Notes under the pieces: model-generated
What the model saw: only the letters and a program-made list of their open reading frames with translations
Told to the model about the DNA's origin: nothing
Database searches by the model: none
Source: an uncultured Spirochaetota bacterium
GTDB lineage: Bacteria; Spirochaetota; Spirochaetia; SZUA-6; Fen-1364
Direction of reading: 5' to 3'
DNA length: 45,208 bases
Assembly (NCBI GenBank): GCA_963820525.1
Contig: CAWGAA010000004.1
Coordinates: 1 to 45,208 of the forward strand
Translations under genes and position numbers: made by a program
Part shown: positions 1 through 45,208 of the stretch, piece by piece
Layout: each line of letters begins with the position of its first letter
Position numbering within the stretch: the first letter of the stretch is position 1

Positions 1-93
1 TCCTTCCCGTTTAGCGAACATCTTGTTCGGGACTTCGAAAAACAAGTTTATCACCTCTTTCATCGGTTTTCAACTTTTCTCCTAAGTTTGCGC

Positions 94-1827
94 TCACTTC
101 ACCACGACCGACATATTAACACGTATTGGTAGATCGATAGTCCAATCCTTTTTCCCGGTGGCGCCAATGGCCGCTGAATAGAGTGTCCCAGAGGCCGCCC
201 GTGGCGTTGTAGAACCCACGGAACCGTTACCGGAATCCATGAGAGGCCCTGTGCCGGACCCGCCATACTGCTGATAATTGAAGAAATTAATCGATCCAAG
301 ATTGTAAGATGTGCCTCCACCAGTGGATGTAAAAAAGTTACCGGTATTGTAACGGTAGCCAGCCGGCGCATCCGTTCGGTCCGAAAGGAGCACCGCCGCG
401 CTCCAGCACTGGAAGATCTGGGAAAGTGTCTCGGTCCTGCCCGTAAACGCGGAGACCGCATCGACGATCTGCCCCCCATCCGTCTTGGGAGACTGCACCA
501 TTGCCTTCAAGAGGGCGGCACCACCGTAGTTTCGAAGCAGATAAGCCCCGAAGGAGTAAGTTGCTGAATAGCTCTTAAGAGCATCAATATCCGATGTGCC
601 CCAATCGCTGAGCGATACAGCGGGATAGGCATTGAAAAGGGGGATCCGTCCCTCTGGATTGTTGGCAGGGCCGGCTGTTTCAACCAGGCCATTAACGCCC
701 CGCGGCCCCATGACCGCCAACTTGTCGGCGACCAGGTCCTCCATACCTTGAGAGCACATCTCATCGATCCAGGTATCGGATCCCTTCCCGGCGCCGCTCA
801 CAAACACTTTTTGATGAAAGCTGACAACGTGCTGGAACTCATGGGCCAGGCTGGAAAAAATCTCTTGGGGCCAATAGCCTGTCGGTGACCATGTACCAGC
901 CGCGGAGCTGTCATTTGCATAAAGAACGGCATCGATATAGAACATGATCCTCTCGTTCGAATGAACGTGGTAGGTCGGCGATAGGGGATTCTCGCTGTAG
1001 ACGTAAGCGTCCTTGAAGTTATCCTTTCCCCAAAAGTACCCGACAATCCCCCCGATGTCTGAATTATCACCACCGATATCACAAAGAAGTATCGTAATCT
1101 CATTGTTGAATGGAATTACATTGTTGTAAGTATATGAAGCCCATTCTGCGCCCTCTATTGAAGTGACCCAGTCAAACACATCGTTTGAGCCTAGCGATTT
1201 CAGAAATCTATCTGCCATTTCATTGACCATTTGCTGTGTGATGGCGTGGGCTTTCGTCGGAGCTGGAGTCCAGCAGTCATCAGCCACCCAGATGTTGAGG
1301 GTCCTATTCCCAAGAGCAGTTGGAATGGGGCCCACTACTCTCCTGCACGTAACAGCTGTCATGGCGCCTAGATCATCCAAAAATCCTGTATTTCCTTCTG
1401 CATCGAATGATGGCTTGCCGGGAGTTGCTTTAAGAGATTCTTGCAGAGAGAGCGGCAAGATATTCTCGGCCTTGAAAGGATCCCGATTGAAATCAGTGAC
1501 GCGGGCCGGCGTCGGCGCAATACGCGAGGTCACCATGCTTTTCAAAGGAGCGGGCGGTAGAGAAGGTCCCGTGAGGCTCTTCGCGTTTCCGGAACCAGTC
1601 ACCGTTGGCTTCGCAGGAGCCGAGCGTTCGGTATCCGGATTGGTGAACACGAAGTACACGGACTTCGTGTTCGAGCCCAGGTCCATCGAGTAAGGAAACT
1701 CACCCTGGCTGGGCACGTGCTGGACGTAGAGCGTCGGAGGCTCAACTCCCGGCAGAGGGCCGCTGAAGGGGGCGCATGCCCCAAAGACAATCAGCAGAAT
1801 CGAGGCGAGAAAAACGAGCTTTTTCAT
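94..1827 (-). CDS. Peptidase M30 (hyicolysin-like) family zinc metalloprotease, lipoprotein
   Basis: 577 aa; lipoprotein signal MKKLVFLASILLIVFGAC; zincin motif LAHEFQH followed by WIDE; GYF and SYSATYSFGAYL segments typical of M30-like proteins. Confidence 0.8.
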   Translation of the reverse strand: MKKLVFLASILLIVFGACAPFSGPLPGVEPPTLYVQHVPSQGEFPYSMDLGSNTKSVYFVFTNPDTERSAPAKPTVTGSGNAKSLTGPSLPPAPLKSMVTSRIAPTPARVTDFNRDPFKAENILPLSLQESLKATPGKPSFDAEGNTGFLDDLGAMTAVTCRRVVGPIPTALGNRTLNIWVADDCWTPAPTKAHAITQQMVNEMADRFLKSLGSNDVFDWVTSIEGAEWASYTYNNVIPFNNEITILLCDIGGDNSDIGGIVGYFWGKDNFKDAYVYSENPLSPTYHVHSNERIMFYIDAVLYANDSSAAGTWSPTGYWPQEIFSSLAHEFQHVVSFHQKVFVSGAGKGSDTWIDEMCSQGMEDLVADKLAVMGPRGVNGLVETAGPANNPEGRIPLFNAYPAVSLSDWGTSDIDALKSYSATYSFGAYLLRNYGGAALLKAMVQSPKTDGGQIVDAVSAFTGRTETLSQIFQCWSAAVLLSDRTDAPAGYRYNTGNFFTSTGGGTSYNLGSINFFNYQQYGGSGTGPLMDSGNGSVGSTTPRAASGTLYSAAIGATGKKDWTIDLPIRVNMSVVVK

Positions 1828-1848
1828 CAGTATTCCCCCCAGCCTCCG

Positions 1849-2508
1849 TCAGAACGTGAACATGTATCCCGCTGAAAGCTCGACCGCGAAAGGAACGAGC
1901 GCGTTGTCTCCGATAGCTGCGGTATCCACCAGAGACAGGAGCCTGTGCGTATATCTCAGGTCAGCCACAACGGCACCCGGGCCGAGCTTGAACTGATAAC
2001 CGACACCCGCGGCGACCCCGCCGTAGATGGCGGGCAGGAGACCGCTTTCGGTCCGCACGAGGCCGTTGTTCTCGATGAGGAGGGGATCGCCTATGGGGTA
2101 GGCCGCAAATATCCCCGCCGCGAAAGAGAATGTCCCGATGGGAGTCTGCAGCAAGTACACGGCAAGAATTGGCACGGAGAGCTCGTTGACCGTGACGCCC
2201 AGCAGCAGGTCATAGCCATTGGAGGCAAGCATGGCCCCTCCGATAGGCCCGAAGCCGACCTCGGCCTGAACGGCGAAGAAATCCCAAATGCCGAGCCTGA
2301 AAAAAACGTCGGCCCGATAGGAAATGTAGGGTTGCGGAGCCACGGTCCCGGCGCCCATGCCCGTGAGAGAGGCTGAGAGGGCATCGGCATAGCTTCCGAA
2401 CAGGAAGCTCCCCGAGGTCCCCCCGCGAACCCCGACGGAATAGCTCAAGGCGGATGCCCCGGCGCTCGAAACGGCCAGCAGGCAGACGATGGCAAGCCAC
2501 TTTCTCAC
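1849..2508 (-). CDS. Outer membrane beta-barrel protein (PorT/OmpA-barrel-like)
   Basis: Start moved to GTG at 2508 behind GGAGGAGG; signal peptide; amphipathic beta strands (VQAEVGF, LSVPILA, DLRYT); C-terminal LSAGYMFTF barrel signature. Confidence 0.75.
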   Translation of the reverse strand: MRKWLAIVCLLAVSSAGASALSYSVGVRGGTSGSFLFGSYADALSASLTGMGAGTVAPQPYISYRADVFFRLGIWDFFAVQAEVGFGPIGGAMLASNGYDLLLGVTVNELSVPILAVYLLQTPIGTFSFAAGIFAAYPIGDPLLIENNGLVRTESGLLPAIYGGVAAGVGYQFKLGPGAVVADLRYTHRLLSLVDTAAIGDNALVPFAVELSAGYMFTF

Positions 2509-2670
2509 TACTCTTCCTCCTCCTCGCGTATTATACACCACGGAAGGAAAAAACCAAGCCCGTGCGTTCGGTCGCCGTGATTCCTGACCGCGCAAATGGC
2601 AGCCGTTCGGCCGGATTGCCACTCATCACGTCCGGCGGTTGGTGATACACTGCAAAGTGGAGGCACAGGG

Positions 2671-3150
2671 ATGCTCGACACGGATCTGGAAGGATTGGGT
2701 CCGAAAGAGGCGACTGATTATGTGCTCGCCTTCATAACCACTTTGAAGTCCACGGAAAAGAGCCTGGCGAGGGCGACGGAAGAGACTGCACTGTGGAAGC
2801 GGCGGGTGGAGCTGGCCCAGGCAAAGGGCGATGCCGATCTTGCCTCCCAGGCTCAGGGACGCCTTGCCGAATGTCAGGCCAAACAGGCCGGGCTGGAAAC
2901 GGAAATCACGGATCTCAAGGGCAAGGTCTCCGTGCTGAAGGAGAAGCTCGCGCGCGTGCGCTCCCAGGTGCCTCGAAGCGTGAACGTCGATCTGCTCCTG
3001 GCTCAGCTTCAGATGCTCGTTGGAGAGAAGGACAGCCTCTCCCTCTCGCTGAAAGAGGAAGAGGCGAAAGCAAACCTTGAGGAGCTTAAGAAAAAGATGG
3101 GCGGGAGCGGCTCGACTCAAGGTGGAGGTGCGCCCCAAGAGCGCGGCTGA
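2671..3150 (+). CDS. Short PspA/IM30-like coiled-coil protein
   Basis: ATG 2671 after GGAGG; WKRRVELAQAKGDADLASQA resembles the PspA helical-hairpin motif; C-terminal LEELKKKM. Confidence 0.6.
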   Translation: MLDTDLEGLGPKEATDYVLAFITTLKSTEKSLARATEETALWKRRVELAQAKGDADLASQAQGRLAECQAKQAGLETEITDLKGKVSVLKEKLARVRSQVPRSVNVDLLLAQLQMLVGEKDSLSLSLKEEEAKANLEELKKKMGGSGSTQGGGAPQERG

Positions 3151-3196
3151 GCCCAAGGCGGCACGCCCCAGGGCTGAAGCGCGCTCCCCGCTCCCG

Positions 3197-3219
3197 CAAG
3201 GGGCGGCGCCCGCCCCTTG
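3197..3219. terminator. GC-rich hairpin between convergent genes
   Basis: CAAGGGGCGG...CCGCCCCTTG inverted repeat between stops at 3150 (+) and 3265 (-); no strong U-tract. Confidence 0.4.
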
Positions 3220-3264
3220 GGGTTCGATCGACGCCTCTCGCGTCCCCCGAGCCCCCACGCGCGG

Positions 3265-4725
3265 TCAGCGCAGCTTGTTTGCGATGTCCTGCCCGATGTC
3301 CCGGCCCAGCTGCTGGAGTGCCGCTTTCAGCGCCGCAGCCTCGGTCTTTCCCAGCGCCGACTTGTTCTTCGTCACGGTGAGGAGGATGGCACCGGTCTTG
3401 AGGTCAGCAACCTTCACGGTCCCGCTCACCTTCACGAACACCTGCCCCGCATCCGACTCCGAGCCGGCAGACTGGGCTGAGCCGAAGATCGCCCGCGCCA
3501 TCTTCGCCCCGGCCGCCTGGGAGACCGCGGCAACCGCATCGGAGTCCGCCTTGTCGGCGAGGCCGGCGGCGTCCAGCGCGAGGAGCTTCACGCTGAAGCG
3601 CGCATCGGAGAGCGCCTTCATGATCCCGGAGGCGAAATCCGATCCGGGGATGGGAGAGCCGGAATCGTCGAGGGCGGCGACCGCAATGCCCGTCTCCAAC
3701 GTCCGCGCCGCGGAGAAGGTGGAAAGAGTGAACACCGCCTTCTTGGCCACGACGATGTCCTCCAGGGCGCCAACCATCCCGGCGTACTCCTTGGGCAGGC
3801 TGTCCAGGGTGTCGAGATAGGCGCCGAAATCGATGGACATCGTGAGCTTCTCCGGCCCCACGAACTGCGGCACCGGATAGGTGAATGCGGCGACGCCCGC
3901 CGCATCGGTCTTGATTGAGGCGGTCTTCACCTGCTTCCTGTCGTTCCTGATCTCCGTATAGGTCGCCTTGAGGGCCACCTCGGGAATCCCGGGGTCCTTT
4001 GCCGTGGAGCCGGCCACCACTTTCAGAGTGAAGGGGTCCGCGAAAGGAGTCCCTACCGCGGTGGTCATGTTGTCGTTCATCTTGACCAGGCCCACCTTGT
4101 CCAGGGCGTCCTTGGCCCCGTTGATATTCCGCTCGAACTTGATCTTCGCATTATCGAGCCCCGACGTCGCCGCGGCAGCCGCCGCCTGGATGTGCTTGAT
4201 GGCGGCGCCGTAGTAATTTCCGGAGCTTTCGAGCTCGCCGGCCTCCGCCTCGGGGCCGGAAACCGCCTGCTGCTGTTCGATGAAGAGGTCTTCGATGCGC
4301 TTCTTCTCCTTGGCCAGGTCCGTCTTGTTGTAGCGCGCAAGGAGGTACACGGTGGTCCCGCTCTTGGACGTCTCCACGTACTTGTCGGAGATCTGCAGCC
4401 CGGAGATCCTCCCGGATCCCGTCTGCGTTATGGCCTGCATGACGTCCGTCTTGAAGCTGTTGACCGAGGCCACCGCCACCGCCTCAGTCTCCGCCGTGAC
4501 CTTCACGCCGATGTAGCGCATGATCTCATCCATCACCACTCCGCGGGCGGTCTGCTCCGCCACGGCCCGGTCGTTCTCCTTGCTGGTCCCCGCGCCGGTA
4601 AAGTAGAAGTAGTTCGCGTCCGGCTGCGGCGGAACGGAAATCCAGTCCGGGGCCGGTTTTGCCGTGAGCCCTCCCGCGCATCCGAACAGGAAGAGCGCCA
4701 GCAGGGCGGTAGTCACCCCTTTCAT
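3265..4725 (-). CDS. LPP20-domain multidomain lipoprotein
   Basis: ATG 4725 (or GTG 4728) after GAGGAGG; lipobox LFGC; PDWI..P...YFYFTGAG LPP20-like N-domain; helical and Ig-like middle; C-terminal alpha/beta domain (VKVADLKTGAIL). Confidence 0.7.
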   Translation of the reverse strand: MKGVTTALLALFLFGCAGGLTAKPAPDWISVPPQPDANYFYFTGAGTSKENDRAVAEQTARGVVMDEIMRYIGVKVTAETEAVAVASVNSFKTDVMQAITQTGSGRISGLQISDKYVETSKSGTTVYLLARYNKTDLAKEKKRIEDLFIEQQQAVSGPEAEAGELESSGNYYGAAIKHIQAAAAAATSGLDNAKIKFERNINGAKDALDKVGLVKMNDNMTTAVGTPFADPFTLKVVAGSTAKDPGIPEVALKATYTEIRNDRKQVKTASIKTDAAGVAAFTYPVPQFVGPEKLTMSIDFGAYLDTLDSLPKEYAGMVGALEDIVVAKKAVFTLSTFSAARTLETGIAVAALDDSGSPIPGSDFASGIMKALSDARFSVKLLALDAAGLADKADSDAVAAVSQAAGAKMARAIFGSAQSAGSESDAGQVFVKVSGTVKVADLKTGAILLTVTKNKSALGKTEAAALKAALQQLGRDIGQDIANKLR

Positions 4726-4749
4726 CACCAACCTCCTCACGGTGTGGGA

Positions 4750-4785
4750 AAAATGGAAAGGGCCGGCCCCGGGCCGGGGCCGGCC
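4750..4785 (-). terminator. Intra-operon intrinsic terminator-like hairpin
   Basis: GGCCGGCCCCGG-N-CCGGGGCCGGCC at 4761-4785, followed on the minus strand by CTTTCCATTTTT. Confidence 0.55.
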
Positions 4786-4875
4786 TCCGAGTTCCCTGTC
4801 TCGAGGCGCCTGCGGCGCCCCTCTTCACTTAGTCATACGACGGACTCACCGCGCGAAGGCCGCGGCTTCCCGACG

Positions 4876-5523
4876 TCAATCGAGGCCTTGCTGCATGACC
4901 GCCTTTACACGGTCGCGAGCGGTCTGCTCGTCTTCGCTCTTGGGCTTCGCCTTTCCGTCGGCGTCGGCCAGGGCGCGCTTGATGGCCTGATCGATCTGGT
5001 CCTTGGGCACGGCGAACAAGAGGTAGTACTCGTACACCTGGTTGAGGCTTCCGTCCACCGCCGCCTTCTGGATCTGCCACCAGTAATCCGCGGCCTTGCG
5101 CGCGCCGGAATACTGCGCGTCGGAAACGCTCTTCACAACTTCCTCCAGGTAGGTCTCCAGCTTGTCCTTGTCGCCTGCCGCGGCGCCCACGAACTTGTCC
5201 TGGACCCGGGTGGACACCATGCGGGCGATCTCGGATGAGGCGGCGAATCCGCGCACCCACACCCGCAGCCCGTCGACGTCCTGGCCCTGCTGGACGAACT
5301 TGAAGACGTACACGTCCTTGTACTCTCCCTTGCCCTCCATCTCATTGGGCTCGAGGAATATCCAATCCGGGGTGGGGCGGGAGCCATGATACTGATCGTC
5401 GATGACCTGTACCTTGTTCTCCTTGGACATCTCGGGCTTCTCCACCTTCGGGCCTGAGGCGCAGGACACCACGAACAGCGCCGCCGCTACAAGCGCGAGC
5501 GATACGAAGAGGATCCTTCTCAT
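4876..5523 (-). CDS. Lipoprotein, LPP20/LipL21-like
   Basis: ATG 5523 after AAGGAG; lipobox VVSC-AS; PDWI motif and YEYYLLFAVPK strand typical of LPP20-type folds. Confidence 0.65.
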   Translation of the reverse strand: MRRILFVSLALVAAALFVVSCASGPKVEKPEMSKENKVQVIDDQYHGSRPTPDWIFLEPNEMEGKGEYKDVYVFKFVQQGQDVDGLRVWVRGFAASSEIARMVSTRVQDKFVGAAAGDKDKLETYLEEVVKSVSDAQYSGARKAADYWWQIQKAAVDGSLNQVYEYYLLFAVPKDQIDQAIKRALADADGKAKPKSEDEQTARDRVKAVMQQGLD

Positions 5524-5574
5524 TTCCAACTCCTTCTCCAAACGGTTTCGTTCCCTGTGAGGCAACGCCCCTTT

Positions 5575-6891
5575 TTACATCCCGGAATTGAAGGTGACGC
5601 TTTTTCCCCGGAGGACGACCTGCTTCATGCCTTCGAGCCCGGGAATCTTCTCAGATACATTGTACACCATGTCCACCAGATCGTCGATGCTTCCGATGAG
5701 ATACACGTCGAAGCGCGTTTCGTCGTCGGACTGGCTCACCACCCGCACGTCCTTGACCTTCGCCTTGAGCTTCTGGCGGAAGCTGCTGATGAGCCGGGAG
5801 TCCGGCGTCTTCTGGATGACGAGCTGATACTTGATCCCGTTGGCCAGCGCCTTGGCCATGTATGCCTTGGCCTGGTTGATGGCCACGGGCATCGCCTTGT
5901 ACACCGAGGTCTGCAGGGCATTGATCACCGCGGCCTGCTGGCTCGCCGTGCTCAGCGTCTTGGGGCTGTTCCACGGCACCGAGCCGAGGAGCCTGCCCGT
6001 GGACGACTCGTAGACCTTCAGGGTCGTGCTCGCCTGGCCGTAATACTTGGTGCCGGAAGCCTCGCCCGACACAACGCCGTCGATCTCGATGTAGACGTCG
6101 GCGTTGAGCTTCTGGGCGATCCACTGGGTGATGCTGATCGACTCTCCCGTCTCCGACTCGTAGAGCTTCTGCTGGTCGGATTTGAGCTTTTCGATCTGCT
6201 CGAGGTCGATCGCCTCCATGGCGTTGGTGGCAAGGTACTCGTTCGCGATCCCGATGGAAGACTTGGAATAGAAGGGATCCAGCTTCGCCGCCTCCGCCAC
6301 GTAGACCATGTAGGTCATGTGCTCCACGTAGTCGCGGATGATCTTTTTCTCGTCCGCCGTGGCCGCGGGCGGCTGCTGATCGGCCAGCTCGTCGACGGCC
6401 TGGGCTCCCACCGCGGTCTGATCCTCGGATTCTCCCGCCGCGGTCTGGGCCTTCGATTCGGCGGTGGTCGCCTCCCCCCCAAAGAGCCCGTTGGCCTTCA
6501 GGGTGGCCGTCACGGCATCGAGGCGCACCAAAACGGTGCATTCCACGATGTAGTCCTCTCCCACCTTGTCCTTTCGGGTCGTGGAGAAGCTTTCATTGAC
6601 CACGAACGCGTTGGGGTTCTTCGCTCCGTAGACCACCTTGGAAAGCGTGTCACGGCCGGCCTGTTCCCTGGCAACGCCGATCATGTCTATGATCGCCTTT
6701 CGGACCGCGTCCATCTTCGCCTTGTTCATCGCCGTCAGCAGCGACGCGTCCTGGCCGGCTCCCGCGTATTCCTTCTGCGTCTCGGCGGCGGGGGCCGCTG
6801 GCGCGCTCTGCCGCGCGGGACCAGAGCTCATGCAGGAGACCGCCAGCAGGACGGCCGCCGCGGCTGCAACTATCAAGAGGAACCTTCGCAT
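5575..6891 (-). CDS. Lipoprotein with FlgT-N/LPP20-like and TolB-N/CsgG-like domains
   Basis: 438 aa; lipobox AVSC; AMNKAKMDAVRKAI helix; IAQKLNADVYI...LKVYESSTGRLLG pattern typical of CsgG/TolB-N/LpoB-like folds. Confidence 0.6.
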   Translation of the reverse strand: MRRFLLIVAAAAAVLLAVSCMSSGPARQSAPAAPAAETQKEYAGAGQDASLLTAMNKAKMDAVRKAIIDMIGVAREQAGRDTLSKVVYGAKNPNAFVVNESFSTTRKDKVGEDYIVECTVLVRLDAVTATLKANGLFGGEATTAESKAQTAAGESEDQTAVGAQAVDELADQQPPAATADEKKIIRDYVEHMTYMVYVAEAAKLDPFYSKSSIGIANEYLATNAMEAIDLEQIEKLKSDQQKLYESETGESISITQWIAQKLNADVYIEIDGVVSGEASGTKYYGQASTTLKVYESSTGRLLGSVPWNSPKTLSTASQQAAVINALQTSVYKAMPVAINQAKAYMAKALANGIKYQLVIQKTPDSRLISSFRQKLKAKVKDVRVVSQSDDETRFDVYLIGSIDDLVDMVYNVSEKIPGLEGMKQVVLRGKSVTFNSGM

Positions 6892-6904
6892 GACATCCTC
6901 CTCG

Positions 6905-8224
6905 CTAGAACTTTATCGAGAACCCGCCGCCGGCATAAACGCCGCTGTACGTCGGGGCGTAGAGAGCATCGTCGGCGCTCATCCACATCAGATAGCCGCC
7001 CTCCAGGGTGAGCTTCGCGTCCCGGCTGAAGAGGTATTGGATGCCGAGCCCCGCGTTCCCCCCGAAATGGGTATAGCGCACTTCGGCCCCCTCGGAAAGG
7101 GGAATATCGAACCCGACGCCCACGGCCGCGCGAGGGGAGAGAACGAACCGTCCCAGATAGACCGTGTACTCACCGCCGATCGAGGCGTTGAGCGGGAAGC
7201 TGTATCCCGCGTCCCAGCTCCACAGGTGGATGGGGGTCTCCAGCTCGATGAAGGGCCGGAAGGCATAGAAGCCGCGCGTGATGGCCACGTGGAGTCCCGT
7301 CATCATGGGCGCGAGCGACCAGAACGACATGTCCCCTCCATAGACAACCGCGCGGAAATACGGGTTTACCTCGGTGCCGAAGCGGGGAAGCTCCTTCAGC
7401 TGGTCTCCCATCTGCACGCTCCCCTCGGAATACAGCACGGTGGCAAAGGATACCTCCTCGTCCACCCTGCTCACCACGAGCAGACCCTTGTCCTCGGAGA
7501 CCTGCTTCCCCGACGGAAGAACGCGGGAAGCTACCACCAGGTATTCGTCTCCGACGGTCACTCCCATGTTCTTTCCCAGCTCCAGCAGGATTTCTGAGCC
7601 GTGGACCTCCAGAACGCCCGTCTTCAGCTGGAACTCGGGGACCGTCCGGACCTGGAAAGTGAGCATGGGCGGGATGGAATCGATGGCCCCCTGCACGGCA
7701 TCATGCAGCTTCTTGTCGCTTCCCGAGGAGTCCACGGCGAACTGGGCGATGGTCTGCTGGGTCTCGACGTTGACGAACGTGAAGGACGTGCGCATCTTGA
7801 CCGAGTACTTGCCTTCCGAGTCGCTATCCCAGGAATAGCCGACGACGGCAGGGATGACGACGATGAAAGAGGCGATGAGCTTGTTCATGTCGGCCTGGGT
7901 GAAATACTCCTGGCCCATCTGAACCTGGTCCGGGATCTCCGCGTTTTCAGACTTGAACTGCTTGATCTTGTCGATGAAATCGTTCACGTCGGCCTCGCCG
8001 AGCCTGTAGGTCATCCCGATGACGGAGAACCTTCCGAGGTTGACGAATACGCTCCTGATGTTGTCGTCAATGCGGCCGAGGTTTTCGGCGGGAATAGCCC
8101 AGTTGTAGTAGCTCAGGTTGAAAACGGCGATTTCCTTCTTTTTCGATACTTCCTGCGCCCACACCGCCCGGCCGATGGCGAGAAGGCACAGGGAAACGAC
8201 CAGCGCAGCCGTCCTTCTTCTCAT
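6905..8224 (-). CDS. Secreted protein: CsgG/TolB-N-like domain, FlgT-C-like domain and C-terminal outer-membrane beta-barrel
   Basis: ATG 8224 after AGGGGGAG; signal peptide AVWA-Q; IAVF...GRFSVI...FVNVET N-domain; ILLELGKNMGVTVGDEY...GDQL FlgT-C-like motif; amphipathic strands ending GGGFSIKF. Confidence 0.6.
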   Translation of the reverse strand: MRRRTAALVVSLCLLAIGRAVWAQEVSKKKEIAVFNLSYYNWAIPAENLGRIDDNIRSVFVNLGRFSVIGMTYRLGEADVNDFIDKIKQFKSENAEIPDQVQMGQEYFTQADMNKLIASFIVVIPAVVGYSWDSDSEGKYSVKMRTSFTFVNVETQQTIAQFAVDSSGSDKKLHDAVQGAIDSIPPMLTFQVRTVPEFQLKTGVLEVHGSEILLELGKNMGVTVGDEYLVVASRVLPSGKQVSEDKGLLVVSRVDEEVSFATVLYSEGSVQMGDQLKELPRFGTEVNPYFRAVVYGGDMSFWSLAPMMTGLHVAITRGFYAFRPFIELETPIHLWSWDAGYSFPLNASIGGEYTVYLGRFVLSPRAAVGVGFDIPLSEGAEVRYTHFGGNAGLGIQYLFSRDAKLTLEGGYLMWMSADDALYAPTYSGVYAGGGFSIKF

Positions 8225-8254
8225 GTGCGGCTCCCCCTTTTGCACACCGATGTG

Positions 8255-8303
8255 TTGAATTCCAAGCGGTTCAGAGTATACTACGAGTGAGGGGCTATTT
8301 CAA
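8255..8303. promoter_or_regulatory. Putative bidirectional sigma70 promoter sharing a palindromic -10
   Basis: Plus: TTGAAT(8255-60)-16-TATACT(8277-82). Minus: TTGAAA(8303-8298)-17-TATACT(8280-75). Core AGTATACT. Confidence 0.55.
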
Positions 8304-8341
8304 ACCTCGAATCGCCACCCCCAAGCGTTCAGGAGAGTCTT

Positions 8342-9541
8342 ATGGAAAGCATCATTCGGGAGCTCGCCTCCAAGAACGAGAAGAAAATCGTCCTCCTGGT
8401 CATGGATGGTCTGGGGGGCCTTCCCCGTGAAGCCGGCGGAAAGACGGAGCTGGAAACGGCCCGCACGCCCAACCTCGACGCCCTGGCCGCGCGCTCGGAA
8501 TGCGGCCTGCATATGCCCATCGGCTTCGGGATCACCCCGGGATCGGCGCCGGGGCATCTGGCGCTGTTCGGCTACAATCCCATTGAGTTTGCCATCGGCC
8601 GCGGCGTGGTGGCCGCGATGGGCATCGGCTTCCCCATGAAGGCGGGAGACGTTGCCGCGCGGCTGAACTTCGCCACCCTGGACGAGGCCGGCGCCATCTC
8701 GGACCGCCGCGCTGGGCGCATCCCCACGGAGAAGTGCGCCGAGCTGTGCGAGCTGCTCAAAGCCGTCTCCATCAAGGGGGTGGAGGTCTACGTGAAGCCG
8801 GTGAAGGACTACAGGGCCGTCGTCGTGTTCCGCGGAAAGGGTCTTTCGGATTCCGTGGCCGACACGGACCCGCAGGCTCTCGGAGTAAAACCCCTGGATC
8901 CCCAGCCCTCGAATGAGAAAGGCGCGAAAACGGCGCAGGTTGCCAAGGATTTCGTATCCCAGGCCAGGAAGATCCTTTCCACCCAGCACCCGGCGAACGG
9001 CATCCTGCTTCGCGGGTTCGCGGAGCTCCCCCACATTCCATCCATGAAAGAGCTGTACCAGCTCTCTCCCCTTGCCGTCGCCGTATACCCCGACTACAAG
9101 GGCGTGGCGCGCCTGGTGGGCATGGATGCGATCGAAGACCTCGCGGACCTCGATGCGCAGGCCAAGGCTCTGGCCGCCAATTGGGGCAAACACGATTTCT
9201 TCTTCATCCATCACAAGTATACGGACTCCCGGGGCGAGGATGGCGACTTCGATGCCAAGGTCAAGGAGATCGAGAAGGTGGACGCGTTCCTTCCCCGGAT
9301 ACTGTCGATGAATCCCGACCTGCTCATTGTCACGGGAGACCATTCCACTCCTGCGGTATCCAAGGCCCACACCGCGCACCCCGTGCCTTTCCTTCTGAAC
9401 GCGAAGGAGAGCAGGCCGGAAGGAATCGCGAAGTTCGGCGAGAGGGACTGCGCGCGGGGCGCATGGGGCATCATCCCGGGACAGATGCTCATCCGCCTGG
9501 CCCTTGCCTACACGGGGAAGCTGAAGAAGTTCGGTGCATGA
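8342..9541 (+). CDS. apgM: 2,3-bisphosphoglycerate-independent phosphoglycerate mutase (ApgM type)
   Basis: LVMDGLGG, ARTPNLD, PGS..GHLALFGY, DRRAGRI, TGDHSTP and HTAHPVP motifs. Confidence 0.93.
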   Translation: MESIIRELASKNEKKIVLLVMDGLGGLPREAGGKTELETARTPNLDALAARSECGLHMPIGFGITPGSAPGHLALFGYNPIEFAIGRGVVAAMGIGFPMKAGDVAARLNFATLDEAGAISDRRAGRIPTEKCAELCELLKAVSIKGVEVYVKPVKDYRAVVVFRGKGLSDSVADTDPQALGVKPLDPQPSNEKGAKTAQVAKDFVSQARKILSTQHPANGILLRGFAELPHIPSMKELYQLSPLAVAVYPDYKGVARLVGMDAIEDLADLDAQAKALAANWGKHDFFFIHHKYTDSRGEDGDFDAKVKEIEKVDAFLPRILSMNPDLLIVTGDHSTPAVSKAHTAHPVPFLLNAKESRPEGIAKFGERDCARGAWGIIPGQMLIRLALAYTGKLKKFGA

Positions 9542-10154
9542 GGGCACGGTAAACGAGGATCTCCTGGAGACCTACGGCCGGGAGGGAACGCCGGTCTGGC
9601 GGATCTACGAGCCCTCCTCGGTCATGGCAGTGCTCGGCGCTGCGGGGGATCCCTCGCGCGACCTCATCCTGGAGAACCTGAGCCGGGACGGAGTTTCCTA
9701 CAGCTTCAGGAAGGGCGGGGGCGGGACCGTGATCCTGTCTCCCGGGCAGGTTGTCCTCGCTTTCGTGCGCGAAGTGGGCTCTCCGTTTTTGAACCGCGAG
9801 TATGCCCGCCGGGTAAACGACTGGTTCGTGGAGACATTGAGCGGGCTGGGAGTCCATGATATTTCGCACCGTGGAATCTCCGACCTGGCCATCGGAGAAA
9901 GAAAAATCCTGGGGACATCTATCTATAGAAGGAGACTCGCCCTGTTCTACCAGGCAAGCCTCCTCGTCTCCAACGACCTTGCCCTCTTCAACAGCTACCT
10001 CACAATGCCCGCGCGCGAGCCAGACTACAGGCAGGGCCGCGGGCACGAGCAGTTCTGCACCACTCTTGTCAGAGAGGGCTATCAGCTTTCCACCGAGAAC
10101 ATCATAGAGGCTTTGGCAGAAACCGTGGAACGAAGCATCGGCAATCTCCAGTGA
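9534..10154 (+). CDS. Lipoate-protein ligase A family catalytic-domain protein
   Basis: RKGGGGTVILSPG, SDLAIGERKILGTS and REPDYRQGRGHEQF motifs; GTG start overlaps the apgM stop. Confidence 0.85.
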   Translation: MHEGTVNEDLLETYGREGTPVWRIYEPSSVMAVLGAAGDPSRDLILENLSRDGVSYSFRKGGGGTVILSPGQVVLAFVREVGSPFLNREYARRVNDWFVETLSGLGVHDISHRGISDLAIGERKILGTSIYRRRLALFYQASLLVSNDLALFNSYLTMPAREPDYRQGRGHEQFCTTLVREGYQLSTENIIEALAETVERSIGNLQ

Positions 10155-10239
10155 ACGCCGCCGCGTGGGCCCCATTTCATGGGACGCCGGCCGCTGCTGC
10201 ATCCACCGGCGGCCCGGCTCCCGTCGAGCGAAGCGCATT

Positions 10240-10896
10240 TCAGCGCAGCGGCCGCTTGGAAAGCACCTCCGTGTACACCTCGCGCCACCACTGCCCGGCA
10301 CCGGAGCGCACCGAGATTTCAATCAGGGCAAGAGAGCAGGAGCTGAAGCTCAAGGGCGGCAATTCAGGCAGATCTCCGATTGCCTTTTCTCCTGTGGCTT
10401 CCCAGCAACCGAGGGAGAAACCCTCGGCCGTGGGGAAAAGCGGCCGCGGTTCATCAGGCGAGTTGCCCGGCCGCGCTGCATCAGTTTGGCCTGCATCTGG
10501 GGGCACTGCATCGGTCTGGCCTGCATCTGGCCGCGCCGCCGATCGCGCTCCTTCCCGGGAAGCCGTCCCCGCGCCCTCCGCTTCCCGGCGCAGTGTCTCC
10601 CAGACCCCCCCTGACTCCAGGCCGAGAAACAGCCCAGCCCCTTCCCTGCAGTAGCCGCGGGCTTTGAAGCGATACGGTGAGGGAATCGACCCGCCCAAGG
10701 ATTCGAAGAGCCGTGGGGCCTCGCTCTCGGAGGCGAAGCTGATCGGAACAAGGGGCGGGAGTGAGACCGCGGATAAGAGGCCGTACGCGCGGAAGATGGC
10801 GTTCTGGATCCTCCCAACCGCCGCCTCTATGGAGCCGGGGGGGAGGAGCGCCAGCAGGAAGTTCGCGGCGAGACCCTCGCCCGGCGACGGCTTCAC
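10240..10896 (-). CDS. Hypothetical protein, possible degenerate 2H/2'-5' RNA ligase-like fold
   Basis: 218 aa directly downstream of the kinase gene; N-terminal pattern resembles 2H proteins but no HxT motifs; contains a repeat insertion. Confidence 0.5.
   Translation of the reverse strand: MKPSPGEGLAANFLLALLPPGSIEAAVGRIQNAIFRAYGLLSAVSLPPLVPISFASESEAPRLFESLGGSIPSPYRFKARGYCREGAGLFLGLESGGVWETLRREAEGAGTASREGARSAARPDAGQTDAVPPDAGQTDAARPGNSPDEPRPLFPTAEGFSLGCWEATGEKAIGDLPELPPLSFSSCSLALIEISVRSGAGQWWREVYTEVLSKRPLR
10476..10535. repeat. Tandem repeat, 4 x 15 bp (2 x 30 bp) CTGCATC-led units
   Basis: CTGCATC at 10476, 10491, 10506 and 10521; encodes PDAGQTDA twice on the minus strand. Confidence 0.85.
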
Positions 10897-10899
10897 GGC

Positions 10900-12363
10900 T
10901 CAGCCTCCCCCGGCCAGAGAGACGATTACGGTGGTTCCCCTGCCCTCCTCGCTTTCGAGCTCGATCGAGCCGCCCAGGGAGTCCACCACCGACTTTACGA
11001 TGGAGAGGCCCAGCCCCGTTCCCGCCTCGGTCATCGACCGGGCGTTCGATGCCCTGAAGAACTCGCGGAACAGCCCCTTCCTCTCCGCCTCGGGGATCCC
11101 GATCCCGGCGTCTCGCACAGTAAAGCGCATGCCGCTGTCGACGGTCTCCAGGGAAACGGAGACTGTGGTGCCCGTGGGTGAATACTTGATCGCGTTTGAG
11201 ATGAGGTTGCTCATCACCGAGCGCAGCCCCTCCCGGGATGCCGAAACAAAGGACGGCTGGCAGGGTTTTGAGATTTCCAGTCCAATTCCCTTTTCTGCCG
11301 CGGCGGGCTGAAAGAATCTCACAGCTTCCTCCAGCACCTGGCATGGCTCAATGGGCTCCTGCGATTCGGCCAGGGTCTGAGACCTGGCTTTCGCCAGGAC
11401 TAAAAGGTCGTTCGCCGTCTCCAGGAGCAAGGCCGAGCGGAACCGGATCCGTTCGATGAGCTCCCGCTGCCGGGGGGCCACGTCTCCCAGGTAACCTTCG
11501 AGGATTGTCTGGCAGATGGACTGGATGCCGGCCAGCGGCGACTTGAGCTCGTGGGAGGCCTTCAGGAGGAACCACGTCTTCGCCTCGTCGATCTTCTTCA
11601 GGCTTTCATACACGGAAGCCTTCTGAATGGACAGCGTCACGAGGTCTCCCAAGCGGGAGAGGAAGGACAGCATCTCCCCGGGCAGGCTCTTTCCCTTCTC
11701 GCCGTAGAGGCACAGCGCCCCCACCACCTTCCCCTCGTGGCGCAGCGGCACGCAGATCAGAGACTCCACCTCACCGTCCAGCTCCGGAAAATCGCTCTCC
11801 AGGGCCCCCTCCACGCGCACGGGCTGTCCCTCCAGAAGGCTTCGCGCGTAGATGCTCTCCGCCGTCTCGGCGGCGAGGTCGGAGACTTCACGGCGGATCC
11901 CGGCCAGCGAGCGGACCCGCATCGTTTTGCGGCGGGATCCCGCCTGACTGTGGCCTTCCGCCCCGGGAGCGGCTCCCGCGGCGGGAGGGGGACCGCCCAC
12001 CTCATCCAGGAGCTTTATGGAGCAGCCGCGCACGCCCGTCACCTCCACGGTGAGACGCGTGATGGCATCGAGCACCTCCTGAAGGTCCAGCGTGCTTCCC
12101 GCTTTTCGAAGCACTTCGGTGACGGCCTGCAGCTGCGCAGCCCGGGCTTCCATGGAACGCAAGCCGGGAGAATCCCGGGAGAGCAGGGCGCCCTCGAGCG
12201 CGGCGAACGCGGCGGTGACGCAAGCCAGAAGGGCAGTGTGCCAGGGTGCAAGCCATGGTCGCAGGATTGCCGCCGCCGTGAGCCCGGCGGACGCGAGCGT
12301 CAGCGGCAGCAGGGGGATCCAGAGGCGGCGCGGGTGCTTGAGGGTGAAGATCGCCTGGCGCAT
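10900..12363 (-). CDS. Membrane GAF-domain sensor histidine kinase (HisKA + HATPase)
   Basis: Start reassigned to ATG 12363; two TM helices; GAF (SLICVPLRHEGKVVGALCL); H-box ASHELKSPL; NLISNAIKY, DAGIGI and GTGLGL boxes. Confidence 0.9.
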   Translation of the reverse strand: MRQAIFTLKHPRRLWIPLLPLTLASAGLTAAAILRPWLAPWHTALLACVTAAFAALEGALLSRDSPGLRSMEARAAQLQAVTEVLRKAGSTLDLQEVLDAITRLTVEVTGVRGCSIKLLDEVGGPPPAAGAAPGAEGHSQAGSRRKTMRVRSLAGIRREVSDLAAETAESIYARSLLEGQPVRVEGALESDFPELDGEVESLICVPLRHEGKVVGALCLYGEKGKSLPGEMLSFLSRLGDLVTLSIQKASVYESLKKIDEAKTWFLLKASHELKSPLAGIQSICQTILEGYLGDVAPRQRELIERIRFRSALLLETANDLLVLAKARSQTLAESQEPIEPCQVLEEAVRFFQPAAAEKGIGLEISKPCQPSFVSASREGLRSVMSNLISNAIKYSPTGTTVSVSLETVDSGMRFTVRDAGIGIPEAERKGLFREFFRASNARSMTEAGTGLGLSIVKSVVDSLGGSIELESEEGRGTTVIVSLAGGG

Positions 12364-12507
12364 CGACTCCAGAAGCGTAGCATGCGCCGCCCCGCGGCCG
12401 CAAGCTCCGTGGATCCCGCGCCGCTCCATCGCCGCACGCCCGTCGGCGTTTCGGCAGAATGCTCCGTCGGCCTTTTCAGGCCGACCGCCATCGGGTAGAA
12501 TGATCGG

Positions 12508-13326
12508 GTGAAAAGAAAAGTGCATCGAATCGCTGAAAACATCGCTGCCAAGATCTCCAGCTGGAACGGGGTCGAAGCCGTTCTTCTTGGCGAGGCGGCG
12601 GATATCGAGGTCTACGATCCGTACTTCACCGTGGACCTCGACGTGTACGTACAGGGAGAGATCCCGCAAGCCGCCGAGAGGAAAGAGCGCTTCGCAGACA
12701 TGGACGCATTCGAGAGCTCCACCGTCGCGGGGGTGGACCGCTTCCTGGTCGAGGAGGTTCCCATCAGCGTCCATTTCATGGAGACGGCGAGCGTCGACGC
12801 CCTTGTGCGGCGGATCATCAACAGCTCCTGGGTTTTCCACGAAACGGGCACCAACATGTTCTATCGAATAGAAAAGGGGGAGGTCATCTACAGCAGGGGG
12901 GGATGGCTCGCCGCGGTGCGCGCCTCCCGGGCGGAGATCCCCAAGGCCTTCTGGATCCACGTCTGTCTGCGCTCGTACACGATCGCCGAACGCGCGCTTG
13001 CCGAGCTTGGAGCGGCGGCCTTCCGATCCGATGATCTTTTCTTCCTCGTTTCGGCGGCGCGCCTCCTCCGCGGCGTGGCAAGCTTTCTGTTCGCCGTGAA
13101 CCGCCAGTTCGAACCTTCAGGCAGGATGCTTTCCGAGCGGATACAAGCGCTGCCCTCTCTGCCCGACGGCTTCATCGGCCGCCTGGACAACTTCCTCAGG
13201 CCCGAAGACCGTCTGTCGCCGGAAGCGCGCAGGGAGATCGCCGCGCAGATGGTGAAAGACCTTCTCCTCCTGGGGCGCGATGTCCTGGGGGTGGAAGACC
13301 TGAGCCCAGAGATGCGAATGGAATGA
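12508..13326 (+). CDS. DUF4037-like nucleotidyltransferase-fold protein
   Basis: 272 aa; EAVLLGE...DPYFTVDLDVY NTase-like N-terminus; C-terminal helical domain with SFLFAVNRQFEPS and LPSLPDGF. Confidence 0.65.
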   Translation: MKRKVHRIAENIAAKISSWNGVEAVLLGEAADIEVYDPYFTVDLDVYVQGEIPQAAERKERFADMDAFESSTVAGVDRFLVEEVPISVHFMETASVDALVRRIINSSWVFHETGTNMFYRIEKGEVIYSRGGWLAAVRASRAEIPKAFWIHVCLRSYTIAERALAELGAAAFRSDDLFFLVSAARLLRGVASFLFAVNRQFEPSGRMLSERIQALPSLPDGFIGRLDNFLRPEDRLSPEARREIAAQMVKDLLLLGRDVLGVEDLSPEMRME

Positions 13327-15038
13327 CGAGCGCCTTCCATCGCGCGAGGCTCCGCTCCCCCCTTGCCCTCATCCTTCTTGCCCTCTCCGTCTCAATGGCG
13401 AGCTGCGCGGGACGCTTCGAAAGCTTCCCTTTTCTCACGGCGGATGGCGCCGGCATTCCGATGCGCGAAAGCCCCGGACAAGGCAGAGACCGGGAGGGGC
13501 TCCTCGAGGCCCGGGGAAGCGAAGCCGCCACCCCGCTCTACCGCCTCGCCCGTCCCGTCCTGGTCCAGACCGACGGCGAAGCATTCGCGCTGTCCTACTC
13601 AAGCTCCCTCGCGGACTGCGCTCTTTCCATTTATTCAACGGAGAAGGAGGAGCTGAAGCAGGTCCCTCTTCCTCCGACCGGCGAGTATTCGTACCGGCTG
13701 CTCGTGCCGCTTGAGCGGGGAAACACGATCCGGGCCTTCCGTATTTCCACACGGTCGAAGGAAGGATCGCTGCGGCTCGCCGGAGCGGGCACCGCGGCGC
13801 AGGCGCGCGGCTTTTCAATCCACGGAGACACCGTGACACTCGACGGGAGCGTCGCCCTTCGCGGAATCGCCTCACGCTCTCTCGACGCCCTGGTCTCAGA
13901 TGGGGCGCGCGAGGAGATGGCGGGAAAGCCGTGGCTCATCTCGATCCAACTTCGGCCCGGTGAGGCTCCCGGTGAAGCTGACGGCGGCGCGGACGAGCTC
14001 GTGGTCTCCTTCACGGGGCAGAGCCCGCAAAGCTCGCGGGCCTTCTCCGCGAGGCTGGATCCCGGCTGGCGCCGCATGGAGTTCTCGGCGGGTACCGTCG
14101 GATTCGCGCCGCGAGAGATCCACGTGGGACTGCGGGCGAGCGCCACGGGGAAATCCGGCCTGTCTCCCCTGGTCCAGGCCCTTGAGATTACCCGCGTTGA
14201 CGGGGCGCGCCCAATTCCCGCGGACCCCGGCTCTGTTCTCGATTACAGGCGCACGGCGTGGAGGAGGCCCGACTTCGAGCTTTTCTCCTGGGACCGGTTC
14301 CCTCACGTGCTCATTCTGGATACTGCGGATTATGCGGTTCAGGACAACATCTTCAAACGCCTGGCGTTTTTCGTCGAGAAGCCGGGGTATGCCGGGACCA
14401 TTCCCGATTCCCGCGAGCTTTCGGGGAAGCACGGGTGGAACGCCCACGACTACCGGGCCGATGACCTTGCGAGGTTTTTCTCCGCGGCCATGGCGAAGGG
14501 GGTTGCGCTCACGGCGGGAGAGCTCGACCTGCGGCGCATCCTCCTGGACAACGGAATCATCGCCTCAGGGGATTCGAGCTACTCTCCCGGGCGGGGGGCG
14601 GTCCTCTCGATATCACGCGAATCTCCCGCTGCCCTGCGAAGACTTCTCCTCACCCATGAATGCTTTCACGGAGTATTCTTCTCACTTGCCGAATATCGCG
14701 ACGCCTGCGGGAAGGCATGGAGCGCTCTGAGCGATGGCGAGAGGGAGCTCTGGAGCGCATTCTTCGGCCTGACGGGCTACGACACGGCGAACGGCTACCT
14801 CGAAGTGAACGAGTTCCAAAGCTATCTGTTCCAGCAGCCCCGAGAAGGCGTTGCCGCCTTCCAGGTCTCCGTGCTGGGGAAGCTGGACCGAAAGTATCCG
14901 GACCGGGCGCATCGATTCCGCCGCCTCATCGAGGGCAACCCCGATTCGTTCCTCCACTCATTCGACATGCTGGACCGGGCCCTCGCGGCCGCGGGAGGCC
15001 CGCGGGGCGGACTGGCGATATCCGTGGAGGCGGAATAG
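13323..15038 (+). CDS. Uncharacterised lipoprotein with HExxH zincin motif
   Basis: Lipobox-like [17 protein letters not shown] and WNAHDY blocks; THECFHG plus downstream NEFQSY; ATGA overlap with the upstream gene. Confidence 0.65.
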
Positions 15039-15070
15039 CGGAGTCCGCCGATCGCCGATATCCAATCTTC

Positions 15071-15099
15071 TTCACTTTCGGCCGAATTTTCAGTACACT
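15071..15099 (+). promoter_or_regulatory. Putative sigma70 promoter of nrdJ
   Basis: TTCACT(15071-76)-17 bp-TACACT(15094-99), 34 bp before the ATG at 15134. Confidence 0.4.
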
Positions 15100-15133
15100 G
15101 GGAAATTGCGACAATGTACGCGGGGGGGAACAC

Positions 15134-18100
15134 ATGGAGATCCAGCGGCGCTTCACTCGCGCGGGGCGGGGTCCCTTCGAGGAGATCTCGTTCGAAACGC
15201 GCACATCTGAGATACGAAATCCTGACGGCAAGGTGATCTTCAGGCAGGAGAACGTCGTCGTTCCCAAGCGGTGGTCCCAGATCGCGGCGGACGTGCTTGC
15301 CCAGAAGTACTTCAGGAAGCGCGGGCTCCAGCTTTCCGGCGGCAGGGGGGGCGCGGGCGCCAAAACAACGGCGGCCGGGGCGGGGCGAGGGGGGGCCCCA
15401 GGCAAGGGAGTCGAGCCCGGAGCCCCCGCAGCAGAAACGGGCGGGAGCGGCGCGCCCATCCTTCCCGGCCTCGACGGCAAGACCGGCGGAGAAAACGACG
15501 CGCGGCAGGTCTTCCACCGCCTGGCCTTCACCTGGATGGATTGGGGCAGGAAGTACGGCTATTTCTCCTCTCCCGCCGATGCCCAGGCTTTCTACGACGA
15601 GCTCTGCTGCATGCTGGCCCGGCAGATGGGCTCGCCCAACTCGCCGCAGTGGTTCAATACCGGATTGCACGCCGTCTACGGGCTCACCGGCCCCGCCCAG
15701 GGGCACTACTTCGTCAACCCGAAGACCGGCGAGGTTGAGAAATCGACAAGCGCCTACGAGCACCCACAGCCGCATGCCTGCCAGCCTTACCACGCACCCG
15801 TCTCAACCCCAATGGGGCCCGTTCCAATAGGAGCGATCGTGGAGCATGGGCTTGTAGGGCTTGAGGTTTATGACGGCTCCCATGATGGACGCGGGACTAC
15901 AAAAGTGGTCGCGGTGAAAGAGAACGGCGTGAAGCCGGTGTTCCGAGTCATTCTCAAGAATGGCTCTCCTCTGGAGGCAACGGCGGATCACCTCGTCTTC
16001 GCATCTTCACTACGACGACAGAAGGGCGGGTGGATACGACTCGATGAGCTGACACCTGGCATGCGGCTCAAGCTCTCAACAGCCACCGAGGTCAGGGATT
16101 TCAAGAAAGCGAGCCCACTATCAATAGATGAGGCCGCTCTGGCCGGATGGCTCCAAGGGGATGGGTTTGTCGGACAATATTCGAAAGGCAAGAACCGAAG
16201 CCTCACCATAGAGTTCATTACGATAAATGATCATGAGCACCAATACGTTCGGGAGCGTATCGAACGGGTTTTCCCAGGCGTCCACTATCACGTGCGAAGC
16301 GTCGAGTCCAAGGATCCGGCTTTGGAGATCGCTCGGATTCGTTTGTATGGAAAGGCGCTCCACCATTTTGTCGATAAATATCGCCTTCTCGATAAACCCG
16401 AAGAGAGGGCAATTCCTGAAGCAGTCGTCAGTGCAGGGAAAGATGCGCAGGCCGATGGGACGGTGAGGCTGAGAAGGCGATCGGCAGGTCGATTTCAAGA
16501 TCTTGTCGGATTTGTATCAGCAGATAAAAGACTCAAGCTGGACATCTCCTGCTCTGATCTCTTTCCCGGCAAAAAGGTTCCCCTGATGCGCGAGGAAGAA
16601 GTTCTCCGGATAGAGCCGGTCGGCAAGATGAAAGTGTATGACATTCAAACGGAGAGCGCGCAGTATCTTTCCAACAACATCCTCGTTCACAACTGTTTCA
16701 TCCTCTCCATCAATGACGACCTGGTGAACGACGGCGGGATCATGGACCTCATCACCCGCGAGGCGCGCCTGTTCAAATACGGCTCCGGCACGGGGACCAA
16801 CTATTCGAAGCTGCGCGCCTCCAACGAACCTCTTTCCGGCGGCGGGGTCTCTTCGGGGCTCCTCTCTTTCCTCAAAGTGAGCGACCGTTCAGCTTCCTCC
16901 ATCAAGAGCGGCGGCACAACGCGGAGGGCCGCCCGCATGGTGACCCTCGATGCAGACCATCCCGACGTGTTCAAGTACATCGACTGGAAGGTGCAGGAAG
17001 AGCGCAAGGTCGCGGCCATGGTGACGGGAAGCGCCGTGCTTCGAAAGCACACCCGGCGCATCCTGGAGGCGTTCAAAGGAGGGAACGGCTCCACCCCGGA
17101 CCTTGCGGCAAACAAGGATCTGGCGCACGCCATCAGGCATGCGCTGGCGGACGAGGTGCCGGCCTCCTACATCTATCAGGTTGTGCAGCTCGCCGGCCAG
17201 GGGGTATGGAACGTCGAGCCCGAGGAGTACACCACGGACTGGGACAGCGAGGCGTATAACACGGTGAGCGGCCAGTCCTCCAACAACAGCGTCCGCCTCA
17301 CGGACGCCTTCATGGAAGCCGTTCTCGATGACGGGGATTGGGAGCTGGTCAACCGCACCGACGCAAGCGCGAAAAGGAAGGTGAAGGCGCGGGAGATCTG
17401 GGAGCGGATAGCGCTCTCGGCGTGGCTGTGCGCGGACCCCGGCCTGCAGTTCCACACCACGATCAATGACTGGCACACCTGTCCCCAGGACGGGGAGATA
17501 CGCGCCTCCAATCCCTGCTCCGAGTACATGTTCCTCGACGACACGGCGTGCAACCTCGCTTCCTTGAACCTCCTCAGCTTCTACGACGCCGACAAGGGAG
17601 AGTTCCGCGTGGAGGATCTGCGCCATGCGATACGACTCTGGACCATAGTGCTTGAGATCAGCGTGCTCATGGCGCAGTTCCCCAGCAAGGAGATCGCGCG
17701 AAAGAGCTACGACTTCCGCACCCTCGGCCTGGGATTCGCCAACCTCGGCACGCTCCTCATGGTCATGGGAATTCCCTACGACAGCGCGGAAGGCAGGAGC
17801 ATCGCCGCGGCCCTCTCGGCGATCCTTACGGGAGAGGCATATGCCGCATCGGCGGAGATGGCGCAGGAACTGGGGCCCTTCACGCGCTTCTCTGCGAACA
17901 AGGACTCCATGCTCCGTGTCATCAGGAACCACCGCCGCGCCTCTTACAGCGCCGCAGCCGAGGAGTATGAGGGGCTGTCGGTGATTCCCCAGGCAATCGA
18001 CCCGCTGTTCTGCCCCCCCGACCTCATCGCCGCAGCGCGAAAGGCGTGGGACCGTGCGCTGGAGACGGGCGAGCGCCACGGTTTTCGAAACGCGCAGGTA

Positions 18101-19546
18101 AGCGCAATCGCCCCCACGGGGACCATCGGCCTGGTCATGGACTGCGACACCACCGGGGTGGAGCCCGATTTCAGCCTGGTGAAGTTCAAGAAGCTGGCGG
18201 GCGGCGGGTACTTCAAGATCATAAACACGTCGCTTCCTCCAGCCCTCCGAAGGCTCGGATACACCGAAAAACAGGTCGAAGAAATCGTGGCCTATTGCCT
18301 TGGCCGCGGCACGCTCGATGGCTCTCCCGGCGTGTCAGCCGAGGCCTTGCGAGAGAAAGGATTCTCCAACGAGGCGCTTTCGAAAATCGACAAGTCGCTG
18401 GAGAGCTCCTTCTCCATCTCGTTCTGCTTCACCCCCCACGTGCTGGGCAGGGAATTCCTGGAAGGGGCCCTGGGAATCTCCGAAGCCGCTGCATCACAGC
18501 CCGGCTTCAACCTGCTCTCCCACCTCGGCTTTTCCAACGCGGAGATCGAGCAGGCCAATCTCTATGCCTGCGGCACCATGACCATCGAGGGCGCTCCGCA
18601 TCTGAAAGCGGAGCACTACGCCGTCTTCGACACCGCCTCCCCCAACGGAAAGATCGGCAAGCGCTCCATACCCTGGCAGGCTCACATCGAGATGATGGCC
18701 GCCGTGCAGCCCTTCATCTCCGGGGCCATCTCCAAGACCATCAACATGCCCTCCACGGTCTCCCGGGACGACATCAAGGGAGCATACCTCCTGTCGTGGA
18801 GGAAGATGCTCAAGGCCATCGCGCTGTACCGCGACGGCTCGAAGCTGAGTCAGCCACTCTCCTCGCTCATGCCCGGCTCCGACGCGGCGGCGGCCGCGGT
18901 GCTTTCCGTGCTGGAGCAGGCCGGCGCCGCGGACCTCGGGACCGAGGAGCCGGGAGCGGGCCACGCGCGAAAGAGAAACCCTCTTCCGGCCAAGCGCTTC
19001 GGCTATACGCAGAAGGCCAAGATCGGCGGGCACAGCATCTTCCTGCGCACCGGCCAATACGCGGACAGCAGCCTCGGGGAAATTTTCCTGGACATGCACA
19101 AGGAGGGGGCCGCTTTCAGAAGTCTCCTCAACAGCTTCGCCATTGCGGTGTCTCTCGGCCTGCAGTACGGCGTGCCGCTCGAGGAATACGTCGATGCCTT
19201 CACCTTCACCCGCTTCGAGCCCAACGGGATCGTGAGCGGCCACGACAACATCAAGATGACGACTTCCGTGCTGGACTTCATCTTCCGCGACCTGGCCCTC
19301 GCCTACCTCGGACGCACGGACCTGGTGCAGGTCAAGCCCGACGACCTCATCTCGACGAGCACCATGGCGAACGGCGGGAAACCGGGCGGAAACGGCGAGG
19401 CCGACGTGGGCGACAGCGAGATCCGCGTGGCCAAAATGAAGGGCTACGAGGGGGATCCCTGCCCCGTGTGCGGAAACTTCACGATGGTGAGAAGCGGGAC
19501 CTGCATGCGCTGCGACACCTGCGGGTCAACGACGGGCTGCTCGTAG
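15134..19546 (+). CDS. nrdJ: Class II (adenosylcobalamin-dependent) ribonucleotide reductase, intein-containing
   Basis: Start ATG 15134; [65 protein letters not shown] motifs; C-terminal TSCPD-like domain and CPVC...[11 protein letters not shown] tail. Confidence 0.96.
15779..16693 (+). mobile_element. Intein (305 aa) with degenerate LAGLIDADG homing endonuclease
   Basis: Starts CQPYHAPV; block B ATADHLVF; block [10 protein letters not shown]; block F VYDIQTE; ends ILVHN followed by +1 Cys. Removing it restores PQPHACFILS. Codon usage visibly less GC3-rich than the exteins. Confidence 0.95.
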
Positions 19547-19552
19547 AAGGCC

Positions 19553-20785
19553 TCAGTCCAGCGGCAGCTGAGCCGTGACCTTCGTGCCGGAGCCCTTGGC
19601 GGATTCAACCGAGAGCTTTCCTCCGACGGCTACCGCGCGTTCCTGCATCCCCAGCAATCCAAGGGATTGCTCGGCGCGTCCCGGGTCGAAGCCCCTGCCC
19701 TCATCTCCGATCTCGACCGATAACCTCCCGTCCTCAACGGCGAGATGCACCCGCGCTTTACGGGCGTGAGCGTGGCGGGCAACGTTTGTGAGGGCTTCCT
19801 GGACGATCCGAAACGCGGCCAAGGCCGCATCCGAGGAAAGCCGGGGAGTCTCTGGAGAATCGAAGCTCACTTCGACGCCGGTATGCTCCGAGAACTGCTT
19901 GAAAAGCAGCTTCAATGCGGGTACGAGGCCCAGGGTATCCAGAAGGGCCGGCCGCAGCTCTGAAGTGAGGTCGCGAACCCGCGTGATGGCCTGGTCAAGG
20001 ATATTTCGAGATTCTTCCAGCGCTTTGCCGCCCGAGAGGACCTTTCCGTCCTGACCGAGGAGCATCTGCAGATACGTGAGAAGCTGCCCCGCTTCATCGT
20101 GCAGCTCCCGGGCAATGAAGGATCTCTCCTCCTCTTGAACGGAAACGAGCCTATGGGCCAGATCCCGCATTTCCCGTTCGGCCCTCAGCCGCTTGTCCGC
20201 TTCCTGTTGGAGCTCCTTGAAAGAGGCTTCAAGCTCAGCTCGGGCTTTGAGGAGCGCCTCCTCCGCCTGCTTTCTGACACTGATGTCGGCCACGACGATC
20301 CAAAGCCCTCCGTCCGCGGATTGAATGGATTGGAGGCTCACCCAGAACCTCTCTCCCCGTGCGCGCGCCATCTCCAGCTCCGAGGTTGTCTTGGCCCGGC
20401 TTTCCGCCGCTTGCCGCCTCAGCAGGTAGAACCTCGGCAGGTTGTCTGCGGGGATGAACCGCGAAAACCTCTGGGCGACGAGTTTTTCCCGCGCGAGCCC
20501 GATCATCGCGCAGCCCGTGGAGTTCACCAGGGTGATGAGATTCGCCTTATTGAGCGTGAAATAGCCGACGGGCGCGTTGTCATACAGCTCGGCATAGCGG
20601 TCCCTGGCTTCCTGAAGCTCCGCCTGCGCCCTCATGGCACCGGGGCCTTCCCCCGAGGCTTCACGTACGGCAGGCTGTATTTTCTTGAAGATCCGCTCGC
20701 CCCGCACGTGCAGTTTTTTCTTTTCCTGAGGTCGCGGGGTCCCTCGTTGCCGGTGCTCATTGCTCACACGATGCCCTCTCAACAT
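19553..20785 (-). CDS. Cytoplasmic PAS-domain histidine kinase (HisKA_3, NarX/UhpB type)
   Basis: YAELYDNAPVGYFTL PAS; H-box IARELHDEAGQ; QEALTNVARHA, DEGRGF, GLLGMQER. Start codon uncertain. Confidence 0.9.
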   Translation of the reverse strand: MLRGHRVSNEHRQRGTPRPQEKKKLHVRGERIFKKIQPAVREASGEGPGAMRAQAELQEARDRYAELYDNAPVGYFTLNKANLITLVNSTGCAMIGLAREKLVAQRFSRFIPADNLPRFYLLRRQAAESRAKTTSELEMARARGERFWVSLQSIQSADGGLWIVVADISVRKQAEEALLKARAELEASFKELQQEADKRLRAEREMRDLAHRLVSVQEEERSFIARELHDEAGQLLTYLQMLLGQDGKVLSGGKALEESRNILDQAITRVRDLTSELRPALLDTLGLVPALKLLFKQFSEHTGVEVSFDSPETPRLSSDAALAAFRIVQEALTNVARHAHARKARVHLAVEDGRLSVEIGDEGRGFDPGRAEQSLGLLGMQERAVAVGGKLSVESAKGSGTKVTAQLPLD

Positions 20786-20856
20786 ATATAAAATACTTTT
20801 TTTGACTCGAATCGTGTCATCCCGGGGGTCTGCGCCCCCACGGGGTCCGGGTTTTC

Positions 20857-21096
20857 TCAGTAGTAGACGTAGTAGTACGAACCGGTATCCGGCGTCATGC
20901 CTATGGCATAGGTGACGCTTCCGCTGAGCAGCGGCAGAATGCCTCCCGCGAAATAGAAGAGCCCCGCCTCGGCCCCGACACCCATTCCAAGATCTTCCTC
21001 GTCATCCTCGGAATAGCGGATGAGGAAAGGGTACAGGGCGGCGCCGGCGAGCTCCTTACTCAGGGAGTCCCGCTCATTCTCCGGACATTCCACCAC
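20857..21096 (-). pseudogene. Possible relic of an outer-membrane beta-strand protein
   Basis: 79-aa ORF with strand-like segments (GMGVGAEAGLFYF, SGSVTYAIG) and an aromatic end; no signal peptide. Confidence 0.25.
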
Positions 21097-21991
21097 GGCC
21101 GCGCAGGGAAGTCCGCGCCCCGTTGGGCCGGCCTGAGCCGATCTCGGAACGCGCGAGCAGGACCACCGCCGCCAGGATCAGCACGCCGCCGGCCAAGGTG
21201 AGAGCCGAGACGGTTTCCCCCAGGAACGCGGCGGCGAGGCACACCGTGACCGCCGGCTCCACGGTGGAAAGCGTCGATGCATTGGTGGGCCCGATCCTCT
21301 CCATCCCCGCGAAAAACCCTCCAATGGCCACGACCGTAGAAACCACGGCAACGCAGACCACGGCGATCCACCCCTCGGGGCTCGTCGGCCATGAAGGTCC
21401 CCGCACTGAGGCGATGACGGCGTAGACGATCGCGGCGGAGGCGATTACCACGGTTGAGGAAGGAATGGCCGAGACCGACTTCATGAGCCGGGACCCCGCG
21501 ATGATGTATACGGAGTAGATGAGCGCCGCCCCCACACCCAGGGCGACTCCCGCGGGTTTCCCTCCACCCCCGAACCCCATCGTGAGCACCGCACCGACGA
21601 GCGCGAGGCCGATTGCAATTACCTTGGCCGCGGTGAGCTTCTCCTTGAGGAGAATGACGGCGGCAGCGGCTACGAGGATCGGGTAGAGGTAGAGCAGCAG
21701 GGCAACCAGGCCTGCGGAAGCCAGGGTCAGGGCCGTGAAGTAGCAGAAGGACTGGCCAACGTATCCCAGAGCGCCGAGGGCCGCGAGGCCTGCAAGGGGT
21801 GCCCCTCGGGGAAATGGAGCGCGGCGAACCGCCATGAGACCGAGCATGATTGGAGTGGCGATCGTAAAGCGCAAGAACAGAAGTGTTATCGGGTCGAGTC
21901 CATTGGCGTAAGCAACGCGGGCAAAGATCGGCATGGCCCCGAAGGAAACCGCGGACGCGATGACGAAAGCGAAACCAATGAGACGACGCAT
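21074..21991 (-). CDS. EamA/DMT family transporter
   Basis: About 10 TM helices; LLFLRF, LLYLYP and STVEPAVTVCLAAAFLGE motifs. Confidence 0.92.
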   Translation of the reverse strand: MRRLIGFAFVIASAVSFGAMPIFARVAYANGLDPITLLFLRFTIATPIMLGLMAVRRAPFPRGAPLAGLAALGALGYVGQSFCYFTALTLASAGLVALLLYLYPILVAAAAVILLKEKLTAAKVIAIGLALVGAVLTMGFGGGGKPAGVALGVGAALIYSVYIIAGSRLMKSVSAIPSSTVVIASAAIVYAVIASVRGPSWPTSPEGWIAVVCVAVVSTVVAIGGFFAGMERIGPTNASTLSTVEPAVTVCLAAAFLGETVSALTLAGGVLILAAVVLLARSEIGSGRPNGARTSLRGRGGMSGE

Positions 21992-22001
21992 TGACGAGTA
22001 C

Positions 22002-23708
22002 CTACCTCACGATCCTGAAGGCCCTATAAGTCCCCGGCTTGAGCTGGATGCGGAAAATGGGCTTGCCCTCACGGTCGCTCATCCCCGCCGGCGGGCTTGC
22101 GCCAAGGAGATCCTGGAGCCTGCTCCCCGCCGCGCGCGCGATTATGTCGACCTCGGTGGGATACGGCAGGAAGGATTCCACGATGAAGGTGTCGTTGTCG
22201 TATGCGAAAAGCCCGACCCGCGCCTTGGCGTCGATGACGACGGGGAGGTGGGGGGTCAGGGCTTCCCGGATCTGCCTGAGCACGGCCTGAGGCAGGAGGT
22301 ACAGCTGGCTGTAATCGTCGGGAATGGACAGCAGGTAGATCAGCCCGGAGTCGAAGCGGTGCGACAGGAGGAGCGGCGCTCCCAGCTCGCCGCTTATGCA
22401 AGAGACGACGGGCCAGGATTGGTTTGTGGAGTATGTCACGACGGGAAGCTGGATCGGCTCTCCGGCATCGTGGTAGTCGGTGAAGGAGCAATCCCTCGGG
22501 ATCACGGCGAACCTGCCCGCGCGGATTTTACGGTCCGTGCCGGCCAGTGTTCCAAACTCCTCGATTCCGCGGCCCCCAAGGCGCTTCAGGAGCCCCGAGG
22601 TGATCATGAGCGTCTTTCCCCGGCCGAGGTGGCCCTTCATCTTGTCAATGAGCCCGGGGTCGTTCGCCGCACGCGCGCTCAGGAGCACCACGGGGCTCTC
22701 GGCCGGGAACTCAGGGCTCGGCTCCAGGGGTATCCCCAGCATCCCGATGTAATCGAGGAGATGGTTTTCCCCCGAGGAATGGAAGGGCATGTAGCACGCC
22801 ACGCCAACGGGGTTGCCCAGGTCTCCCAGGATCCTGTCGGCATGCTCGAAGGCATAGCCGGCGGCGGGCGGAAAGAGGGAGTCCTTGAGCAGGCCGAAGG
22901 AGAAGAGGGTTACCTCGCGGGCTTTCGCGAAGAGCGTCAGATTGGCCTGCTCGATATAGGTGAAGGGATTGAAGCAATCGATGCAGTCGAACCAGCCTCC
23001 TCCGTTTTTCCCCTTTCCGACGTTTTCCATGTAGCGAAGGAGAAAATAGCTGAGATAGCTCTGGGTGTTCTGCTGCGTGTAGGCGGGATCTCGGGTCTCT
23101 GTTCCCGTGTAGATCCCGTCGAAAAGGCGCGTCTGCTCCTCCACGTTGTAGCCGTTATCCTGGTACGAGGGGTACCAGTTGGGGTACTTGATGACGAGCC
23201 GTGCATTGGGATTCGCCTGGCGAGCAGGGGCAATCACGCAATCGCGGGAAACCTCGGCGAGCATCCGGAGTCGAAACTCGGCCCAGCCGCTATCGCCCTT
23301 GGCAGCCTGGCAGGAGTCACACGTGCACACGGTGAAGAAAAAGTCGTCGAGGATGATCTCATCGAAGAGCATCGCCGCGCGCCGCACCTCGGCGGCCAGC
23401 AATTCACGATCGGCCTTGCGCGAATAGCAGAAGAGCCCCCACCTGAAGCCCTCGCGTCCGGTGCGCCTCTGTGTGGCGGTTATCCCTCCGCAGGCCATGA
23501 TCCCCCTGCTTCGAAGGTAATCCCTGATTTCAACGAGGAGCTTTTCATCGGGCCGCTCCTCGGAGCGATAGGTTTCAAGGTAGACCTTTGCGATGTCCAG
23601 GTGCCTCTCGAGGGCGGTTAAATCGGAGGCAAATCGGGTGACATCCCGGCAGCGCGTGATGTCGGAAGCCGTCGCGTACACGGCAGCCCTGAAGTGGCGG
23701 TATTTCAT
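22002..23708 (-). CDS. Uncharacterised GH42-like protein (TIM barrel, CxCxxC, trimerisation-like domain)
   Basis: Start ATG 23708; DEIILDDFFFTVCTCDSC, IKYPNWY and TGTETRDP motifs; C-terminal alpha/beta domain. Confidence 0.55.
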   Translation of the reverse strand: MKYRHFRAAVYATASDITRCRDVTRFASDLTALERHLDIAKVYLETYRSEERPDEKLLVEIRDYLRSRGIMACGGITATQRRTGREGFRWGLFCYSRKADRELLAAEVRRAAMLFDEIILDDFFFTVCTCDSCQAAKGDSGWAEFRLRMLAEVSRDCVIAPARQANPNARLVIKYPNWYPSYQDNGYNVEEQTRLFDGIYTGTETRDPAYTQQNTQSYLSYFLLRYMENVGKGKNGGGWFDCIDCFNPFTYIEQANLTLFAKAREVTLFSFGLLKDSLFPPAAGYAFEHADRILGDLGNPVGVACYMPFHSSGENHLLDYIGMLGIPLEPSPEFPAESPVVLLSARAANDPGLIDKMKGHLGRGKTLMITSGLLKRLGGRGIEEFGTLAGTDRKIRAGRFAVIPRDCSFTDYHDAGEPIQLPVVTYSTNQSWPVVSCISGELGAPLLLSHRFDSGLIYLLSIPDDYSQLYLLPQAVLRQIREALTPHLPVVIDAKARVGLFAYDNDTFIVESFLPYPTEVDIIARAAGSRLQDLLGASPPAGMSDREGKPIFRIQLKPGTYRAFRIVR

Positions 23709-23836
23709 GGCGGCCACTATACCCGGCGCGCCGTCAATCGCGCAATCTCCCCGGCGGATGGACGGCTTGGCGGCCCGGCGCGCGGCCGGAAAACCGGCCA
23801 TTGCGCCGCCACCCCTTTTTTCGTATTGTAGGGCAA

Positions 23837-25078
23837 ATGTCGGACGCGAGCCATTCCCCGCTCAACATCCAGAAGCCGCGCCTGGTCAATCGCCTGTTCT
23901 ACCGCGTGATGACCGGCCTGCTCCGCGGCGTCATTCTCAACTACTTCCGCCTCACGCCGCAGAACGCCGACAGCGTGCCCAGGGACGGCGGGGGGATCAT
24001 ACTGGCCAACCACGTGAGCCTCTTCGATCCGATATGGATCTATGCCATGCTGCGCCGCCCCGTCTATTTCGCCGCGACCGAGGACCTCTTCCGCCAGAGG
24101 TTCCTAGCCCGCCTCATCCGCTGGTTCGGCGCCTTTCCCAAGCGCAAGGCGGCCTCCGATGTGGCGGCGCTCCGGAACATTTTCTCCATCGCGTCCACCG
24201 GCGGCCTGATCGGCGTCTTCCCCGAGGGAGTGCGAACGTGGGACGGCCGCAACTTGCCCGTCGTCCCCGCAATCGCCCGGCTCATCCGCCGGCTGGCCCT
24301 TCCGGTGTACGTGTGCCGCTTCGAGGGCGCCTACCTCGCCTATCCACGCTGGGCGCGCCGGTGGCGAAAGATCCCCGTCAAGGGGATCTTCTCCAAGCTC
24401 TACGACTCGAATGAAATTCCCGCCGGGGACGGAAAGATCATCTCCGATATCGCCTCCGCGATCCACACCGTCGACTACGAGCTGGGCATCGACACGAGCC
24501 GGATCAAGGGCAAGGGCCTCGCCGTCAACATCAGCCGCGTCCTGTACCGCTGCCCGAGCTGCGGGACGCTGGAGGGGCTGAAGCTGGTGAGGCCCTTCAG
24601 CACAAACATGGTGGAGTGCTCCAGCTGCTTCTCCTCCTGGATCGTCGACGCCGCATGCCGGCTCTCCGCCGTGGATGAAGCGGGAAAGGCGGAAGGGACG
24701 GCGACGCCGTTGAGCGAGTACTACCAGGCGATTCGCTCCATGCCCTTGAGCCCCATCAAGTCGGAGATACGCCTCGGCCTCGCCCCCGGTGAAGGGCTCT
24801 TCTTGATCTCCCGCCCTCGCTTCCTCTTCAAGCAGGAGCAGTTTCCTAATCTGCGTGTCCTCGCCTTCGGGCGGGCCTTTCTCACGGCCGGCAGGCTGAT
24901 ATTCCGCACGCGCCTGGGCATTCCCCTCAATGCCCCCCTCTCCGCCATTGGGGCACTCTCCGTGGATCCCGGCGATAGGCTCCACTTCACTTTCGAAGGC
25001 AAGCTCTACCGCATCCCATTCAGGAACGAAAGCGCCCTGAAATGGTTCGATACCATCCATAGATTGAAGGGAGAGTGA
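23837..25078 (+). CDS. PlsC-family lysophospholipid acyltransferase with C-terminal zinc ribbon
   Basis: ANHVSLFDP (NHX4D) and VFPEGVR motifs; CPSC...CSSC in the C-terminal extension. Confidence 0.88.
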   Translation: MSDASHSPLNIQKPRLVNRLFYRVMTGLLRGVILNYFRLTPQNADSVPRDGGGIILANHVSLFDPIWIYAMLRRPVYFAATEDLFRQRFLARLIRWFGAFPKRKAASDVAALRNIFSIASTGGLIGVFPEGVRTWDGRNLPVVPAIARLIRRLALPVYVCRFEGAYLAYPRWARRWRKIPVKGIFSKLYDSNEIPAGDGKIISDIASAIHTVDYELGIDTSRIKGKGLAVNISRVLYRCPSCGTLEGLKLVRPFSTNMVECSSCFSSWIVDAACRLSAVDEAGKAEGTATPLSEYYQAIRSMPLSPIKSEIRLGLAPGEGLFLISRPRFLFKQEQFPNLRVLAFGRAFLTAGRLIFRTRLGIPLNAPLSAIGALSVDPGDRLHFTFEGKLYRIPFRNESALKWFDTIHRLKGE

Positions 25079-25082
25079 GGCC

Positions 25083-25686
25083 GTGAGCGGATTCTCGTTT
25101 CTCAAGCTCGTCGAAAGGCGCTTCAGCCTCCGTCGCTACGACGTGGATCGAAGGCTCTCGGACCATGACCTCCTCTTCATTTTCGAGGCGGCCCGCCTTG
25201 CTCCCTCGGCTGAAAACTCCCAGCCCTGGAGGTTCGTGATTGTGCGCGATCCCGCAGTCCGCGCGCGGCTGGCGCGGGAGTGCTTCTCCGGGATGTACCT
25301 GCCCACCCGCTTCGCCGGCGAGGCTCCGGCGATCGTCGCCCTGTGCGCCAATCGGGCGAGGATCATAAAAAGGGCGGGAGAAGCTCATTCTTCAAACCGC
25401 GCTCTACCAGCTCGACTGCGGGATCGCCGGGGAACACCTGGCACTGGCCGCGGCGGAGCGGGGAATCGGCAGCTGCTGGATCGGCTGGTTCAACAAGAGG
25501 AAGGCGAGAAAGGCCCTCGGGTTGCCCCCCTATATAGAAGTTGTTGCGCTCATCGCTCTGGGGTATCCGAGGGAAGGGACCCCGGCGAGGCGGAAGATCC
25601 GCCAGCCGCTTTCCTCAATCGTTTCGTTGGACAGGTGGGGAGAGCCGTTTCCCCCGGCGGTGGATCAGGACGGCGTGAGGAAGTAA
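25083..25686 (+). pseudogene. Nitroreductase family gene split by a +1 frameshift
   Basis: N-half RFSLRRY...ARLAPSAENSQPWRF; C-half in the +1 frame from about 25381: YQLDCGIAGEHLALAAAERGIGSCWIGWF...LIALGYP, stop TAA 25684-86. Confidence 0.85.
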
Positions 25687-26414
25687 CTGACCGTCCTGCC
25701 GCTGGGGTCCACTCCGGTTTCGGGATTGGCCGGGTCGATGATCCGGCTGCCGTTGGAGTAGAAGTAGTAGAAATGCCTTCCCGGCAGGACGCGGAGAGTA
25801 ATGCGGAAGAGGCCGGGCTGGATCTCTTGTAAGAAATCGATGAAAGGGTCCCAATCGTTGAAGTCCCCTGCGATGGAAATGCGGAGCCCCGCCTGCCCGC
25901 GGTAGGTAAAAGTGAGTCCGCCGTCGGCCTCGAGCTTCGGATTGAGGAGGGTGCGCGCAGGCTCCCGCTCTATGGTGAACACGGAGATCGCGTTTCCCAG
26001 CTCGTCAGTCTCCGAGGAGAGGTTCGCCGGGTCGTTCATCCACAGACCGTCCACAACCATCCGGTAGCGGATCTCCCGTACGCCTTCGGGGACCTGGTAG
26101 TCCAGGACGAATACCCCGTTGTCGTTCCTCGCGTAGGGGTGGAGAACCGCATAACCCTCATGGGCGAACCTGGCTCCGACAAACCGCCCGGAGCCCTCGG
26201 GCTTGCAGCTGAAAATAGCGATATCGCCGACGAGACGGGGCGGCTCGGAATGCTCGATGCTCTGGATGGCGATGTCGAGGGTGATCGGGTTGGCCGCGAA
26301 AAGGGAGGCGGGAGAGCAGAGAGGGATCGCCAGGGCGATAATGCCGAGACAGAGAATTGAGCGGAGCCGGCCGCTCGCCCTTTGTTTTCCCCTCCGAGAG
26401 ACTGTCTTCTTCAC
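25665..26414 (-). CDS. Exported protein with two CBM48/AMPK-type glycogen-binding domains
   Basis: Signal peptide; YRMVVDGLWMNDPAN and IAGDFNDWDP...YYFY...DPAN motifs. Confidence 0.8.
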   Translation of the reverse strand: MKKTVSRRGKQRASGRLRSILCLGIIALAIPLCSPASLFAANPITLDIAIQSIEHSEPPRLVGDIAIFSCKPEGSGRFVGARFAHEGYAVLHPYARNDNGVFVLDYQVPEGVREIRYRMVVDGLWMNDPANLSSETDELGNAISVFTIEREPARTLLNPKLEADGGLTFTYRGQAGLRISIAGDFNDWDPFIDFLQEIQPGLFRITLRVLPGRHFYYFYSNGSRIIDPANPETGVDPSGRTVSYFLTPS

Positions 26415-26518
26415 TGTGGACGTCCCGTTTCTTTTGTTTATAATAGTACTTCGGTACGCGCCGACGCCGACTTGAGCGGGAGCGCATCAGCCGGTCCGGA
26501 ATTGGATCGAGGAGACCC

Positions 26519-29425
26519 ATGCCGAGTCGAGACGATATCGAAAAACTCTCCAAGGTTCTCAACTCTCTGGGTGAGCAGGAAGCCGGAGCCGGAAAGGAAA
26601 AACCGGCGGAAGAAAAGGCGCCTTCCGAGGAAGATCTCCCGCCCGATCTTGGCGATCTTCTCGGACCAGCGGGCGCTCCCGGGGAGCCCCCGGCGGGCGC
26701 GGAGGCTCCTCAGGAGACTTTCGAGGAGCCGGCAGGGCTCGACTTCGGATCCCTCTTCGGAGAGGAAGCGGGGGAAAAGCCCCTGGATGAGCTCGTGACG
26801 GAAGAGCCCGGCGCCGGTCCCGCAGGGGGCGAAGCCCCTTCAGAGGCGGAGCCCTCCCTGACACCCGAGTCCCCCGTAGACCTCAATGCAGACGTGAACC
26901 AGATGGAGATGATTTCCGGAGAGCTCGGCCCTCTGGATGAGCTTGGGGCCCCGGCAGCAGAGGAACCGGCCCCCCCTGAGGGAAAGCCCGAAGAGGCGGG
27001 AATCGAGCTTCCCGAGGGATTCGAGTCTTTCGAAAGCCCGGAGACGCAGCCGGTCGAGGCTCCCGCCGAAGAGCCGGCCCCGCCGGAGCCAGAAAGGATC
27101 GAGCTTCCATCCTTCGAAGATATGAGCCTGCCGGAGGGAGAAGCGCTCGGCGCGGAAGCGCCCGCATTCCCTGAAGCGCCGGCATTCCCCGAGGTGCCCG
27201 CCGAAGGTGAGAAGGGCGCCGCGCCGGCGGCTCCGGGCCCCGAGCCGTTCATCCCCGAGGGTTTCGAGCTCGGTGAGCAGGGCGCCGGACAGCCTCCCGG
27301 AGCCCCCGCCGCGGAGGAGGCGGTCCCGGGCGAGCTGGGTCTCGAAGAGTTCACGCTGCCCGAATCCGTGAAGGAGTTCGGCATCGCTCCGACACCCGCC
27401 CCGGGAGCCAGGCGGGTGCGGCCAGCGGCCGCGCCCGCGATGCCGGGCAAGGAGGCCGTTGAAGAGCTCGGCGGCGCCGAAGTCGAGATCGAGCTTACCG
27501 AAGAGCAGTTTTTACGCCTCAAGAGGTGCCTCACCTCCCTGCCGCGCAACCTCAAGATCGCAATCCAGGACATCGTGGCCTCCGGGGGGGCTTTCGGGCC
27601 CGATCTGAAGAAGCTCATCCAGCTCCTCGTGTCGGGGGCTTCCCCGCTGGAGATCGCCGACCTCGCCGGAAAAATCACGGGGAAAAAAATCCGGCTCCCG
27701 GCCGGCTTCGAAAAGAGAACCGGCCTGGCCTTCGAGGCGGAGGCCAGGACCTTCGGATACGCGTTTCGGGAGAACATCTGGCCCATTGTGCGCGTATTCG
27801 TGCTCACCGCCCTCGTGCTGGCGGCTTTCCTGTTCGTCGGGTATCGCTACGTCTACCAGCCCATGTACGCATATACGAGCTACGCCACGGGCTACGACAA
27901 CCTGCGGGGAAACCGATTCGAGCTGGCCAATCAGGGCTTCGACAGGGCCACGGCCGTATGGCCGATGAAGAGCTGGTTCTACCGGTACGCCGAGGGCTTC
28001 ACGGACAAGGGGCAGTACCTGCAGGCCGAGCAGAAATACGACGAGCTTCTCAGGCGCTGGCCCAGGGACAAGAAAGGAATCATCGATTATTCCCGGATGC
28101 TGTCCACCCGGCTCCTCGATTACCAGAAGGCGGACTCCCTGCTCTCGGGGATCCTCGACAGGAAGATGTACGATTTCGACGCGCTTTTGGCGGCCGGCGA
28201 CAACGACATGCAATGGGCGGCGGAGGACCCGAAGCGTTTCGAGGAGGCCCGGATCGCCTACGCTTCGCTCATCGAGAGATACGGCCAGCGCGACGAGCTC
28301 CTGTTCCGAATGCTTGACTACTTCATCCGCACCGACAACTACCCCGAGGCCGAGCGGCTGCGGCTGTACTTCGACGCGCACAAGGACACGAAGGTGGACC
28401 CCGAGGCGTACGCCGAGCTGGGCGGCTACCTCATCGACAAGAACGAGCTGACGGAAGTGCAGGACGTCCTCTTCGCGGCGCTGGAAGCCAAGAGAGACCT
28501 GCCGCAGATCCACTACAACCTGGCGCGCTACTACAGGCTGGTCAAGGACCCGGTGGAGGAAAAGAAGGCGCTGGAAGGAGCGCTTCTCTTCATGAAGCCC
28601 TTCGACGTCTTGAGCGTGCCGAGGCTCACCATGGAGATCGACACGCACACGCGGCTGGGCGAGTTATACTACGGCAGCAAGGCGTTCCTGGACGCGGAGA
28701 AGGAGTACAAGACCGCGATCGACCTCGTGGAGAGCGACCAGAAAAGGAAGCTCATCGGGACGGGCGCCGTTTTCGGCCGTCCCTATCACGACCTGGGAGA
28801 CCTGTCATATTACGTCAGCGGAGACCTCGACAGGTCCTTCCTGATGTACCAGAAGGCAATCGAGAACGGGGATACGGGCCCCGAGCTGGACTACAAGATC
28901 GGCTACATCCACTACGCGGAGGGCAACTTCAAGGCGGCGTTGGACAGCTTCATCCGATCGTCGGAGGGCCTGCCCCCGGCCCGCCTCCCCTTCAATCTCC
29001 TCTATGCGCTGGGCAATACCTTCTTCCAGCGTGACGATTTTTTCGCGGCGCAGGGCCACTACCTTCGCCTCATGGACATGCTCAACGACAAGAGGGCCGG
29101 GATCGTGAATCTCCAGCCCCAGGAGCAGCCCGATCACCGCGCCCTGGTCCAGAACATGCTGAGGGTGGACAACAATCTCGGCGTGGTCACCTTCCGCATC
29201 TCGGAGAAGATGGGAGACAGGAAAAAAAGATCGGAAGCCCTCGCGCTCCTGGCCGCGGCCGCGGAGCAGTACGACGTGCTCTCGCGAGACCCGGAGAGCA
29301 TGAAGCGCTCCGAGTCGAAAAACCTTCCCTCCCTCAATATGCGGGGAATTCTCTATCCCAGCGCCAACTTCGACCCCCAGATCTACAATCTCGTCCCCAA
29401 GGACCTGGAGGCGACGTTTTTCTAG
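26519..29425 (+). CDS. flcA: Periplasmic flagellar collar protein FlcA-like
   Basis: 968 aa; long acidic Pro/Glu N-terminus; LPRNLKIAI block; single TM helix; large periplasmic TPR region, matching the spirochaete FlcA architecture as recalled. Confidence 0.75.
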   Translation: MPSRDDIEKLSKVLNSLGEQEAGAGKEKPAEEKAPSEEDLPPDLGDLLGPAGAPGEPPAGAEAPQETFEEPAGLDFGSLFGEEAGEKPLDELVTEEPGAGPAGGEAPSEAEPSLTPESPVDLNADVNQMEMISGELGPLDELGAPAAEEPAPPEGKPEEAGIELPEGFESFESPETQPVEAPAEEPAPPEPERIELPSFEDMSLPEGEALGAEAPAFPEAPAFPEVPAEGEKGAAPAAPGPEPFIPEGFELGEQGAGQPPGAPAAEEAVPGELGLEEFTLPESVKEFGIAPTPAPGARRVRPAAAPAMPGKEAVEELGGAEVEIELTEEQFLRLKRCLTSLPRNLKIAIQDIVASGGAFGPDLKKLIQLLVSGASPLEIADLAGKITGKKIRLPAGFEKRTGLAFEAEARTFGYAFRENIWPIVRVFVLTALVLAAFLFVGYRYVYQPMYAYTSYATGYDNLRGNRFELANQGFDRATAVWPMKSWFYRYAEGFTDKGQYLQAEQKYDELLRRWPRDKKGIIDYSRMLSTRLLDYQKADSLLSGILDRKMYDFDALLAAGDNDMQWAAEDPKRFEEARIAYASLIERYGQRDELLFRMLDYFIRTDNYPEAERLRLYFDAHKDTKVDPEAYAELGGYLIDKNELTEVQDVLFAALEAKRDLPQIHYNLARYYRLVKDPVEEKKALEGALLFMKPFDVLSVPRLTMEIDTHTRLGELYYGSKAFLDAEKEYKTAIDLVESDQKRKLIGTGAVFGRPYHDLGDLSYYVSGDLDRSFLMYQKAIENGDTGPELDYKIGYIHYAEGNFKAALDSFIRSSEGLPPARLPFNLLYALGNTFFQRDDFFAAQGHYLRLMDMLNDKRAGIVNLQPQEQPDHRALVQNMLRVDNNLGVVTFRISEKMGDRKKRSEALALLAAAAEQYDVLSRDPESMKRSESKNLPSLNMRGILYPSANFDPQIYNLVPKDLEATFF

Positions 29426-29511
29426 AAAGACGGCCGCAGAAGCGCGCGTCAGCGCCCCGAGCCCCGAGCTACTGAAGCACGCGCCGTTCGGCTGCGAGCC
29501 GGCGGCGAGCT

Positions 29512-30609
29512 TCAGCTCATCGCCGGAAACATCCATTCGTGGGAATCGTATACGGCGCCGTACTGGATCCCTTTCAAAGTCTTCAGGAGCGCATGCGTCA
29601 CCTCGCCCATCTTCCCATCGCCGAAGGCTGCCGTCTTTCCCTCGTGAGTGAGCGAGTCGAAGGAGGTGATGCCGGCGGCGGTGCCCGTGACGAAAGCCTC
29701 CTTCGCATTCTGGAATACCTCCTCCACGGAGACGCGGCGCTCCTCCGTTTTCATCCCCATTTCCTGGGCAAGGACGAGGACGCTCTTCCGGGTTATGCCG
29801 GGCAGGATCGTGTCCTGCAGGCTCGGAGTGACAATGGTGCCGTCGCGGAGCACGAAGAAGATGTTGCAGGAGGAGCCCTCCTCGAAGTAGCGGTGCTCCG
29901 CCGCGTCCAGGAAGATCGCTTCCATATATCCGGCGTCCTCCGCCTCCTTCTTGGCCAGCGCGCTGGTGAGGTAGTTTGCATCGGTCTTGATCCAGCCCGT
30001 GCCGCCGGGGTTCGCCCGTACCCGCTTCGTGGTGACGGCATGAGAGCGGCCCGGCTTGAAGTAGGATCCGACCGGCGTGGCAACGACGATGACCCAGGGG
30101 CGCTTGCTGATCCCGACTCCAATGCCGGGCTCTGCGTAGCTGAATGGCCGGACATACAGGGCGGCTCCGGATTGGAAATCGTCATCAGCCCAGCCGGGAT
30201 CGTACTGCGGGGCGAAACCGGTCCTCTGGTTCCTGCCCGCCACGGTGCACACGGCCGAGAGAAAGACCTGCCAGGGGAAGCCGGGCATATAGAGCCCCTT
30301 CATGGAGGATTCGAATCTCCTGCCGTTCTCGTCGGGGCGGAAGAGTTTCATGGTCCCGTCGGGCTGCGGAAATGCCTTGAGCCCCTCGAAGCAGCCCATC
30401 CCATACTGCGTGGTGTAGTTCACCAGGGGGAGGTCGGGAAAGTTGTTGCGCAAGAGGAGGAGCTCTTCCCTCTGCTCCGGATCCATCTCCTCCTCCTCTT
30501 GTGGAGAGTGGTGGGGCTGCTCGATGTACTGCTCCTTCCAGCCGCCGCCTTCCTGGTACTGGGCGCGGTAGACCCATGGACAGATCTCGAGGCTGAATCC
30601 CTTGGCCAT
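29512..30609 (-). CDS. ilvE: Branched-chain amino acid aminotransferase (PLP fold IV)
   Basis: QYGMGCFEGLKAF, LFRPDEN, LYVRPF, GTGWIK..ANY (catalytic Lys), EEGSSCNIF, ILPGITR and GTAAGI motifs. Confidence 0.92.
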   Translation of the reverse strand: MAKGFSLEICPWVYRAQYQEGGGWKEQYIEQPHHSPQEEEEMDPEQREELLLLRNNFPDLPLVNYTTQYGMGCFEGLKAFPQPDGTMKLFRPDENGRRFESSMKGLYMPGFPWQVFLSAVCTVAGRNQRTGFAPQYDPGWADDDFQSGAALYVRPFSYAEPGIGVGISKRPWVIVVATPVGSYFKPGRSHAVTTKRVRANPGGTGWIKTDANYLTSALAKKEAEDAGYMEAIFLDAAEHRYFEEGSSCNIFFVLRDGTIVTPSLQDTILPGITRKSVLVLAQEMGMKTEERRVSVEEVFQNAKEAFVTGTAAGITSFDSLTHEGKTAAFGDGKMGEVTHALLKTLKGIQYGAVYDSHEWMFPAMS

Positions 30610-30731
30610 ACGAACCTCCAGGAGAAACCATATCAGGAAGGACCCGGAATTCCAACGGGGAGGGGCTTTTTTTGTCCCATTTTTTGCTTTGGATTAAACA
30701 GGTGAAGTGTCGATCATAGCAATGGCCGGAT

Positions 30732-31040
30732 ATGGAACATACCAGAGACCACATCATATTTTTCATGGCACAGAAGATGTACTTCCTGGAGAAGATGGGC
30801 CAGAAAGAGGTTTTCAACAGGCTGGTCGAGCATTTCGAGCAGATCAACCTCGACCGGCTTCTGGAATACCTGACCCGCTACTACTCCCTGGACATCGAGC
30901 GGGAGCTCGACGATTTCTACCTGAGCGAGGGCGAGCTGGTGTTCATCTCTCGCAAGAAGTCCTTCCGGTACAAACACGTCTACAGGGACAGCCACCTCCG
31001 CCTGGTTGGAATCGAGACTCCCGGCGAAGAGGCGTGCTAG
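30732..31040 (+). CDS. Hypothetical protein
   Basis: 102 aa with host-like codon usage; its TAG stop lies in the MITE target site. Confidence 0.6.
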   Translation: MEHTRDHIIFFMAQKMYFLEKMGQKEVFNRLVEHFEQINLDRLLEYLTRYYSLDIERELDDFYLSEGELVFISRKKSFRYKHVYRDSHLRLVGIETPGEEAC

Positions 31041-31168
31041 GAGCCTGTCGGACTTTGGCCGTTTCCTGCATAAAAATTCAGCAGACAGGCCGCCGGTGTA
31101 TGTTTATGCAGGTTTCCTCGGGTTGTTGTGCATGAACATACACAAAAGCAGGCAAGTCCGACAGGCTC
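31041..31168. mobile_element. 128-bp MITE with 15-bp terminal inverted repeats and CTAG flanks
   Basis: GAGCCTGTCGGACTT (31041-55) and AAGTCCGACAGGCTC (31154-68) are perfect inverted repeats; CTAG at 31037-40 and 31169-72; no transposase inside. Confidence 0.8.
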
Positions 31169-31212
31169 CTAGCCCGGCCCCGCAATGGGGCGGGCCCCCC
31201 CTAGGCACCCGC

Positions 31213-32178
31213 CTAAACGACCGGCGTTTCCCACTTGATCTGTTTTTCAAGGATGAGAGCGATCTCCACTCGAAAGCCATCGGCGATCCCCGCCACGCAT
31301 CTTTCCGGCTCGAAGCGCGGCATCACGCGGCAGATCGTTCTGTAGACGCTCACCTCCTGCTCGATGGACCGGATCGCCTCCTGGCGCTGATCGTACAACC
31401 TCACGAGGATCTCGCGGGTCTTGTACTTCTCGTCCCTGGCGTGGGCAAGGGTTGAGCGTATCCGCGAGAACTCCTTCGCCTGGGCCGTAAGCAGGGGGCC
31501 GAGCTCCTTCAAGGGAAACAGGGAAAGCGAGAAGCTCTCGTCGCGGCCGCTTCTGCCCTCCATCTCCTCTTGGAGAACGGTAAGATAGTTCTTCCGGATG
31601 CTGCCGGTGATTCCATTGAAGGAGCCTATGAAATTGCGCAGGAACGAGGCCCGCATCTCCGGCTTGATGGTCGGCAGAAGCTCCTTCAGCTTCCTGTTTT
31701 CCTTGTTGTAGAGCTGTACCTGCATGAGGATGTTCTTGATCGCGGAATGGGCGCGCAGCGCGGGATTCGCCTTTATTCGCGCGCCCACGTCGGAGAGGAT
31801 GACGTTGATCTGCATGTCATCCACGGGGAACTCTTTCTTTTCCTGTTCCTGTCCCTTGGAAACGGGGACCAGCTCCAGCGCGATGAGCCGCTGGATCAGG
31901 GTTGAAAGGAGAAGAAGGGTCAGGGCCCTCTCCTGCTCAACGATTTCTTCCACGGCGAGGCTCTTATAGCGGACCATTTCCAGCACGGAGAGGACCGGGC
32001 TCAGAGTGCTCCTCTTGAGCTCAATGATTCCCTGCTCAACGGAGAGGCGGAGCTTCGCCATGGCTTCCTTGAGCTCCGCCGTGCTCGGGTTGAGAAGCTC
32101 CATCAGCCCGTACAGATCGTTCAGCTTGTCTTTTAGATCGATCCAGTCTCCGCTGATGCGTTTTTCAAGCTCAAGCAT
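31213..32178 (-). CDS. Hypothetical alpha-helical protein
   Basis: 321-aa ORF with host-like codon usage; no family recognised. Confidence 0.7.
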   Translation of the reverse strand: MLELEKRISGDWIDLKDKLNDLYGLMELLNPSTAELKEAMAKLRLSVEQGIIELKRSTLSPVLSVLEMVRYKSLAVEEIVEQERALTLLLLSTLIQRLIALELVPVSKGQEQEKKEFPVDDMQINVILSDVGARIKANPALRAHSAIKNILMQVQLYNKENRKLKELLPTIKPEMRASFLRNFIGSFNGITGSIRKNYLTVLQEEMEGRSGRDESFSLSLFPLKELGPLLTAQAKEFSRIRSTLAHARDEKYKTREILVRLYDQRQEAIRSIEQEVSVYRTICRVMPRFEPERCVAGIADGFRVEIALILEKQIKWETPVV

Positions 32179-32452
32179 CTCTTTTTACTGTAGTCGCTTT
32201 TTGCGTGATGTGCAACTCTCGGCGCTCGCCGGCTGAGGGGCGAGAGCTTCATCTGTCGCCCAGGAGTGCGCGGGCATCCCATCCATCGTAGGAGCGCGGC
32301 GTGGGGCGTATGACAGCGGGTCGCCCGGCGGCGCCCCACCAGCAGGGATGACCCCGCCACGGCGGCCCCAACCGCCTAGCGACCTGGCCACTTGCGGCCC
32401 CAATCGCGATGTCGGTATCTCCCATTGAATGACATGAGGCAAGGAGGTGCCA

Positions 32453-32872
32453 ATGAACAATCTCAATTCCATCCTTATCGAAGGGAACCTGGTGCGGGAT
32501 CCCGAGCTGTCCTACACGGACAAGGGGGTGCCGATCTGCAAGTTCGCCGTGGCGTGCAGTCGCTCCTTCAAGCAGGATGAGGAGTACCAGAAGGAGGTCT
32601 CCTACTTCGACGTCACCACGTGGAACCGGCTTGCCGAAGTGTGCGCCGAATACCTGAAAAAGGGACGCGGCGTGCGCGTGGTGGGCAGGCTGAAACAGGA
32701 CCGCTGGACGGATCCCGAGGGCAAAGGAAGGTCCAAGGTCCTCATCGTCGCCGAGCACGTAGAGTTCAAGCCCCAGCCCAAGAAGGACGGGGATCCCGGT
32801 GCTGAGGAGGAGAAGCCGACAGAGGGCGCGGAGGAAGAGCTGGAGGAGGTGAAGGAGGCGGCAAGCTTCTGA
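32453..32872 (+). CDS. ssb: Single-stranded DNA-binding protein
   Basis: ATG 32453 after AAGGAGG; NSILIEGNLVRDPE, YFDVTTW, LKKGRGVRVVGRL motifs; acidic tail ending in F. Confidence 0.93.
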   Translation: MNNLNSILIEGNLVRDPELSYTDKGVPICKFAVACSRSFKQDEEYQKEVSYFDVTTWNRLAEVCAEYLKKGRGVRVVGRLKQDRWTDPEGKGRSKVLIVAEHVEFKPQPKKDGDPGAEEEKPTEGAEEELEEVKEAASF

Positions 32873-33273
32873 GCCTAGCGGGGCGGGGGCGCTGCCGGAT
32901 GCGGGCGTCCCCGCCGCAATTTCAGGTCCGCCGGGACCCGCGGCCGGACGGCCCTCAAATAGAGACCTCTGGAGCTTGCTCTTTCTGGGCATTTCGGCCC
33001 GAAATCTTACACCAGGCCTCGCGCCGATTCAACGATTATTCAACGCTTTTCCCGACGTTCGTGGAACGCCCTTCATCGAGTTCCTGTTTTTCATCGTGCT
33101 CTCGACCCTCGGCGCATTTTCCTATCTCGGCAAGCTTATCCAGAACCGCACGGGATTGAACCTGATGCTGTCGCTCGGACTAACGAACGCCGCGCCGCCG
33201 AATCTTCGATCATCACAACCGCTCGAGACTTGGCGCCCGCCCAGCGGGGAATCGTCAAGTCAGCGGCGTCCTT

Positions 33274-33339
33274 AGCGATGGTCGGAAGCCTCGCCTTCGC
33301 GACAGCGGGAGCCCTACCATCGCTCTTTTGCGGGAGCGT
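33274..33339 (+). terminator. Possible terminator-like stem-loop at the edge of the accessory region
   Basis: AGCGATGGT...ACCATCGCT inverted repeat followed by CTTTT. Confidence 0.3.
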
Positions 33340-33503
33340 CCCGGAGTGAAAATCGAAGCACGCGCAGCGCGCTGACGATCAGAACTTTAAAAATAATCAG
33401 CAAAACGTTAGCCATCTGACTTCATAATTATAGGCGCTAAATCTTGTATAATACACATTACCAAGGAGAAAAGTTCAACTATAAAAAGCACGGAGGTGTC
33501 GAA

Positions 33504-34825
33504 ATGATTAAAAGAATTTTTCTCGCAGGTCTTTCCCTTCTCTTCGTCTTTTTCTTTTTTTCTTGCCCGGCACAGCAGGGGGGAACAAGCTACACCATTA
33601 CCGGCACTATACATGATGCGTATAATGGTGCCCTGATTCCCGGCGCGACGTTCAGGTTCGCGGATAAAAGCAGCACGACCGGCAGCGACGGTGCCTTTAG
33701 CATCGATTTGGGAACCACGGGAGGGGTTCTCACCGGATCCGTAGGCGTCTCTGCCAACGGCTATTCCTTCGCGTACATCGATACAATCGAGGTGAATACC
33801 GTGCGGACAACAACCAGCTCACCCTCAAGTTGAGGCCGCTCAGCATTGTGACCTATACGCCGAAGGTTCTGCACTGCAAAATAAACGATACGGACGGGAC
33901 CACCGAAATAACGGATGCCGCGGTGACCCTCGCCACCATGGCGAAGAACGGCTCCCTTATTGGCGCTGCGGGGCAGGGTGTCACATATGACTCCGGAAAT
34001 GGGTACTATCCATTTGCTACCAGCACATATTCGGCCGACAGCATGGTATTTGCTTGGGCAATTTTCACCGCCGATCATACGAAGGATTTCATCGTTCATT
34101 CAACCGGGGTCGATTTGAGCGGACCAGGACCTATCGACGTCAGTCTCACCAAACCGAGCACCGGGTTCCATGACGTCAGCGTGACCGTCGACTCGGCAAA
34201 TTGCGAGGCCCAAGGGAACTACATTACTCCGTACGGGACAATCCCGATTTTCGCCAGGTACACGACCCAGGGAAATTCAGTACTGAATAATTCGATCGTT
34301 TTCCTTGACGGAACGACCACGGAAACCGTCACCGTCTACAATCCTGATTCCTGGCAATGCTTCTGGGCCCAGATGAAGCACGACACCGCCTACTCCGGCA
34401 CAGGTTATAAGAACCTCATGAGCACGTCGGCGATCATGGTGCTGCCGTCGGCGGTGACGATTCCATCGATCGATGCCGGGATCGGTCCCACCGCAGACCC
34501 CAATCTGAGCTCGTGGCAGTACAACTATACGACAGGAGCTTTGTCGATCGACGCCATCGCGGGGACGCTGAGCTATCAATATGCTGTTTCCGATGCAACG
34601 ATCAGCTGGGGAACGATCGTACTGCTCAACAATGCCGCGACATTGCCCGCCTGGCTGACGAGCATTCTCTACGGCAAATCGCCCCTGACTTTCTCCTTAA
34701 CGCCCGTAGGTTCCGATCTGACCGCGTATAAGCTTTCGTTTGCGAACCTCGACTCGTTCCCGCCCTCGGCCCGTCTCGGGCTCCTGCAAGCGAGTCAAAA
34801 CAACCCCTATACGAAGACCTTTTAG
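33504..34825 (+). pseudogene. Thr/Ser-rich beta-sandwich lipoprotein (carboxypeptidase-regulatory-like N-domain) split by a -1 frameshift near 33800
   Basis: ATG 33504 after GGAGG; lipobox FFFSC; ITGTIHDA...TTGSDGAFSI; continues in another frame as ADNNQLTLKLRPLS into the 33830-34825 ORF (about 440 aa when joined). Confidence 0.7.
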
Positions 34826-34986
34826 GTTTCACCGGGGGATCCGGAAATGCCCGGATCCTCCGGATCGTTCCCCCATCAAGGCCGGTTCGCATTAGCCCGC
34901 GCAACCGCTTCCCCCTCCTTGCGTCGCGCGTTCAACTCGATTATATAATCAGGAAGCCTTGGGGTGCGGATGCAAAGGAGAAAAGG

Positions 34987-35170
34987 ATGTCGGATACGAT
35001 TCTCGTCGGGTATGCGACGCGCAGCGGTTCGACGTGGGAAATAGCGGAGGCATTCGCGGCTGCGGTTCCCTTTGAACTTGTTCCCGGCCCTCAAGAATAT
35101 GCCTGCCAGCGACATCCGGGACTGGGAAACGATACGCGCCTGGACGCACGACGTGAGCAAGATGCTATGA
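34987..35170 (+). pseudogene. Flavodoxin (HemG-like) relic with large internal deletion
   Basis: N-terminal ILVGYATRSGSTWEIAE joined near 35060, out of frame, to C-terminal LRFPLNLFP...DIRDWETIRAW...*. Confidence 0.75.
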
Positions 35171-35645
35171 CCAAACGATCGTCAGGCGCGGCAGTAGCGG
35201 TCGCGGATTCTTCATGGAGACCGCTGTATACGGCGGGAGGGGCGGCTGCGCTCCTTTACATCGCCATGATAATCGTGCCGATGGTGCTCGTCTTCGCTGT
35301 TCCGCAGCCAACGACGCCGGGCGGGGCCGCCCTCCTCCAATACATCGCCGCCACCAAGCCGGCCTACATCATCGAGCTGGTGTAGCTCGTCGGACTGAGC
35401 GTGCCGGCCATCGTGGTTTTCCTCGCGCTCTCCGCGGCGCTGAAGGACCTGAACAAGCACTGGGTTGCGATCGGGGCCGTGGTCGCCATCGGCTCCGAGA
35501 TCATCGCTCTGGCGTTGGGAAGCAGTCCCCTTCGCTCCACGGCGGTCTCGTACTTTTAAGCAATCAATACGCCGCCGATGCCGAGCGCATCGCCCTCGCA
35601 ATCGCGGCCGAAGGCCTTATCGCGGCGACAAACGCGGTTTCAGTG
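35167..35645 (+). pseudogene. DUF4386-like membrane protein pseudogene
   Basis: WRPLYTAGGAAAL...; in-frame TAG 35383-85; frameshift near 35525 into LVLLSNQYAA...AEGLIA; truncated. Confidence 0.6.
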
Positions 35646-35831
35646 TACGAGCTATTTCTGCGTGGGATCTACGACAGAAGTTCTTCGACGAGGCCCAGAT
35701 CTTGTGGCAGGACAGCGACGTCCACGTCCGAAGCTGTCTCGCCACCGAGCTCCTCCCAACCGTGGAGCACGCAGTAGGGGACGCCAGAGCGCTCCAGTAG
35801 TTCCAGTATCGCGGAATAAAAGGTTTCCGGC

Positions 35832-36509
35832 CTATCGATCCGCAGGTGGGCGACTCATCTGCTCGCGGCCAGCAATCGCCTGTACGAAGATTGTGCCGCC
35901 CAGACGCGGCAGCCGGCTTAGCAGGAATGCGCCAAGCACGAACAATCCGGGTGGAAGATGTCGCGAGCGCTGGTGGCACGTGTCCAGCTCAATTGGCTCA
36001 AAGCCGTGACGTCGGAGCAGATTTGCTAGGTTGTAGAAATTGAACGACATTACGTGTTCACGTCCTTCTCCAAAGCGGTGCGCCATAAATCTAATAAAAT
36101 TGAACAATCCGAAGGCATTGGGAGTGGTTAGCAGGACATCCGTATCAGCACGGCACAGACGATGGATGCCGTCGAGCAGCCGTCCTGGATTGGAGACATG
36201 TTCGATAATATCAGCTGCCAGAATTACATCGAATTCCGGTCGCAGCGCTTCAATCTCCTCCAGCGCTTGGACGTCCCCGACAACGATATTGGCGGCCAGG
36301 TCGCTTTCGCGCAGTCGCGCGACTACGTTCGCCGAGTTGTCTACACCGATTACACTCGCCACCTGCGACAGCCGCCAGTGCAGAGTCTCAGGGAAACGCA
36401 GCACGCGCTCTTCACTCGGGAGATCCGTCAGGCCCACACAGCCCAGATGCAGCACCCGCTTGCCGCGGCAGAACTGTAATATGAAACCATCCCGGTCAAC
36501 GTAGCGCAT
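35832..36509 (-). CDS. Class I SAM-dependent methyltransferase
   Basis: KRVLHLGC, IGVDN, FDVILAADIIEHVSNPG and LLTTPN motifs. Confidence 0.88.
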   Translation of the reverse strand: MRYVDRDGFILQFCRGKRVLHLGCVGLTDLPSEERVLRFPETLHWRLSQVASVIGVDNSANVVARLRESDLAANIVVGDVQALEEIEALRPEFDVILAADIIEHVSNPGRLLDGIHRLCRADTDVLLTTPNAFGLFNFIRFMAHRFGEGREHVMSFNFYNLANLLRRHGFEPIELDTCHQRSRHLPPGLFVLGAFLLSRLPRLGGTIFVQAIAGREQMSRPPADR

Positions 36510-36925
36510 TGCGTCTGGAAACCACAGCGACCGTCATTCCTCGCGCATCGGCGATAATCGCCCACATCCCCGAAGGCGCTTTCTATCTTAACGTCACATC
36601 CAGCAGGTGGCAAGAGTCCCGGGCAGCGTTTCGTTGCGTTCGCTGGTCGGCGGCTGGCTCAGCGGAGCGACAAATGTGATGAAGTCGACTCCGCAATTTC
36701 GCCCAGGAATTCAGTTTTCACCATGCTCTACCATCTCGGCAGCACCTGTCCACTTCGGGCAAAGAACGGCCTTACCGAAGGCTCAGGCCAAGCTCGATGG
36801 CCAAATGATAGTAACTACTATAGAAGCGGCCAGCGGGGTGCAGCGGCGAGAGGAGGCAGGGGGCCCCGTACATCCGCACATGGTGCATGGATAGACGAAC
36901 CCCAGGCGGAACGAAAAGCGAGGAA

Positions 36926-37530
36926 TCAGTTCAGCGACGCCGGATCCAAGCCGGGTGGCGGCTTTGCGATCTTGATGAGATGCCGCAAGATTTTCAGTAT
37001 TTGCGTGGGCTCTGTGATGACGGCGAGCACCCTCATGGGTTCGCCACACCGAGAGCAGGTCAGGGGATCCGCCTCGTAGACCTTCTTGATCAGCCGAGCC
37101 CAGGCGGCACAGCTCTGCTTGGCCGAGACGGGGCAGTCGAACTGCTGCTGGTCGGGCAGACCGATCCGGAGAGCGGGTTGGGGTGGATGGGCGCGCTTCC
37201 AGCCCTCTGGGGCGAGGCGGACGAGGTGAGGGGTGCGGGACCACCCTCTCGGCGTGCACGCGCGCCTGCCGGGCAAGGAGTGCCGCGAGTTCGAGATGAG
37301 TACAAGCCGTAGCTGCGGCCTCCCGCAGGGCTGCGCCCTGCTGCCGGCCAGGGGATGAGTCGATTGCGTGATTCGGGCAAGTGCTGAAGGACCTCGGCGA
37401 GAAACTCGATGGCCGGGAAAATCCTGGAATCGGTGCAACGCCGTCAAATCAGTGTCCCAGGCGGGAGAAAACGCCCTCCGGCAGCTCGATGGCTGGTGGC
37501 CGGTGTCATTCCCGGAAACGCTGCGGGCCA
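36926..37530 (-). mobile_element. Degraded IS91-family (Y2 HUH) transposase remnant
   Basis: C-terminal WARLIKKVYEADPLTCSRCGEPMRVLAVITE..ILKILRHL; RSYGLYSSRTRG and LARITQ fragments upstream, split across different frames. Confidence 0.8.
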
Positions 37531-37702
37531 TTCCCGGGAGGTTCGCCCTGTAGCACTCTACGACAGCGTTTCGTTTCTACGGTTACTTGTGTGGCGTGTA
37601 CGTTGAATATATATTGGTGTCGTGATGCTGGAGGAATAAGACCCGGGAGTATAGGGAAAATGCATATACGTATCGTTCTTCTCCAGTGGGGGGAGGAAGC
37701 AT

Positions 37703-38782
37703 ATGGCGAAATTGTTCAATCAGGAATTGACCCGATTCGATTTGCTTCAGAGGGTAGGGGATATCTCGCAAGTTGCAGGAGCTCGGCTCATGAGACTTGA
37801 GGACGGACGCGAAGAAGGCGTGCGCCTCATTGAGGTGCGAACGGGAACCGGCTTCCGATACAATGTACTACCTTCCCGGGGAATGGACGTCTCCCATGCC
37901 GAATACCGGGGAATTCCTTTGTCCTGGCGGTCCTGTACGGGCGATGTATCCCCTGTCTTCTACGAACCAACTGGAGACGGATGGCATCGCCTTTTCTACG
38001 GTGGAATGGTGATCACGTGTGGCCTGAACAATGTAGGATCTCCATGCGTAGATGGAGAAGAACTCGGGCGTCACGGAAGGATATCTGCCACACCGGCTGA
38101 ATCTGTGTCTGCGGATGGACGATGGGAGGGAGATGAATATATTCTCACCGTTCAGGGGAGAATGAAACAAGCGGCTTTTGGGGGTGAGAATCTCATCATG
38201 ACCAGGCGCATTCAAAGCCAATTGGGTGCATCCTGGTTCAGAATCGAAGATGAGGTCGAAAATCTTGGCTTCAAGCCCGCGCCTTTGATGTTCCTCTACC
38301 ATGTGAATGTGGGGTTTCCACTCTTGAGCAAGGAAAGCACCGTTCTCATTCCTTCGAAGAAAGTCACCACCATTGATGCGTCTATTAATGCGAAAGACTT
38401 CAACAAATTCCATGATCCCATGCCTGACGCATCGAGCGAGGTATTCTACCACGATACCGCGTCTGATTCCGACGGGATCGTTACGGTAGCTTTCATCAAT
38501 CAAAAGCTTCCGCTCGGGCTCTATATCCGATACAGAAAAGACCAGCTCAAGAATCTGGTCCAGTGGAAAATGCTTGGCCAAGGGGATTACGTCGTAGGGA
38601 TTGAACCCGCCAATTGCCACGTTGAAGGTCGGGCTGCGGAACGCGCCAAAGGGACCCTGGAATTTATTGCCCGGGGTGAAAAGAGACAGTTTCACCTTGA
38701 ACTGGGCATAGTGGATTCAAAAACCGAATTCGAAAAATTGAGAAAAAAAACAGAACAATGTACAAAAAGGGATCGGGGATAG
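37703..38782 (+). CDS. Aldose 1-epimerase superfamily protein (DUF4432-like)
   Basis: LPSRGMDV, TCGL.NVG.P, HGRIS, MFLYHVNVGFP and VVGIEPAN motifs; GGAGG RBS. Confidence 0.88.
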   Translation: MAKLFNQELTRFDLLQRVGDISQVAGARLMRLEDGREEGVRLIEVRTGTGFRYNVLPSRGMDVSHAEYRGIPLSWRSCTGDVSPVFYEPTGDGWHRLFYGGMVITCGLNNVGSPCVDGEELGRHGRISATPAESVSADGRWEGDEYILTVQGRMKQAAFGGENLIMTRRIQSQLGASWFRIEDEVENLGFKPAPLMFLYHVNVGFPLLSKESTVLIPSKKVTTIDASINAKDFNKFHDPMPDASSEVFYHDTASDSDGIVTVAFINQKLPLGLYIRYRKDQLKNLVQWKMLGQGDYVVGIEPANCHVEGRAAERAKGTLEFIARGEKRQFHLELGIVDSKTEFEKLRKKTEQCTKRDRG

Positions 38783-38922
38783 AGCCCCGTTACAACCCTC
38801 CCAGAAGCAATCGATCTCCGCGGGGCCCCGACCGTCGCCCGATGGCGCGACGCGCGTCTCGCGCGCTTGCCAGAAAGCCTCTTTTGACAATCCTATCATG
38901 TGCACGTTGGAGAGGGCGTACG

Positions 38923-39075
38923 ATGCCGGCTTTGAAGGGCAGAGTGGCGATCGTCACTGGCTCATCCGGCATGACCGGCGGCACTTCGAGTGTTCACTGT
39001 GCGGCTGTAAAGGGTGGGGTGATCCCCCTCACGAAGTCGCTCGGCAAAGAGTTTGACTCGCAGGGAATTACTGTT
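38923..39075 (+). pseudogene. SDR oxidoreductase relic, internally deleted and truncated
   Basis: [12 protein letters not shown] fused directly to [14 protein letters not shown]...LTKSLGKEF...GITV; catalytic Tyr appears replaced by Cys. Confidence 0.75.
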
Positions 39076-39234
39076 CAGGACCTTCATGAGCGTCGACTTT
39101 CCCGCGCCGTTCTCGCCCAGGAGAACGTGCACCTCGCCTTCCCGAAGGTCGAAGTCCACGTGGTCGAGTGCATGGACGCCCGGGAATCTCTTATCGATCC
39201 GGACCATCTGGAGCACCGGTTGTCCAGTATCCAC
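39076..39234 (-). pseudogene. N-terminal fragment of an RbsA/MglA-like sugar ABC ATPase
   Basis: [39 protein letters not shown], cut right after Walker A at the junction with the SDR relic. Confidence 0.85.
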
Positions 39235-39265
39235 CTTGTCTGCTCCCGTCAGTAGCGCGGGTCGT

Positions 39266-40027
39266 TCACTGGGCGGTGTAGCCGCCGTCGATGCTCAGGA
39301 TAGCGCCCGTTGCGTAGCCCGCTTCCGCGCTGGCCAGATAGAGGATTGCGGAGGCGATCTCCTCGGGTGTCCCCAGCCTGTTCGCCGGTCGCGTCTGCTC
39401 GAGGCTGCGACGCATAGACTGCGGATCAGTCGATTTCGCGAGCGCTGACTGCACAAGCGGAGTATCCGTCGTCCCCGGGCAGACGCAGTTCACGCGGATC
39501 CCGCGTGAAGCGAAGTCGACCGCGCAGCTTTTCGTCAATTCTATCATGCCGCTTTTCGACACGTTATACGCAACCTGGCCCGGAATCCCCACGAGACCCG
39601 CTTCAGAAGCCACGTTGACGATCACGCCGCCCGAGCCCCTCGTCATCGCCGGCACCGCGTATTTCGTGCAAAGGAAGGCGCCGGTGAGATTCACGGCAAG
39701 GATTTTATCCCATACCTCACGAGGAGTGTTCAGGGCATCCGCCTTGTAATAGATTCCCGCATTGTTCACCAAGATGTCCAGGCGTCCCCATCGGGCCATG
39801 ACGGCATCGAAAAGCGACCTGACCGCCGGCTCGTCGGACACGTCGATTGGGAGGGCCTGCGCCTCACCTCCGGCGCGGCGGATTTCCTCGGCGACCCGGT
39901 TTCCCGACTCCTTGTCCATGTCGGCAATCGCGGCTCTGGCTCCTCCCTTTGCCAAAGCGAGAACGGCAGCCCGTCCGATTCCCGACGAACCTCCCGTGAC
40001 AACCGCGACTCTTCCCGTAAACTGCAT
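39266..40027 (-). CDS. Classical SDR family oxidoreductase
   Basis: Start ATG 40027; [21 protein letters not shown] and NCVCPG motifs. Confidence 0.92.
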
Positions 40028-40028
40028 T

Positions 40029-41006
40029 TTATGTCTCCTCCGGCACAACCTGCTTCCTCGCCCGCTCCGCCATCTGGCGCAGCTCATCGAAGAGCTGTCC
40101 CTGCAGGGGGACGGCGCGATGGAAGACCTCTGCAATGACGGCGAGCCACCCGAAGATGAAATACAGCCAGCCATCCTCCACGTGGAGTCCTTTTGCCTGT
40201 TCTTGAGCCCGGGCCTGGCGCAGGAAATCGAGCTCTCCACGATAGTTAAAATCCCAGGCAAACCCGCCTCCAGGGAAGACCGCGGCATCGGTGATCGGGG
40301 AGCCCGGCGCGTCTTTGCCCAGGCCGGTGGCGTTTACGACAAGGGATCCCGCGGAAAGCCTGGCCATGATCGCATCATTATCCGCCGGGGAAGGGGTCAA
40401 AACGTACTCCACCGGGACCGTGAGCGATTGCTTGGAGTGTATCGCCTTTATCTCTTGCAACCGGCCGGGACTGCGGTTTGATACGAAGATGCGTGAGGGA
40501 CGGTTCTTCCCGTGTCTCTCGCTGGCCAGGTGGAAGCTCAGCGCGATACTCGAGCCTCCCGCTCCGAGGATGAACGCATCGGCGTGCGTGCTTTCCCAGT
40601 GTCCGTTTGGGAGAAAAGCCGCGAGGGCGCGTCCGCTGCTGATGGGGTCCTTTGCCGCACCCAGCAGGCGACCGTCCCGCTTCGCGATCGAGCTCACCTC
40701 GCCCATCAAGGAAGCGAAGTCGTCCAGCTCGTCGAACATGCCCCTGCAGGCGTGGAGGAGATCGATCTTGTGGGTCGTGACGAGCGCTCCCAAGGAGAGA
40801 GGATCGTCGCGGATGAAGCTGACGACCTGCCGGTAACGCTCGGGCTTGTCGTGGAGCGCCAGGTCGATTCCCTTGATCTCGCAATCTCCGAGATCGAGGG
40901 CGTGCGCCCACGAGGGGAAAACATGTATGATCATTGACTTGGTCGTGCTCACCCCAATAAAGTATATCGTTGGGCGGCTTGCTGGCAGCAGCTTCAGATC
41001 ACTCAC
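40029..41006 (-). CDS. Shikimate dehydrogenase-like NAD(P)-dependent oxidoreductase
   Basis: GALVTTHK, ILGAGGS, VNATGLGKD.PGSP, WDFNYRG and EDGWLYF motifs; lacks the canonical AroE HSLSP and NTD motifs. Confidence 0.75.
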   Translation of the reverse strand: MSDLKLLPASRPTIYFIGVSTTKSMIIHVFPSWAHALDLGDCEIKGIDLALHDKPERYRQVVSFIRDDPLSLGALVTTHKIDLLHACRGMFDELDDFASLMGEVSSIAKRDGRLLGAAKDPISSGRALAAFLPNGHWESTHADAFILGAGGSSIALSFHLASERHGKNRPSRIFVSNRSPGRLQEIKAIHSKQSLTVPVEYVLTPSPADNDAIMARLSAGSLVVNATGLGKDAPGSPITDAAVFPGGGFAWDFNYRGELDFLRQARAQEQAKGLHVEDGWLYFIFGWLAVIAEVFHRAVPLQGQLFDELRQMAERARKQVVPEET

Positions 41007-41020
41007 ATTCTACCTTCACA

Positions 41021-41049
41021 TCATAATGTTTTATGAATTATTATCATAA
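41021..41049. promoter_or_regulatory. Putative repressor operator of three TCATAA/TTATGA half-sites
   Basis: TCATAA(41021-26)-4-TTATGA(41031-36)-7-TCATAA(41044-49), overlapping the leftward -10. Confidence 0.55.
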
Positions 41050-41071
41050 CATAGCATTTTGAACCTGTCAA
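41043..41071 (-). promoter_or_regulatory. Sigma70 promoter for the leftward oxidoreductase operon
   Basis: TTGACA(41071-66)-17-TATGAT(41048-43). Confidence 0.75.
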
Positions 41072-41257
41072 GATACAGTTTCGCTATCTTTCAATATAAT
41101 TCAACAGAAAAAAATACAATACGCTAAGCTTCCCCAACCATATTAGAACTACCCTGCCGGACCATACAGTTGCTCCAAGAATAGCGATCGCGTTGCATGG
41201 GATATAGCGCGTTGTATTTCTCGATTCTCCGGCACGATGGGGAACGTACCCAAAAAG

Positions 41258-41286
41258 TTGACAGATTCTAGGTCGTGCTCTATAAT
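41258..41286 (+). promoter_or_regulatory. Perfect-consensus sigma70 promoter
   Basis: TTGACA(41258-63)-17-TATAAT(41281-86), with an A-tract immediately upstream. Confidence 0.85.
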
Positions 41287-41576
41287 CGATAACATATGAA
41301 AATCAATATGGTCATTCGCTAAACAACTTAGGTAAACAACAATAAAAAAGAATCCGGAGGTGTAAAAAGGATTTTATCATGTCGTGGTTAATCTGTGAGG
41401 GGGTGTGGGCCAGGCTCGCCACGGCAGCGAGAGGCGCCGAGCAAGAGCAGATCGGGTTGGAGACGAGCGTCATGCCTTTTTCTGGTCCGCGCACCCGCCG
41501 GCACTGAAGCCGCCGTCACCACATTCCGCTGCAGGAGGCAGGGCCCATCTGAAGCATAGACAGAGGAGAAATTGCC

Positions 41577-42434
41577 ATGATCAAATACGGTTCCCACACC
41601 TTCCTTTGGATCGATGAATGGACGCTGGAGAAAGGTCAATCGGCCATCACGGGTGCCCGCGATGCCGGCTTTGACTTCATCGAGATCTCCCTCATGAGGC
41701 CGGACGAGTTTGACCCGGCTGCAAACAGGAAGATGCTTGCCGACGCCGGGCTGGAAGCCACCGCTTCGCTCGTGTTGCCGGATTGGGCCCACCTGCCGGA
41801 ACAGCCGCAGAAAGCGAAGCACTACCTGGTCGCGGCGCTCGACAAGGTGGAGGCCCTCGGTGCTTCGTACCTCTGCGGTTGTATCGCTTTCGCTTTGGGC
41901 AAGTTCACCGGCGCACCGCCGAGTCGGGCCGAGCGCCAGGTGGTCATTGACACGTTGGGCGAGGTGGCACGGGAAGCCAAGAAACGGGGGATTAACCTCG
42001 GAATGGAAGTGGTAAACCGCTACGAATCCCACCTGTACAACACGCTGATCGATGCGCGGGAGACAATCCTGGCCATCGGGGCTGACAATCTCAAACTCCA
42101 TGTTGACACTTACCACATGAACATCGAGGAAAACGGATTCTATAGGCCCTTGGTCGCCTGCGCCGACGTGCTGGGCTATGTGCATATGAGCGAAAACCAC
42201 CGGGGTCTGCTCGGTACCGGAACCGTGAACTGGGATGAGATCTTCAAGGGACTGGTCGACGCGCGCTACAGTGGACCGCTGGTGGTCAAGTCTTTTGCGG
42301 CAGTCAATCCTGGCCTTGCGGCGGCGATCAAGCTGTGGCGACCGCCAAACCAGCCTCCTCACGTCCTGGCGACGGAGGGCTTGAAATTCCTGCGCGAAAA
42401 GGCGGAGAGATTCGGGCTGGGGAAGGAACACTAG
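41577..42434 (+). CDS. D-psicose/D-tagatose 3-epimerase family protein, with a catalytic Glu apparently replaced by Lys
   Basis: MEVVNRYE, HVDTYHMNIEE and YVHMSENHRG motifs; PLVVKSF where the family has E. Confidence 0.85.
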   Translation: MIKYGSHTFLWIDEWTLEKGQSAITGARDAGFDFIEISLMRPDEFDPAANRKMLADAGLEATASLVLPDWAHLPEQPQKAKHYLVAALDKVEALGASYLCGCIAFALGKFTGAPPSRAERQVVIDTLGEVAREAKKRGINLGMEVVNRYESHLYNTLIDARETILAIGADNLKLHVDTYHMNIEENGFYRPLVACADVLGYVHMSENHRGLLGTGTVNWDEIFKGLVDARYSGPLVVKSFAAVNPGLAAAIKLWRPPNQPPHVLATEGLKFLREKAERFGLGKEH

Positions 42435-42452
42435 GGCAAGGCGGATTCGGAC

Positions 42453-43415
42453 CTATCGGCCAATGACTCTCTGTCTTCCAGTGTTTATCAGGATCGCAAT
42501 GAATACAAGCAGTCCCTGCACAAACTCGGTGAAATAGCCGCTGACTCCTCCTGCCCTCACAACCATGACTATCAGTTGAACCAAATAAGCTCCGGCAATG
42601 ACATTGATGAAATTGCCTCTTCCCCCCGTTAAGCTGACCCCCGCTATCACCGGAGCCGCGATAGCGGGCATAAGCCACTCCACCGCAAAACTAGCGGATA
42701 CAAATCCCATTCTCGATGATGAGACATACCCCGCCAACGCGGCGAATAATCCAGAAATCATGAATGAAATGACCCGAATTCTATTGACGGGAATCCCCAT
42801 CGCGCTGCACGCTTCCCTGTTCCCCCCGACCATGTACAGTCTTCTCCCGGTCACCGTACGCCTGGCGAACAGTATCGCAATGATGACGACTACGAGAAAG
42901 AAGAAGACAAGCAACTGAATTGGTCCTATGAATACCCTCCCCAACAACATCCACATATCCGGGAGCCCGGCCTTTGCCACGCCTCGTGTGACAATCAGGA
43001 CAATTCCTTCCAACATCCACCACATCGCTACCGTTTGAACCAACGACGGGATTTTAAGTCTCGTAATCATCACTCCATTACAAAACCCTATTCCGCATCC
43101 CATTAAAAACGTCAATAAGATGGCGGCCGGCACCGGAAAACCTAATTCCCATGAGATTATTCCCGCCATGGGCGAAAACGCGGCCACGGCAACCATGGAA
43201 AGATCAATTTCTCCGACCAGCATGACAAACGTCATTCCGATGGAAAGAAGGCACACTGTTGTTCCTTGGACCAGCACATTTAATAAGATTGCAGACCTGA
43301 AGATTGTGGGAACGAAAATGCCCATCACAAGGTAAATCCCTACGAACAAGAACCATGTATAGTACTCCACTAAACCAGTCCGAACGGCCCCGAGCAAGTA
43401 TCTCGCCGATTTCAA
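42453..43415 (-). CDS. Monosaccharide ABC transporter permease (RbsC-like)
   Basis: GMTFVMLVGEIDLS, GRRLYMVGGN and VIAGVSLTGGRG motifs; TTG start after AGGAGG. Confidence 0.92.
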   Translation of the reverse strand: MKSARYLLGAVRTGLVEYYTWFLFVGIYLVMGIFVPTIFRSAILLNVLVQGTTVCLLSIGMTFVMLVGEIDLSMVAVAAFSPMAGIISWELGFPVPAAILLTFLMGCGIGFCNGVMITRLKIPSLVQTVAMWWMLEGIVLIVTRGVAKAGLPDMWMLLGRVFIGPIQLLVFFFLVVVIIAILFARRTVTGRRLYMVGGNREACSAMGIPVNRIRVISFMISGLFAALAGYVSSSRMGFVSASFAVEWLMPAIAAPVIAGVSLTGGRGNFINVIAGAYLVQLIVMVVRAGGVSGYFTEFVQGLLVFIAILINTGRQRVIGR

Positions 43416-43432
43416 AAGCTTTACCTCCTATC

Positions 43433-44197
43433 TTATGGGAGCATGTGCCTTACTATCTCATCGATGCCGATTTCATCAGTGCGGCCGAAAAACATCTTTT
43501 CACCTCCTCTTAGCACCATTATGTAATGGCTTAATTCCTTGACCAGGTCCAAATCGTGAGAAACTATCACCATGGTAATGTCGCTCTTTTTGTTCACTTC
43601 TCTGAGGAAATCAACGATCTCCTTTCTTCCCTCCAGAGACAGCAGAGTAAAGGATTCGTCCAGGAGGAGGATTTCCGGGTTCGCTTCGATGGCCCTGGTG
43701 ACTGCGATAATTTGTCTTTGCTCCCCGGAGAGTTCTCCTGCTTCCCGCTCTACGTCGAATTCAGGGCCGTATTTCGCGATTGCCTCTGCTGTTAGCTGCT
43801 TCATTTTTCCTATGTCAAGGAACACGAGGGGGCCAATTCTTTTGGTCAGTTCCCTGCCCATGAAGAAATTTTCCCATACCATCGCACTGTCTACTAATTC
43901 CAAAAACTGGTATGCGATCGCTATTCCTATTTTCATCGCGTCAGCTGGACTCTTGAACCTTGTTTTCCTTCCCTCAAGGTAAATTTCTCCGCCGGAGGGC
44001 TGAAGATCACCGCTCAAGATTTTTAGGAGAGTAGACTTCCCGGCACCATTATCGCCAACCAAGCCTAGAATCTTGCCTCTCTCAAGATCGAATGACACAT
44101 TGCTGAGGGCCCTGACCGTGCCGTAATTCTTGGAGATATTCCTCACTTCCATCATAATTCCAGATCCACTCATCCCCGGCAAATCCACTGATCGCAT
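43433..44197 (-). CDS. Single-domain sugar ABC ATPase, copy B
   Basis: Walker A GDNGAGKS; signature LSGEQ; Walker B/D-loop LLLDESFT; H-loop VSHD. Confidence 0.9.
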   Translation of the reverse strand: MRSVDLPGMSGSGIMMEVRNISKNYGTVRALSNVSFDLERGKILGLVGDNGAGKSTLLKILSGDLQPSGGEIYLEGRKTRFKSPADAMKIGIAIAYQFLELVDSAMVWENFFMGRELTKRIGPLVFLDIGKMKQLTAEAIAKYGPEFDVEREAGELSGEQRQIIAVTRAIEANPEILLLDESFTLLSLEGRKEIVDFLREVNKKSDITMVIVSHDLDLVKELSHYIMVLRGGEKMFFGRTDEIGIDEIVRHMLP

Positions 44198-44946
44198 CAG
44201 TTGGCCAAACCCATTGCGAGCTTAAAGATCTTCACCCTGTCGGCGGCTTCGGCATCGAAACGGCCTACAACCTCGCCCCTCCTGAGGACTATCACCTCAT
44301 CGACGAAATCACTCACCTGTTCATACCACTGACTGGTGATGATAATTGAGGTGTCTTTCTCTTCTTTGGCCTTTCTGAGAAGATCAAAAATATCTTTTAT
44401 GACCCTCTTCGATAAACCGTGGGTGGGCTCGTCCAGCAAAAGGATTTGGGGATTCGCATCGATGGCCCTGGTGACTGCGATAATTTGTCTCTGTCCTCCG
44501 GAGAGTTCTCCAATTTCACGCTCTATATCGAATGTATGGCCGTATTTCGCGATCGATTCTGCTGTCAAACGCTTCATCTTCTCCACGTCAAGGAATACAA
44601 GCGGGCCTATTCTTTTGGTCAGTTCCCTGCCCATGAAGAAATTCTCCCACACCTTTGCGATATCCACTAGTTCTAGAAACTGGTACACGATCGCTATACC
44701 TTTTTTCATCGCGTCAGCGGGGCTCTTGAACCGTGCTTCCTTCCCCTTGATGCAAATCTCTCCGTTGGACGGCCGAAGGCCGCCGCTCAATATAGTGAGG
44801 AGAGTAGTTCTCCCGGCGCCATTATCTCCAACCAATCCCAGAATCTTGCCTTTCTCAAGATCAAATGACACGTTACTGAGAGCTCTGACCGTGCCAAAGC
44901 TCTTCGAAATGCTCTTCACCTCCAATAGCGGACCAGCTCCTTGCAT
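44197..44946 (-). CDS. Single-domain sugar ABC ATPase, copy A
   Basis: Walker A GDNGAGRT; signature LSGGQ; LLLDEPT; H-loop replaced by TSQW. Confidence 0.9.
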   Translation of the reverse strand: MQGAGPLLEVKSISKSFGTVRALSNVSFDLEKGKILGLVGDNGAGRTTLLTILSGGLRPSNGEICIKGKEARFKSPADAMKKGIAIVYQFLELVDIAKVWENFFMGRELTKRIGPLVFLDVEKMKRLTAESIAKYGHTFDIEREIGELSGGQRQIIAVTRAIDANPQILLLDEPTHGLSKRVIKDIFDLLRKAKEEKDTSIIITSQWYEQVSDFVDEVIVLRRGEVVGRFDAEAADRVKIFKLAMGLAN

Positions 44947-45208
44947 TGTAAACCCTCGATCCCAATCATCCTCTCAGGAATTGAAGCCCGCCTCTCCTTC
45001 TCTCATCCCGATCAGGTGCAAGCGGGCGCCAGATGCAAGTGTTCGCTCAGCTTCCTGGCACTTCCCGGTTTCATTTCAGAGAGGTTCTAAGTGCCCTCCC
45101 TCTGTGAGTGAATGCGAGCCACAGGATTTACCGGGCTTTCGCCGTACCGGTTTACAAGGTGCACCACATACCTACACTCATCCTTCGGTGAAATGACCTT
45201 GTAACGTA

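Follow-up and report, generated by a model that had tools for sequence, protein, structure and literature searches.

The window analysed here is a stretch of 45,208 nucleotides from an uncultured Spirochaetota bacterium. Two adjoining genes for half-size ABC ATPases lie on its minus strand, both upstream of one permease gene. Gene A (44197..44946) encodes a protein of 249 aa and was recognised from its open reading frame, its Pfam and NCBIfam matches and its BLASTP similarity to B. Gene B (43433..44197) is 254 aa long as an open reading frame; translation likely begins at Met9 (44173), for a protein of 246 aa, or at the Met-Met of 44152-44157, for one of 240 aa, and many B entries in the database are 240 or 246 aa long. 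The permease gene (42453..43415, minus strand; 320 aa, BPD_transp_2) is the only one of the locus, and its product presumably works as a homodimer. BLASTP alignment of A with B gave 156 identical residues of 240 (65%; E 8e-109), and the three identical blocks quoted in the original prediction were present in both translations.

The segment 42450..45208, which reaches the contig end, is doubled in the genome and matches contig C1 3188876-3191644 at 97.9%. In the second copy (L011) the operon order is Peripla_BP_4 binding protein, A, B, permease. A 414-aa binding protein is encoded upstream of A both there and in L015; in the window, 262 nt separate A from the contig end, which leaves its binding-protein gene out of view. 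Genes neighbouring the locus are of TIM-barrel isomerase-like, Gfo/Idh/MocA and Zn-dehydrogenase type. The two ATPase genes had been described as translationally coupled. The A stop and the B start do overlap by one base in the window (TGATG, 44195-44199); however, the second copy is longer by 10 bases at window position 44177 and starts B 33 nt past the A stop, at the Met corresponding to residue 9 of the ORF in the window. In other genomes A and B may overlap slightly, be a few bases apart or be separated by up to ~300 nt, and in 9 of 35 contigs they are encoded on opposite strands. Thus, coupling is not a conserved feature of the pair.

Both ATPases matched Pfam ABC_tran (PF00005) well above the cut-off of 25 bits (A, 105.8 bits; B, 97.1 bits), and the permease matched BPD_transp_2 with 135.3 bits. 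The best NCBIfam matches of A and B were the N-terminal halves of AraG, YtfR, XylG and RbsA, to which they aligned over profile positions ~1-240 of ~500; the best named matches of the permease were LsrC, AraH and RbsC. NCBIfam equivalog cut-offs were not reached by the ATPases (best 178 vs 689 bits) or by the permease (143.9 vs 388 bits). In 50% clustering, the nearest relatives beyond the A/B family were fused ATPases of ~500 aa with 28-41% identity, and a search of longer proteins gave no A-B fusion with more than 41% identity. RbsA-type CUT2 ATPases have two tandem NBDs in a single polypeptide; here there are two genes, for products of 249 and 246-254 aa. By these matches, A and B are assigned as the nucleotide-binding subunits of an RbsABC (CUT2)-type sugar or polyol importer. 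The 60 best hits of a PDB sequence search were generic ABC domains and included no CUT2 ATPase. In a literature search whose coverage left out most subscription journals, no title or abstract dealt with a split CUT2 ATPase pair or with gene conversion between ABC ATPase genes. The genome as a whole gave 134 matches to ABC systems.

The motifs of the window pair were verified codon by codon against the DNA, and all those quoted in the original prediction were found (all on the minus strand). In A, the Walker A motif GDNGAGRTT (44803..44829) has Arg46 (codon AGA, 44809-44811), and Gln206 (CAG, 44329..44331) replaces the H-loop His. A canonical LSGGQ signature (44491..44505) was confirmed by codon check and homologue alignment, and Walker B Asp-Glu is retained (DEPT). 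B has the Walker A Lys (AAG, 44036..44038, in GAGKST) and the H-loop His (CAC, 43556..43558). Its signature is LSGEQ (43718..43732), with Gly changed to Glu at motif position 4, and its Walker B Asp-Glu is followed by Ser-Phe, not Pro-Thr (DESFT, 43646..43660), the point at which A/B similarity stops.

ABC ATPases form head-to-tail dimers, and the assignment of motifs to sites rests on this established geometry. The deviant composite site would combine the Walker A and H-loop of A with the signature of B, and the canonical one the Walker A, Walker B and H-loop of B with the LSGGQ of A; all deviations would therefore fall within one composite ATP site. The prediction that four lesions share one site while the other is canonical stands as far as this mapping goes. 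One of the four, Ser-Phe, is doubtful as a purely trans-acting change because it adjoins the catalytic Walker B Glu of B itself. Loss of the catalytic Glu is named as a hallmark of degenerate sites in one published account (PMC7544095); since A retains Walker B Asp-Glu, that hallmark is missing here.

We then sorted 235 database sequences into A-type and B-type according to the identity of their tails, leaving out the motif columns. Among 114 A-type proteins the H-loop position was Gln in 109, Pro in 5 and His in none, and His was present in all 121 B-type proteins. LSGGQ was found in 108 of 113 A-type proteins (LSGEQ in 4), and Glu occupied signature position 4 in 117 of 121 B-type proteins (LSGGQ in 4). 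B-type proteins had the Walker A Lys in 117 of 121 cases (the exceptions were 3 Arg and 1 Asn). A-type Walker A was more variable, Arg being present in 70 and Lys in 38 of 113; the Lys-to-Arg change proposed for A is thus real in the window but specific to certain lineages. The A-type Q-loop had Gln in 97 of 113, and Walker B Asp-Glu was retained in the window's A and in all listed A-type proteins. Recurrence in more than 200 database homologues places the motif pattern far beyond chance.

A set of 35 true same-contig A/B pairs, the window included, replaced heuristic pairing of database proteins. Each contig had one A and one B; loci with a single member were truncated by a contig end or had the partner on the other strand. 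In these pairs A had LSGGQ in 35/35 and never the H-loop His, with Walker A Arg in 20 and Lys in 12, and B had His in 34/34 readable rows. The B signature was non-canonical in 34/35, with Glu at position 4 in 27 of those, and L105 was the sole pair with LSGGQ in both genes. Some B signatures are mild variants, such as LTGGQ in haloarchaea and LSGGE, which the single-gene relative L021 has too; the severity of the defect in the deviant site would accordingly vary by lineage. The order A-B-permease was found in metagenome-assembled genomes labelled Spirochaetota, Thermodesulfobacteriota, Syntrophaceae, Desulfobacterales, Actinomycetota and Bacillota/Clostridia, and the order permease-A-B in Haloarcula and Haladaptatus. 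The complementary pattern first noted in the window is thus kept across phyla. No match was found in 40 genomes of the same family or order (E <= 1e-60) or in 400 sampled genomes of the phylum (E <= 1e-70; 6 candidates scored per genome), so the pair is rare or patchy among near relatives of the genome and in its phylum.

The parallel drawn earlier with the asymmetry of fused RbsA-type ATPases was borne out, the same layout being present in 137/137 fused CUT2 ATPases examined. Their N halves had Walker A Lys in 137, Q-loop Gln in 137, Asp-Glu in 137, His in 136 and a degenerate signature. The C halves had Walker A Arg in 112, Q-loop Glu in 121, Ser at the H-loop position in 125 and His in none, together with signature LSGGNQQK and Asp-Glu retained in 116/137. 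RbsA, AraG, XylG, MglA, YtfR, AlsA and LsrA are fused tandem ATPases of this kind, about 500 aa long. They share with the A/B system the permease family and the binding-protein family. In both, one NBD combines canonical Walker A/B and H-loop with a degenerate signature, and the other has Walker A Arg, no His, often Q-loop Glu and a canonical LSGGxQ. Unlike the fused proteins, A and B are separate genes with the Arg/no-His subunit first, so that the order is reversed, and they are 65% identical, vs a median of 26% between fused halves. One paper (PMC11466899) describes the RbsA and NupO layout as one degenerate site and raises the question whether degeneracy in fused importer ATPases is tied to fusion. 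The same asymmetry in a two-gene system indicates that fusion is not required.

These motif counts bear on whether both sites of an A-B heterodimer could be active, with the Arg, Gln and Glu variants tolerated and the sites differing in kinetics. Such tolerance would fit the Asp-Glu retained in A, the Q-loop Gln and the Walker A Lys of many A-type proteins (97/113 and 38/113), and the fact that LSGGE is the normal signature of L021. However, the deviations are not scattered but confined to a single composite site, and the motifs that make up the other site are strictly kept (A LSGGQ in 35/35 and B His in 34/34 pairs). No A-type protein (0/114) has the His, and Walker A Arg, Q-loop Glu and absence of His also typify the 137 fused C halves. 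Loss of the switch His strongly impairs ABC sites, as does an acidic residue at signature position 4 (CFTR G551D). We therefore consider two active sites unlikely.

Comparison of partner with partner in the 35 same-contig pairs revealed two regions with different histories. Codons 18-173 were 53-98% identical in amino acids and 58-99% in nucleotides, whereas codons 176-240 were 18-35% identical in amino acids. In the window, the former region of A (codons ~18-173; 44429..44895, minus strand) could be aligned as DNA to B 43656-44122, with 82.5% identity over 470 nt. Across the family, residues 1-175 contained merely two class-discriminating columns, G151E (signature) and P174S, vs 20 in residues 176-249.

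In a region tree, the C-terminal thirds formed two ancient clades, A and B, haloarchaeal pairs included. For clades that were chosen after the identity matrix had been seen, though their definition rests on gene order and on the other region, the AU test rejected one clade of all A rows in the N-terminal region (p 0.0008) and one clade of haloarchaeal A and B in the C-terminal region (p 0.0014); a sister relation of A and B in the C-terminal region was not rejected (p 0.089). The most extreme pair was L115, in which A and B were 100% identical over nt 1-452 and 466-527. The sole difference before Walker B was a 13-nt patch coding for signature residues, and past Walker B the two genes look unrelated. 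Such 100%-identical tracts come from metagenome contigs, and for individual contigs may be assembly artefacts.

These patterns indicate an ancient split between the C-terminal modules (D-loop, H-loop and tail) of A-type and B-type proteins, and repeated homogenisation of codons ~18-173 between A and B by gene conversion, which accounts for the long identical blocks. The view of A and B as recent duplicates degenerating in complementary fashion had to be abandoned, since their C-terminal thirds are 18-35% identical and fall into two ancient clades. The signature difference appears to survive as an island amid conversion of the first ~175 codons (up to 100% DNA identity), and the His-less C-terminal module of A seems never to have been overwritten.

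Profile scores placed residues 1-167 of both proteins closer to the N half of the fused ATPases than to the C half (A, 172 vs 97 bits; B, 174 vs 86 bits), a further difference from the fused proteins, as is a likeness between partners upheld by gene conversion. The C-terminal region of B was N-half-like in 121/121. That of A was ambiguous, scoring almost equally against the two fused halves (51.2 vs 51.3 bits; N better in 58/112). In the C-terminal tree, A formed a separate clade and B joined the single-gene relative together with the fused N halves (97/96). For a possible derivation of A from the C half and of B from the N half of a fused ATPase, the signal is thus mixed: the N-terminal regions of both are N-half-like, and the C-terminal module of A may be of either origin.

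The joint history of the two genes also speaks to whether they serve as alternative motors, as A-A or B-B by condition, or with one of them serving another transporter. On opposite strands in 9/35 contigs, A and B are not always a single transcript, and this genome is rich in other ABC systems (the 134 matches above). On the other hand, A and B occur together wherever the contig is long enough, each homodimer would hold two incomplete sites, and their repeated gene conversion implies long-term physical linkage. Alternative motors are thus highly improbable.

Ortholog dN/dS was calculated from pairs with unsaturated dS (the window vs L012, L013 and L015). Values were 0.06-0.14 for A and 0.08-0.10 for B, except 0.26 in one short C-terminal comparison of B. 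Both genes are under purifying selection with dN/dS about 0.1; the substitutions are neither neutral (A 0.06-0.14, B 0.08-0.26) nor private to this genome, the combination that would have refuted the original prediction. Reading frames were intact in all examined pairs, barring genes cut off by a contig end and a single shortened B, that of L012. One copy might be a decaying duplicate en route to a pseudogene, its motif pattern without function: several catalytic motifs of A are altered, and its Walker A and Q-loop residues vary among lineages. Against this stand the low dN/dS values, the intact frames and the C-terminal module of A, a conserved clade that extends to haloarchaea, and we regard decay as extremely improbable.

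Other ABC systems resemble the A/B pair in part. Single-gene half-size CUT2 ATPases (L021, L022; Labrenzia/Roseibium), which we take to be FrcA-like, are half-size NBDs and presumed homodimers. They were the nearest outgroup of A and B in the N-terminal-region tree (97/93), and the permease gene that follows L021 is a distant relative of that in the window (27% identity). Unlike the A/B system, L021 has one ATPase gene, with canonical Lys, Gln, Asp-Glu and His in one protein, so its two sites would be identical. Heterodimeric ABC exporters with one degenerate nucleotide-binding site (TM287/288, BmrCD, TAP1/2, MsRv1273c/72c) likewise have two different NBD polypeptides, and their non-consensus cis motifs meet the partner's signature in one site, as in A/B. 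They have fused transmembrane domains and, as a hallmark, have lost the Walker B catalytic Glu. The A/B system differs in being an importer with separate NBD genes, one permease gene and the Glu retained; its defects affect the H-loop His, signature Gly4 and, in some lineages, the Walker A Lys. LivG/LivF and UrtD/UrtE, the ATPase pairs of the related importers for branched-chain amino acids and urea, are also separate half-size NBD genes for BPD_transp_2 permeases, but were weaker NCBIfam matches, with scores far below those of the CUT2 models.

Taken together, we favour, at a probability of roughly 0.7, an A-B heterodimer with one canonical hydrolytic site, built from ancient tails and gene-converted N-terminal regions. 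Heterodimer formation, the identity of the hydrolysing site and the stoichiometry are predicted from sequence. In the complex, two copies of the single permease would be joined by one A, one B and one binding protein. Site II, made of Walker A Lys, Walker B Asp-Glu, Q-loop and H-loop His of B with LSGGQ of A, would be fully canonical and hydrolyse ATP. Site I, made of Walker A (Arg in the window) and H-loop Gln of A with LSGEQ of B, would be non-canonical; it most likely binds ATP, with hydrolysis slow or absent, and holds or regulates the dimer. Site I may still hydrolyse, at least in some lineages, because A keeps Walker B Asp-Glu and the Walker A Lys is retained in 38/113 A-type proteins. 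An A-A dimer would lack His in both sites and a B-B dimer would have the Glu-bearing signature in both, so that a complete site could form only in A-B. The N-terminal two thirds would be repeatedly overwritten between the genes by conversion, while the difference in the signature would be maintained or re-established by selection.

Site I appears to degenerate stepwise across lineages. The H-loop His would have been lost first, in all A-type proteins, followed by the change of signature Gly4 to Glu in the main bacterial clade and of Walker A Lys to Arg in a sub-clade. We give about even odds to the wider reading that the degenerate site is kept by selection rather than drift, that site I decayed in such steps, and that the pair has converged with the fused RbsA-type ATPases.

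The question why many ABC transporters retain a "broken" ATP site is still open and has been addressed almost solely in exporters. If the wider reading is true, Walker A Arg, Q-loop Glu and absence of His were reached separately by A/B and the fused RbsA-type ATPases, and sugar importers would have converged on one preferred design of non-hydrolytic ATP site. An asymmetry defended against homogenising recombination would be a stronger sign of function than conservation alone. With A, B, one permease and one binding protein, the pair would offer a small system in which each site can be mutated separately. It also carries a warning for annotation: adjacent ATPase genes that are 65% identical need not be redundant copies.

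The ORF listing places three minus-strand genes in the final 2.8 kb of the window: A (44197..44946, 249 aa) and B (43433..44197, a 254-aa ORF), each encoding an ABC ATPase, and a permease gene (42453..43415, 320 aa), the only one in the segment. Pfam ABC_tran was matched by both A and B, and BPD_transp_2 by the permease. In NCBIfam, A and B were most similar to the N-terminal half of fused sugar-importer ATPases of ~500 aa (AraG, YtfR, XylG, and RbsA), and the permease to LsrC, AraH, and RbsC; all scores were far under the equivalog cut-offs. At the protein level, 156 of 240 aligned residues (65%) are the same in A and B. All motifs quoted in the original prediction were found, and the key codons were confirmed on the DNA: A carries GDNGAGRTT, LSGGQ, and DEPT, with Gln replacing the H-loop His, which B has along with GAGKST, LSGEQ, and DESFT. 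Elsewhere in the window, a very long ORF (1628 aa) lies on the plus strand at 14660-19546.

Word-indexed searches were performed with A and with B, the best 120 listed matches of each were taken, and 235 half-size sequences were aligned. When these were classed by C-terminal tail identity with motif columns excluded, the H-loop position among listed matches was Gln in 109 and Pro in 5 of 114 A-type sequences, never His, and His in 121/121 B-type sequences. The same complementary pattern thus occurs in other genomes. Cruder classing of the listed matches by the H-loop itself gave 113 A-type and 121 B-type sequences. In these listed sets, the A-type signature was LSGGQ in 108, LSGEQ in 4, and ISGGQ in 1; the B-type signature had Glu at position 4 in 117 (LSGEQ 88, ISGEQ 12, LSGEE 6, LTGEQ 5, LPGEQ 3, LTGEH 3) and was LSGGQ in 4. 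Walker A contained Arg in 70 and Lys in 38 listed A-type sequences (5 truncated), and Lys in 117, Arg in 3, and Asn in 1 of the B-type. Walker B was followed by Pro (DEP) in all 113 listed A-type sequences, 86 of them DEPT and 27 with another residue past Pro, and DESF was present in 119 B-type sequences. The Q-loop residue was Gln in 97, Glu in 12, and Asp in 4 of the listed A-type, and Gln in 120 and Glu in 1 of the B-type. These counts among listed homologues indicate that His loss in A and the altered B signature are family traits. Walker A Lys-to-Arg in A, unlike these two, is lineage-specific.

The A-B-permease order was present in MAGs labelled Spirochaetota (A 94% identical), Thermodesulfobacteriota, Syntrophaceae, Desulfobacterales, Actinomycetota, and Bacillota/Clostridia; Haloarcula and Haladaptatus have the order permease-A-B at 44-48% identity. 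The pair was not found in any of 40 genomes from the same family or order, nor, by shallow scoring, in 400 sampled genomes of the phylum. With metagenome contigs added, 35 contigs, window included, had exactly one A and one B; three of these (L017, L018, L109) are near-identical to one another. The A signature was LSGGQ in 35/35 pairs, and the B signature was LSGEQ in 15, LSGEE in 6, LSGGE in 4, LTGEE in 4, LTGGQ in 3, and ISGEQ, LSGEH, and LSGGQ in one each. A had Gln (31) or Pro (4) at the H-loop position, and Arg (20) or Lys (12) in Walker A, with 3 unreadable. B had the H-loop His in 34/34 and Walker A Lys in 32/32 readable rows.

The two parts of the proteins differ in history. In every genome compared, A-B identity is only 16-35% over residues 176-245, versus 40-91% among A-type and 33-93% among B-type sequences, bacteria-haloarchaea comparisons included. 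Residues 1-175 are 53-98% identical between the A and B of one genome and carry no orthology signal between bacteria and haloarchaea. Among the 235 listed sequences, only two class-discriminating columns were found in residues 1-175 (signature G151E, and P174S at the boundary), versus 20 in residues 176-249. The C-terminal-region tree separates a clade of all A rows (95/99) from a clade of all B rows (100/97), with B joining the fused N halves and a single-gene relative (97/96). In the N-terminal-region tree, haloarchaeal A is sister to haloarchaeal B (97/97), and the bacterial A and B rows group together (88/96). AU tests rejected a clade of all A rows for the N-terminal region (p 0.0008) and a haloarchaeal A+B clade for the C-terminal region (p 0.0014). 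Between A and B of the window, dS was 0.93 for the N-terminal region and reached saturation (2.39) for the C-terminal one. The most parsimonious reading is that the C-terminal modules (D-loop, H-loop, tail) are of two ancient and distinct kinds, and that gene conversion has repeatedly overwritten the N-terminal two thirds. The long blocks shared by A and B are real and would be explained by such conversion. Here the reading departs most from the original prediction: A and B would not be simple, recent duplicates with complementary degeneration.

Same-contig pairs showed A/B DNA identity of 58% to 99% over codons 18-173. In metagenome contig L115, A and B are identical over nt 1-452 and 466-527; the sole difference there is a 13-nt patch encoding signature residues (Q152E, H154Q, L155T), and A/B similarity ends directly past Walker B. 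L105 shows 100% identity over codons 41-160. That the signature difference persists within tracts so recently converted speaks for selection of the asymmetry. Assembly artefacts may be present in individual metagenome contigs. In 9/35 pairs (L105, L107, L112, L114, L124, L125, L130, L133, L139), the two genes are on opposite strands, as convergent neighbours ~50 nt apart in L105 and L107; N-terminal DNA identity of up to 94-98% in these metagenome pairs suggests that conversion also occurs between inverted copies.

Nei-Gojobori dN/dS was calculated for the window genes against their orthologs in L012, L013, and L015, where dS was not saturated. Values were 0.06-0.14 for A and 0.08-0.10 for B, except 0.26 in one short C-terminal comparison. 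Neither gene shows decay. dN/dS is not neutral, nor is the pattern private to this genome.

In a head-to-tail ABC dimer, each site combines Walker A, Walker B, Q-loop, and H-loop of one NBD with the signature of the other. Assuming this standard geometry, site I would comprise A Walker A (Arg or Lys), the A H-loop position without His, and the altered B signature; site II would comprise the fully canonical B cis motifs and the strictly conserved A LSGGQ. The deviations would thus all fall in site I. The CFTR G551D mutation places an acidic residue at the fourth signature position, and TAP1 has Gln at the switch-His position. The claim that every lesion lies in one composite site holds for Walker A, H-loop, and signature, but the Ser-Phe after the B Walker B Glu is not cleanly assignable to site I because it adjoins B's own catalytic residue. 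A retains Walker B Asp-Glu. The usual degenerate-site hallmark of exporters, given in PMC7544095 as lack of the catalytic Glu, is therefore absent here.

Motifs were also read in 137 fused CUT2-type representatives divided into N and C halves. Walker A had Lys in all 137 N halves, and Arg in 112 and Lys in 14 C halves. The Q-loop residue was Gln in 137 N halves and Glu in 121 C halves; Walker B Asp-Glu was present in 137 and 116, respectively. The H-loop position was His in 136 N halves, and Ser in 125 and His in none of the C halves. Signatures were highly variable and non-canonical in N halves, and LSGGNQQK in nearly all C halves. The predicted parallel with RbsA-type asymmetry is therefore evident: the division of labour is the same, B resembling the N half and A the C half, although gene order A-B is the reverse of the fused half order. 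In PMC11466899, the layout of B. subtilis RbsA and NupO is described as one degenerate site, and the meaning of degeneracy in the context of fusion is posed as a question. In the A-B family the asymmetry exists in unfused subunits; among longer proteins, no fusion of A with B at >41% identity was found. Two metagenomic proteins of 578-580 aa (P0121, P0380) are tandem ATPases of a separate fused type that shares ~40% identity with A and B and has Walker A Lys and LSGGQ in both halves. Their H-loop position is Gln in the first half (VSQDL) and His in the second (ISHNL), a further one-sided His loss in this NBD group, with half order as in A-B.

The genome consists of four contigs, the window being the entire 45-kb contig C4. 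Its last 2,759 bases (42450-45208) recur on contig C1 (3188876-3191644) at 97.9% identity. The C1 operon has a Peripla_BP_4 binding-protein gene (414 aa), then A, B, and the permease, with a TIM-barrel gene next; the window's own binding-protein gene is out of view because the contig ends only 262 nt upstream of A. The copies differ in 60 alignment columns: 1 substitution in A (protein 100% identical), 7 in B, 1 in the spacer, and 39 in the permease, together with a 10-nt indel close to the B 5' end that is flanked by 2 more substitutions. Divergence thus climbs along the segment, which could reflect recombination between the copies or an assembly end built partly from reads of the other copy. 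Window 1-461 matches the end of contig C3 at 99.1%, so both ends of the 45-kb contig repeat other contigs. The indel bears on the translational coupling of A and B, which is not conserved: only the window copy has an upstream ATG that overlaps the A stop codon, B on C1 starts 33 nt past the A stop at a Met equivalent to residue 9 of the window ORF, and many database B entries are 240 or 246 aa. Beside the window transporter (39266-42434) are genes for an SDR, a xylose-isomerase-like TIM barrel, and a 325-aa protein that matched nothing in Pfam; next to the C1 copy (L011 5995-8081, 12947-13804) lie those for a Zn-dehydrogenase, an oxidoreductase of the Gfo/Idh/MocA type, and a different TIM barrel. 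Either set would suit the catabolism of sugars or polyols but points to no particular substrate. A ~140-nt element (31036-31182) repeats at 98.6-100% identity at two sites on C1 and one on C3; a tRNA check ruled out a tRNA, and it may be a small repeat or mobile-element end. Window 36920-37224 is ~81% identical to two C3 sites and may belong to a paralogous gene family.

We consider it probable (roughly 0.7) that A and B form a heterodimeric motor on a permease homodimer, in which site II is hydrolytic and the non-canonical site I probably binds ATP and hydrolyses it poorly. Several findings speak against this reading. A retains the catalytic Glu; the pattern has exceptions, including LSGGQ in both genes of L105 and outliers among the listed homologues; and B signatures of deep lineages are mild, LSGGE occurring also in the single-gene relative L021 and LTGGQ in haloarchaea. 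The lineage distribution suggests stepwise degeneration of site I: His would have been lost first, in all A; next, signature Gly4 would have become Glu in the B proteins of the main bacterial clade, and last, Walker A Lys would have become Arg in the A proteins of a sub-clade. Degenerate sites are a familiar feature of exporters and have been noted before in fused CUT2 ATPases. In the literature searched, whose coverage was incomplete, no title or abstract described either a CUT2 motor encoded by two genes and asymmetric in this way or conversion between genes for ABC ATPases. The A-B pair matters chiefly as evolutionary evidence for active maintenance of a degenerate site.
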